IMG/VR virus record: IMGVR_UViG_3300006930_000015
Coordinates: 1-44,526 of that record
From: a virus
Lineage: Duplodnaviria > Caudoviricetes
Length of the DNA stretch: 44,526 nt
Strand: one strand, 5' to 3'
The notes beneath the pieces are model-generated. The model was not told where the DNA came from. It made no database searches and saw nothing but the letters and a program-made list of their open reading frames with translations. The position numbers were made by a program, and so were the translations under genes. This document shows positions 1-44,526 of this stretch, one piece after another; positions within the stretch are counted from its first letter, which is position 1; each line of letters begins with the position of its first letter.

Positions 1-38
1 AAAATAAATAATAGATTTTTAAAACAGGAGTATCCTAG

Positions 39-866
39 ATGAATAATTCCCCTACCGAGGGCGTTGAACAACTGCCAGCCTCAAATGAGCCTACTGGAAA
101 TACAGAAGTACAACTACAATCGGCGGAACAATCGAATCAGGACGCTAACTCTCGTGAGCAATCACAGGAGTCAGTATCAGACGACACCGCCAACCAAGAA
201 CAAAAACAAACACAACAAACAGGCGGTGAATCAAACACTGATGACGGTCTTGCTAAATTCGCTAAGTCTCAAGGCTTTGAACTTGAAACAGCAAGCGATG
301 ATATCAAACGATTACTTAAAGTAGCACATGACAACCAAAAAGCAGCACGTAGTAGTAAGCCTAGTAAAAGTATAGTAGACGCAACAGAGTCTCTAGGTGA
401 CGGAAGCTTACAAGCAGAAGTTGCACAACTTAAATATGACCGTAAAGTCGATAAATTTTGGTCTAACCAAAATCATGATAAGTCACTAGAGCCAGTAATG
501 ATTGAAATACTTAACGAGAAACAGGCTAATATGGAAGCAGAACTTGTATCTTCAATGGGTCTTGAAAAGGCTCAAGAAGCTGCAAAAAATTATGCATTTC
601 AGTTATCTCGTGACCTAGATACACTATACGGCTTTGCGCAACTAAAGAATGGTGCTAACAATAATGGAAACGTTGATGTCGAGGCAATTCGCCGAGAGGA
701 AAGGGAATCTATTAATCGTCAAATCGCAGGTGGTGCTCCACAAGCTCACGCCACTCAAAGTGGACCTGCAACAACTATTAAAGTAACTGCCGAATGGATT
801 AGGAATGAGTATAACTCTAAAAACCCTGAACATCGTGCATTAGTAGACGCATTCTACAAACAGTAG
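39..866 (+). CDS. capsid scaffolding protein
   Basis: Acidic, low-complexity N-terminus and helical C-terminus; AGGAG RBS; lies between portal (across the join) and MCP. Confidence 0.75.
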   Translation: MNNSPTEGVEQLPASNEPTGNTEVQLQSAEQSNQDANSREQSQESVSDDTANQEQKQTQQTGGESNTDDGLAKFAKSQGFELETASDDIKRLLKVAHDNQKAARSSKPSKSIVDATESLGDGSLQAEVAQLKYDRKVDKFWSNQNHDKSLEPVMIEILNEKQANMEAELVSSMGLEKAQEAAKNYAFQLSRDLDTLYGFAQLKNGANNNGNVDVEAIRREERESINRQIAGGAPQAHATQSGPATTIKVTAEWIRNEYNSKNPEHRALVDAFYKQ

Positions 867-907
867 AATAAGTAAATAAAAAACAATAAAAAGAAAGAAA
901 CATAAAA

Positions 908-1819
908 ATGCCAAATTATGTAACCCCAACCATTGGTCAAGGTTCTGCAGCTGACGCAGCTCACACTGACCGACTAGTACCAGAAATCTGGGCTAAAGAA
1001 ATCGCTGATAATCGTGTTGACAACCTTGTACTTTGGGCTTTGATTGATGGACGATACAGTTCAGAAATTAAAACTAAAGGTGATACTCTTCACATTCCAT
1101 TCCTATCGGAAATTACTGATGACACTTCAACTAACTCAAGTGTAACAAGTGCTTCGACTATTGACGCTCTTGATGCTACGTTGATGGAATTATACATCGA
1201 CCGCTATATCCGAAAGGCTCTAGGTGTTCAAGATGTTGCAGCTGCTCAATCAGCTTATGAACTACGCTCACCTTACGTTAGCCGACTTGGACGATTCCTT
1301 GACCGAGCTAAGGATGAGGAAATTCGCCGTAAAGCTACTGATGGTTCGACTGGTTTCAGCCACAGTGTAGCAGTAACTGGTAACACTAATACTACTATTG
1401 CTTTTGCTGATATCGTCAAAGCTGCTTCTTACCTAGACGCAAGTAATGTTCCTATGGAAAATCGTGTACTTGTTGTTAACGGTTATGGTCTTGCTGACTT
1501 ACGCCAAGTTGCAGAGTTCACACTTTACAACAACACTGGTGAGGCTGGTTTAGTTAAGAGCAAAACTGGTATCGTTGGTTCAATCTACGGTATGCCTGTT
1601 TATGTAACAAACGCTATTAGTGAAGCTGATGGTAAATATCAATTCTTGATGTTCCAAAAGGAAGCTATTATCGGTGCTACTCAAACTGTACCAAGTATCG
1701 AATCTGACCGAGACAAATTAATTGGTATTGACTACATTGTCGGTGCTGAATTGTTCGGTGTTAAGGTTCTACGACGTGACCATGGTGTAATTATCACACG
1801 TCCAGTAACTTCTGCTTAA
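908..1819 (+). CDS. major capsid protein (HK97 fold)
   Basis: 303 aa after scaffold; motifs VPEIWA, GDTLHIP, LDASNVP..NRVLVV, G.VGSIYGMPVYVTN, FGVKVLR; followed by a terminator. Confidence 0.88.
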   Translation: MPNYVTPTIGQGSAADAAHTDRLVPEIWAKEIADNRVDNLVLWALIDGRYSSEIKTKGDTLHIPFLSEITDDTSTNSSVTSASTIDALDATLMELYIDRYIRKALGVQDVAAAQSAYELRSPYVSRLGRFLDRAKDEEIRRKATDGSTGFSHSVAVTGNTNTTIAFADIVKAASYLDASNVPMENRVLVVNGYGLADLRQVAEFTLYNNTGEAGLVKSKTGIVGSIYGMPVYVTNAISEADGKYQFLMFQKEAIIGATQTVPSIESDRDKLIGIDYIVGAELFGVKVLRRDHGVIITRPVTSA

Positions 1820-1841
1820 TAAACAGAAAAACTAATATACT

Positions 1842-1876
1842 TGCCCATACTCTCTTTGTAGGGTGTGGGCATTTAT
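1842..1876 (+). terminator. Rho-independent terminator after MCP
   Basis: 12-bp stem TGCCCATACTCT / AGGGTGTGGGCA (with G-U pairs), 6-nt loop, then TTTATAA. Confidence 0.7.
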
Positions 1877-1905
1877 AATATTAAACCAAAACATAAAGGA
1901 AAATA

Positions 1906-2427
1906 ATGGCTGCCGAATTTATATTTCAAGAAGATAATGGTGCTGCAACAGGTTCTCCTGCTAAAGGCACAACAAGAACAACTACAACAAATGTTAACTG
2001 GAAATCAGTTGACGATACAACAACAGCAATTACAAGTGCTCAAATAGATGCTGGTAATAATAGCTTCTCTAAATATACATTTGGTAAGTTTACTGGCACA
2101 TTCACTAAAATAAACGGTGGTAAGTTTGCGCATACAGCGGGTAATCTACCAACTGGTGCGTATTTATACGGTAAAGTATCTAGTACATATCAAACACCAT
2201 CAATTAACACATTAACTGGATATACTGATATAAGTACACCAATTTTAATCGCAGATGGTGCGACAGTATTATATAGCACTACTGGACCAGAAGGCACAGT
2301 AACATCAACTGAACTCACAACTGCTGGATATACGCAATACTTAACAACTCAACTTATTACTACTGGCGCAACCCCAACTGGTCCGACAGACCCAATTACA
2401 CTTACACTAAGATACTCGGAGCAATAA
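1906..2427 (+). CDS. virion structural protein (Thr/Gly-rich beta protein)
   Basis: AAGGA RBS, position after MCP, composition. Confidence 0.55.
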   Translation: MAAEFIFQEDNGAATGSPAKGTTRTTTTNVNWKSVDDTTTAITSAQIDAGNNSFSKYTFGKFTGTFTKINGGKFAHTAGNLPTGAYLYGKVSSTYQTPSINTLTGYTDISTPILIADGATVLYSTTGPEGTVTSTELTTAGYTQYLTTQLITTGATPTGPTDPITLTLRYSEQ

Positions 2428-2428
2428 T

Positions 2429-2767
2429 ATGGAATATCTATGGACAGCAACGTTCGCAGATGGACACATTATAAAGCAACCAGAAGATGATAAATATAGT
2501 AAACATAATAGTGAGTTAGAACACAATCCATCAGCATTTCAAGATATATATGATTATCAAGAAACATCAACATTATATAAATTTACATTAAGTAATGGGA
2601 CTATCGAATATAGTATCTATTTAGACAATGATTCAGAGATTATTTATTACAGGAATATGGAATTAAAGTTTATTAATGGTATAGCAGATAGTAATAATGT
2701 TGTAAGTTATACAATAGGATATAAAAATAATAAAGAAGAAAAGGTAATAGAGATAAATGCACAATAA
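2429..2767 (+). CDS. hypothetical protein
   Basis: Tightly packed ORF in structural operon. Confidence 0.6.
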   Translation: MEYLWTATFADGHIIKQPEDDKYSKHNSELEHNPSAFQDIYDYQETSTLYKFTLSNGTIEYSIYLDNDSEIIYYRNMELKFINGIADSNNVVSYTIGYKNNKEEKVIEINAQ

Positions 2768-4538
2768 AAAGAATTTTGCTATTGGTTTAGTACAAACAGC
2801 ACCTAGTCCAGCATTATCTGGTACTTCTTTAATTTTATATGCAGGTCAAGGCGACCGTATGCCAGCTACTCCATTTTATGTTACTGTAGCTCCACAGGGT
2901 GTATTAACTTCACTAGATACTGCAGAAGTATTGGAAGTAACTAGTAGAACTGGTGATACATTAACGATTGTAAGGGCGCAGAAGGGCACTACAGCCAAAG
3001 AAATAGGTGTAGACTGGTTATTAGCTAATGGAATCTATACAGAGGACCTAGACGAATACGAACCGCTATTACCCGAGACTCCTACGTCCCCAGATACTAA
3101 ATACCTAAATGGCAATCGTCAATGGGCTCAAATAAGTTCATCAGTTAGTGGAAACGCTGCTAGTGTGTACATGACAAATTTAAACTCAACTATAGTAGGA
3201 ACATATAAACAGTCTAGTTCGTTAAACGATGCTACAGAAACGTTAGTATCAACTACGGCTAATAATAATGAAGTACTAGCTAAAACATATTTATTTGAAC
3301 AACCAGTTAATACTACATTAATTGACGCTGGTGTATGGAAAGCAACGATTACAGCAGTCATTGACTCTGCTATTGGAGACACAACATTAAAGTTTGAAAT
3401 GTTTAAACGTTCTGCAGTAGGAGTAGAGACTACATTATTCTCATCATATAGTCCAACTATAGAAAATACTGCGTATGACCGTATAATCATAGAAACATCA
3501 CAGCCTTCGTTTACAGTCGCAGAAACTGATAGATTAGGTACTCGGATTTATGTAAAGACTACAGTAGTTGGAAATAGAACGGTTACATACAAAGTTGGTG
3601 ATGGTAGTGCAAGTTTCTTTACAACACCACTAATCTTGAGACACGCACAATTACGTGATAAGAATGGTGAAACTGACGTACAACACGTTACAGCAGCCGA
3701 AAAAACTGCAATTACACACACTAATAGAAGTGCATTAGATAATGTATCTGGCACTAATACTGGCGACCAATATGCTGATGGCGTAACAATTACTGGCGAT
3801 GGTACATTAGCTGACCCATTTGTAGGTGTTGGTTCGAATGAACTTATTACAGATGAAACACCAACTGGCGATGTAAACGGTTCTAATTTAAACTTTACAG
3901 CATCACACGCATATACTCCTGGAACAATGCAGGTTTATATTAATGGTGTTAAACAGGTGCGTGGAACTCACTTTACAGAAGTAGGACCTGGGTATACAAT
4001 ATTTACAATGTCGGAAGCTCCTTTAGCTGGTGATGTTATTTCGATTAATTATCAGACAACAATTAGTACATCAGGTAATGCAGATACGGTAGATGGGTTT
4101 AACGCAAACTCAACGCCAACCGCTAATACAATACCAGTATTGGACGCAAATGGTAAAATGCCAGTTAGCACATTAGATGGTGGTCTTAAATCAAAGATAG
4201 TAGTATTCACACGTGACGCATCTGCTTCATCTGGCGATGTTTCATATACAGGGGTTGGATTTACTCCATCTAGTATAAAAGCGTTAATGAATGTTGATGG
4301 AGCATTATATAACTCCGATGGATTCTCTGATAGCTCAAAAACAAGTTATAGTACTTATACTGGTGCTGCTAATCAATTATGGCAATATGCTGCTATAATA
4401 ACTTATTCTAATAACGCATCATGGGGTCAATCAGCTATAGTTAAATCTTATGATTCTGATGGATTTACGCTTACATGGAATAAGGTAGGAACTCCAACTG
4501 CTGGAACACTAAAGATAATAGCTATTTGCTATAGATAG
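2757..4538 (+). CDS. tail fibre / modular virion appendage protein
   Basis: 593 aa, Thr/Ser/Gly-rich; modules EVLEVTSRTGDTLTIVRAQKGT, ETPTGDVNGSN..VYINGVKQ, NADTVDG and TGVGFTP typical of phage fibres. Confidence 0.7.
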   Translation: MHNKKNFAIGLVQTAPSPALSGTSLILYAGQGDRMPATPFYVTVAPQGVLTSLDTAEVLEVTSRTGDTLTIVRAQKGTTAKEIGVDWLLANGIYTEDLDEYEPLLPETPTSPDTKYLNGNRQWAQISSSVSGNAASVYMTNLNSTIVGTYKQSSSLNDATETLVSTTANNNEVLAKTYLFEQPVNTTLIDAGVWKATITAVIDSAIGDTTLKFEMFKRSAVGVETTLFSSYSPTIENTAYDRIIIETSQPSFTVAETDRLGTRIYVKTTVVGNRTVTYKVGDGSASFFTTPLILRHAQLRDKNGETDVQHVTAAEKTAITHTNRSALDNVSGTNTGDQYADGVTITGDGTLADPFVGVGSNELITDETPTGDVNGSNLNFTASHAYTPGTMQVYINGVKQVRGTHFTEVGPGYTIFTMSEAPLAGDVISINYQTTISTSGNADTVDGFNANSTPTANTIPVLDANGKMPVSTLDGGLKSKIVVFTRDASASSGDVSYTGVGFTPSSIKALMNVDGALYNSDGFSDSSKTSYSTYTGAANQLWQYAAIITYSNNASWGQSAIVKSYDSDGFTLTWNKVGTPTAGTLKIIAICYR

Positions 4539-4545
4539 GAATAAT

Positions 4546-5178
4546 ATGGCTAAACAAACAATAAACCAAACACAATTAAAAAATAACGATGGATGGCAAT
4601 TATGTCCTCAAACTGCGACATATGTTGACACTAATGCTATAAAATTTACTGGTACCACTATAGATGGAACTATATCAAATGGAATGAAACTTAAATTAAC
4701 TAACAATAGTACTGTTAAATATTATTCTATAACTACAGTTACTACAGCTCAAGGTTCTGATAGAGCCTTCTTAATTAGTGGTCCAGTACCATTGGTTAGC
4801 GGTTCCATAACAAATCTTTACTTCTCTACAGAGGACCATCCATACGGATTCCCATATGAGATACCACAACAGGCATGGCAAGCACCAACATTACTAAATA
4901 ACTGGGTAAATTATGATACTAACACATTTGCTGGAGCTGGGTATATGAAAGATAGTATGGGATTTGTGCATATACAAGGTTTAGTAAAATCTGGAACTGT
5001 TAACGCAACTGTGTTTAACCTGCCTGCTGGGTATAGACCTTTAAAGGCTCACAGTTTTGTGCAGAACTCTAATAGTGCATTCGGAACAATGAATGTTACT
5101 GGGGCTGGCAATGTAGATATAATCGCAGGTAGTAATGTTTTCTTTTACTTAGATTGTTCATTTAGGGCTGAACAGTAG
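4546..5178 (+). CDS. tail fibre / receptor-binding protein
   Basis: C-terminal WQAPTLLNNWVNY..GYMKD..GFVHIQG..VFNLPAGYRP domain common at phage fibre tips. Confidence 0.7.
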   Translation: MAKQTINQTQLKNNDGWQLCPQTATYVDTNAIKFTGTTIDGTISNGMKLKLTNNSTVKYYSITTVTTAQGSDRAFLISGPVPLVSGSITNLYFSTEDHPYGFPYEIPQQAWQAPTLLNNWVNYDTNTFAGAGYMKDSMGFVHIQGLVKSGTVNATVFNLPAGYRPLKAHSFVQNSNSAFGTMNVTGAGNVDIIAGSNVFFYLDCSFRAEQ

Positions 5179-5185
5179 GTAATAT

Positions 5186-5599
5186 ATGTCATTTATAAAC
5201 TTTGGATTCGGAGGTGGAAACTGGGGTGTAACATTCTGGGCTGGTACTCAATTAAACTCTGAATCTAATAATAAAGATAAATTAATATCTGGTCAAGCAA
5301 ATATACGTGGACAAGTTTCACGAACAATTACTGGTCAGGCATTAATAAAACAGTTCATAGTTAAGGATATAATCGGCACAGCATCAGTTAAAAAAGATTA
5401 TATCAAAGATATATATGGTGAATCATTAATTATTAGATTAACACCAAATGATTTAGTTGGTATAGCGTATATATATAATGACTTAATAGGTTCAGGGTTA
5501 TATAAACCTGCATTTAATAATACTGGAACATTACAAGCAATAACATTAGAAGATGCTGGATTATATAAACCAGTAGGAATAGAAAAAGGTAAATATTAA
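5186..5599 (+). CDS. hypothetical virion-associated protein
   Basis: In structural operon; short internal repeats (I.G.A, GLYKP twice). Confidence 0.55.
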   Translation: MSFINFGFGGGNWGVTFWAGTQLNSESNNKDKLISGQANIRGQVSRTITGQALIKQFIVKDIIGTASVKKDYIKDIYGESLIIRLTPNDLVGIAYIYNDLIGSGLYKPAFNNTGTLQAITLEDAGLYKPVGIEKGKY

Positions 5600-5600
5600 T

Positions 5601-6245
5601 ATGGGATACACTTTAGCAGATATACGTAATAGAGTTCAAGTAGATAAACTTGATGATGAAGAATATAGTTCATCTATTATAGATAACTTTATTAACGATA
5701 CACAACGAGACATTTTCAATGAGTGCGAACTTCCTTTTATGGAGAAGATTTTTAGTGGTACTATTCCAGTAGGTTCTACTATATTTGCCTTTCCAACCGA
5801 TTTAGCGCAACCACAATCTATGGTTGTAGTATCTCCAACTGGAGTTGCTCGTGATATAGAATCTGGTGAAATGGAATTTAGAGACTTTAATAGAGCTTAT
5901 CCAGTGCCTACAATTAATACACCATCTGAAATACGTAACTGGACATTATATGGTGGCAAGATGCTATTATCAGCTCCTACTGATGTTGAATACATATTAA
6001 GCACTTTCTATATTAAGAAACCAGTATTACTGTCTAGCGATACAGACGTACCAGAGCTGCCAGAAGAGTTTGAAGAATTATTAGTATTAGGTGCTTATAA
6101 ACGAGTGTTAGAACGAGATGGGGATTTTGACTTAGCAGCTTCTATTAATGTAGAATATAATAACCTATTAACACTGCTAATTAGTAGATATGGATTCCGT
6201 AAAAATGGTCCAATTAAAATGAAAAATATGCAAAGAAGGGTATAA
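5601..6245 (+). CDS. head-tail adaptor (tail tubular protein A / P22 gp4-like)
   Basis: TLADIRNRV..IIDNFIND N-terminus, DVPELPEEFEELLVLGA C-terminal motif; precedes nozzle gene. Confidence 0.7.
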   Translation: MGYTLADIRNRVQVDKLDDEEYSSSIIDNFINDTQRDIFNECELPFMEKIFSGTIPVGSTIFAFPTDLAQPQSMVVVSPTGVARDIESGEMEFRDFNRAYPVPTINTPSEIRNWTLYGGKMLLSAPTDVEYILSTFYIKKPVLLSSDTDVPELPEEFEELLVLGAYKRVLERDGDFDLAASINVEYNNLLTLLISRYGFRKNGPIKMKNMQRRV

Positions 6246-6248
6246 TAC

Positions 6249-8651
6249 ATGGCAACAACTAAATTAAGTACATCACGTGGCTTAACTACATCGTCAATAT
6301 TAAACCTTAAAGGGTTAGACTTAACTACACCAGTAGACTTAATGAACTCTGATGGTCGTACTCCTTTTGCTAAGAATTTTAGGTTATACGCACAACAAGC
6401 AGATGATAGACGTGTAGCTGTAAGTTCACGTAAAGGTCCTGGATTCTATACCACTCCACTTAATGAGACACTATTGCTAGAAAATACTTCTACTACTGAT
6501 GCATCAACAACAGAGGTTGGAACTATTATAGGACAACATGCGCAACCTTTTACTGCTACATCGAACGATATGGTAACTCGTATTGACATAAATGTGGCAG
6601 ATACGTTAGGTGGTTCTGGTCCATTATTAGTACAAATATATGACGATAATAATGATAAGCCATATAAACTATTGTCTACATCATCTATATCTAGTGGTGA
6701 TATTGGAACTATGGGATATAAAACAGCTAGGTTTATCAAGCCAGTTAAATTAACTAGTACTAATAAATACTGGATTGTATTATTACAACAAGATGACGGT
6801 ACTGGTTCATACACGCTATCGACAACGACTACAGGTACTAAAGCATATAAATCAGACTCAATCATAACTAACAGCGTAGAACAAACTTACTCACTTAATT
6901 ATAAGATATATACAACATTAAATATAGTTGATAAAGGGTCTTATAGGTTCAATCGTGATAATGGCTTAAACACAACATTGGTTGCTTATGGTCAAGATAT
7001 GTATTATGTAGATGAATCAACAGATACATTAATAAGTTTCATAACAGGTCTTAGCTCAAATGCTTCTGAGTATAGCTTTACTAATGGAGACAATAGAGTA
7101 TTCTGGGTAAACGGATACGACCAGTTAACTTCATGGGACGGTACTAAAATACCAGATAGAATTAATAAAGTAACTAATGGAACTTTTGAGAGCAGTACTA
7201 CTGGATGGACTGCTGTAGACTCTAGTACACTATTAAGAGACAGCACTTTTAAACATAGTGGCACATATTCATTATCGGTAACTAAGGCTTCTGGTAATAG
7301 GATAACTGACGGTGCATTATCTACTGAAATTAATAAAGTATATGATGTAGATTTCTGGTTATATAGCCAATCTGCAACTACGGTAAGTTCATATTTAAGA
7401 GATGCAGTAAATGCTGATATACTTATAGAAACTACTACAGTACCAGCTAATACGTGGACTCATGTAGTTAAACGTATGACAGCAACAAGGGCAAATACAT
7501 TAATAAGGTTTTCTTCACCAGCTAATTTCTATATAGATGATGTATGTGTATATGATTCTGGTATTGAATATATTATTGACACTGAATTGCCTATATTATC
7601 ACAAGTTACTATGCATAAGAATAGGCTGATGGGCGTAACTGCTACAGACCCTAATAAACTTGTATTTTCAGAAGAACCAGGGAATCCTAGTAATAATCCA
7701 GTTAATCAACAATGGTATAGGGCATGGCTATCAGTTTCATTCATATATGTACCTAGACCTCATAATGGCTCTCCTATAACGAGTATAAGTTCTTTTCAGG
7801 ACTCTTTACATATAACCACACAAGATATGAAGTATGTACTTTCTGGCTATGACAGAGGCTCATACACACTAAGAGAGGCTACTGGTAGTAAAGGTGCATT
7901 GTCTATGCGTGGTGTAACTAGCGATGAGAATAGGATATACTTTGTAGGTAGTGATGGTCTTTATGAGTTTAACGGGTCACAAGATACTAAAATATCAGAT
8001 AGAATCAATCCACTATTTGACGCTTGTACATCTAAGGAAAATATAACACCAGTTATATGGAGAAATGAAGTAAGATTCTATATGGCGTCAGAATTTAGTA
8101 CAGTTAATGATTGTTGTGTTATTTACAACAAAGATTTAAAGGAGTGGCAATATGATACAGACAACTACATCAATAGAGCAGTAAATTATAATGATGCAGA
8201 TGATAATGACGAATTAATTGAATTTAGTTCATTAGCACCAATGCTAGTAAATGCAGAACAAGACTATAATTCACTAGGCGCACCAATAGACTTTGAATAT
8301 AGGCTAAACTATATGTCAATGGACACACCAGCTCAAAAGAAACACATTAAAAAATATTTCCCACTATTACAGGCAACTGACAGTACATTTAAATTACAAC
8401 TTGCTATGGACAAAGATTTTGAAGATAGTCCACGTATAAAAGATGTATTATTAGTTACAAATGGTAATAAATGGGGAGAATTTGATTGGACAGATGGAAC
8501 ATTATATGGTGCTGAAAGTTCATTTAAACAACATAAACAGACTTTCTCTGGATATGCATACTACTGGCAATTAAGAATTATGCGCAAAGGTATAAATAAT
8601 AGAGTAGCGTTCATAGGTGCTGAGTTTAGTTATAAGACGAAACGTCTTTAG
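6249..8651 (+). CDS. tail nozzle / DNA stabilisation protein (tail tubular B / P22 gp10-like) with inserted beta-sandwich domains
   Basis: 800 aa; N-terminal KGLD..NF..SRKG; propeller-like C-terminal part (HKNRL, IYFVGSDGLYEFNG, KISDRINP); CBM4/9-like insert NGTFES..GW..YIDDV. Confidence 0.72.
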   Translation: MATTKLSTSRGLTTSSILNLKGLDLTTPVDLMNSDGRTPFAKNFRLYAQQADDRRVAVSSRKGPGFYTTPLNETLLLENTSTTDASTTEVGTIIGQHAQPFTATSNDMVTRIDINVADTLGGSGPLLVQIYDDNNDKPYKLLSTSSISSGDIGTMGYKTARFIKPVKLTSTNKYWIVLLQQDDGTGSYTLSTTTTGTKAYKSDSIITNSVEQTYSLNYKIYTTLNIVDKGSYRFNRDNGLNTTLVAYGQDMYYVDESTDTLISFITGLSSNASEYSFTNGDNRVFWVNGYDQLTSWDGTKIPDRINKVTNGTFESSTTGWTAVDSSTLLRDSTFKHSGTYSLSVTKASGNRITDGALSTEINKVYDVDFWLYSQSATTVSSYLRDAVNADILIETTTVPANTWTHVVKRMTATRANTLIRFSSPANFYIDDVCVYDSGIEYIIDTELPILSQVTMHKNRLMGVTATDPNKLVFSEEPGNPSNNPVNQQWYRAWLSVSFIYVPRPHNGSPITSISSFQDSLHITTQDMKYVLSGYDRGSYTLREATGSKGALSMRGVTSDENRIYFVGSDGLYEFNGSQDTKISDRINPLFDACTSKENITPVIWRNEVRFYMASEFSTVNDCCVIYNKDLKEWQYDTDNYINRAVNYNDADDNDELIEFSSLAPMLVNAEQDYNSLGAPIDFEYRLNYMSMDTPAQKKHIKKYFPLLQATDSTFKLQLAMDKDFEDSPRIKDVLLVTNGNKWGEFDWTDGTLYGAESSFKQHKQTFSGYAYYWQLRIMRKGINNRVAFIGAEFSYKTKRL

Positions 8652-8707
8652 AGACGTGACTAGAAACGTTTATAAAATATAAATAGAAACGATTATAAAG
8701 GATATAT

Positions 8708-9208
8708 ATGGGTATAATAAGTATAACACCAATAGAAGATAACACACCAGCGTCAGCAAACTCAATTAATGAACCAATCGGTAAAATAGTAGCAGAGCTT
8801 AATGGTAATATTGATACTGCTAACTTAAAAAACAGCGGAGTAACACGAGATAAATTAGCTGCTAATTCAGTAACTAGTGATAAATTAAATTTTACTAAAA
8901 CTATTGATGACAATGGTTGGACAGTGTATGACTATGGAACATGGAAACAGTACTGTAAGAAAGGTCAAGTATCAGTATCAGTAGGAGCAAAGTTGTTTAA
9001 CATAGCTGGAGACACTGGTAATCTTCCAGTAGGATTAACTACAGTTGGAGACTCACACGTTAGCGGAATTTTTGGTACAGCTAGTGCAGCTATTACTGGA
9101 ACAATATTTGCAGCTCCAACAAGTAACAAAGTACAATTTATAGTATCTAATCAATATACAGAAACTATTAGTATTCTTGGATATTGGGATATAACGATAG
9201 TAGCGTAG
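8708..9208 (+). CDS. tail-associated protein (short fibre-like)
   Basis: IDTANL / VTRDKL / VTSDKL shaft repeats followed by DDNGWTVYDYG head. Confidence 0.55.
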   Translation: MGIISITPIEDNTPASANSINEPIGKIVAELNGNIDTANLKNSGVTRDKLAANSVTSDKLNFTKTIDDNGWTVYDYGTWKQYCKKGQVSVSVGAKLFNIAGDTGNLPVGLTTVGDSHVSGIFGTASAAITGTIFAAPTSNKVQFIVSNQYTETISILGYWDITIVA

Positions 9209-9209
9209 T

Positions 9210-9431
9210 ATGGCTATTTCTCCAATTCAATTAACTCCAGGAATGGATAATGGTACTATGGTATCTTCGATTAATAATAATTTCCAACAGATTGAATCGG
9301 AGAATCGTACTAAGGTTATAAAAGATGAGAATGGTGATAGTAGGATTATAATTGGTAAGTTTCCAGATGGAACGTACGGAATAATAATAAGTAAACCAGG
9401 AATAGATGTTAATTCATTATTCACGAGTTAA
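9210..9431 (+). CDS. small tail protein
   Basis: INNNF motif and RIIIGK..DGTYG..ISKPGIDV motif seen in phage tail proteins. Confidence 0.55.
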   Translation: MAISPIQLTPGMDNGTMVSSINNNFQQIESENRTKVIKDENGDSRIIIGKFPDGTYGIIISKPGIDVNSLFTS

Positions 9432-9433
9432 TT

Positions 9434-10108
9434 ATGGATATATCTAAAATAATATTCTCATCTAATATACCTATTGACAAAATAATAGCTACATATACAG
9501 GTAGTTTTACAGCCACTATATCTCCAAGAAATGTAATACATCCAATACCAACAAACATAAATGATACAACATATTTCCAAGGTATATTTTCAATAGACAA
9601 TGGAACAACATGGAATGACTTTGGCACTACAGAACCTATACAGGTTTTTGGAATGTCACAGTCTGGGGTATTTAATGTTATATCAAGGAATAAACTATTT
9701 GGAGGTTCTCAGTATACTGTATTGTATAAAGTAGTATTAATAGCTAAACCTACACAAGGTATAATACCAATACAAGATATAGGTACTAATACTTACTTCA
9801 ATTCTAATTTAAACTATCAGAAGATATTATCAGATACTACGCAAAACTTTTCAGTTAGTTCTGGCGGTAGTACGATACTTACATTTGACCATGACTTAGG
9901 ATATGTTCCAAAAATAAGACCATTCGTGTATACGTCAAATTTAACTGATTATGGAACTGGTATGTATGAATATTGTACACTACAAACTAATATAGCTGAC
10001 ACAGTTGGTATAAGAGTTACCACAACTAAAGTATATGTAGATATAGATAACACACCATACTCAAATACGTTATCTGGAATTATAGGAATGAGGATATATT
10101 ATGACTAG
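9434..10108 (+). CDS. hypothetical tail protein
   Basis: FNSNLNYQKI and HDLGYVP motifs; operon position. Confidence 0.55.
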   Translation: MDISKIIFSSNIPIDKIIATYTGSFTATISPRNVIHPIPTNINDTTYFQGIFSIDNGTTWNDFGTTEPIQVFGMSQSGVFNVISRNKLFGGSQYTVLYKVVLIAKPTQGIIPIQDIGTNTYFNSNLNYQKILSDTTQNFSVSSGGSTILTFDHDLGYVPKIRPFVYTSNLTDYGTGMYEYCTLQTNIADTVGIRVTTTKVYVDIDNTPYSNTLSGIIGMRIYYD

Positions 10109-10505
10109 TATAGATTTAAGTAAAGTTATATTTTGTAGTATATTTGGTGGACTTGGCAACACAGAGCATAAAACATTTTCGCAAGTTATTAATAGTCAAA
10201 CATTAAATCAATTTGGTTCAGTGTCAGTAGTTAGGTCAATAGACATATCTAATATAGACTCATTAAGTATGTTAATGGTTAATCTAGGTGGTTTAGAGAG
10301 TGAATGGAGACCAGTAAATGGGTATATATATATTAAAAAACCTTCCAACTCAAATGCTACATATTTAGTATCTGTTAATAAATATTTTGCTAATGGTAAA
10401 TTAAATATATTATGCAAAGTTGACAGCTTACAGTTTGACCCTGTGACAATACCAACAATAACATTTAACTTTGATGCAAATATATATAATGCTCCATTCA
10501 ATTAA
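10101..10505 (+). CDS. hypothetical tail protein
   Basis: N-terminus (DLSKVIF) similar to preceding gene (DISKIIF); overlapping start. Confidence 0.5.
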   Translation: MTSIDLSKVIFCSIFGGLGNTEHKTFSQVINSQTLNQFGSVSVVRSIDISNIDSLSMLMVNLGGLESEWRPVNGYIYIKKPSNSNATYLVSVNKYFANGKLNILCKVDSLQFDPVTIPTITFNFDANIYNAPFN

Positions 10506-10533
10506 ATACTTTTAATTATAAAGCAAAATAGTA

Positions 10534-10562
10534 TTGACAAAATAGAAAAAGTATGATATAGT
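10534..10562 (+). promoter_or_regulatory. sigma70-type promoter (rightward class)
   Basis: TTGACA-N17-TATAGT with extended -10 TG; shares AAAGTATG(A/T)TATAGT with promoters at 30701 and 39700. Confidence 0.8.
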
Positions 10563-10590
10563 AATAACATAAACATAAAGGTAAATAAGA

Positions 10591-11295
10591 ATGAATAACG
10601 CTCCACAAGTACAATCACTCGCAGATGTCATGGCGCAATTAGACCCTGCATATAGTGCGCAACGAGGTCTTATACAACAACAACAAGCTGGATTGGGTAC
10701 TAAGTATGCTACACAGCAAGCTGGATTAGACGCCACTAAAACACAATCATTTAATAAGATTAACACACAAGCCACTGGTCGTGGTTTATCTTTTAGTGGT
10801 ATCCCATTAGATGAACAAGCTAATTATTTAAGTACGGCATATCTTCCAGCAGTAGCAAACCTAAAAGCAAGTCAAAATACAGAAAGTTCTGAACTAAGTA
10901 AACAATTAGCTGATTTATATTCAAACCAATATACAAGTGCTTTCAACACAAGGAACTCTCAACAAAGTGCACTTGACCAATGGAACTTACAACGTATGCA
11001 ACAAGAATATTCTGCTGCCGAAGCTGAAAAAGAACGACAATTTAATGCTGCACAAAACGCTGCTAGTATGGCAGCATCTGCTAGTAGTCAATATCAACCA
11101 TTACAAGATGCACTAAATGAACTTGGTACGTCATATAGTAATGCTGGCAAGAAACAACAGTTTAATACATATAATGAAAAAGGTGAATTGACTGGTAGTA
11201 GGACTCGTGAACAGGCTGCATATGCACTTGCTTCAGCTACTGGCTTAACTTATGAAGAAGCATTAAACGCAATTTATGGTAAATTTAAGGGGTAA
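10591..11295 (+). CDS. internal virion / DNA ejection protein
   Basis: Gln/Ala-rich helical protein preceding the large internal protein, a typical podovirus layout. Confidence 0.6.
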   Translation: MNNAPQVQSLADVMAQLDPAYSAQRGLIQQQQAGLGTKYATQQAGLDATKTQSFNKINTQATGRGLSFSGIPLDEQANYLSTAYLPAVANLKASQNTESSELSKQLADLYSNQYTSAFNTRNSQQSALDQWNLQRMQQEYSAAEAEKERQFNAAQNAASMAASASSQYQPLQDALNELGTSYSNAGKKQQFNTYNEKGELTGSRTREQAAYALASATGLTYEEALNAIYGKFKG

Positions 11296-11298
11296 ATA

Positions 11299-14200
11299 AT
11301 GGCTAAGAAAAAATCTGTACTTGACTATATGAAGTCATACGACCAAAATGCTAGAAAAGCTAGTGATGAGGTAGCGTTTAGTAGTCCGTCTACTAGTAAA
11401 AAAGCAGAAACAGTTAAAAAGAGTAAAAGTTTTTGGGAGGGTCTAGCCGAAGGTGCTGGTGATGTAGTTGAAGGTATCGGTGAAGGTTTATGGAAAGGTG
11501 GAGCTCAAGCAGTAGGTAGTCTAGCATCGGCTGGCTCTTCGCTTATTACTGGAGATAAAGAGAATGCTGTCACTAAAGAATCGAAGAAATGGCAACAAGC
11601 TGCCGAGGATTGGGGCAATAAAGTTAATGCTAACGATGTTGGTGAGTTTATTGGTAATCTACCTGGTGGTATAGTAAGTGGCGTAACTGATGAAGCTTCA
11701 AACCTTATACGTGGTGCACGTAATACTCCTGAGATGATTGCTGCTAATATTGCTGCTGGTAGTGGTGATAAATATGTTCGCCAAGAAGGTGTTAAAAAGC
11801 AAAAAGAAATACAGAAGAAAATGTATGGTGAAGATGTTGCCAATCGTGGTGACGCTGCTATGGCTTTATCTCAAGGCGCTGATACGTTAGGTGGAATAGT
11901 AGATATTGCTACTGGTGGTGTTGGTGGAAAAGCTATAAAAGAGGGTGCAAAACAAGTTGCTAAAACTGCAGCTAAAAGTGGTGCTATTAACGTTGCTACT
12001 GGCGTACCTATATCTGCAATGCAACAACTATCTCAAGGTCAAGAAGTTAATGCTGGCACGTTAGCTAAAGACGCATTGATACAAGGTGCTACTGGTGCTT
12101 TATTAGGTGGAGTATCTAAAGCTAGTGCTGTTAAAAAAGCAAATAAAGTTATTGATGAAACCCCAACTACAAAAACTACTCCAAGTCAGGGAGTAATACC
12201 AGAATCTAACAGATTAACTACTGGCGAGATACAAGGAACATTACCAGAAGGTCAACGAGTATTTAATACCGCAGATGACATCAGTAAAGAACTGAATGAA
12301 GTCCAAACTGGTACTGGTAGATATGCAGAAGCTACTCCAGAAGAAAGAACTGCAAAGTTTAAGGAGCTAAGAACTAACCTTGATATAGCTAATAAACAAG
12401 AAGCTAGAACAGATTTCACAACTCCTAGTAGAACATTTGATGAGACTAGTAGAGAATTAGATTCAGTTGGTGCTGGTGGAGTTGCTCCTGAGGCAGTTAT
12501 TCAAAGAAAAGATTATACTGATATTACTGAAATACCTAAAGAACAGAATATGCCAGCTGGTATAAAGGAAAGGTCGTTAGTATTACAGGACGGTCTTAGT
12601 AGAATACAAGAACAAAAGGCTTCTTTAATGACCGAAGATAGGTCTAATATGATTCTTGACGATATGGATAAAGTGTTTAATGAAAACATGGACCGTATTA
12701 ATAGTATGCCAGAACCAAGGCGTACTGTAGAGGCTGAGAAGCTCCAAAACGATTATAATAATGAGTATGATAAAATACAACAACAAAAAGAGAGTGATGC
12801 TCCAAAGGCTTTCCAATTACAACGATTAGAAGAGCAACTTAATGCTAACTCTCAACAGTTATTGTTTGACGCTAATACCATTAAGAATAACAATCCTACT
12901 GAATTTGGTGAAATTGACCAAGAGCTTAATGATAAAATATCTCAGGAGATAGAACAAGAGGCTGAAACAGCTTTGTTTAATCGTATGTCTAAACAAGACG
13001 GTATTCCTGAATCAGAGAATGTCAGTAAGGCTTGGTTAGGTGCTACTGATGAGAAGATAGATGCTGGATTAGAATCTAAAGAAGTTGGTGACTTAACTGC
13101 TGAATCTCTAAAGGATACTTTTGAAGATGAACTAAATAAGGAATTGACTAGTAATCTAAAAGTAAAAGCATTAGACTCGCTTAAGACAAGTCTTGAAATG
13201 TCGTCATCATCTCACAATCTTGTTAAGATATTTGGTGACGCTGGTAAAAAAGTATTTGGTAGGATAGTCAAGGGTTACGCACGTATGAATGAAGCTAACT
13301 CGGCAGACTCTAAAATACTTACGTCTATTAAGAAATCATTAGGTGGCTCTAAAGAACTATACTCTAAAGCAGTAGATATTCTTGAAGGTAAAGACGTTGA
13401 TTTGTCTGGATTAACCGATAAACAAAAAGCTGGAATAGACACCGTAGTCAAATTACGAGATAAATATACTCGTATGGTTAGAGTGGCTGCGTATAAAGAT
13501 GCTGAACATTCATTCAAATCTAGGCTAGCTGATGGCAATGTTAAATACACTGCAGATGAGATAAAACAGTTGGCTGAACGAGACAACACTACTATTAAAG
13601 AAGCTAAAGATAAGTATGGTAATATAACTAAGTTTGCTGATAATGATATAGATTTTCTATCTACTAACCACGCTAAAAATTCTACTATAGAAAATTATTA
13701 CCCTCACATGTTTGACGAAAAAGGTAAAGAAGTAGTTAATAAAGATAATGAATATGTTACATCTAGTGGTAATGTCAAGTTCGGAAATATGTTGCATCGT
13801 ATGTCAGAAGGCGATAACTATAGTAGAGATATTATAGATGTATTCGCCAATTATGCTGCTGGATTAAATAAGAAAATATACCTTGAACCTTCATTACGTG
13901 AATTAGATAACGCTAAATGGGTTATTAAAGCTGCTGATGCTCAATCAAAACCAGTATGGGATTGGGTTGACAAATATCAAGCTCAACTTAAATACAATAA
14001 ACCGAGTGAATTAGCTAAAAGTTTCAATGAAGTTGTTGATAGAACTATTGCTAAAATGAGTCCAAATAGTAAAAGAATTGGTCAGAATCACTATAGGCAA
14101 ATACTATCTACACAACGTCAAGTTAACTCATTAGCATCACTTGGTTTAAGCTTTAGAAACGGTATACAGCAATTTTCTCAACTTGGTACTGCTATTGGCG

Positions 14201-15501
14201 AACTAGGAACTAAAGATGTATTAGCTGGCTCTGCTAGGTATTTATCACAGAAGTTGAATCCATCTACAAGTAAAGCATATAGTTCTATAATGGAAGAGCG
14301 TGGTATTCATAATGCTGGTATTGCTAAAGAAGCATACTCTGAATTAGGATTAAATGCCCTACAAAGTTCAACAAAAAATGTAGGAGACAAAATATCTAGT
14401 GGCTTAATGTTTATGAGTAGTAAGATGGATGAATTTGCTCGTGGTTCTACTTATGAGGCTTCACTTATAAGCAATCTAAAGAAAGGTTTATCACGAGATG
14501 ACGCCGAGTCTGCTGCTACAGCTGATGCTGCTAGGCTAAACTTCTTAACATCTAAAGTTGATATGCCAATTAAACTTAATAGTGATGGTGTACGTTCGTT
14601 AGCTCAGTTTATGACGTTCTCTTATAAACAAGCAGAAGCATGGAAAGATTTAGGACTAAAACCCATCCAAGATGTTAAATCTGGTAATTATAGGTTAGCT
14701 GCAAAAGATATGAGTAGATTGCTACAAATGGTAGCATTTTATGGTGTAGCATTTGAAGGTATGTCACAGATAGCTGGAATTGACCCAGAAGATAACATCC
14801 CATTTTGGGGAAATATAGTTGGTGACAGTGGACTACCAAGGTCTCCATTAATTAGTACTTTATTTGGTAACAACAGTGGAACATCTCCAGGAATTATAGA
14901 TATTGTAAATGGTATTGTCAAGCCAGAAGGTGACTCTAGCTTCGAAAAAGAAGAGAACCGAAATGATATGTATAATAAACTTGGTGATTTAATTGTCAAG
15001 AACTTTATACCTGCTGGTGGACAAATAAGCAAATCTATTTCTGGTGCTCAATCAACTGAAAATGATGGTGTAGTTAGTAAAGACGGTAAAGTAAAGTTTA
15101 TCCAAAACACTGACGAATCATCTAAAATGAAGGCTACATTATTTGGACAGTATTCAACAGAAGCTGGAAAAGAATGGATTAACAAAAAGTTCCCAACTTT
15201 ATCAGAAAAACAAAGTGAAATACTAAACAAACAAAAAACAGCTGAGGCAAAACAAAAAGCTTATGACTTTTACTCTGGATTAAAAAATGCACAACTTAAG
15301 AGTTCTGTAACGCCAGATATTAAGGAAATAATTAAGACTGAACCTAATAGGGCGCAAAGGTTAATTAAAGAACATAATGATAAAGTAAAAGAAGCTGAGG
15401 AAGCATATACTGCTAAATACGGTGAATTATCAGATTACGAAAAGAATTATCTGACTAGTAAATATTATATAACAGTAAAAAATATAGAAAACCTTGATTA
15501 G
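11299..15501 (+). CDS. large internal virion (ejectosome) protein
   Basis: 1400 aa; Gly/Ala-rich hydrophobic N-terminal region, coiled coils, C-terminal LAQFMTFSYKQ / IPAGGQISK / LFGQY motifs typical of large podovirus injection proteins. Confidence 0.65.
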   Translation: MAKKKSVLDYMKSYDQNARKASDEVAFSSPSTSKKAETVKKSKSFWEGLAEGAGDVVEGIGEGLWKGGAQAVGSLASAGSSLITGDKENAVTKESKKWQQAAEDWGNKVNANDVGEFIGNLPGGIVSGVTDEASNLIRGARNTPEMIAANIAAGSGDKYVRQEGVKKQKEIQKKMYGEDVANRGDAAMALSQGADTLGGIVDIATGGVGGKAIKEGAKQVAKTAAKSGAINVATGVPISAMQQLSQGQEVNAGTLAKDALIQGATGALLGGVSKASAVKKANKVIDETPTTKTTPSQGVIPESNRLTTGEIQGTLPEGQRVFNTADDISKELNEVQTGTGRYAEATPEERTAKFKELRTNLDIANKQEARTDFTTPSRTFDETSRELDSVGAGGVAPEAVIQRKDYTDITEIPKEQNMPAGIKERSLVLQDGLSRIQEQKASLMTEDRSNMILDDMDKVFNENMDRINSMPEPRRTVEAEKLQNDYNNEYDKIQQQKESDAPKAFQLQRLEEQLNANSQQLLFDANTIKNNNPTEFGEIDQELNDKISQEIEQEAETALFNRMSKQDGIPESENVSKAWLGATDEKIDAGLESKEVGDLTAESLKDTFEDELNKELTSNLKVKALDSLKTSLEMSSSSHNLVKIFGDAGKKVFGRIVKGYARMNEANSADSKILTSIKKSLGGSKELYSKAVDILEGKDVDLSGLTDKQKAGIDTVVKLRDKYTRMVRVAAYKDAEHSFKSRLADGNVKYTADEIKQLAERDNTTIKEAKDKYGNITKFADNDIDFLSTNHAKNSTIENYYPHMFDEKGKEVVNKDNEYVTSSGNVKFGNMLHRMSEGDNYSRDIIDVFANYAAGLNKKIYLEPSLRELDNAKWVIKAADAQSKPVWDWVDKYQAQLKYNKPSELAKSFNEVVDRTIAKMSPNSKRIGQNHYRQILSTQRQVNSLASLGLSFRNGIQQFSQLGTAIGELGTKDVLAGSARYLSQKLNPSTSKAYSSIMEERGIHNAGIAKEAYSELGLNALQSSTKNVGDKISSGLMFMSSKMDEFARGSTYEASLISNLKKGLSRDDAESAATADAARLNFLTSKVDMPIKLNSDGVRSLAQFMTFSYKQAEAWKDLGLKPIQDVKSGNYRLAAKDMSRLLQMVAFYGVAFEGMSQIAGIDPEDNIPFWGNIVGDSGLPRSPLISTLFGNNSGTSPGIIDIVNGIVKPEGDSSFEKEENRNDMYNKLGDLIVKNFIPAGGQISKSISGAQSTENDGVVSKDGKVKFIQNTDESSKMKATLFGQYSTEAGKEWINKKFPTLSEKQSEILNKQKTAEAKQKAYDFYSGLKNAQLKSSVTPDIKEIIKTEPNRAQRLIKEHNDKVKEAEEAYTAKYGELSDYEKNYLTSKYYITVKNIENLD

Positions 15502-15513
15502 GAAAAAACAAAA

Positions 15514-15795
15514 ATGCCAAGACAAACAGAGATTAGTGTAGAAGGTGAGAAGAGGCTCGATGACTTGAATAAAGCATTACTTGACCACTGTAATAGTAAT
15601 GATAAAAACTTTGATGAGTTAAGAGCCTTGTTGCCTTTGGCAGAACTAATAGAACCTATACAAAAGATAGTTAAAAACCAAGAAGCTAATAGTATTGTAG
15701 CTGCTAAATTGGTAAGACTTATTGGAGTGATAGGAGCAACAGCAGCTGCATTTTACGGAGTGTGGCAATTATTAAAAGAGTTCATAGGTAGATAA
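15514..15795 (+). CDS. membrane protein of lysis cassette (holin-like)
   Basis: Coiled coil plus single C-terminal TM helix immediately before endolysin. Confidence 0.5.
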   Translation: MPRQTEISVEGEKRLDDLNKALLDHCNSNDKNFDELRALLPLAELIEPIQKIVKNQEANSIVAAKLVRLIGVIGATAAAFYGVWQLLKEFIGR

Positions 15796-16505
15796 TGAAA
15801 CAATTAAAATATCCAGATTTAGGTATTACATATCGTGGCGGTTGGTGTGAAAAAGGTGTAGAGGAAGCATTTGGCACTACTGGTATTTACACATCAGCCA
15901 TGGTAGCTTGTAGAAATAATATAATACATAATGAAACTCCACCTAGTGGATTATATGTACCAATTTATATAGACTTACCAAACGGTCCATATGATGAAAA
16001 CGGCACACAAGGAGATGTTGCAATATCGTGTCCAGACGGTACTGTTGCAGCTTGCGCATTAGGTGGAGTTAACACAGGATTATATAAATACCCATCACTT
16101 CAAGCATATATAGATGATTATTCACGAGTTAATAATGGAGCAATATATCAAGGTTGGGGTGAATATGCAGGTAATATTAAAGTAGTAGGAGATAATATGG
16201 ACGAACAAAAAGTAAGAGAATCAATCGGGCTATTAATGCTAGCAACACAAGTTGGTGAAAAAGCTGGTGGATACGCTAGTGACGGTCAGGTTGATTATTA
16301 TACAAGGGCTATAATGAAAGACCCATCATCAGGCTTTAAAGAACTAGCTAAAGATTTACTCAAATCTAGTAGTAACGAAGCTATGCGCTGGAAAGCATTT
16401 GATAATACAGCAGGTTATCCAGCACTTGTAAAAAAGGTTAAAGAGTTAGAAGAACAGCCAGCTGGCGAGTTTGTAAAATTGTCAGATATTTATATTAAAA
16501 AATAA
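15795..16505 (+). CDS. endolysin, CHAP/NlpC-P60-like N-terminal domain (atypical)
   Basis: GWC(18)..V..AFG..SA..PP.G..VP..G-D-VAI..Y.GW pattern; flanked by holin-like genes. Confidence 0.6.
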   Translation: MKQLKYPDLGITYRGGWCEKGVEEAFGTTGIYTSAMVACRNNIIHNETPPSGLYVPIYIDLPNGPYDENGTQGDVAISCPDGTVAACALGGVNTGLYKYPSLQAYIDDYSRVNNGAIYQGWGEYAGNIKVVGDNMDEQKVRESIGLLMLATQVGEKAGGYASDGQVDYYTRAIMKDPSSGFKELAKDLLKSSSNEAMRWKAFDNTAGYPALVKKVKELEEQPAGEFVKLSDIYIKK

Positions 16506-16519
16506 TAAGGAGCATTAAT

Positions 16520-16708
16520 ATGCAAAGTAAATTAAAAAGTAAATTACTATGGGCTAGTTTAATAAGTGCCGTAATAACATTCCTTATAGGTAGTGGAATC
16601 ATAACTACCACTTTAGGTGATAACGTAAATGTTATCGTTACTGCTATTTTAACAATATTAACTGCACTTGGTATTTTGAATAACCCAAGCGACCCTGATA
16701 AGTTTTAA
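16520..16708 (+). CDS. holin
   Basis: 62 aa, two TM helices, KLKSKLLW N-terminus and LGILNNP C-terminus like phiLC3-type holins; AAGGAG RBS. Confidence 0.75.
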   Translation: MQSKLKSKLLWASLISAVITFLIGSGIITTTLGDNVNVIVTAILTILTALGILNNPSDPDKF

Positions 16709-16711
16709 GTT

Positions 16712-17107
16712 ATGAAACCAGAGTGTTATCCTACTTTTAGAGGAGTAGCACTTGACCCACATGAAATTTGGCTACCAGATAGTAAACTAGATTTAGATTT
16801 ACCAGAAAACTACTCAAATCACCACAGTGAGTATGTAGCCAAATGGTTCGGTGGTAATGTGTTATACCTAACCTTTAGAAATCTAGATAGACATCAAACC
16901 GTATTACCTAATGATGTACATAGTTACATACATAAGGCTTTCGTAGAACCTCAATATCCCACACCATATCAAGTATATAATGACGTATGTGAGGCTTACG
17001 AGAACTGCGAGAACTTAAGATACGGCTCTGCGAATCATCCTAAATATAAAGACTTAACTTCCGAATTAATGGAAGAGATAGAACTTATATACAAACAACT
17101 TAAATAA
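16712..17107 (+). CDS. hypothetical protein (His-rich, possible HNH-like metal site)
   Basis: NHH...LP..VH..IH pattern; last gene before terminator. Confidence 0.5.
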   Translation: MKPECYPTFRGVALDPHEIWLPDSKLDLDLPENYSNHHSEYVAKWFGGNVLYLTFRNLDRHQTVLPNDVHSYIHKAFVEPQYPTPYQVYNDVCEAYENCENLRYGSANHPKYKDLTSELMEEIELIYKQLK

Positions 17108-17115
17108 TAAAAATA

Positions 17116-17146
17116 CCCCCAGGATTAAGTTCCTGAGGGCTTTTTT
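17116..17146 (+). terminator. terminator between convergent arms
   Basis: CCCCCAGGA-TTAAGT-TCCTGAGGG followed by T6 and preceded by an A-tract, so probably bidirectional. Confidence 0.75.
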
Positions 17147-17219
17147 GTTATCTATGAGTATTTACTCATCTTTTGAATTAAAACGTCACACAGAGGCTCT
17201 GGTGAGCTCACAGAGTGTA

Positions 17220-17486
17220 TTATTTCTCAATACCACTAAGTCTACCTGCAACTAACTTTGCATAACCAGCAATATCACACCAATTATCTGCATAGTTAGG
17301 GTCGCCGTTTAAAATACGACTAATCTTTACAGCAATCATCTCAAGTGCGTCTTGTTGGTCTGTTGCGAGGTCTGAATAGCTTTCGCATAGTTTCATTGTA
17401 TTTTGAATACGCTTACTTATCTGTGTTTGACGTAAATAATTACCGTACCTACTACCACGTTCTTCAAGTATTTTATCTGTATCCAT
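17220..17486 (-). CDS. DUF6378-like phage protein
   Basis: ILEERGSRYG..ALEMIAVKISRILNGD..DNW.DIAGYA motif. Confidence 0.75.
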   Translation of the reverse strand: MDTDKILEERGSRYGNYLRQTQISKRIQNTMKLCESYSDLATDQQDALEMIAVKISRILNGDPNYADNWCDIAGYAKLVAGRLSGIEK

Positions 17487-17920
17487 TAATAACTCCCTTC
17501 TATATAACTGTTATTACCATCTATTATATACACACTAATCCCAAATATTACTGCATAAGCTCCATTATTCGTAGACCCCCATAATTCAGGACACACCCTA
17601 AGGTATTGCATATCATTCATAGTTACATATAACTTGAATGTGTTACTTCTATAATTACTATTTTCCAGTGTTTTTATCGCAGTAAGCACATTTTCTGGAG
17701 TTTTAGCACAAAAATTAATCCTTAGTCTCTTCTCACGTGCATCATAGCAGTACATATTTTGCGCATGCATGTTATGGTTGTGAAAGTTTGTCTTATTAGA
17801 TGTGCACTTATCTTCTTCCTTAAACTTATTTTTTATAAGTTCTTCTGCTATTTTACGATAATCACCATGTAAACTATTTAGTTTTCTTGTCTGCGCTGCC
17901 TTCGGTAAGACGAAACTCAT
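17486..17920 (-). CDS. hypothetical protein
   Basis: Coupled ORF with AAGGAG RBS. Confidence 0.55.
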   Translation of the reverse strand: MSFVLPKAAQTRKLNSLHGDYRKIAEELIKNKFKEEDKCTSNKTNFHNHNMHAQNMYCYDAREKRLRINFCAKTPENVLTAIKTLENSNYRSNTFKLYVTMNDMQYLRVCPELWGSTNNGAYAVIFGISVYIIDGNNSYIEGSY

Positions 17921-18395
17921 GGTTAATCTCCTTCATTGTTTCAGTATTTGTGTGGCTTGCAGCCGCTACCATTGCAATTTTGGATAGATTATCTCTGTCT
18001 TTAGCTGTTATTTCATGTACTTTACGAAGCCCATCAGCAACGCCATCTGCGTAACCTTTTACATAGTTTGCTTCTTCTTCTGAGTCAATATTTTTAGCTC
18101 TATCTGCCAATTCTTTAGACTTCTCTGACTGTATATCTTCATTCTTTGCCAACACAGACTCACGATAATCTAAATCAATCTCTTTCTTCGCCAACTTAAT
18201 ATTAGACGCTTTGTTATCACGTAACACCTTTAATTCTGCATCTTGTAGTTCAATCTTATTATTAAGTTTTATCTCATTAACTTTATATTTACTTACTTGT
18301 GCTTTTAATTCAGATATTTGTTTTTTACTATTATTTTTACCTGTTTCTATTGCTCCAGCAATTGCTTTATCGTAATCTTTTTTAATTATAAACAT
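17874..18395 (-). CDS. coiled-coil hypothetical protein
   Basis: Heptad-rich; GYADGVADG motif; coupled to upstream gene. Confidence 0.6.
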   Translation of the reverse strand: MFIIKKDYDKAIAGAIETGKNNSKKQISELKAQVSKYKVNEIKLNNKIELQDAELKVLRDNKASNIKLAKKEIDLDYRESVLAKNEDIQSEKSKELADRAKNIDSEEEANYVKGYADGVADGLRKVHEITAKDRDNLSKIAMVAAASHTNTETMKEINHEFRLTEGSADKKTK

Positions 18396-19429
18396 TATTT
18401 TAACTCCTCTAACATTCCTTGTTTTATTAAATCTTCTATTTCATCTGTATCGTCTACTGTCATAGTCTTAAATCCACCTATAAACAATCCATTACCTATA
18501 TATAAATCATACTCTGTAGTATTGGTGACTCTTTTAAGTTTTGGCATTTCACCTGGTTCACCAAATAATACTGCATAATCTGTTTGTGGTGGTTTATACA
18601 TTCTAGATAATATATCGTCTACTACCTTATCATAATCTGCGTTTTTAAGTGGTACTATAACTGCATTATCTTTATTGATTCCCATTTCAGGTAATATCTC
18701 AATATCTGTGACTATAAGTTTAGAATATTGCATACCCTCAACCATACTATATCCAAATGATTCGTGGTCTGATAGTTGTACCAAGAAATCTGACTCACGT
18801 ATTTTATCTATGGCATTGATAGTAGGTTTCTGTACAGTAAAGCTTTTATTCTTTAATATAGGAAAATCAGTATATACATCCCACTGATAATCTATGCCAC
18901 GTTTGTTAAGTGCCTCTGAGAGCTTCTGAGAGCGTCTCCAGCCCTTGTCTCGTGCAGAACGTGATAATGACACTAACTTTAGCTTTTGAGGCGGTACAGG
19001 GTTATATACACGCTCAACTTCAAGTCCTGGACACCATTTCTTCATTTTATTCTTAGTGTAGTCACTAACTGCAATAACTTTATCAAAGTCTTTATATCCA
19101 TCTACTTTACGTGGGTGACTTCCATGACCGTCACCTGGATGAATAAACAAGTATTTTTTATCAGCTTCTGTATCATATAGATTGAAATAATCAAACGCCC
19201 ATAAACCAATATCAACCTTAACTTTATCGCCTGGATTTATACCAACCAACTTAACTAAACTAGCTAACCTATCGTATGAACCTTTAGGTACGTTACAAGC
19301 CTTATATTCACCATCTCTATGATAAATAGTAATGTCATACTTACTCGCGTATTCCTTACAGATGTTAAGTATCCAAGTCTCTGTTCCACCCATCTTAAAA
19401 GGATTTTCAAAGAATATACCAATCTTCAT
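18395..19429 (-). CDS. glycosyltransferase, GT-B fold (GT4-like)
   Basis: MKI...GGTET, IAVSD, VYNP, SR..DKG, VQLSDHESFGYSMVEGM (EX7E) motifs. Confidence 0.85.
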   Translation of the reverse strand: MKIGIFFENPFKMGGTETWILNICKEYASKYDITIYHRDGEYKACNVPKGSYDRLASLVKLVGINPGDKVKVDIGLWAFDYFNLYDTEADKKYLFIHPGDGHGSHPRKVDGYKDFDKVIAVSDYTKNKMKKWCPGLEVERVYNPVPPQKLKLVSLSRSARDKGWRRSQKLSEALNKRGIDYQWDVYTDFPILKNKSFTVQKPTINAIDKIRESDFLVQLSDHESFGYSMVEGMQYSKLIVTDIEILPEMGINKDNAVIVPLKNADYDKVVDDILSRMYKPPQTDYAVLFGEPGEMPKLKRVTNTTEYDLYIGNGLFIGGFKTMTVDDTDEIEDLIKQGMLEELK

Positions 19430-19989
19430 TATTTCCTCCTAATAACGAATTGCTCTCCGTCAGATGTAGTTCCCCATGAGTACTTTTCAGAGTCTAATGT
19501 GTTACTAAAGGCATTAACTGCATCAAACAACCAAGGTATTTCTTTATAATCATCAATTACCATAACACCTTTATCGTTAAGTAGTTCGATAGCCATTGCC
19601 ATATCTTGAGTTGCTGGTAGTTTTCTATGGTCACCATCTACAAAGATAAAATCAAACAAATAGTTATCTACTATCATTTGAGCTAATGTGTTAAATGATT
19701 TACCCTTGTGTTTGGTAACTCTAGCTTTATACGGTTTAATATTATTATCAAAACGTTTCTCATACTCATCCACATATCCATCCCAATCTTCAGCTTTATC
19801 AGCTTCGAAAATATCAGATACGTCAAGTAGTGAATCTGGGAATTTATCTAGTATAAATACCGATGCTTGACCTTCATAACAGCCAATTTCTAATGCATTT
19901 TCAATATTCAAACCTTCTAATAACTTATCCCAAGTTTTGCCACCACGTTCAGCAAACCATGTATTTGTATATTGTTTTTTACTTGCCAT
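19429..19989 (-). CDS. class I SAM-dependent methyltransferase (Methyltransf_24-like)
   Basis: LEIGCYEGQAS, FDFIFVDGDH, GVMVIDDY motifs. Confidence 0.85.
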   Translation of the reverse strand: MASKKQYTNTWFAERGGKTWDKLLEGLNIENALEIGCYEGQASVFILDKFPDSLLDVSDIFEADKAEDWDGYVDEYEKRFDNNIKPYKARVTKHKGKSFNTLAQMIVDNYLFDFIFVDGDHRKLPATQDMAMAIELLNDKGVMVIDDYKEIPWLFDAVNAFSNTLDSEKYSWGTTSDGEQFVIRRK

Positions 19990-19991
19990 TA

Positions 19992-20294
19992 TTATTTCTC
20001 CTCATAAAATTGTCTTACTAGTTTGTTTATATATGATTCTGTAGGCTTTCTTTCACCCATAGGGTCAAACGAGAATAGCACACTAGTAAACTTAATGCTA
20101 ACCATACCATTATTCGTGATGAAACGCCCGAACTCACCTTTACTTTTTCCTCCACCCCAAGATGTCCCTTTGTATACAATATATTCTAACTTATTATTAC
20201 TACGTGTAGCCCTAATGCATACATCTCCTGGGCGTATCTCTTGACCATGTGAGTCATATCTTGCAAACCTAGAACTCATAGTGAGGGTCACCAA
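19992..20294 (-). CDS. hypothetical protein (true start probably the second Met)
   Basis: D..GQEIRPGD SH3-like start; packed in operon. Confidence 0.55.
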   Translation of the reverse strand: MVTLTMSSRFARYDSHGQEIRPGDVCIRATRSNNKLEYIVYKGTSWGGGKSKGEFGRFITNNGMVSIKFTSVLFSFDPMGERKPTESYINKLVRQFYEEK

Positions 20295-21132
20295 CCTGTA
20301 ATACTTTTAATCCTAATAAACGCCACATACGGCAAACAGAAGGTCTATCATCTATAACATATTTAACGTTATATTTGTTTCTAATATTATTATCAAACAG
20401 TTCTTTTTTTACAATATAGTCAGGTCGGTTATCGTTATCAGCTCTGGTGTATATCTCATCGTAATTTACTCCGTTGTCTTTTAGCCACTTCTCTGTAATG
20501 TCTTTATGTTCTTCACTACGTCCAGTTAGGATAATAACCCTATAGCCGTTATCGTAAGCCATGCCAACAATGTTACTAACAGCGTCATCAATAGTATCAC
20601 CCATAGCTTTGCTAGCATCATAAGGATTCCTATTACACATATGAGCAAGAGTGCCATCAACATCGACAATAATAGCTTCTTCAAGATTATCATCATATTT
20701 AATCTCCTCTTTAGTTAGTGGTTCGATGTATTTCCTATGCATATCTAGTATGGCTTCCATAGGTACGCTATTCGGTCGTTTACGGTTTCGCTTGATACAT
20801 TCCTCTAATGGTGTATCTATAAATAAAACACAAAAGTCTACATTATGTTCTCTGGCTATTTGCTCTAACCGTCTTTTATGTACTGGATTGAAGTTCGTAT
20901 CATCTACTACAACACTAAGTCTATTATTTAATGCGTCAATTATACGTAAATCTTCTATTTCTATAACATTTCTTTCATCTTTGAATGTATAATCTGGGAA
21001 ATATTCAGTCCTTATATCATCTTTATTTACACGCTCATATCCTTTTTCAACTAACTCTTTGGCATAAGTAGTTTTTCCGCTAGCGGGCAGTCCCTTAAGA
21101 AAGAGGATTTCCTGTTTTTTATTGCTTTCCAT
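20269..21132 (-). CDS. pseT: polynucleotide 5'-kinase / 3'-phosphatase (T4 PseT-like)
   Basis: P-loop GLPASGKTT, RVNKDDIR, VVDDTN; HAD domain DVDGT, TGR, K, IDDR. Confidence 0.9.
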   Translation of the reverse strand: MESNKKQEILFLKGLPASGKTTYAKELVEKGYERVNKDDIRTEYFPDYTFKDERNVIEIEDLRIIDALNNRLSVVVDDTNFNPVHKRRLEQIAREHNVDFCVLFIDTPLEECIKRNRKRPNSVPMEAILDMHRKYIEPLTKEEIKYDDNLEEAIIVDVDGTLAHMCNRNPYDASKAMGDTIDDAVSNIVGMAYDNGYRVIILTGRSEEHKDITEKWLKDNGVNYDEIYTRADNDNRPDYIVKKELFDNNIRNKYNVKYVIDDRPSVCRMWRLLGLKVLQVGDPHYEF

Positions 21133-21634
21133 ATAATTCTAATATCTCCTTAGCCCATTTTATCTTATCTTCCACTCTTTGTCCAGCTGGTTGATATGTA
21201 TTCCATAATTCAAGATTTACTGGACTATTGTCTAATTTATTACCATTTATATGATGAACATTCTCATTTTTTAATAAAGGTCTACCAATAATGTTACTCA
21301 TCATAAGTCTATGTTCACGTATATATCCAGTTTTCTTAGCATTAGGATTATTTGGAGCCCATATTTGTACATATCCATTATCATCAATAAATCTTCCACC
21401 CTTCCAAGATGGATTTGTTTGTCCTGTAAGATTTTTTAATCTTTCTACGTTTATGCATCCACAAGATTTCGTGCCTCCATTTGCTCTAGTTAGGTTTGAT
21501 GTAATAACATAAACTGTATTTCCGCAGTCGCATAAACATTCCCAATATATTCGATTATTTTTTCTATATGATAAATTTATAACTTTTAATTTTCCGTACC
21601 TATTACCAATAAGTGATTTATGTTTTCCTATCAT
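21119..21634 (-). CDS. free-standing HNH homing endonuclease
   Basis: GNRYGKL..WECLCDCG..TKSCGC module plus EHRL..ENVHHING.KLDN..NLEL (HNH_3). Confidence 0.88.
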   Translation of the reverse strand: MIGKHKSLIGNRYGKLKVINLSYRKNNRIYWECLCDCGNTVYVITSNLTRANGGTKSCGCINVERLKNLTGQTNPSWKGGRFIDDNGYVQIWAPNNPNAKKTGYIREHRLMMSNIIGRPLLKNENVHHINGNKLDNSPVNLELWNTYQPAGQRVEDKIKWAKEILELYGKQ

Positions 21635-21687
21635 ATTCTAGCGGGCAACCCTTTTAACATAAGTAGTTCTTGTTTATTCTTCGTCAT
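21631..21687 (-). pseudogene. orphaned original 5' end of pnk (18 codons)
   Basis: Encodes MTKNKQELLMLKGLPARI* versus Pnk start MESNKKQEILFLKGLPASGKT; its stop overlaps the HNH ATG. Confidence 0.8.
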
Positions 21688-21877
21688 TTTCCATCCTCTT
21701 CATAAGTATTTCTATACACATCGACATTTCTTTAACGTCATTATCGAATCTCTCTGGGAATAGATTAAAGTTTTTAATCATATTCATACTATAATCCATG
21801 TATTGTAACATCTCTTGGTTTGATAGAGTGTTAAATACTTGTTCTGGTGAACTATCTTTATAGTATTTACGTTCCAT
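21674..21877 (-). CDS. hypothetical protein
   Basis: Coupled small ORF, GAGGA RBS. Confidence 0.55.
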   Translation of the reverse strand: MERKYYKDSSPEQVFNTLSNQEMLQYMDYSMNMIKNFNLFPERFDNDVKEMSMCIEILMKRMENDEE

Positions 21878-22053
21878 TATTCCTCGCCGTTACGTTCACG
21901 TTCAATAATCTCATGGTAAATCTGATTAGAGTATTGTGAGTAATTACCGCAGTTTGGAGACATCAATACAAATACCTCTTCTAATTCTTTCTTCGATAGT
22001 TTCTCTAAATCAAGTTTAGTGCAGTAATTCATTTCATCTTTATTTCGTTCCAT
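21877..22053 (-). CDS. hypothetical protein (58 aa, not in ORF track)
   Basis: MERNKDEMNYC...; TAATG overlaps on both sides. Confidence 0.55.
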   Translation of the reverse strand: MERNKDEMNYCTKLDLEKLSKKELEEVFVLMSPNCGNYSQYSNQIYHEIIERERNGEE

Positions 22054-22292
22054 TACTCACTCTTCTCCTCTACAATCTTTAATGGTTCACCACGTTTACC
22101 TGCCATATAAGCTGCTTTAAGTGCATCTTTAATTGTGTATGCATCTGACAAGTCTCTGAATAAATAGTTATCTTCTGGTTCACCATGCCCAAAACTCATA
22201 CTATAAGTTTCTTTATCTGTCTCTAAGACAGTTTCTAGTGTTCCATCTTCATCTGTGTCATAATCTGGTATTGTAATTGTCGTTATTCTCAT
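22053..22292 (-). CDS. hypothetical protein
   Basis: GEPEDN..RDL..AY.AGK motif common in phage proteins. Confidence 0.6.
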   Translation of the reverse strand: MRITTITIPDYDTDEDGTLETVLETDKETYSMSFGHGEPEDNYLFRDLSDAYTIKDALKAAYMAGKRGEPLKIVEEKSE

Positions 22293-22360
22293 TTTTCCTT
22301 ATCTCCTTAATTATAATCTTTTTTATATTACGCTGTCTCATATCTCCTACTTCAGATTTT

Positions 22361-23341
22361 CTAATTCTCGCCAGTACTCCTCCCAGATGTTTTGCTAATT
22401 GTTTCTTGGTCTTTAATGACCGATGTCTCCAGTTCGCCATTGGAGTCTCCTAACATTATTTTCTCTTTATAATATTGAGGCAAGCCATTAGTTGCCATTG
22501 CAAGAAAGTCATTCATATAAATATTCCATAGTTTGTCTTTTATATTATCTTTTTCTTCTTCTATTATATCGTTACGTACTTCTTTTATAAGTGGTCCTAT
22601 GTCTTTAGGATTACCTAGTAACGTGCCATTGTCTCGTAAGTGTTGTATTGCTTTATTCCATCGTGCCTTTGATTTATATTGAGACATTGCAACTTCTAGT
22701 TTACCCTTACCTGTATTTTCTTTTTTCCAGTCTTTGTTATGTACTTCCTTAAATGCTTCTGTTACATACTTGCCAGACATAACAGTTTGTGGTATTTGAT
22801 TTAAGAATAGCCAAGGTTTATACGCCTTAACTACAACGCCTTCAATCTTACTACCACCCAAGTAGCTTACCGTATCATTAACCATTTCAATAACGCCAGA
22901 TGCGTTAGCTTCACCCTTAAACAATAGTGGAACTGTATCTATTTCAAATATTTCAGCCCATTTTTTACACTCTTCTATACCAAAATGCTCCATCGTTTCA
23001 GAATTATAAACTCCAAATAATGCAATGTAATTCTTTGGTGTATTGTCGTATGCAAGTGTATTATGTTTAGGCTTCTGTAAGTATTCACCATAAAATGTCA
23101 TATTATCTGGTATTTTATCTTCGATTGTTTTGATGTAATCAACCGCTTTAATAAACATCATATCAGGATTATCTAAATCTTGTTCCTTACCTTTAGAACG
23201 TACAAACAATTGTCCATTTACTTTACCGAATCCTAATTGTGAACCATCAACTTTTTCTGTTATCTCTACTACAGTATCAAACAAACTCGAAATTTGCTTG
23301 TCGCCTATGTGTAGTATCTTTGGAAATGCTGCTGTGTTCAT
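22361..23341 (-). CDS. RNA ligase (Rnl2-like nucleotidyltransferase)
   Basis: FPKI, motif I TEKVDGS, III FYGEY, IIIa LFGV, IV EGVVVK, V GKYV..FKE. Confidence 0.82.
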   Translation of the reverse strand: MNTAAFPKILHIGDKQISSLFDTVVEITEKVDGSQLGFGKVNGQLFVRSKGKEQDLDNPDMMFIKAVDYIKTIEDKIPDNMTFYGEYLQKPKHNTLAYDNTPKNYIALFGVYNSETMEHFGIEECKKWAEIFEIDTVPLLFKGEANASGVIEMVNDTVSYLGGSKIEGVVVKAYKPWLFLNQIPQTVMSGKYVTEAFKEVHNKDWKKENTGKGKLEVAMSQYKSKARWNKAIQHLRDNGTLLGNPKDIGPLIKEVRNDIIEEEKDNIKDKLWNIYMNDFLAMATNGLPQYYKEKIMLGDSNGELETSVIKDQETISKTSGRSTGEN

Positions 23342-23681
23342 AAACTATTTCTCCTTTTCTATTTATATTAGGTTCTTCACCAAACCTATCTTTCCACCTT
23401 TTAACACATTCATTACATATAAGTTCACCATCTTTTAAAAATCCCCAACCTTCTGGTATGTCAAAGTAAGCATAACCAAACTTTGCGCATATATGACAAT
23501 CTGATTCTATTAAGTTATTAAAGTAATCATTGCATGAATCAATTAGTCCGCCTAACCTAAACATCATATCATCTCTTAGTTTACCAACTTGTTTAGGTGA
23601 CATATTCTTAATAGTCTCTGCCTCTACTTCTCTACTTGGTAACTTATACTGTAGTGTTGCCATATTTCTTTTCGTTATCAT
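23277..23681 (-). CDS. hypothetical Zn-binding protein
   Basis: CHIC...P.GW...CNEC; start uncertain. Confidence 0.5.
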   Translation of the reverse strand: MITKRNMATLQYKLPSREVEAETIKNMSPKQVGKLRDDMMFRLGGLIDSCNDYFNNLIESDCHICAKFGYAYFDIPEGWGFLKDGELICNECVKRWKDRFGEEPNINRKGEIVYEHSSISKDTTHRRQANFEFV

Positions 23682-23832
23682 CTTTCTGGCATTCAGCCAA
23701 TCCCTCTAATACCGATACTGAATCATGTAATGCAATTTCAGCTAAAAATTTACAGAACATTCTAAACTCTTCTTCTTTACGTTGTTCTATTTGTATTTTA
23801 GCCTCTGCTCGCATCATGTCAAGCTTTTCCAT
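23644..23832 (-). CDS. hypothetical protein
   Basis: Coupled small ORF. Confidence 0.5.
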   Translation of the reverse strand: MEKLDMMRAEAKIQIEQRKEEEFRMFCKFLAEIALHDSVSVLEGLAECQKDDNEKKYGNTTV

Positions 23833-24044
23833 TAGTCTGCAATACCTTGCTCTGACATATCAATTGATTTACGTTGGTCGATTGCATCTTCCATATTAAC
23901 ACCATGTTCTGATATAATCCTGCAACAAAGTTCAATCATTTCTTTTTCGGTTTGTTCTTGTTCCCTAGCTAGGAATAGAAACTTTTCTACTATGTAATTC
24001 TTTTCATCTTCTTTTGTAAATTCTTTACTCTTTAATATTTCCAT
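23832..24044 (-). CDS. hypothetical protein
   Basis: Coupled small ORF with AAGGGG RBS. Confidence 0.55.
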   Translation of the reverse strand: MEILKSKEFTKEDEKNYIVEKFLFLAREQEQTEKEMIELCCRIISEHGVNMEDAIDQRKSIDMSEQGIAD

Positions 24045-24058
24045 ATTACAACCCCTTC

Positions 24059-24817
24059 TTAAGCATTTACTAATCGTCCTTCACCTTTTAATTTAGACTC
24101 ATTTGTCCAACAACCACATTTCCTACATTGATACCTTTGAACCTTTCCATTACGTCTCATGTTAAACCCACGTTTCTCTAGTTTATCACTACCGCATTTA
24201 GGACAAATACCGTTAATTTGTAATATGTCTCCGACATTAGGGTGATTCCTTATAAATGGTAAGAATTTATTATATAGTTTCTCCAGCAGTACAATATCCT
24301 GTCGATTGTACAGTTCCATAAGTCTCTCAATCTTTGGTGTTGGATTATTCAAGAAATCATCTTCAATATCTGCATATGTAATCTTACGTTTACTTCCTAT
24401 ATCTAAGTATTCGCATAAATCATTAAGACTATTAGATTGAAACTTGAATTCCCTTCTTGCAACCTGTAATGTGTCTACGCTCTTATATGGTGATACTGGA
24501 CCACGCCCTTCTTTTATAAAGAACCTGTTTGCCATTTTATTATCAAACTTATTACCGTTATGAGCAACTACAATATCAGCTTCATTAAGTAAGTTCCATA
24601 GTTTATCTACTAATCCGTCATATCCACCATCATGATTTCTTGACACGTAAGTAATGTTCTTATCACCTTCCCATTTATATGCAAAACACATAAGTTCTTG
24701 GTGTCTAATAGTTTTAACTACTTTAAAATCCCATTTAGACCCATATCCACCTACTATATCTCTTGATACTTCAATATCAAAGAATAGTTTTTTTACTTTA
24801 GTCGTCTCCATTAGCAA
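24059..24817 (-). CDS. DEDD 3'-5' exonuclease (RNase H-like fold) with C-terminal Zn ribbon
   Basis: FFDIE, AHNGNKFD, DTL, YNRQD; CPKC..CRKC. Confidence 0.85.
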   Translation of the reverse strand: MLMETTKVKKLFFDIEVSRDIVGGYGSKWDFKVVKTIRHQELMCFAYKWEGDKNITYVSRNHDGGYDGLVDKLWNLLNEADIVVAHNGNKFDNKMANRFFIKEGRGPVSPYKSVDTLQVARREFKFQSNSLNDLCEYLDIGSKRKITYADIEDDFLNNPTPKIERLMELYNRQDIVLLEKLYNKFLPFIRNHPNVGDILQINGICPKCGSDKLEKRGFNMRRNGKVQRYQCRKCGCWTNESKLKGEGRLVNA

Positions 24818-24948
24818 TGTCGTTCATCTCCTCGTATGTCATATTTAATAATTCTATCTCGTAATCATCCATTGTCGTTCCTTTTTGTCGTTTATTTATA
24901 AACTTACAGCTATCAGTAGCTTGTAGGCGTTGCATGGACGCCTCGTTA

Positions 24949-25023
24949 TGGTCGCGGGAACCTGAATTTAACAGATACCTTCCAGACCCATTCCGGATGT
25001 GCTATCATTGCCACCATCCCGCG
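24949..25023 (-). tRNA. non-canonical tRNA-like RNA (Pro-UGG-like)
   Basis: Cloverleaf with CGCGGGA/TCCCGCG acceptor, A73-CCA and anticodon arm TCCGG-AATGGGT-CTGGA; has A33, D-loop TGATA and T-loop TTAAATT instead of conserved bases. Confidence 0.65.
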
Positions 25024-25064
25024 CAGCTGGAACTCCACTACTGATATGTGTAAACTTATAAATT

Positions 25065-25176
25065 TGGACCCAAAGGAAGGACTCGAACCTTCAACCTATG
25101 CGTTGCTTACAGATACAGGTTTCCCATATTATATCTGATTCTTTCATACATTGCTCTACCATTGAGCTACTTCGGG
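25065..25176 (-). ncRNA. tRNA-like RNA with ~37-nt insertion in the anticodon arm
   Basis: Canonical acceptor (CCCGAAG/CTTTGGG, T-CCA), D arm GCTC-AATGGTA-GAGC, T arm GAAGG-TTCGAGT-CCTTC; 54-nt anticodon domain containing an 8-bp helix and GG-GAAA-CC. Confidence 0.8.
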
Positions 25177-25179
25177 TTA

Positions 25180-25255
25180 TGGTCAGAGTCGTAGGAGTCG
25201 AACCTACAATCTCCCGCGTCCAAGGCGGGCGTTTCACCAACAAAACTTCACTCTG
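25180..25255 (-). tRNA. tRNA-Pro(UGG)
   Basis: 76 nt; CCCGC-CT-TGG-AC-GCGGG anticodon arm, GTAGG-TTCGACT-CCTAC, C1-G72, A73, encoded CCA; G7/G66 mismatch and A8. Confidence 0.85.
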
Positions 25256-25375
25256 ATATGCAGAGTCTCGCCTCTCTGCTCGTTGATTCATACTTATATT
25301 CAATATATTGTATGTGCCAGCGTCGCTACCGCCTTTGGTGTTACACGTGTTTTTACCGTACGTCTACGGTTGATA

Positions 25376-25421
25376 GTAGGTTTTCGGAATTGAACCGAAC
25401 ATTACCAGTTTCCAGACCTAC
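25376..25421 (-). ncRNA. minimal tRNA-like element (acceptor + D-loop + T arm, no anticodon arm)
   Basis: GTAGGT/ACCTAC stem, linker containing CTGGTAA, T arm TTCGG-TTCAATT-CCGAA. Confidence 0.55.
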
Positions 25422-25426
25422 ATATA

Positions 25427-25509
25427 TGGTGGAGATATAGTGAATCGAACACTAGTCCAGACAAGTACGCATTTACGTCTTAATCGCCTGTCAAAACCAT
25501 TTTATCCCC
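25427..25509 (-). ncRNA. mini-tmRNA: tRNA-like domain only
   Basis: 5' GGGGATAAAATGGTTTTGACAGG and 3' CTGGAC-TAGTG-TTCGATT-CACTA-TATCTCC-ACCA; G3-U70 pair; no D stem; P2 closed after 33 nt. Confidence 0.8.
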
Positions 25510-25585
25510 AAGTGTGGCTGTTAGTTCCTCATTTACGCCTCATTTAACTACGAGCCTCTCTATCGTAGCACCACTACTTTATGCA

Positions 25586-26224
25586 CTAATACCAGTGATT
25601 AGAATTCCAAAATGCAACTGCTTGAGACCAGCCGCCATATCTACTATCGACATAATTAGTCATAGCTTTAAGTGCTGCTACAGGGTCATTCCATGCTCCA
25701 GCCCATTTACCGCAAGGTAATTGTTGACCTAGACCACATGCCCCTGAACTCTTGTTAACTGCATTTGGATTCCAACCAGACTCACGAGATACGATTGAAT
25801 CAACGTATGACCATTGAGCTTCTGGTATGCCTGATGCTGCAAGCCAAGTATATTTATCTCCACTAATCGTAGTTACAGTAGCTGGTTGAATAACCCTTAG
25901 TGCTGCCTGTACTGATTTTGATTGTGCTTCTTTCTTAGCTTGCAATTTGACTTTTAAAGATTCGTTCTCCTGCTGTAAATTCTGCGTTTTAATGCGTTCT
26001 TCACGAAGAGATGAGTCAATACTCGTCTTTTGTTCTGAAAGCTCTGAGAAACGCTTAGAAACAGTCTCATGGGCTTTCTTTTCTTTAACCGTCTGTGTAC
26101 GTGCTGATTGTAATGCATTTACAGTCTCTGTATGTCTAAATAATACAGACACGTTCATAACGATAAGGATAGCAATAATAAATTTTAAACTATTCTTGCG
26201 TAGCCAATTTAGTAATTTACGAAT
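25586..26224 (-). CDS. secreted or membrane-anchored lytic transglycosylase (SLT/aggregation-promoting-factor-like C-terminus); probable ATT start
   Basis: IVSRESGWNPNAVN.SSGACGLGQ..RYGGW..A..FW..NHWY; coiled-coil linker; frame is open upstream of ATG 26158 with a basic + hydrophobic signal-like segment and GAAAGG 6 nt before ATT 26224. Confidence 0.8.
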   Translation of the reverse strand: MRKLLNWLRKNSLKFIIAILIVMNVSVLFRHTETVNALQSARTQTVKEKKAHETVSKRFSELSEQKTSIDSSLREERIKTQNLQQENESLKVKLQAKKEAQSKSVQAALRVIQPATVTTISGDKYTWLAASGIPEAQWSYVDSIVSRESGWNPNAVNKSSGACGLGQQLPCGKWAGAWNDPVAALKAMTNYVDSRYGGWSQAVAFWNSNHWY

Positions 26225-26287
26225 AAAATACCTTTCGTTAACTAATATTAAGGGATAGACTTTCCCAGTGTAAGCAGGTTCAGCTCT

Positions 26288-26368
26288 CTAGCTGTTTACT
26301 GGTTCTTCAAAGTCAATTTCATCAAATTCATTCACATGTTCTGGTACAAGTTGTTTAATTCGACTCAT
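26288..26368 (-). CDS. 26-aa upstream ORF in frame with the transglycosylase
   Basis: MSRIKQLVPEHVNEFDEIDFEEPVNS*, AAGGGG RBS, directly after promoter. Confidence 0.5.
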   Translation of the reverse strand: MSRIKQLVPEHVNEFDEIDFEEPVNS

Positions 26369-26390
26369 AGTATTTCCCCTTTCATATACA

Positions 26391-26454
26391 ATCATATCAA
26401 ACTTTGTTCAAAATGTCAATAGTTTTTTATAAAAATGTGTTGTAAAATAGTCAA
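26391..26454 (-). promoter_or_regulatory. sigma70 promoter with upstream palindromic box
   Basis: TTGACA(26419-26414)-N17-TATGAT(26396-26391), extended TG; box TTGTAAAATAGTCAA at 26440-26454. Confidence 0.8.
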
Positions 26455-26457
26455 TAG

Positions 26458-26757
26458 TTATATATTACTTAAAAACTGTAAGAACTCGTAAGTATCTTTA
26501 CTAACTACTGGCTTTAATCTCATACTACCCTTTTTATAGTTACATATACCATGGGCTGGTTGAATATTACCAGGGTCAAAAATATTGTCTGCCGTCCTTG
26601 GCTGTATGTGGTCGAGTGTGACTTCATCATAAGCGACCCAATCTCCACATATAGAGCAAAGATAGTATCCATTATCACATGGTTGGTTTTTTTCGAGCCA
26701 GTGTTTTCTAAACCTGAGCCAATCTGCCGACTTCCTGTAATCTTCATTCTTGTTCAT
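26458..26757 (-). CDS. HNH endonuclease
   Basis: CSICG..TLDHIQPR..NIQPAHGICNYKKG. Confidence 0.85.
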   Translation of the reverse strand: MNKNEDYRKSADWLRFRKHWLEKNQPCDNGYYLCSICGDWVAYDEVTLDHIQPRTADNIFDPGNIQPAHGICNYKKGSMRLKPVVSKDTYEFLQFLSNI

Positions 26758-26929
26758 CTTTTTTACAATCTTCGAATATAAATTTTCTTCGTACTGTTCT
26801 TAAGTATTTTATATTCTTTTTTTTGGACTCTTCTTCAAGTTCAGTCTTTTTACGCAATCTACATACGCCATTTACAGTACACGCTACATACCCATGTGGA
26901 ACATATATTATCTCATCGTATTCATTCAT
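26744..26929 (-). CDS. hypothetical protein
   Basis: Overlapping coupled ORF. Confidence 0.45.
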   Translation of the reverse strand: MNEYDEIIYVPHGYVACTVNGVCRLRKKTELEEESKKKNIKYLRTVRRKFIFEDCKKDEQE

Positions 26930-27305
26930 ACCACTCCTCTGGAATATTCCTTATCGCATACTTAAATCCATATCGTTCAGCCCAGTCAGACTGTCTCATA
27001 TATGTTCCATCTTTACGTTTAGGTCCGCACTTACCATCTGTATAAAATACTATACGTATGTCTAACTCAGGATGTTGTTTCTTGACTGCAATCATTTTAC
27101 GTTTAGTGTGTCCATCAAATGAACGTCCATTACCCTTAGTTTCAATATATATCTTTTTACCTGACTTAGTAGTTATTTCAAAATCAACCAAGTAATTACC
27201 AGAAACTGTATAAGGTATTTTAGTTTGTTCATATCCAAACTCAACATTATGTTTCTCAATATTACTTGCTGTATCTTTTTCAAACTTATTACGATACTTA
27301 CTCAT
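26922..27305 (-). CDS. T7 endonuclease I-like Holliday junction resolvase
   Basis: YRNKFE, YE..KIPY, Y.VDF, IETKG, KMIAVKKQHPELDIRIVF, WAERYGF. Confidence 0.85.
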   Translation of the reverse strand: MSKYRNKFEKDTASNIEKHNVEFGYEQTKIPYTVSGNYLVDFEITTKSGKKIYIETKGNGRSFDGHTKRKMIAVKKQHPELDIRIVFYTDGKCGPKRKDGTYMRQSDWAERYGFKYAIRNIPEEWYE

Positions 27306-27534
27306 CTAAAGCTCTATGTAATTCATCCATTGAGAGGTCTGCGATATTTCTATTGTTTTCGACCTGCTTAATGGTTTCTTTACTTTTATTTTCATATTTA
27401 GCCTTTCCGCCCATTGATTGTATCTCACGCTTCTTATCATCGTCCATGGCAGCAAGACCTTTCTTTGTCTTAATCCTGCCACCTTTTCTTGATGCAGCCT
27501 CATGCACAATACTAGGCATATCTTGGAATCCCAT
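27298..27534 (-). CDS. KGG-motif (general stress protein-like) small protein
   Basis: GFQDM..EAASRKGG and GLAAMDDDKKREIQSMGGK repeats. Confidence 0.65.
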   Translation of the reverse strand: MGFQDMPSIVHEAASRKGGRIKTKKGLAAMDDDKKREIQSMGGKAKYENKSKETIKQVENNRNIADLSMDELHRALDE

Positions 27535-27959
27535 TATCTTATCTGTTCATCCTTTCTTGAGCCCTGTAAGTCTATAATACGGCTTCTGATTGATTCAATT
27601 AAATCGTGTGTATCTGCAACTATACTTTTAAGTCTGTCATAATATACTTTATAATTTGCATAATTCTTTTTAGCTTCAATATATTCAGGGTCAGTGTTTT
27701 TAGAGTCAATAGCAGCAGTTGAGCCATGTTCGGCTTTCATACGTAAGTAAGCGTTACCTTTAGCTGTTTCCATTTCAATTTCAGCACCCATCATATATTT
27801 CTGTGCAGTTTCTTTTTCGTCAACTAAATAACCTTTCATGGCAGCCAATTTAAGGGCGGTGTAACTCAGAACGTTTCCATTCTGAGCCTTTACCCACCCA
27901 GCGTCAGAGAACTTACTGTTAATATATTGTATATTCTTTAGTAACTCTTCAACTTCCAT
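27534..27959 (-). CDS. helical hypothetical protein (possibly a recombination mediator)
   Basis: All-helical 141 aa between SSB and resolvase. Confidence 0.5.
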   Translation of the reverse strand: MEVEELLKNIQYINSKFSDAGWVKAQNGNVLSYTALKLAAMKGYLVDEKETAQKYMMGAEIEMETAKGNAYLRMKAEHGSTAAIDSKNTDPEYIEAKKNYANYKVYYDRLKSIVADTHDLIESIRSRIIDLQGSRKDEQIR

Positions 27960-27967
27960 ATTATACC

Positions 27968-28408
27968 TTAATAGTCAAGTGATGTTAAGTCTACTGGCTC
28001 ATCATCTTGAGTATCGACATTAGTTTTTTGGGCTGATGACCCACTTTTAGATTCGAGAAAGTTCTCAACTAGAGAGATTAGGTAATCAACCTTAGCTTCT
28101 AGTTCAGAGCCTCCATTAGATTGTTGTTGTGGTCGATATACTTGAGTGCCTTCTTGCGGTCGTTGAGCACGTGTGAATTGTGGCTTACCCCAGTTATTCT
28201 CTGTAATGTCACCATATAATTCATCACCTTTTTTAACTTCATTACCTGGTTTCTTCAATACACTAAACCAACCTTGTACTGGTTGATTTTCTACTTGAAC
28301 CATATACTTATGCATATCTCCACCTGGTGTATTTACTACTTGAGGTGTTTTATCTTCTTTTGATACTGTTGATAAAAATGCTCCGCTTACTTTATATACT
28401 TGTGGCAT
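27968..28408 (-). CDS. putative single-stranded DNA-binding protein
   Basis: Beta-rich N-domain, Gln-rich linker, acidic tail ending in an aromatic residue (DDEPVDLTSLDY). Confidence 0.55.
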   Translation of the reverse strand: MPQVYKVSGAFLSTVSKEDKTPQVVNTPGGDMHKYMVQVENQPVQGWFSVLKKPGNEVKKGDELYGDITENNWGKPQFTRAQRPQEGTQVYRPQQQSNGGSELEAKVDYLISLVENFLESKSGSSAQKTNVDTQDDEPVDLTSLDY

Positions 28409-28845
28409 TATTTAATCTCCTTTACTTTAATAATATTTTCAAATGAACTAAAAAATCCGTTACGGAATCCAATGGTATCAACTACTATTGTTTTACCTTT
28501 TGCTGACTTAACCTTGTTATACACATTAGAACTATCAAAATATGCTTTCATAAAATTATCTGATATTTCATAGTTAGAACCATCTTCGCAGTACACACGT
28601 GAACTATCAGTTGACTGTTCTAATTCATTAACCTTTTGCACTTCTGCTACTTTACATTCACGAACATGTGATGTGTTAGCATAATTAACACTATAAGCAA
28701 AATAAAACCAACCAATACTCAATACTGTAATTGCTATAAGCGACATACCGATACCCGTTTCAATATCCTCTGAGAATGCAGCTATTGTTGCTAAAACTGC
28801 GATAATACTAAACATCACTAAACATACTAATAGAATAATAAGCAT
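28408..28845 (-). CDS. membrane protein
   Basis: Two N-terminal TM helices; C-terminal G.R..FFS.FENII motif seen in phage membrane proteins. Confidence 0.65.
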   Translation of the reverse strand: MLIILLVCLVMFSIIAVLATIAAFSEDIETGIGMSLIAITVLSIGWFYFAYSVNYANTSHVRECKVAEVQKVNELEQSTDSSRVYCEDGSNYEISDNFMKAYFDSSNVYNKVKSAKGKTIVVDTIGFRNGFFSSFENIIKVKEIK

Positions 28846-29327
28846 TATTTTTTACCTTTCTTAGTTATTTTTTTGACTACCTTTTTAGCTTCTACTTTAG
28901 CTGATTCCTCTGGTTTAACTTTTACATCAATTCCTAAGTATTCAATAATGGCATCAACTTTACCTGCTAATGTAGCTTCTTTTTGTACCGTATCATACCA
29001 TGAAAAATCTATCTCTTTATATTTCTCAAACACTTCTTTATTTAATTTATTAATAGACGATGATACGCCATTACATGCTATCTCTGCCAATTGTATATCA
29101 TGTTCCATAATTAGATTAGCTGTATGTTTCTGTAACTCATTGAAGTCTTTTTGTAGTTTGCGTAAATCACTAACTACTCCATTGTGTGCAAGTTCTTTTT
29201 CAAGTGCATTGAAACGGTCAAATAATTCAATATATGCTTTACGTAGTAAATTATCACTATCAATTAGACAATCAATATCTGAACCAACTTCATCAAAACT
29301 ATTTTCAACTTCTTTTCTTAATCCCAT
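28845..29327 (-). CDS. hypothetical coiled-coil protein
   Basis: AGGAG RBS; internal ELA.NGV.S repeat. Confidence 0.55.
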   Translation of the reverse strand: MGLRKEVENSFDEVGSDIDCLIDSDNLLRKAYIELFDRFNALEKELAHNGVVSDLRKLQKDFNELQKHTANLIMEHDIQLAEIACNGVSSSINKLNKEVFEKYKEIDFSWYDTVQKEATLAGKVDAIIEYLGIDVKVKPEESAKVEAKKVVKKITKKGKK

Positions 29328-29392
29328 ATTAACTCCTGTTACTTAATTCTTCTTTTAATAAATTTATTATTTCTTCTGGATTCTCGTATTCG

Positions 29393-30598
29393 TTATCCAT
29401 TTATAATCACTTCACTAATATCTATTACTTCATGACTGAACTCTTCCCAAGGGCTTTCTCCTTTAACTAATTTATTTGGATTCAACCAGTAAATGTCAAG
29501 TCCTTCAACTTTCCATCCTAATTGTTCAAGTATGAAAGCATAGAAACTAAGTTGTAGCCAGTGCAAATCTAGCAATTCATTACCTAACTTACTCTTAAAT
29601 GGACTGTCGGATAGTTGATATTTCTTATCGTGTATATCACCATCTGTCTTAAAGTCTTGAATACGTACAATCTTTTTCTTGCGGTCAATAACTTTTATGC
29701 GGTCGATAGAACCACATAACTTAAAAGCATCTAACCATACAAATGTCTCTGTAATACGTTCGTAATCTCCACCGAATTGTTCGTGAAAACTCTCTACTAT
29801 GTACTTAATAAATGGATTTTTACTAAGTGCTTTATTTGGTCCGTAATATGTTGGTTTAGTTTTATATTCCTTCACCTCTTTTAGTTTGTCGCCTAATTGG
29901 TAGTTTTTATCAAAGTTCTCCATAGCTGCGTGTATTGCAGTTCCATATCCAGTAGACGCTTCATTGTTAAGTTTCCACATTGCGGATACTTCGTCAGCAG
30001 TAACTCCATACTTATCAACCATTCCTTGTAGCCTACCGTCTTTATCAAACGGTTGGTAGAATTGGTCAGGGAATTTACTACCACTCAAGTAACCTTCAAG
30101 ACGCTTATGACCATGCACAACGTTTAATTCGATTGATTCACCTGTGAGTGGAGATACGTATGTCTCTGTGTCTTTTTCTACTTCTGGTGTTTTACCAGTA
30201 AGAGATTTAAGTAAGTGTGATAATACTTTAACAGTATCACCTTTAGTTACTACTGGTTCTTTAGGTACATCTGCTAACTTATATTCAAGTGATATATTAA
30301 CACCATAGCTTTTACCTTGTCCACCTGTAATTGTACCGATAGATATATAAACACTCTCTCCAGCGTCTAACGCCTCGCTAATGTCTTTGTTTTTATCTTT
30401 TGCGATGTAACCGATAGGCAACCATTCATCATTTTTATATACATCAACTGCAACTGCTCGTGGGTCATATTCGTTATCTTTTTCCCTACGCACACGCAAT
30501 GGCTCTTTGCCACGTAATGTAGCGATTACTTCTTGCCGTCCTTCAAATGTTACTCCGACTAACTTGCTATAATATATAGCTGTATTTTTATCGTTCAT
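29393..30598 (-). CDS. HIRAN domain + PD-(D/E)XK exonuclease fusion
   Basis: N-term VGVTFEGRQ..RE.DNEYDPRAVAV..IGYI; C-term GTAIH, GSIDR, IQDFKT, LQLSFYA. Confidence 0.8.
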   Translation of the reverse strand: MNDKNTAIYYSKLVGVTFEGRQEVIATLRGKEPLRVRREKDNEYDPRAVAVDVYKNDEWLPIGYIAKDKNKDISEALDAGESVYISIGTITGGQGKSYGVNISLEYKLADVPKEPVVTKGDTVKVLSHLLKSLTGKTPEVEKDTETYVSPLTGESIELNVVHGHKRLEGYLSGSKFPDQFYQPFDKDGRLQGMVDKYGVTADEVSAMWKLNNEASTGYGTAIHAAMENFDKNYQLGDKLKEVKEYKTKPTYYGPNKALSKNPFIKYIVESFHEQFGGDYERITETFVWLDAFKLCGSIDRIKVIDRKKKIVRIQDFKTDGDIHDKKYQLSDSPFKSKLGNELLDLHWLQLSFYAFILEQLGWKVEGLDIYWLNPNKLVKGESPWEEFSHEVIDISEVIING

Positions 30599-30621
30599 TT
30601 AATCTCCTTTATTATGTATCT

Positions 30622-30685
30622 ATCTTATCACACATAATCGTAAATGTCAATACTTTTATGTAATAATGTGTTGTAGAATTTACAA
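30622..30685 (-). promoter_or_regulatory. sigma70 promoter with upstream palindromic box
   Basis: TTGACA(30650-30645)-N17-TAAGAT, extended TG; TTGTAGAATTTACAA at 30671-30685. Confidence 0.8.
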
Positions 30686-30700
30686 ATAACCAATATACTA

Positions 30701-30729
30701 TTGACAAACTAATTAAAGTATGTTATAGT
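30701..30729 (+). promoter_or_regulatory. rightward promoter for sRNA
   Basis: TTGACA-N17-TATAGT with TG; same class as 10534 and 39700. Confidence 0.8.
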
Positions 30730-30735
30730 TATTAG

Positions 30736-30856
30736 TGTAGAGGTTATTTTGTCGTTACTCTACAAACTTTCCCAGCAATGGGACTCCTTCCCTCCACAAA
30801 ACCCATTTAGTTGGGTTATAAACACTTCCCTTTCAACCCTAGGGAGGTGTTTTTTT
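30736..30856 (+). ncRNA. putative ~120-nt small RNA
   Basis: Bounded by promoter and terminator; three hairpins plus terminator; no ORF contained. Confidence 0.65.
30820..30856. terminator. bidirectional terminator
   Basis: AAACACTTCCCT / AGGGAGGTGTTT stem followed by T-tract; sits at the helicase stop. Confidence 0.8.
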
Positions 30857-32078
30857 ATTTTATGCTATGTGATTTATCACGCAACCTTGCGTCTATCTGT
30901 TGTGCCTCGTGTGAAACCATTAACGAACGTTGATTGATTCCCTTGAGATACAAATTATCTAGGTTCTTTACCCTCGATAGTCCGACATAGCCCATCCCAG
31001 ATACAAATGCCTTAGATAGGTCTATTTCTGCTGCATCTAATGTCATACCTTGGCTCTTATGCACTGTAATGGCGTAAGCAAGCCTTAATGGGATTTGTGT
31101 TATTGCTGCGATAGTTCGTTCACCTGACTTAAGTTCCCACTCATCAGGATATATAACTACTGGATATTTAAAATCCACAATAGGGAATCCTTCATCTGTA
31201 AAATCTATTACACTTCCTATACTACCATTTGCATACCTACCTTGTGGGTCATTCTTAACCGCCATAACCAAAGCTCCAAGCTTTAATTCAAGTATTTCAG
31301 GTGCTAATACATTCTTTTGTAAATTAACAATGGCTTCCCACTTACCTCGGCTAGTCCTCATATAAAAGTGGCTATTACCGCTTATCTTTTCTAGTTCTTT
31401 TACATTTATCTCATCTACATCTGAATTAGTTGTGTATAGTCTAGTAATGTCGCCAACTGGATTTATCTGCATACGTGATAGTAACCAGTCTAAATGTCTT
31501 TGCCTTAAAGTACCTAAACGCATTGCATTAAGTATTTCTTGCAACCTTAAATCTTCTGCCCTGTGCTGTTCCTCTAAATAACATACTGATAAATCTAACT
31601 TATCCCATACTTTAGAGTTAGTTATAAACTTACCGTTGCCACCTTGCTGCACTGGTGGGAGTTGAAAAAAATCACCACATAATATTACTTGAATACCTCC
31701 CATAGGCTCATCATTTTCTCTTATAAGTCGCATGGCTTCATCTAACATATCCAGGTTGTAATCGTGCATCATTGATACTTCATCTATAATTAGTATGTCA
31801 GTTTTAATTATGGCTTTTTTTCTTACTGCCGACATCATATAAATATAATCATCATGTAATTTACTGCCTAAACCTATACCAGACCAACTATGTAATGTTT
31901 GACCACCGATATGTGCTGCTGCAAGTCCTGTGGTTGCCGTAACTACTACTTTTTTACGTTTACTCTTTACTTTACTTATAAACTTATTTAACAAGTAACT
32001 CTTACCACTACCTGCTGGACCAGTGAGCATAATATTATCACCACGCAACATTATTTCTAATGCTTTATCTTGGTTCAT
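30855..32078 (-). CDS. PIF1-family SF1B helicase
   Basis: LTGPAGSGKS, TATTGLAA, LHSWSGIG, IIDEVSM, GDFFQLPPV, NGSIG, QIPLRLAYAITVHKSQGMTLD, YVGLSRV. Confidence 0.92.
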   Translation of the reverse strand: MNQDKALEIMLRGDNIMLTGPAGSGKSYLLNKFISKVKSKRKKVVVTATTGLAAAHIGGQTLHSWSGIGLGSKLHDDYIYMMSAVRKKAIIKTDILIIDEVSMMHDYNLDMLDEAMRLIRENDEPMGGIQVILCGDFFQLPPVQQGGNGKFITNSKVWDKLDLSVCYLEEQHRAEDLRLQEILNAMRLGTLRQRHLDWLLSRMQINPVGDITRLYTTNSDVDEINVKELEKISGNSHFYMRTSRGKWEAIVNLQKNVLAPEILELKLGALVMAVKNDPQGRYANGSIGSVIDFTDEGFPIVDFKYPVVIYPDEWELKSGERTIAAITQIPLRLAYAITVHKSQGMTLDAAEIDLSKAFVSGMGYVGLSRVKNLDNLYLKGINQRSLMVSHEAQQIDARLRDKSHSIK

Positions 32079-32120
32079 AAAATGAATCTCTCAAAAAATA
32101 GTATATTTTTCCTTGGTTCA

Positions 32121-32285
32121 CTAAAAATCTCCTTGCCAACTTTCAACTACGCCAACTAGAGCATTTACCATTCTTTGATATTGTTCTGTTATAATTTCAT
32201 CTTCAACAACACCAATTCTCATATTACCGTTGTCATCGTAGAAAATACCTGAATTAATTAGAGCTTCTTTAATATCATCTTCCAT
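32121..32285 (-). CDS. hypothetical protein (54 aa, not in ORF track)
   Basis: MEDDIKEALINSG...; AGGAG RBS, TAATG overlap. Confidence 0.5.
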   Translation of the reverse strand: MEDDIKEALINSGIFYDDNGNMRIGVVEDEIITEQYQRMVNALVGVVESWQGDF

Positions 32286-32572
32286 TATAATACTCCTGCT
32301 TTCTTTTTACGTCTCTTAGCTTGCCATGCTGCATTAGCCCATGGTGGTTTACCGACTGATTTTGTTTCAGGCAGTAATCTTCGTGCCTTTTCTTTTACTA
32401 TGTCAATGTAACCTGGTGTAGTCCTATCATCTTCTGATACTGCAAAGTGTATGACTTTAAGTCCTTCACTCTCAATTACCTCAGGAGGCTTTACAAGGTT
32501 CTCTAAGCCATGTATTACACCAAACACGTCAACTTGTCCATCTTTAACTAATTGTCGCTTTCCTCTTGGCAT
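32285..32572 (-). CDS. hypothetical protein
   Basis: Coupled ORF. Confidence 0.55.
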   Translation of the reverse strand: MPRGKRQLVKDGQVDVFGVIHGLENLVKPPEVIESEGLKVIHFAVSEDDRTTPGYIDIVKEKARRLLPETKSVGKPPWANAAWQAKRRKKKAGVL

Positions 32573-32751
32573 TCATACTCCATACACTCGTAAATTAAAT
32601 TTTCAATTAAACTATCAACTTTATTTTTATGTTTTTCCGTAAGTAGTTCCTTAAGCAAAACTAATCGTCCGATTACTATTTCATAATCTTTAGTTTCCAT
32701 TTTTACCACCAATTTTATTAATCTCATCCTTTCGGTACTTAACATAATCAT
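32548..32751 (-). CDS. hypothetical protein (start probably internal METKD)
   Basis: Packed ORF. Confidence 0.45.
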   Translation of the reverse strand: MIMLSTERMRLIKLVVKMETKDYEIVIGRLVLLKELLTEKHKNKVDSLIENLIYECMEYECQEESDN

Positions 32752-32932
32752 TGCTTAACATACCATCAGGGTCGCAGGCAGCAGCATAATCAGCCAGTCT
32801 TAGCTCGTCAAGACGTGCTTCATTAACAGTCTTTGATATTAGAGTGATTAGTTGTTGCTTAGTTGTTGCTGGTAACTTTACTGGAACTCCATGAAGAAAT
32901 TCGACTTCAATTTTATCTAGTTCTTTATCCAT
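32690..32932 (-). CDS. hypothetical protein
   Basis: EARLDEL motif; AAGGAG RBS. Confidence 0.55.
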   Translation of the reverse strand: MDKELDKIEVEFLHGVPVKLPATTKQQLITLISKTVNEARLDELRLADYAAACDPDGMLSNDYVKYRKDEINKIGGKNGN

Positions 32933-33183
32933 TACAACTCCTTAGCTTCTAATTTGTGCAGTCTATCTCTTATTGTCTGCTCGACTATATGCGATATTTC
33001 TCCACTGACCATCTGTAGCCTTGAATTAACCATATCAAGAGCCATCTTATCTTTGTCATCTCGTGGCATAAATTGTGGCTTAAATTCTACTTTTACATAA
33101 CAGTTTATATCGCCAAATATTTGGGTTTTCATATACTGTTTTATTTCACCAGATACTTCAAAGCTATTAAAAATATCATCCAT
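32932..33183 (-). CDS. hypothetical protein
   Basis: TAATG coupling, GGAGG RBS. Confidence 0.55.
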   Translation of the reverse strand: MDDIFNSFEVSGEIKQYMKTQIFGDINCYVKVEFKPQFMPRDDKDKMALDMVNSRLQMVSGEISHIVEQTIRDRLHKLEAKEL

Positions 33184-33578
33184 TACTTTCCTCCTCCATC
33201 AAAGTTACCGAGATTATTTTCGGTAGGCTGGTTAAGTTTATCTAGTTGGCGTTCAAGATTATTAATTTCATCTTCAATAGAATTTTGTAAATTAAACACA
33301 TATTCACTATTTGTTGTTTCGCCATCAATTTTTGTATAAATATGCTTTAATACACTAATTTTAGTCTCTAGCCGTTCTTTGGCAATTAACTGCTCAATTA
33401 AATCAACGTGCATATCAGCAGGGAAATGTGGTCCAGAACGAGCATATTGTATGATATGACGTAATTTCATATCATTCGTGGTGTAATTATTCAATAAGTC
33501 AATATGAGCAGACCATTCTTTGTCTTCTGGTGCTATGTTATTGAATTGGGTTTTTCCTATTGTATTATTACTAGACAT
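33183..33578 (-). CDS. hypothetical protein
   Basis: TAATG coupling. Confidence 0.55.
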   Translation of the reverse strand: MSSNNTIGKTQFNNIAPEDKEWSAHIDLLNNYTTNDMKLRHIIQYARSGPHFPADMHVDLIEQLIAKERLETKISVLKHIYTKIDGETTNSEYVFNLQNSIEDEINNLERQLDKLNQPTENNLGNFDGGGK

Positions 33579-33814
33579 TATTCAACCTTCTCTATTTCTA
33601 CTACGTAATTATCATAAAATATTTTTGCGTGTAAATAGCTTAATTTTGCAATAATACCGTAACTCTTAAACTTTTTTATATATCGTAATCTTTCATCTGA
33701 ACCAATCCACCAATTATCACTGCTGTTCCATGCTCTAATAACGATTAGACATTCTGACGTTTTACTCATTGCCATCATCCTGCAAGACAGCTTTTCTAGC
33801 TTCGTCCATAGCAA
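33578..33814 (-). CDS. hypothetical protein (start uncertain)
   Basis: Packed ORF. Confidence 0.45.
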   Translation of the reverse strand: MLWTKLEKLSCRMMAMSKTSECLIVIRAWNSSDNWWIGSDERLRYIKKFKSYGIIAKLSYLHAKIFYDNYVVEIEKVE

Positions 33815-34241
33815 TACATATTTCCTGGGATGTTTGCATACTTTTTTTATCGGAGTCTTTTATATGTAACCATTCAAGCTCTAGCTTGCGGGCTTTGGCT
33901 ACTAGCTCGGCAGTGGCTTGAGTGCGGTAATAATTGTTTGTGTTGTATAATATCTCGTAACGGTTCGCAAGATAAAAATCATGTAATTCTATAACATCGC
34001 CATTTTCATTTATTGACCAGAATACGCCTTGATTTTCTGCTCGCCAATGTTTAGGCTCTGGGGTATATGGTTCGATGAAACCTTTTTCTATCCATATAGG
34101 TCTAACATCATCATGTGTAAACGTTTCCCCAACTGCGTAATAATCGCCACTAAATCCTATATGTTCTTTCAATACTTTATAGTGTGTCATCTTTTTTATC
34201 ATCTCCAATTTGGTAGTTAGATTCAATTTTATCGCTTTCAT
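33762..34241 (-). CDS. hypothetical phage protein
   Basis: PKHWRA..FWSI..NYYRT..AE motif common in phage early proteins. Confidence 0.55.
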   Translation of the reverse strand: MKAIKLNLTTKLEMIKKMTHYKVLKEHIGFSGDYYAVGETFTHDDVRPIWIEKGFIEPYTPEPKHWRAENQGVFWSINENGDVIELHDFYLANRYEILYNTNNYYRTQATAELVAKARKLELEWLHIKDSDKKSMQTSQEICIAMDEARKAVLQDDGNE

Positions 34242-34384
34242 TTACTAACCTACCGCCAACTCCCCATCCTGATTCTTGCATAGCTATTAGTGCTTTTACC
34301 AATTCATCGTTCATTTTCTTTTACTCCAATCTATCTATAATGTCGTTAAATTCTTGCTCTTCTTGCTGGTCGGTATCACAAATG

Positions 34385-34612
34385 TTAAACATCGTTACCC
34401 CTCATTTTATCTTCTAACTCACTAACCCATTTTACTTCTTTATCACCTTCAATTTTCCATAAGTCTACAAAGTTATCACCATTTGGTGAACTTGCAATAC
34501 CTATATATGGAAAATGTGTAAAGTTTGTCAATGCTTGAAAAAATCTTTCATCTGTATCTTTTTGTAAGTACTTAATAAATGCTTCTTTAATTTTATTATC
34601 CCTCATTTTCAA
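34385..34612 (-). CDS. hypothetical protein
   Basis: F..YL...ERFFQAL motif. Confidence 0.55.
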   Translation of the reverse strand: MKMRDNKIKEAFIKYLQKDTDERFFQALTNFTHFPYIGIASSPNGDNFVDLWKIEGDKEVKWVSELEDKMRGNDV

Positions 34613-35006
34613 CCTCTGATTTTAATTTGTTAAGTAATTCAATTAGATTATCAATCTCATTAAACTTAATTTTACCAGTTTTACTACCATTACGTTGGAT
34701 TGATATATTTTCTTTTTTAGTGTTGGTAGTATGTTGTATAGATAATCCAGATTTTTTACCAATCTTTATAATTGTTTGCTTAACTACATCACATATGTTA
34801 TTGTTGTTTTCATCACAAAACATTTCATCAGTCCAATTATATATATCGCCTTCTATTGTATATCCGAAATGGTCTGCATTTTCAATTGTTACTACCTTGC
34901 CTCTTAAATCAACCATAGTATCAACGAATGATAAACCACCGTATACACTACCTTCAGTCATGTCATTACGCACTGTTACTTTATCACCTACTTTATATTT
35001 TGTCAT
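34596..35006 (-). CDS. hypothetical phage protein (SH3-like N-domain)
   Basis: KYKVGDKV.VR..GKVVTI..WTDEMF; AAGGAG RBS. Confidence 0.65.
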   Translation of the reverse strand: MTKYKVGDKVTVRNDMTEGSVYGGLSFVDTMVDLRGKVVTIENADHFGYTIEGDIYNWTDEMFCDENNNNICDVVKQTIIKIGKKSGLSIQHTTNTKKENISIQRNGSKTGKIKFNEIDNLIELLNKLKSEVENEG

Positions 35007-35035
35007 TGTCTTAACTCCTTATTATAATTATTTTT

Positions 35036-35357
35036 GGGCATAAAGGGGTTTTATCCCTCTGGTAAACCAGGGAACTAGACCAATTCAACCACATATTCTC
35101 CAAACGTACCGCAAGCTGCAACCAACACATCGCAGAACCTATACAGGTTATCCCGCCTTACGGTTATTTCAAAAGGTTTGCCTTTTACTACTTCGCTGGG
35201 TTATTTCACCAGATGGTGTACCAGAGTCCTCGTTGTCAACCCCTAGAGACAGAGCGAGAATTTTCCTTGAAGTACAGGACTTTGTTGTATGAGTTTTACA
35301 ATGGGTCATACTTACACCCACAATATGTTTGATGTCGTTAAGATATTTCCTAACGTT
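35036..35357 (-). ncRNA. putative large structured RNA or 5' leader
   Basis: ORF-free, visibly GC-richer, directly after a consensus promoter; many helices including a long-range 8-bp stem and 7-nt loop-loop complementarity. Confidence 0.65.
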
Positions 35358-35363
35358 ATGTCC

Positions 35364-35427
35364 ATCATATCACACTATTTCTAAATTGTCAATAGGTTTT
35401 TTAAATAAAATGTTGTGAAATAGTCAA
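35364..35427 (-). promoter_or_regulatory. sigma70 promoter with upstream palindromic box
   Basis: TTGACA(35392-35387)-N17-TATGAT, extended TG; TTGTGAAATAGTCAA at 35413-35427. Confidence 0.8.
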
Positions 35428-35431
35428 CACC

Positions 35432-35677
35432 CTATAATTCTGCTGCGATTTTATTCCAATCTCGGCTATTTAATACGTCTAACTCTACAATAAACACCTC
35501 ACCAATTTCGTCATTGTTATCTTTTGCGTAGTTATACACCAAAGATTTGATTTCTTTTCCTGTCTTACCTGACATTGTACTGTACAACTTACTTGAATTA
35601 TTAATTGTGTATAACACCTCGGCTATAATTTGCCTTCGCATATCTCTAATGTCCTCGTCAAAACTGCTCATTATCAC
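35432..35677 (-). CDS. hypothetical protein
   Basis: AAGGAG RBS. Confidence 0.55.
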   Translation of the reverse strand: MIMSSFDEDIRDMRRQIIAEVLYTINNSSKLYSTMSGKTGKEIKSLVYNYAKDNNDEIGEVFIVELDVLNSRDWNKIAAEL

Positions 35678-35879
35678 TCCTTGCTTCGTCCTCTAATTCT
35701 TTTTTAATTTGTTCTTGTTCTGTTACATAATCTGTTATATCTAAATACTCCATATTATCAAGTATATATTCTGCTCCAATTTCTTCTATAAGCTCAGATA
35801 TATCAACTCCTGTAATAATAGCTACACCATTTTCAATATCTACGTTGACCTTTTCTACACTAATTTCAAAACTAATCAT
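35658..35879 (-). CDS. hypothetical acidic protein
   Basis: Very acidic small early ORF. Confidence 0.55.
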   Translation of the reverse strand: MISFEISVEKVNVDIENGVAIITGVDISELIEEIGAEYILDNMEYLDITDYVTEQEQIKKELEDEARSDNEQF

Positions 35880-36125
35880 TTATTTAACCTCGCATTCATA
35901 CCATGCCGTATTCTTGTCTGAGAACTTCTCACAGGCGTTTTGTTGATATTCTGATACACCAGACGCTTTTATGTTATTGTACGCTCTCTGGGCTTCTAAA
36001 GTGCCAATAACGCCAATTGTTACTAATCCAATTACTAACGCAACCTTACCAATACAACCCCACTTAATAGATTTTAATTTACTAAACTTTTCTTTATCTA
36101 CTTTTTCAACTTTTTTCATATTCAT
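35880..36125 (-). CDS. small membrane protein
   Basis: Basic N-terminus plus one TM helix and Cys pair. Confidence 0.55.
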   Translation of the reverse strand: MNMKKVEKVDKEKFSKLKSIKWGCIGKVALVIGLVTIGVIGTLEAQRAYNNIKASGVSEYQQNACEKFSDKNTAWYECEVK

Positions 36126-36132
36126 CCTTTAA

Positions 36133-36540
36133 TTAATTTAACATTTTTTTATTTATTTTGTCTATATTGTTTTTATATTTTTTAAGATTATCTTTATGTT
36201 TTTTCATACCGTTTATTTGTTTTTGTTCATATTCTGCTATATACTCTAAACATCTTAATAGCTCATTATTCCAATTATACTCTAAATCTTCATTCCATTT
36301 GTCAGCCATTTCTTGGCACTCTTCTACTTCTTGTTCAACGCTGCCATTTCTTTCTATATCTATATTATATAACTTAATAATAGTACCATTATGTTCACAC
36401 TCTGCACTAACTGAACCTCCACTTCCAAATAAATTATTCCATACCCTAGCCTTTAATTTTGGATAATCAAACGTTTCGATGTCAATATCACTAACTATAA
36501 ACTCATTATCAATTTTCATTTTAATTGCTCCTTTTGCCAC
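36133..36540 (-). CDS. hypothetical protein
   Basis: Early-region ORF. Confidence 0.55.
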   Translation of the reverse strand: MAKGAIKMKIDNEFIVSDIDIETFDYPKLKARVWNNLFGSGGSVSAECEHNGTIIKLYNIDIERNGSVEQEVEECQEMADKWNEDLEYNWNNELLRCLEYIAEYEQKQINGMKKHKDNLKKYKNNIDKINKKMLN

Positions 36541-36731
36541 TGTTCTACTCCTTGTGTTATTCTTAAAATTGTATTTTTATCTGTTTCTAATTCATATACG
36601 CCGTCATTTTCAGCATATACAACCATGTTATTGTCATTATCTTGACTTACGTGGTACATGTCCATTCCGTCAATAAAACTTGTCCATATATTATCGTCGT
36701 TTATTTCCTCTGTTATATCTTCGTAATACAT
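36516..36731 (-). CDS. hypothetical acidic protein
   Basis: AAGGAG RBS, follows promoter. Confidence 0.6.
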   Translation of the reverse strand: MYYEDITEEINDDNIWTSFIDGMDMYHVSQDNDNNMVVYAENDGVYELETDKNTILRITQGVEQWQKEQLK

Positions 36732-36759
36732 TTTTTACTCCTTGTTTAATTATATTTTA

Positions 36760-36788
36760 ATTGTATCACACACTTATATTATAGTCAA
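36760..36788 (-). promoter_or_regulatory. sigma70 promoter
   Basis: TTGACT-N17-TACAAT with extended TG. Confidence 0.7.
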
Positions 36789-36813
36789 TATAAAATGTAA
36801 ATAATACAACACT

Positions 36814-37314
36814 TTAGCCTTTCATAGGCATAACTAAATGTACACCATTGTCAGTTTTAATAACCATAGGTGATAATTTACCGTATAATTCAACTTTTAC
36901 GCTTTCAGCTCCGTCAACTTCCTGTATAATCTTAAAATAATCAGCATTGAAAGACATTTCAGATTGTGCTTGTGTTATACCTGTTGGCACTAAACCTTGC
37001 CACTTGGGATAATCGCCACTCATATAACCATTATTTTGTGCATAATCATCAGCACTTAAGCTAACTAATTCCTCGCCATTGAGCCTACTCTTACCAGTTG
37101 CTAACTTATACCATTTCTCAAATGCACTACGCCTGATTAGCTTGCCAACTAGCTCATCTGCTCCGTCCATATAAATTGCAGATAGTTTATATCCGTCTGT
37201 TGTAACTAATACAACACGTTCATTATATCTGTCAACGTAGCCTGAACATATCACAGGACGCATATTGTCTTTACTCATAACTTTTAATAATGCACCAACT
37301 TGCTTTTTATTCAT
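36814..37314 (-). CDS. truncated DNA polymerase III beta-clamp-like protein
   Basis: SKD..RPVI, VTTDGYKL, G.YP.W..LVP, FNADY, SPMVI, LVMPM(K) clamp motifs in only 166 aa. Confidence 0.75.
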   Translation of the reverse strand: MNKKQVGALLKVMSKDNMRPVICSGYVDRYNERVVLVTTDGYKLSAIYMDGADELVGKLIRRSAFEKWYKLATGKSRLNGEELVSLSADDYAQNNGYMSGDYPKWQGLVPTGITQAQSEMSFNADYFKIIQEVDGAESVKVELYGKLSPMVIKTDNGVHLVMPMKG

Positions 37315-37495
37315 TTAATATACCATCTACCTTATCTAATATGTTATTAAATATATCTTGCGCTTTATCAGAATATACAATATCACCATTTTTAAGTTGT
37401 TCCTCTAACACTATATCTGTGAAATTATTAACTATGTATGATGTTATTACTGATGATAATTCACATACTATATCCATTCCGACTTTTTTGTTCAT
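37307..37495 (-). CDS. hypothetical protein
   Basis: G..YSD.AQDIFN motif; coupled. Confidence 0.55.
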   Translation of the reverse strand: MNKKVGMDIVCELSSVITSYIVNNFTDIVLEEQLKNGDIVYSDKAQDIFNNILDKVDGILNE

Positions 37496-37884
37496 TTATT
37501 TAATACTCTCTATAATCTCTTGCTTTATTTTTTTAATTGCTTTATAAGTCATAATTTGCTTAATTAACCAATCATAACCACTATACTTACTTAATAATAG
37601 CTTATATCTATACACTATCATACTCATTCATATCTTTTATGGCGTCATCAATATCCTGTTCAAAATTAGCCTCTAATATAGCTTGATAATGTTCTAATAC
37701 TTTACTAGTGTTATATTTGCTATTATGCGCAATACTAAATATAATAGATTGTTCGTCTTTGTTTAATTTTATAATCATAATTCAACTCCGTTTAATTCTA
37801 ATACTAATGCAATATATTCAGCTTGTGTTAATTTCATATTATCCTATTCTAGCCGTTACAATGCCACGGCTCGGGCTAGTTAAT

Positions 37885-38082
37885 TTATTTATTATAATAT
37901 TGTTTTATTATTTTTTCTATATTATCAACTACATCATACGCCCACTCAACCATTCCATATCCATAAGTGTCGATTTCAATGTAATCATCATTAATATAAT
38001 AGTTTAATCCGACATCATTATTCACGACATCCCACATTTTAGTACCTTTTTGATATTCATAAATATACCTAGATATATTCAA
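37885..38082 (-). CDS. hypothetical protein
   Basis: Early-region ORF, start uncertain. Confidence 0.45.
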   Translation of the reverse strand: MNISRYIYEYQKGTKMWDVVNNDVGLNYYINDDYIEIDTYGYGMVEWAYDVVDNIEKIIKQYYNK

Positions 38083-38174
38083 GTGTTTACCACTATAATT
38101 ACCTTTAATATCATCTATTATATCACTATTTTTTAAGTCTTTTTTTTAATTTGTCAATATCTATTTTTAACATT

Positions 38175-38450
38175 TTATTTGTTCCCAATTAATTGTTTAT
38201 CCGTAAATGTATCTTCGATTTTAGTTAGTTGCATATAATCAATACGCCCTGCCCTAGTCATATGATATGTAATAGTTTTGCCAATCCAACTATCGCTATA
38301 ACCATAACACCAACTACAGTCAGAGCTGCTACGAGTTCTAATTAACTCACCGCTACTATCATCTAGTATTATCTTATAATTAGGATTGCCGTTCACACTG
38401 TTATTCAATCGCTCGACACTAACTAATTTTGCGAATTTCTGGTTTTTCAT
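38175..38450 (-). CDS. hypothetical phage protein
   Basis: ERLNNSVNGNP motif; AAGGGG RBS. Confidence 0.6.
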   Translation of the reverse strand: MKNQKFAKLVSVERLNNSVNGNPNYKIILDDSSGELIRTRSSSDCSWCYGYSDSWIGKTITYHMTRAGRIDYMQLTKIEDTFTDKQLIGNK

Positions 38451-38708
38451 ATTATTCCCCTTTACTTATTATTTTATAAAAATCGTCGATAATCTCTTAT
38501 CTATATCTATTGTATCAAAATCCTTGCTATTGTCAACTAGTCTATTACCTCATATTCTATATTATTATAATCTAAATAGTCACCATAACAACAACCATCA
38601 TCGCTTATAATGTCATTATATTCTTGTTTAGTGATATATAACATTTTCTTACTCCTGCTTATTATTAATTGCTATGAGTTAGTTTGTATCGCCTAATCTC
38701 ATAATACA

Positions 38709-38773
38709 ATCATATAAAACTAGCCTATATAATGCAATAGTTTTTAGCTATTTTATCGTTGTATTATTTACAA
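38709..38773 (-). promoter_or_regulatory. sigma70 promoter with upstream palindromic box
   Basis: TTGCAT-N17-TATGAT; TTGTATTATTTACAA at 38759-38773. Confidence 0.65.
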
Positions 38774-38797
38774 TAAGCATAATGCTAGTGTAATAAT

Positions 38798-38825
38798 AAA
38801 AATACCCCCGTATATAACAGGGGTA
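38798..38825 (-). terminator. Rho-independent terminator
   Basis: TACCCCTGT-TATAT-ACGGGGGTA followed by TTTTT on the minus strand. Confidence 0.65.
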
Positions 38826-38995
38826 AAAAATCGGCGTATACTCTCAGTTTTGGCTAGTGTAACCTAAACAGTATATAATAAAGCTAACATATATAATACT
38901 ATAATAGCTAATATAGCTTGTAGTATAGGTTTAATAGTATACTTATAAGTATTATATATCATTGACTGTTTGTTGAAGTATTTTGTTTTCATCTG

Positions 38996-39211
38996 TTATA
39001 ACTCCGTTACAGTGTAGTGTTTATCTGTTGTTATATCATATTGTACTGGTGATATTGTAACATAATAACCTATATTAGCACTATGATGTAAATCATAATA
39101 TTTACCCCTGTTAAGTTTAATCCTAGTAATACCCTGTAGATATAAATTAGCTAATATTGATTGATTGTTAAGGTACTTTTTACCGTATATTTTTGTCTGG
39201 ATAATATTCAT
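38996..39211 (-). CDS. hypothetical protein (first early gene)
   Basis: AGGA RBS; first minus-strand ORF beside the divergent region. Confidence 0.45.
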   Translation of the reverse strand: MNIIQTKIYGKKYLNNQSILANLYLQGITRIKLNRGKYYDLHHSANIGYYVTISPVQYDITTDKHYTVTEL

Positions 39212-39442
39212 ATTATTGTATCCTGTTTAATTTATTATATTACTAGCTTATTATATATACGCAGGTAATATAAGTCTTGTAATTATTGATATTTATGTTA
39301 TAATATCACTGTAACAGGGGTCAGACATTGACATATTGCAATAAGCATGTGATAATATTGTACATTTGCCCACCTCTGTTAGGGTGTCAGAAAATACGGG
39401 GTTTTATAAAAGTTTTGGCTATTCGTGTTATTAGTGCTATTG

Positions 39443-39590
39443 TTGTATATATTACAATGATATATGCACATACTATGTTATGTTGTATTGTTTACAATGT
39501 TGTTATTTTGTGTATGTTTTGTTGTTATTATTACAATGAGGGAGGGGTGGGGGAGGCTACAGTTTGAGAGTTGTGTTGTAATTATTACTA
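39443..39590. repeat. cluster of TTGTA-N5-TACAA palindromes
   Basis: Copies at 39443-39457, 39483-39497, 39522-39536 (1 mismatch), 39576-39590 (1 mismatch). Confidence 0.7.
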
Positions 39591-39699
39591 CTATATTTTA
39601 TATGACCAAAATATTGACACCATAAAAATCACAAAGGTATGGATATATTACATGTAAGTTACATAGTTGTAACAAAATCAATAATTTTTATAAAAAGTA

Positions 39700-39728
39700 T
39701 TGACATTTTAAATAAAGTATGATATAGT
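39700..39728 (+). promoter_or_regulatory. promoter of the packaging/structural arm
   Basis: TTGACA-N17-TATAGT with TG; ATG of terS follows within a few nt, suggesting a leaderless transcript. Confidence 0.8.
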
Positions 39729-39734
39729 TGTAAT

Positions 39735-40178
39735 ATGAGTAAAAAACAAGGCAAAAAATTTAGCAACAGGAGTGTAAAACCTATACAGTCTGACGGTACA
39801 GTAGCTCAAGCCAACCAATGGACTGCCACAGAGCAACAGTTAAACTGGTTACGTTATTACATGGACCCTAAAGAAGAAGAGACATATGCAAACTCATATC
39901 AATCGGCAATAAAGGCTGGATATAGTGAGTCATATGCAAAGAATATAATGAGTAATGCAGTTGCGCTACAATGGGTAAAGAGTGCAAAGAGTATTATGAG
40001 AAGTATGAATACGGAGCATCTTAAGAATGTATTAGAAGAAATTGCACTAGGTAAGTATTCAAAAGATGCAGATAAGATATCGGCGGTCAAGGCACTCGGT
40101 ATGGAACAAGGTATGTTCGTACAGAAACAAATAACAGCTCATGTTGGTATCGAGCAGGCTTTAAGTGAGTTAGAATAA
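39735..40178 (+). CDS. terS: terminase small subunit
   Basis: HTH-like YANSYQSAIKAGYSESYA, DKISAVKALG..GMF; upstream of terL. Confidence 0.8.
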   Translation: MSKKQGKKFSNRSVKPIQSDGTVAQANQWTATEQQLNWLRYYMDPKEEETYANSYQSAIKAGYSESYAKNIMSNAVALQWVKSAKSIMRSMNTEHLKNVLEEIALGKYSKDADKISAVKALGMEQGMFVQKQITAHVGIEQALSELE

Positions 40179-40381
40179 TGGACGGTTTACGTAGTAAATC
40201 ACCATATGACGTGGGGATTAGTGGCTTTAAAAGACTACTTAAAGATAATACTAATCTTACACGTGCAGAGAAAAATAAAGCAATTAAGATATATAAACAA
40301 CGTGTCAAAGAACGCTTACTAGAAGTAGTACAAGCATATAACGATGAAGTAAAGAAGGAAACAGATGGAAAACAAAAGTAA
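40178..40381 (+). CDS. hypothetical protein
   Basis: TAATG coupling. Confidence 0.5.
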   Translation: MDGLRSKSPYDVGISGFKRLLKDNTNLTRAEKNKAIKIYKQRVKERLLEVVQAYNDEVKKETDGKQK

Positions 40382-40556
40382 TAAAAGGCAAATATATTTA
40401 TGGGATGAGAACAAAGAGTTTTATGATAATCTTCCAAATAAGTCAAAACTTATAAATCTCTTAATCCGTAAGTATCAAGAGGAACATTGTTCGTCTGTAA
40501 ATTTGTCTAAAACAAATCAAGAGGAGCATTGTGTAGATGGACGACCTGAGTCTTAA
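40365..40556 (+). CDS. small DNA-binding protein (ribbon-helix-helix-like)
   Basis: KRQIYL (strand)..NKSKLINLLIRKY (helix B) pattern. Confidence 0.5.
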   Translation: MENKSNKRQIYLWDENKEFYDNLPNKSKLINLLIRKYQEEHCSSVNLSKTNQEEHCVDGRPES

Positions 40557-42309
40557 TAAGGAACAGCTGCAGAAGATTCTTGATATACGTAGTGACTTTT
40601 ATAGGTATTGTAAAAATAACCTAAAGATTAAAGATAAATACTCTAAGATAATACCATTTGTACCAAACAAGCCACAGAAGGTACTTATAGACTATGTCTT
40701 GCTCTGTATTAAAGAAAAGCGACCAGTAAAGGCAATTATATTAAAAGCTCGTCAGATGGGCTTAAGTACAGCCGTAGAGGCTATTATTTACTGGTGGACT
40801 AGTACAAATAAAAACATCAATTCAGTGATTATTGGACACGAAGAGAGCTCTTCCAAGAACCTTTATATGATGTTTAGGAGATACTATGATAATACCAATC
40901 CTATATTCAAACCATGTATTCGTTACAATACTCGTACAGACCTTAGTTTTGAAAGGTTTGACGAAACTGGGAAACAAGTCGGACTGGGTAGTTCAATCAA
41001 GACTGCGACTGCTGGTAACAAAGCTGCTGGACGCTCTGATACGATTAACCTATTACATGGTTCTGAGTTAGGTGAGTGGGAAAACGGTGAGGACTTAGTT
41101 GCTTCCCTACTAGAAACTGTACCAGATGAGGAAATAATGGATAAACCATCTATGATATTCCTTGAATCTACTGCCAAAGGTCGCGGTAATTACTTTCATA
41201 AAGAGTTTGTTGCTGCAACTAAAAGATTAAATAACTTTGAACCTTTCTTTTTTCCTTGGTGGATACTGGATACTTATGAGAGGAAGTCATCGTTTGAAGA
41301 ATTAGGTGAATTATCTGAGTATGAGTTATTTTTAGTTGACTTAATGAAGAAAGGTCATACTGTAGCTGGTCAAACAATAGAGATTGATGAAAATTCAATA
41401 CCTAGAAAGATTGAGTTTTACAGGCGTAAGGCAAAGAACTTTGAGGCTACACCAGAAAGGCTAGCACAGGAATATCCTAGTACATGGCAAGAATCGTTTA
41501 TCGCATCAGGTAAGAACGTATTTAATACTTTAGCATTACAGGAAATGGAAAATGATGCTCAACTAGTAGAAGAAACAGAGTACTATAAGATATATCCAGG
41601 TGAAGTTAGTGAAGAGTATTCATTAGAGAGAGTACCATTTGAGCCAAATGAAAAGCCTGATGATTTCACTTATAAAGCTCCACTTAAAATCTGGCAACAT
41701 CCGATACCTGGACGTGAATATGTTATAGGTGGAGACGTTGCAGAAGGATTAGAGAGGGGTGACTATTCCGTAGCTGAGGTAGTAGATACTTCAACTATGG
41801 AGACTGTAGCTAGATGGAGAGGTCATATAGACCCTGATAAGTTTGGTGAAATAATAAGTGCATTAGGAACATACTACAATTATGCATTAGTTGGAGTAGA
41901 AGTCAATAATCATGGTTTAACAACCATACAGAAGCTTAGAGACACGTTCTACACTAATTTATATAAGCGAGATAAAGGTTATGATGAAGATTTTGAAGAA
42001 CCTACATCTAACCTAGGCTGGAAAACCGATGTACGCACTAAACGTATGATGATTGATGACCTTATACGTATTATACGAGAGAAAATCAATAAAGATTTAG
42101 ATACTGTATTCATTAACGAGGCATTTGCTTTTGTTAGGGATAGTCGTGGGCGTATGAACGCAGAAGAAGGCGAACATGACGATACAGTTATGGCTAAGGC
42201 TATTGCATTTCAACTATTCCCATGGGGCGATAACGACTTATCATCATTACAGGTATATATACCAGAAAATATAGCAGAACGTAAAAGAAAAAATAAAATA
42301 AGGCGTTAA
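40537..42309 (+). CDS. terL: terminase large subunit
   Basis: Walker A LKARQMGLST, Walker B LHGSE, motif III ESTAKG, nuclease GGDVAEG..DYS, EVNN.G, HDDTVMA. Confidence 0.95.
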   Translation: MDDLSLNKEQLQKILDIRSDFYRYCKNNLKIKDKYSKIIPFVPNKPQKVLIDYVLLCIKEKRPVKAIILKARQMGLSTAVEAIIYWWTSTNKNINSVIIGHEESSSKNLYMMFRRYYDNTNPIFKPCIRYNTRTDLSFERFDETGKQVGLGSSIKTATAGNKAAGRSDTINLLHGSELGEWENGEDLVASLLETVPDEEIMDKPSMIFLESTAKGRGNYFHKEFVAATKRLNNFEPFFFPWWILDTYERKSSFEELGELSEYELFLVDLMKKGHTVAGQTIEIDENSIPRKIEFYRRKAKNFEATPERLAQEYPSTWQESFIASGKNVFNTLALQEMENDAQLVEETEYYKIYPGEVSEEYSLERVPFEPNEKPDDFTYKAPLKIWQHPIPGREYVIGGDVAEGLERGDYSVAEVVDTSTMETVARWRGHIDPDKFGEIISALGTYYNYALVGVEVNNHGLTTIQKLRDTFYTNLYKRDKGYDEDFEEPTSNLGWKTDVRTKRMMIDDLIRIIREKINKDLDTVFINEAFAFVRDSRGRMNAEEGEHDDTVMAKAIAFQLFPWGDNDLSSLQVYIPENIAERKRKNKIRR

Positions 42310-42310
42310 A

Positions 42311-44233
42311 ATGAAAAAGAATAATACACCAAAATTAACACAGGCTGATAAAGACGCACAAGCTAATCTATTATCTAATGTCATTATTGATTTTGAAAAA
42401 GCACGTAAATATATAAAAGAAACATACCAAGATACTTGGGCTAAATGTTTTAAGGCTTATAATGGTATCCGTACAAGTCGAGGATATGAAGGAGTAGCAG
42501 ATGACTTTATTCCAGAAGTATTCTCTATTGTAGAGGCTCTAAAGGCTAATATATCAGGCACTAAACCTAAGTTCAAGTACTTACCATTAAAAGAATCGCA
42601 GGAAAACGATACAGAAGTTCTTAACTCGTTAGTAGACTTTTACTGGTCATGTAATAATATGACTGAAAAGGTACTTAACTGGGTAGGTGATATGATTATC
42701 TATGGTAATGGTATCTTTATGGTATCATGGGAAAAGGATAAACCACTAATCCAACATATTCCTTTATCTGACTTCTTCGTAGACCCTACTGCAACACACA
42801 TTAATAAGCCAGAAGAGCCAGGATATGCACGTTTCGCTGGTTATAGGTTCTTAACTAGTATTGATGAGTTAAAAGCTGCTACTAAAGTCGATGTAAAAAC
42901 TGGTGAAGTAGTACCAGTGTATAAGAACTTAGATAACCTTACTATCAACGATAGCAGTGATAACCTAGATAAAGACCGTAAAGAGCAATATATCGGCACT
43001 ACATTAGGTAAGGACGCATCTAAAGACCAAGTAGAGGTTATAGTTTACTTTACACAGTTTAAGAAGGTAATGATAGCCAACCGAGATACTATTATCTTAG
43101 ATGAACAGAATCCATACCATAAACCAGCAGAAACTATTACTAAAAAGATTATGCTTGATGGTACGGTTATCGAGTCTAAAATTAAAGTACCTGAAATTAA
43201 AGGCTTTTTACCATTTGCAATACTACGTAACTATGTAGATAGCAACCTGTTCTTTGCTAGAGGAGATGTAGAGGTTGTATTACCTACGCAAGAAGCATTA
43301 AATGATACATCTAGCCAGAAACGTGATAACTTAGCTTATGCACTTAATAATATGTGGCAAATTGACCCACGATTTAAGCACTTAGCTCCATCGGTAACAT
43401 CAGCCCCTGGTATGGTTTTGCCAATCCCTAAGGGTGCGTTAACTCCACTAGATAAGCAAGATATTAGTCCTGCAGCAGACACAGAGATTATGCGTCTTAC
43501 ACAGATTATGCGTACAGCAACAGCAGCAGATGCAGCCGTACAAGGCGTATCACAGAAGTTTAGTAGGACAACAGCCACAGAAGTGCAAGCACAGCTTAAT
43601 CAGGCTTCTATGCGGTTCACTACCAAGGTACAGAACTTAGAAGATGAAGGATTCGCACAACTAGCTCGTATTATTTACAAGATGATTCAAATCTTTGTAG
43701 ACCAACCTATGGCAGTCCGTATTATTGGTAATGAAGGTGTACAGTGGAAAGATTATAAACCAGGTGTTTACTATGGTGAATATGAACCACGTGTTGTACT
43801 TGAATCAACAGCTAACGCAGAGAACGCAGCACTTGCACAGTCTATGCAGATTGCAGCACAGTTCAGTATGAATAACCCACTAGTCAATCAACAAGCATTT
43901 ATCAGGAAAATGTATGAAACATTGTTCCCTAATATGTCTAAAGATGATATTGATGAAATGTTGACTCCTCCTATGCCACCAGTTATGGGTCCAGACGGAC
44001 AAGCTATTGACCCTGCAATGGTACAAGGTAACGCAGTGATGACACCAGGTGCAACTGCATTATTAGCAGGACAAGGAGAATCAGGTAGTTTTAACAACAC
44101 ATCACGTGGACGAGCAACACAAACTGGCAAACAAGGCGGTGGTGGAGCAGATAGCTCAAGTAATAATATTAGGCGAACTCGTGCAGCACAACCTAGCACA
44201 ACATTAAATGCAAGTTCACGACCAGTTAAGTAA
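42311..44233 (+). CDS. portal protein (P22/T7-like)
   Basis: 640 aa after terL; YGNGI, DFFVDP, TATEV..Q motifs, disordered C-terminus. Confidence 0.88.
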   Translation: MKKNNTPKLTQADKDAQANLLSNVIIDFEKARKYIKETYQDTWAKCFKAYNGIRTSRGYEGVADDFIPEVFSIVEALKANISGTKPKFKYLPLKESQENDTEVLNSLVDFYWSCNNMTEKVLNWVGDMIIYGNGIFMVSWEKDKPLIQHIPLSDFFVDPTATHINKPEEPGYARFAGYRFLTSIDELKAATKVDVKTGEVVPVYKNLDNLTINDSSDNLDKDRKEQYIGTTLGKDASKDQVEVIVYFTQFKKVMIANRDTIILDEQNPYHKPAETITKKIMLDGTVIESKIKVPEIKGFLPFAILRNYVDSNLFFARGDVEVVLPTQEALNDTSSQKRDNLAYALNNMWQIDPRFKHLAPSVTSAPGMVLPIPKGALTPLDKQDISPAADTEIMRLTQIMRTATAADAAVQGVSQKFSRTTATEVQAQLNQASMRFTTKVQNLEDEGFAQLARIIYKMIQIFVDQPMAVRIIGNEGVQWKDYKPGVYYGEYEPRVVLESTANAENAALAQSMQIAAQFSMNNPLVNQQAFIRKMYETLFPNMSKDDIDEMLTPPMPPVMGPDGQAIDPAMVQGNAVMTPGATALLAGQGESGSFNNTSRGRATQTGKQGGGGADSSSNNIRRTRAAQPSTTLNASSRPVK

Positions 44234-44241
44234 GGAGTAAT

Positions 44242-44526
44242 ATGGAAAAAGACGAATACAAACAAATACGAAACGAATGGCTTGGGTTTTCAAAGACCCT
44301 TGCCTTCAAACGTTTTATCGAATATATTGAAATGCAGAAAGAAATCTTAACAACTATGGCATCTGGACCAATTGAGGTATATAAAGAAGTACCTACATTT
44401 GACGGTAAAAGTGACTTACAATTCGATTTTGAACCAGAAAAGTGTGCTTACCTATTGCAAAGAAGCGTAGGATGTGATATAGTTAAGATGTACGTTGAGG
44501 AATTTACAACAGTTTCTAACGTTGCA
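44242..44526 (+). CDS. hypothetical head-module protein spanning the window join (continues 1..42)
   Basis: AAGGAG RBS, 95 open codons to the end; continues in frame to TGA at 40-42. Confidence 0.65.
   Translation, partial: MEKDEYKQIRNEWLGFSKTLAFKRFIEYIEMQKEILTTMASGPIEVYKEVPTFDGKSDLQFDFEPEKCAYLLQRSVGCDIVKMYVEEFTTVSNVA

Follow-up and report, generated by a model that had tools for sequence, protein, structure and literature searches.

Several described systems bear on a phage locus in which tRNA-shaped RNAs stand side by side upstream of RNA repair genes. Repair by T4 Pnkp and Rnl1 is a known form of RNA repair, as is that by Pnkp1-Rnl-Hen1; anticodon nucleases cleave anticodon loops; and t-elements, described for plant mitochondria, are top-half tRNA mimics that guide RNase P/Z. 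Closest to the RNA that concerns us most is the TLD-only (CDS-less) tmRNA described for phage DS6A (PMC4131195, PMC11915505). According to both papers, a TLD-only RNA inhibits tmRNA, perhaps by SmpB titration, a result credited there to Mao et al. 2009. In mitochondria, CDS-less tmRNAs and SmpB have been conserved side by side, and integration often targets tmRNA genes (PMC11915505); the established roles of the TLD are set out in PMC8012679. Phage tRNAs with altered anticodon loops have been described together with the idea that they serve evasion (PMC10264068), and theta (HDV-like) ribozymes occur next to phage tRNAs (PMC10879173).

The window, by which we mean the whole stretch of DNA analyzed, is a virus record of 44,526 bases rated 100% complete. 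Portal, adaptor and capsid genes lie on its plus strand, and the region of ~17.2-39.2 kb forms one long block on the minus strand. An RNA array occupies the 770-base gap between the SLT transglycosylase gene and the DEDD-type exonuclease gene (Table 1). An earlier note had described five tRNA-shaped elements within ~620 bp of the minus strand, and this description holds: E1-E5 all lie on that strand within 24895-25509 (615 bp), and four of them end in an encoded CCA as it had stated (E1, E3, E4 and the E5 cloverleaf, E2 having none). Its naming of a TLD-only tmRNA, an anticodon-less mini-tRNA, a tRNA-Pro(UGG) and a tRNA with an expanded anticodon domain is confirmed, but in counting five elements it overlooked a sixth conserved one, E0, lying inside the array as it had drawn it. 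The 700-nt array has five perfect 5-bp T-arm hairpins, where 500 dinucleotide shuffles give 0.012 on average and 1 at most; the whole minus strand of the record has seven. Default ARAGORN reports tRNA-Pro (E3) only, one of six elements; Rfam recognizes E4 as a further tRNA and matches E1 only in part, at 20 bits. The RNA cassette is real and under selection, and the locus is a clear case of under-annotated tRNA arrays even if the activities encoded in it are ordinary. The spacer between E2 and E3 had no homologue among the related loci compared, the window's own copy aside.

Table 1. Features of the RNA array and of the genes around it (positions in the window)
Feature	Position	Strand	Description
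Best sigma-70-like promoter candidate	26391..26419	-	TTGACA-17-extended -10, 11/12 matches; upstream of transglycosylase
SLT lytic transglycosylase gene	25586..26158	-	PF01464; upstream cassette boundary marker
E0, uncatalogued conserved RNA motif	25510..25579	-	Closing stem, 6-bp hairpin, A-rich linker with two GAGG words; abuts E1
E1, TLD-only (tag-less) tmRNA, 83 nt	25427..25509	-	G1-C72, G2-C71, G3.U70, A73, CCA
E2, top-half tRNA mimic, 47 nt	25375..25421	-	6-bp acceptor, 15-nt loop, T arm; no anticodon arm, no CCA
Structured spacer	25256..25374	-	Two or three hairpins; fold z -2.35
E3, tRNA-Pro(UGG)	25180..25255	-	ARAGORN; Rfam tRNA 51.8 bits
E4, tRNA frame, 112 nt	25065..25176	-	Rfam tRNA 49.8 bits, 48 nt skipped
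E5, uncatalogued phage RNA motif	24895..25062	-	Closing stem P1, RGAG, stem P2, GGGN junction, 27-nt hairpin module
E5 Pro-like cloverleaf	24949..25023	-	ARAGORN only at lowered threshold
E5 invariant 27-nt hairpin module	24921..24947	-	Starts two bases after cloverleaf CCA
DEDD/RNase_H_2-type exonuclease gene	24059..24817	-	C-terminal Cys-rich ribbon; PF13482, phrog_403; downstream boundary marker
ATP-dependent RNA ligase gene	22361..23341	-	PF09414; KxDG motif I visible
PseT-type polynucleotide kinase-phosphatase gene	20269..21132	-	AAA_33 + HAD_PNKP

E1 carries the alanine identity elements G3.U70 and A73 on a 7-bp acceptor stem and has the layout of a TLD, with a 13-nt D-loop analogue that lacks a D stem and ends in GAC, a short connector, a T arm and no anticodon; its helix 2 is capped by a 31-nt domain. 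These TLD features are common to E1 and standard tmRNA (RF00023), whereas the mRNA-like domain, the tag reading frame and the pseudoknot ring of the latter are absent from E1: the two TLD halves are separated by 31 nt in the window and by 14-38 nt in 33 sequences, which leaves no mRNA-like domain or tag frame. A covariance model built from 18 E1 sequences (R1) recognized the TLD-only RNA of DS6A, absent from its training, over the full model at 66.4 bits (E 6.9e-15), and ordinary tRNAs in the same search reached at most 36.3 bits. Judged by sequence and predicted fold, E1 belongs to the DS6A TLD-only RNA family and is not an undescribed RNA, so that the earlier note's suggestion of an undescribed system falls for this element. 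Both RNAs are of the 83-nt class, have G3.U70 and A73 and end their D-loop analogue in GAC; in both, an A-rich loop with a small hairpin caps a short helix 2. They differ in that E1 has an encoded CCA whereas the DS6A gene reads CTA after A73, and in that E1 is part of an RNA cassette in what is probably a Saccharibacteria phage, DS6A being a Mycobacterium phage.

The fold of E1 is well supported by covariation. In an unfitted MAFFT alignment of 18 sequences 96.9% of cells are paired and double changes occur at 14/20 pairs; the covariation score is reached by 0/500 shuffles, and slid controls are 41-50% paired. A structure-anchored parse of 33 sequences finds pairing in 231/231 acceptor, 165/165 T-stem and 155/165 helix 2 cells. 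G3.U70 and A73 are present in 18/18 aligned sequences and in 33/33 parsed ones, the latter count being partly built into the search patterns; exceptions among the loci are L061 and the HNH-interrupted copies. One exact TLD pattern retrieved 50 IMG/VR loci, with a TLD acceptor in 30/31 distinct strings, L034 being left out of the TLD set for want of an acceptor stem, and the relatives L066 and L089 exceed the Rfam tmRNA cut-off (gathering score). The family is thus far wider than the literature lists: a TLD-only tmRNA that stands in print as a single phage oddity is here nearly fixed in an entire phage family and turns up in unrelated viruses as well.

Scans with a transglycosylase alignment and the exonuclease yielded 24 distinct complete SLT-to-exonuclease regions, the window included, and every one of them holds an RNA cassette, of 736-1882 bases, with 0 to 9 ordinary tRNAs as called by ARAGORN. 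The near-constant members are E1, in 23/24 loci, and tRNA-Pro, in 17/24, and nothing else. R1 scores 73.9-92.2 bits in the 23 positive loci and 38.8 bits in L083; 12 of those 23 were training sequences and the other 11 form one close clade, which makes the count less independent. Uninterrupted E1 with G3.U70 and ACCA is present in 17/24 loci, the departures being four loci in which an HNH insertion splits the 3′ strand of the acceptor, L061 with G3-C70, L060 ending in TCA and the decayed copy in L083. The remaining tRNA-shaped elements are far more restricted, with one homologue for E2, none for E4 and none for E5, for which the model R2 found no copy in any other syntenic locus. Relatives nonetheless carry non-decoding tRNA frames of their own (L055, L066, L067, L087, L090, L144), as well as CCA-less top-half elements and enlarged-anticodon frames. 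Non-decoding tRNA look-alikes are a habit of this phage family, yet the set varies from phage to phage.

The host is probably a member of the Saccharibacteria, as suggested by the relatives of one gene, the SLT transglycosylase: among 38 chromosomal relatives 17 are from Saccharibacteria, including 12 of the best 14, and 11 are from Actinobacteria. Prophages lend this assignment no support, the E5 core being found in 0/401 and the R1 model in 0/151 Saccharibacteria-class genomes. In five Saccharibacteria genomes examined, SmpB is present in all and a full tmRNA scores above the cut-off in four; each has just two genes with an RF-1 domain, so that no ArfB is seen. These likely hosts are minimal bacteria, with tmRNA-SmpB the one rescue route that we could find in them, and the phage genome has no smpB.

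E3 has the features of a decoding tRNA-Pro, namely a cloverleaf with C1-G72, A73, CCA and UGG in a 7-nt loop with U33, next to the deviations A8, G7.G66 and A37, and is probably functional. The G37 of host Pro tRNAs is what it lacks: A37 occurs in 12/12 distinct Pro tRNAs of related loci, as against G37 in 3/3 host Pro tRNAs, and C33 occurs in 10/12 of the phage set. Such altered loops would fit nuclease evasion, as discussed in PMC10264068, or independence from G37 methylation; TrmD is present in the hosts examined. The cassette resembles described phage tRNA clusters in E3, in the ordinary tRNAs of its relatives and in Pro loops unlike those of the host, and differs from them in that normal decoding is impossible for four of its five tRNA-shaped RNAs.

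Of those four, E2 and E4 cannot decode, and support for both is thin. The sole homologue of E2, in L184, has stems that are changed but paired, a similar 15-nt loop and likewise no CCA, and a pattern scan of IMG/VR gave 0 matches. E2 sits directly behind the CCA of another RNA in both known copies and is likely a processing mark. It retains acceptor and T arm without CCA, and the t-elements with which it can be compared are known from plant mitochondria. Charging of E2 is unlikely because it has no CCA and the hosts apparently have no CCA-adding enzyme (domain PF01743 in 0/5 Saccharibacteria genomes versus 10/14 controls; a CCA end on 52/52 host tRNA calls). E4 has C1-G72, U73 and CCA, and its D and T arms are canonical, with every pair of these stems and of the acceptor formed; an irregular stem of ~55 nt takes the place of the anticodon arm. 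We rejected a reading of E4 as an intron-containing tRNA, as no single excision gives a 7-nt loop with U33 on a 27-31/39-43 stem. Twelve IMG/VR hits have an enlarged architecture of this kind, none with a recognizably similar insert; the architecture without insert homology is seen in L087, L090 and some of those 12 hits. We also considered a Y RNA or YrlA reading of E2 and E5 and rejected it: a TROVE (Ro60) gene is found in 0/5 host genomes and is absent from the 53 phage ORFs scanned, and the YrlA match is of only 20.2 bits and lies across the E3/E4 junction.

E5 was described in the earlier note as a degenerate Pro-like tRNA within a long stem. The cloverleaf is present and lies inside a closing stem of ~24 bp, but the element is not simply degenerate, a conserved phage motif being overlaid on it. 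The 27-nt hairpin module of that motif occurs in 17 IMG/VR contigs (16 distinct contexts and the window); six stem positions left free in the pattern are identical in 17/17, and variation is confined to two loop bases. A 17-nt E5 pattern gave 28 matches, from which 23 unrelated ones were dropped by eye. RGAG followed by a 5-8-bp stem P2 is found in 12/13 members examined, L297 having no such stem, and a GGG-N junction directly precedes the P2 3′ strand in 10/12, and in the remaining two once P2 is taken to be 6 bp long. The tRNA-like domain is present in five members, that of the window among them, and their alignment has double changes at 22/32 pairs, with 0/500 shuffles reaching the score; resting on five sequences and a structure derived from the same five, this is strong covariation and not a formal test. 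An acceptor stem of 7/7 pairs is found in three of these members and one of 5/7 in another, and it is lost in the last. In some larger members the motif lies within the anticodon arm of another tRNA-like frame.

In P2 the leader pairs with the strand that doubles as the 3′ side of the anticodon stem. The motif fold and the cloverleaf thus cross in the predicted structures and, as modeled, either alternate or combine into a pseudoknot. Folds on which P2 is imposed come within 1-4 kcal/mol of the free minimum, and the overlap offers a simple two-state structure. The cloverleaf of the window has A32 A33 and a damaged T loop, and the five tRNA-bearing members have no canonical anticodon loop with a conserved anticodon in common, their loops being of 6-8 nt and sharing only GG(G). 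In a near-identical contig (a single one, at depth 9) the T loop is canonical and the anticodon stem perfected, but U34 is missing, so that the GGG is kept and the anticodon is not. The idea that the loop CCA is read by an embedded UGG anticodon is weakened by this U34 deletion, and a pairing of the E5 loop with the 5′ junction in the window is unsupported (3 pairs, p 0.81). The variable loop bases have an upstream complement beyond chance in 7/13 members, none of them tRNA-bearing and the window not among them.

E0 has matches of 83-90% identity over 41-57 nt in Bacillus phage Eldridge, Vibrio phage ZQ26 and phage f2b1, in each case in intergenic DNA; the match in Eldridge (89.5% over 57 nt, E 8e-13) lies near its tRNA genes. 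Its hairpin is paired in 24/24 cells with 2 double changes, a result from only 4 sequences that 33/500 shuffles equal, and its fold alone is not significant (z -0.19). Neither E5 nor E0, both of them conserved RNA motifs, is in Rfam 15, and E5 has no match among 50,697 GenBank phage records. The literature searched, including six supplement files of PMC10690425, has no description of the cassette, E5 or E0; either motif may be among the 10,006 candidates of that study. In their placement both recall processing ribozymes, the E5 module starting two bases past a CCA and E0 abutting E1, much as theta ribozymes are placed beside phage tRNAs (PMC10879173). Unlike those, E5 and E0 match neither an HDV-like descriptor nor any Rfam ribozyme: our own HDV-like/theta descriptor, which had no positive control, gave 0 matches to the nested double pseudoknot (P1, P1.1, P2, P3, catalytic C in J4/2) in the array, where signature words of hammerhead, pistol and twister ribozymes were not found either. 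An invariant 27-nt core despite very different phage base composition is a signature typical of ribozymes and aptamers. It is possible, although on balance we doubt it, that E5 represents a functional phage RNA of a new class, either a ribozyme or a ligand- or protein-binding switch with a pseudoknotted core, that gates an engulfed tRNA-Pro in one subfamily, and that E0 is a second new class. If true, pairing of the E5 leader would toggle the RNA between the motif fold and a chargeable cloverleaf, and cassettes of E5 and E0 would equip the phage to control host translation at the level of RNA.

Downstream of the array, the exonuclease, an RNA ligase and a Pnkp follow on the same strand, as the earlier note had it, but not as close neighbors: three small ORFs separate exonuclease and ligase, and three small ORFs and an HNH gene separate ligase and Pnkp. 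Both the kinase-phosphatase and the ATP-dependent RNA ligase are present and intact in the window. Sequence matches to known structures place the former near Pnkp1 (4xrp, E 1.5e-40) and T4 Pnk (1ltq, E 5.6e-35); the ligase has no PDB sequence match at E 0.1 and the exonuclease no informative one. The pair resembles T4 Pnkp/Rnl1 and Pnkp1-Rnl-Hen1 in joining a kinase-HAD phosphatase of this kind to an ATP-dependent RNA ligase. It differs from the former in that its ligase belongs to PF09414 (Rnl2-type) and not to Rnl1, from the latter in that a Pfam scan of 53 phage ORFs shows no Hen1, and from both in that its two genes stand apart and some relatives do without the ligase. A full ligase follows the cassette in 16/20 scorable loci and is lost or broken in 4/20, the remaining four loci ending too soon: it is absent from L057, truncated to 53 aa in L150 and broken in L061 by an insert that we take from its motif to be intein-like, and in L083, where E1 is decayed, ligase and Pnkp are both absent from 4.5 kb. 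L057, L061 and L150 keep tRNA-Pro and an E1-type RNA, intact in L150 only. The exonuclease family occurs without tRNAs in 3/4 loci compared. The transcript carrying the array may start at the candidate promoter upstream of the transglycosylase, and a second 11/12 candidate lies between exonuclease and ligase; both are consensus matches, of which 28 were found versus 34.3 expected in shuffles. The evidence for coupling of the repair genes to the array is mixed, and in the likely reading ligase and Pnkp form a general heal-and-seal pair, which shares the gene block without being dedicated to the array RNAs.

With moderate confidence, we favor the view that the locus is an interchangeable small-RNA cassette whose near-constant member, the tag-less mini-tmRNA E1, likely accepts alanine and would, by binding host SmpB, blunt tmRNA tagging of phage proteins. 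One transcript would be cut into units by host tRNA-processing enzymes, with E2, which has no CCA, as a cutting mark; aminoacylated E1 would compete for host SmpB, and tagging would be blunted during infection; E3 would be a working tRNA-Pro with a loop altered from that of the host, E4 a non-decoding frame, and E5 and E0 independent mobile RNA cassettes with their own activity. With tmRNA-SmpB as the sole visible rescue route of the host, blocking it could hurt the phage. The lack of a visible ArfB leaves room for E1 to help rescue rather than block it: charged E1 and SmpB would enter a stalled ribosome, accept the peptide and free the ribosome without a degradation tag, as is supposed for CDS-less mitochondrial tmRNA. 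We think this rather unlikely. E1 does retain every determinant of charging and of entry into the A site, hosts with no ArfB-like gene would gain from additional rescue capacity, and conservation of CDS-less tmRNAs with SmpB in mitochondria is in keeping with such a role (PMC11915505), but the sole TLD-only RNA experiment reported, as cited in PMC4131195 and PMC11915505, is one of inhibition, and no release step is known that does without a resume codon and a stop codon (PMC8012679). Integration, for which tmRNA genes are often targets (PMC11915505), would make E1 an attP remnant for insertion into the host tmRNA gene. This we disfavor as very improbable, since the phage genome has no tyrosine integrase, E1 joins both TLD halves with a T arm and D-loop analogue unlike those of the four Saccharibacteria tmRNAs read, and covariation spans its entire fold. 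As a compact RNA of 83 nt, E1 makes phage interference with trans-translation directly testable.

The SmpB-based reading keeps one part of the earlier note's functional proposal, which had the array act against tRNA-targeting defenses or ribosome rescue: E1 points to rescue, and a single decoy-plus-repair system is weakly supported. Such a system, a co-transcribed panel of decoys soaking up tRNA-targeting defense nucleases with ligase and Pnkp mending the cuts, strikes us as quite unlikely. The recurrence of non-decoding frames among relatives and of a full ligase behind most cassettes would suit it, as would the unusual Pro loops, which agree with the notion of evasion put forward in PMC10264068, and the state of L083, which has neither repair gene and a decayed E1. 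Against this, E1 and E2 offer no anticodon loop to cut, and a ligase that is missing, truncated or broken leaves the E1-type RNA and tRNA-Pro of three loci in place. The ligase also has its own candidate promoter, and a shared strand is unspecific where the whole block of 17.2-39.2 kb runs in one direction. The one coordinated panel plus repair enzymes that the earlier note envisaged is not supported, given a cassette whose content varies freely across 24 loci and a ligase that some relatives lack. In L083, the joint loss of the repair genes next to a decayed E1 fits some coupling. A further account sees in the odd elements tRNA genes in decay and parasites that have built up where an intergenic region tolerates them; it can hold for E2, E4 and the spacer only and is improbable for the array. 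HNH insertions in relatives strike Met tRNA, E1 and the SLT end, the E4 insert has no homologue and E2 has one, and the window's E5 cloverleaf carries A33 and the damaged T loop, all of which decay would explain; it sits badly with the strong covariation of E1 and E5, whose homologues show compensatory changes rather than the random decay that the earlier note had named as the counter-case. E0 is conserved across distant phages, and the acceptor, D and T stems of E4 are perfect.

In relatives of the phage, the anticodon loop of a tRNA-Met(CAU) holds an inserted endonuclease-like ORF with paired insert ends. The full form is present in the contigs L058 and L168, a remnant of ~100 nt that retains both paired ends is found in L061, L063, and L140, and L060, L062, and L064 are free of the insert. 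By inspection, neither the terminal G of a group I intron nor a bulge-helix-bulge was found in the insert. The insert may be a protein-spliced intron, and it is a possible substrate for the RNA ligase and Pnkp. In L061, an intein-like sequence splits the RNA ligase ORF directly behind motif I.

The tag-less mini-tmRNA of the cassette is interrupted in its 3′ acceptor strand by an HNH-like ORF in L056, L057, L065, and L139, and a short stretch is duplicated there. Of the two copies, the proximal one has G3-C70 and lacks CCA, whereas the original 3′-end is found ~350 nt further downstream. An HNH-like ORF insertion is also seen at the 3′-end of the SLT transglycosylase gene in L064 and L065, where the gene end is duplicated. 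In L285, L289, and L294, the E5 motif, which carries an invariant 27-nt hairpin module, lies within a larger tRNA-like frame, enclosed by its anticodon arm, and these frames sit in phage tRNA regions.

Coordinates of features in the window and in related contigs
Feature	Location	Strand	Remark
Glycosyltransferase and SAM methyltransferase	window 18395-19989	-	downstream of Pnkp, same block
Tiny ORF, ~22 codons	window 24822-24872	-	just upstream of exonuclease; conserved in all syntenic loci
E5 in tRNA-like frame	L285, L289 around 2320-2580
E5 in tRNA-like frame	L294 735-990
HNH-interrupted mini-tmRNA	L056 6777-7215
Ligase ORF with intein-like interruption	L061 8755-9450

In the five probable host genomes (Saccharibacteria, G001-G005), neither a CCA-adding domain nor ArfB was found. 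The four tmRNAs read among them have an unusual T loop, which default ARAGORN missed in the one locus inspected for this. A minimal TLD-only RNA of 66 nt, its halves separated by a 14-nt hairpin only, occurs in 24 of the 50 IMG/VR loci matched by one exact TLD pattern (including L005, L008, L012, L013, L038, and L045).

At the exonuclease edge of the cassette, an RNA with a long closing stem invariably lies ahead of the tiny ORF (window and all syntenic loci), and the interior of this RNA varies among phages. At the SLT edge, several further structured motifs that are conserved but that the window lacks occupy the first 100 to 250 nt past the SLT stop in L055, L056-L068, L136, L144, and L184, and no Rfam match at gathering score was found for them. 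They include a pseudoknot-like first element and a top-half tRNA without CCA followed by a U run, and one element contains CAAGCAGG.

Follow-up and report, generated by a model that had tools for sequence, protein, structure and literature searches.

Results

A gene-free stretch follows a predicted promoter in a tailed phage genome

The virus record IMGVR_UViG_3300006930_000015, whose full 44,526 bases were analysed here and are referred to as the window, belongs to a tailed phage. Based on Pfam and PHROG matches, its plus strand carries capsid, terminase and P22/SU10-like portal genes, and its minus strand carries small genes of unknown function along with genes for a PIF1-like helicase, nucleases, a lytic transglycosylase, an RNA ligase and a polynucleotide kinase. 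The source names among homologues of the capsid, the transglycosylase (SLT) or the helicase did not supply a host.

On the minus strand, a stretch of about 330 nt lies between three small genes and the next gene downstream (Table 1). This stretch lies behind a predicted promoter, TTGACA-17-TATGAT with TG, which matches the consensus at 11 of 12 positions and is one of a set of look-alikes in this genome; its sister promoters have leaders of only about 25 nt. As the first-pass annotation had proposed, the stretch behind this promoter is free of genes: no sense ORF of at least 60 aa lies between the promoter and the Shine-Dalgarno-like site (SD), the longest sense ATG frame measures 46 aa, and the longest frames across the RNA in homologues reach 7-33 aa. 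The GC content of the RNA core is 0.42-0.47 compared to 0.35 for the window. The conserved unit extends beyond the end originally assigned to it, up to 35029, and in the first sequence group the SD of the next gene follows 6-14 nt beyond the conserved tail. No terminator-like site was found on the strand of the RNA within 30000-35400 of the window, nor in G007. The gene run behind the RNA comprises roughly 4.5 kb and is devoid of metabolic genes as judged by Pfam and PHROG.

Table 1 Features of the RNA locus in the window, with the helices of the fold model.
Feature	Position	Strand	Remark
Structured non-coding RNA, ~330 nt	35029..35357	-	Ends predicted from promoter spacing and the limit of homology
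Sigma-70-type promoter, extended -10 (predicted)	35364..35392	-	Equivalent position in relatives
5' hairpin	35336..35355	-	Differs between lineages
P1 closing helix, 35328-35322 with 35097-35091	35091..35328	-	4 of 7 pairs covary
H-type pseudoknot right behind P1	35287..35321	-	
P3, 35274-35269 with 35194-35189	35189..35274	-	9 bp with shifted register in both homologue subfamilies
P4 hairpin with 3x1 internal loop; apical loop 35243-35238 with 3' tail 35050-35045	35228..35259	-	
8-bp long-range pseudoknot helix, 35226-35219 with 35064-35057	35057..35226	-	2 of 8 pairs covary in 9 sequences
P6 tetraloop hairpin	35207..35218	-	Abuts the long-range strand
P7/P8 domain, 35175-35172 with 35101-35098 and 35164-35157 with 35115-35108	35098..35175	-	
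Competing local hairpin, 35075-35067 with 35062-35053	35053..35075	-	Mutually exclusive with the long-range helix
A-rich conserved tail (35035-35029) ahead of Shine-Dalgarno-like site (35020-35015)	35015..35035	-	Without terminator
First downstream gene, 136 aa, phrog_7488	34596..35006	-	Not the same gene across carriers
Three small upstream genes	35432..36125	-	Markers of the syntenic slot

Several features elsewhere in the genome were noted. tRNA-like genes occur at about 25.0-25.5 kb of the window, some 9.5 kb from the structured RNA. The array lies behind the transglycosylase gene (24890-25585, minus strand) and contains a tRNA-Pro(TGG) at 25180-25255, a tRNA-like gene with a 48-nt anticodon arm at 25068-25176 and additional mini genes bearing T-arms. 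A tag-less 83-nt tmRNA-like gene at 25427-25509 (minus strand) consists of a tRNA-like domain closed by a short hairpin; its counterparts score as tmRNA in G007, G014, G032 and G033 and give an HMM match in G009-G012, and the window's own copy is absent from the Rfam match list. About 1.3 kb of low-coding DNA with divergent promoters (38450-39735), located ahead of the small terminase gene, is a candidate origin or genome-end region; it contains a terminator-like hairpin at 38803-38825 and, near 39540-39555, a purine/pyrimidine tract that is also present in G005. Between the RNA ligase and kinase genes, an HNH gene (21119-21634) is flanked by similar short elements (21080-21123 and 21638-21681) and is possibly a mobile insertion.

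Full-length homologues form two subfamilies

Capsid-related phages (51 loci) have a 3' motif in common. Three pattern scans for conserved motifs yielded 42, 116 and 34 loci, and HMM searches of these found full-length homologues in eight distinct phage records, which fall into subfamily A (L321, L346) and subfamily B (L356, L383, L394, L467, L473, L494). One member of each subfamily was compared to the window, giving identities of 67% and 71%. In the homologues inspected, the promoter and the upstream genes are the same as in the window and the downstream gene is not. G032, a complete subfamily B record with a capsid of the window's family, is 0.72 identical in the RNA core, compared to 0.60 in the upstream gene and 0.69 in the helicase.

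Close relatives were also present on wastewater contigs, in which identity to the window reaches 95-99% over the RNA but only about 83% over one flanking gene, and another gene stands downstream. The underlying sequence runs are probably DNA and carry no information on expression; contigs ending at 35358 were considered as evidence of a transcription start and rejected, as branching of the assembly graph explains them. The ten listed substitutions inside the RNA are an independent check on the fold model described below, in which 172 of 322 positions are paired: seven of them fall on unpaired positions and three preserve a pair. One wastewater contig tracks the 5' part of the RNA and diverges at window position 35312. 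This site belongs to the first loop of the H-type pseudoknot, which contains an insertion in subfamily A as well. A second contig keeps the promoter and upstream genes and continues with a different sequence from 35364 on, which is possibly a further subtype.

Other routes did not extend the family. blastn retrieved no homologue from 50,697 phage records or 72,556 plasmids. Patterns based on a twin 10-mer gave no homologue among the at least 120 loci listed from viral contigs and none among 120 loci from metagenomes, where unrelated repeats dominated; a 17-mer search returned two loci, neither of them homologous, and a motif scan of GTDB genomes nine, none of them full-length. BLAST of 27 of 50 capsid-related records gave nothing beyond one promoter match and one 3'-end match, and neither of the two relatives found through the downstream gene carries the RNA. 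A 368-nt inter-tRNA spacer with two 9-mer copies (L004/L112) was rejected as a member since it fails both the HMM and the topology descriptor. This non-coding spacer, located between two tRNA genes (L004:1329-1696, minus strand), bears two T-loop-like 9-mers, has no Rfam match and is possibly another large RNA outside this family.

Comparative support for a fold with three pseudoknots

A fold model of 67 pairs in 12 helices, including three pseudoknots, was built by hand on an alignment of the window and its eight homologues. All 601 aligned cells are paired and 19 pairs show two-sided changes, in an alignment that comprises only three clusters and with helices that were picked by eye from the same sequences. 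None of 500 shuffles matched the model in pairing and two-sided changes, and slid controls paired at 33-47%. Single-sequence folding energy is by itself weak evidence for structure: its advantage over chance is small (z -1.87), and 5 of 100 shuffles did equally well, in a calculation blind to pseudoknots.

From the 5' end, the predicted order is a variable hairpin, P1, an immediate H-type pseudoknot, the P3 domain, the P7/P8 domain, the closure of P1 and a 3' tail. P3 encloses the P4 hairpin with its 3x1 internal loop, an 8-nt strand and the P6 tetraloop hairpin. Beyond P1, the tail continues for about 60 nt and provides one strand of both long-range helices: it pairs first with the 8-nt strand and then, six bases on, with the P4 loop, before the A-rich stretch and the SD follow. 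The P7/P8 domain encloses hairpins at 35148-35137 and 35135-35116 and contains one T-loop-like motif at 35172-35164. Three extra helices (35320-35314 with the 3' end, 35336-35332 with 35128-35124, and 35154-35150 with 35075-35071) are paired in nearly all sequences, yet show zero two-sided changes and are kept as candidates only.

The first-pass annotation had sketched several of these elements from a single sequence, and every string that it listed is present where it had been placed. Its H-type pseudoknot is backed by the homologues, with an invariant first stem (35321-35317 with 35305-35301) and a second stem (35311-35306 with 35292-35287) in which two of six pairs covary. Its 8-bp long-range stem likewise covaries, as does the hairpin ACCT-GTAT-AGGT at 35148-35137 (three of four pairs). 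The proposed contact of loop AGGGGTT with AACCCCT holds as a pairing between the P4 loop and the tail (two of six pairs covary); the 3' terminal hairpin in which the second strand had been placed is not predicted by the consensus fold, so that the contact would be loop-to-tail rather than loop-to-loop. Two hairpins gave way to P3, P7 and P8 in the model: AAAAGG-CAAA-CCTTTT at 35186-35171 keeps just two to three of its six pairs in homologues, and the bases of a 2-bp mini hairpin at 35163-35156 belong to an 8-bp helix that is paired in all nine sequences. The 5' hairpin described at 35355-35336 is replaced by other hairpins in the homologues.

The topology recurs at background sequence identity

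We then turned to the syntenic slot in 17 related records. Seven records with 61-68% capsid identity span the region. In each of them, the syntenic promoter lies ahead of the helicase block, and some 340-420 nt of non-coding leader come directly behind it. These leaders form three groups that are mutually unrelated by HMM, namely G001, G007/G009/G014 and G010/G011/G012. A topology descriptor based on the group of the window fitted G001 unchanged; G007, G009 and G014 fitted after the minimum length of P6 had been lowered from 4 to 3 bp, a step taken once the second group had failed. In its relaxed form the descriptor matched all seven lineages tested as members and none of 7000 dinucleotide shuffles, and when it was run over the window and the DNA of the related phages, the member loci came up together with two stray hits resembling chance.

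G007, G009 and G014 share the same helix set, with 97.6% of 207 cells paired, 16 two-sided changes and no match among 500 shuffles in an alignment of three sequences; the second stem of their H-type pseudoknot is weak (3-5 bp by eye). In G001, the second partner of the tail is the loop of another hairpin. Identity between groups is 0.51-0.60, compared to 0.55 for a random baseline of shuffled sequence; all seven lineages nevertheless agree at four of the eight base pairs that make up the long-range helix. As the topology is kept at background identity, shape rather than sequence appears to be conserved. Together, 13 records carry the fold, i.e. the window, eight found by sequence and four found by topology.

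The descriptor did not fit G010-G012, which have a different folded RNA in the same slot; on this comparison, the slot is shared between the window-type fold and an unrelated one. This second RNA of about 350 nt (L514:13484-13845, plus strand; L519:10365-10720, plus strand; L521:10007-10369, minus strand) has a variable 5' domain and a nearly invariant 3' half, and the piece tested has no Rfam match. In phages with 45-50% capsid identity, we also observed a structured non-coding element of about 540 nt upstream of the small terminase gene (L273:1545-2085, plus strand; L526; L529; L530; L532:5180-5745, plus strand; L537/L535), with two subfamilies, a long pseudoknot that covaries by eye and no Rfam match. 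It has 3' motifs in common with the RNA (E about 0.002-0.1) and did not fit the descriptor.

The 3' tail may adopt two states

Instead of the long-range helix, its 3' strand can close a local hairpin in all seven lineages. The duplex energy of this hairpin beats shuffles of the local segment in five of the seven (6-50 of 1000 as good) and is not above chance in the other two (123 and 226 of 1000); by the number of paired bases, the hairpin is at chance level (54-198 of 300 shuffles). The calculated energies of the two states are similar, at -9 to -15 kcal/mol for the local and -11 to -13.5 kcal/mol for the long-range pairing. We take this as a hint, and no more than that, of a possible folding switch or of an exchange of tails between copies.

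Relation to known RNA families

The first-pass annotation had proposed a novel large structured RNA and named a search of Rfam among its checks. Rfam 15, which includes raiA, ROOL, GOLLD, RNase P, tmRNA, group I/II introns and riboswitches, gave no covariance-model match over the RNA in the window (E<=1), in L321/L346 (E<=5), in pieces of G001/G007/G010/G014, or in pieces of G032/G033 (E<=0.5). This, together with covariation in two independent sequence groups, supports the proposal. By the tests run, the RNA is a member of none of these families, with raiA being the nearest in architecture and ROOL and GOLLD the nearest in habitat and kind.

raiA is described as having a bent hairpin and two adjacent pseudoknots made by one strand (PMC12968392). 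The phage RNA has this layout in the same order, with P4 and its 3x1 loop, the loop-tail helix and the adjacent 8-bp helix all predicted and covarying, which we regard as an analogy of layout only. In raiA, P1 is formed between the two ends of the molecule and encloses the pseudoknot strand, whereas here that strand is the tail beyond P1. The phage RNA has an additional H-type pseudoknot, and it is phage-borne and loses sequence identity, whereas raiA is chromosomal with a conserved core sequence. ROOL and GOLLD are likewise large multi-pseudoknot RNAs of phages and prophages with unknown function, and a ROOL contact first taken as intramolecular turned out to be intermolecular within a cage (10.1101/2024.12.08.627333). 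However, these RNAs measure about 660 and over 800 nt, compared to 330-420 nt here, and are found beside tRNA genes; the phage RNA follows an early-type promoter of its own, and the nearest tRNA-like gene is about 9.5 kb away in the window and at least 6 kb away in G007 and G014.

A further parallel is the prohead RNA of the phi29 family. It, too, is encoded by a phage; it is transcribed early, its secondary structure is better conserved than its sequence, and loops of separate copies pair with each other. The RNA described here is twice as long and has no Rfam match, and the window phage has a terminase and a P22-like portal, with the RNA in the early block on the opposite strand.

T-loop features also occur in T-box RNAs and the RNase P specificity domain, and the phage RNA shares with these one T-loop-like motif and a pseudoknot of 8 bp in which an internal strand meets the 3' region. 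The first-pass annotation had seen a 10-mer twice and considered paired T-loops that bind tRNA elbows. The copy at 35171-35162 is kept, whereas the one at 35208-35199 is missing in all eight homologues, so a second conserved T-loop, and with it the two interdigitated T-loops of T-box and RNase P, is lacking, as are the conserved regions of RNase P and an Rfam match. The complementarity of the RNA to the tRNA-like array, about 9.5 kb away, is at chance, and the proposed link to the tRNA elbow finds no support. More broadly, the RNA could be a partner of the phage tRNA-like genes, either as a paired-T-loop elbow binder or by supplying the tag-less tmRNA-like RNA with a message domain on a second molecule. 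In tmRNA, P2 is followed by PK1, which the succession of P1 and an immediate H-type pseudoknot recalls, and tag-less tmRNA-like genes and tRNAs are present in the carriers checked. Such co-occurrence would, however, also result from shared ancestry alone; behind the pseudoknot, three-frame translations of six lineages contain neither a shared frame nor a tag of the Ala-Ala type; in all four genomes compared, the RNA is complementary to the tmRNA-like gene at chance level only; and the T-loop-like motif is single. A partnership of this kind is scarcely probable.

We consider it very unlikely, too, that the RNA processes itself, as a ribozyme by which the downstream mRNA would be cut or capped at its 5' end. 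In favour of this reading, a core with pseudoknots precedes an mRNA, the junction can pair in alternative ways, and some base pairs of the long-range helix are identical throughout; lariat-capping ribozymes use flanking conformational switches (PMC4167309), to which the tail could correspond. Unlike GIR1, to which this likeness applies, the phage RNA lacks a group I-like core and a eukaryotic intron context, and no Rfam ribozyme or intron matches it. Junction sequences differ between groups, and identity between lineages at the random baseline argues against an extended invariant core.

A literature search found no matching description of the RNA. For two large published screens for candidate structured RNAs of viruses and microbiomes (PMC10690425, PMC8040213), a search of supplementary material other than the alignment archives gave no motif match; pieces of the family may already be listed in those archives. 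Since the stretch is free of genes, its fold is kept through sequence drift and Rfam has no match, it likely represents a new class of large phage RNA.

Discussion

Comparison of the homologous and syntenic sequences supports the helices, the three pseudoknots, a topology held at background identity and a slot shared with an unrelated fold. From these we infer transcription, release as a free RNA, stability and a role as decoy. The RNA would likely be transcribed from an early phage promoter and trimmed off the downstream mRNA at the A-rich tail. Its tail may start out as a local hairpin before it engages in the two consecutive long-range helices, either within one molecule or swapped between copies, which would give rise to oligomers. 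The 5' hairpin and the knotted 3' end would protect a compact, nuclease-resistant RNA that works in trans and is recognised by its shape, as a decoy or scaffold; host RNA-binding or RNA-cutting defence proteins would be its likeliest targets. The genes for RNA ligase, polynucleotide kinase, tRNAs and the tag-less tmRNA-like RNA fit such a conflict at the RNA level, as context and not as proof, and a tag-less phage tmRNA has been reported as an inhibitor of the host tmRNA (PMC11915505). A stable early RNA acting in trans, comparable to raiA, ROOL and GOLLD, is the account towards which we lean, tentatively and at somewhat short of an even chance. The downstream genes vary between carriers and the strand of the RNA is free of terminator-like sites, both in favour of action in trans; the lack of a terminator before the next gene also speaks against it and would equally fit a leader.

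Accordingly, a cis-acting leader of the early operon is a strong rival, since nothing separates the RNA from the next gene, although we consider it rather unlikely overall. The fold would stay on the mRNA, and the two-state tail would set the stability, processing or ribosome loading of the message. The RNA always lies directly between the promoter and the SD, the local and long-range pairings of the tail compete at similar energies, and in the unrelated fold of the slot, too, the 3' strand can, as judged by eye, pair either locally or at long range. On the other hand, the SD lies outside both tail states, the first genes differ between carriers, the sister promoters have far shorter leaders, and 330-400 nt with three pseudoknots would be large for such a job. 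A regulatory role as riboswitch or as put/EAR-like antitermination element appears highly improbable to us. The position close to the promoter, ahead of the gene run, and the two tail states are compatible with it, but there is neither a terminator-like site downstream on that strand nor an invariant pocket nor a metabolic gene to control. The SD is left unpaired by the consensus fold and no conserved anti-SD pairing was seen, so an expression platform of either kind, terminator or anti-SD, is missing. The ribozyme or riboswitch suggested by the first-pass annotation thus finds no support in the comparative data.

A bolder version of action in trans would make the locus a swappable slot for RNA effectors that a phage clade maintains behind a single early promoter, holding at least two unrelated ornate folds. 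Here the tail would flip from the local hairpin to the double pseudoknot, possibly between copies, and so build a protein-free particle that neutralises a host RNA-targeting defence, with an arms race driving the turnover of sequence. We regard this version as unlikely.

Taken together, the element is real and seems to represent a class of ornate phage RNA that has not been catalogued so far, and the comparison of sequences supports its fold well. Few large ornate RNAs of bacteria and phages are known, and their jobs are mostly unsolved. At 330-420 nt, the family is small enough for probing and cryo-EM and offers natural variants at background identity, and a slot common to two unrelated folds would permit a direct test of interchangeability, of action in cis or in trans and of oligomerisation. 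Screens based on sequence and on Rfam miss this RNA class, which promoter synteny reveals.
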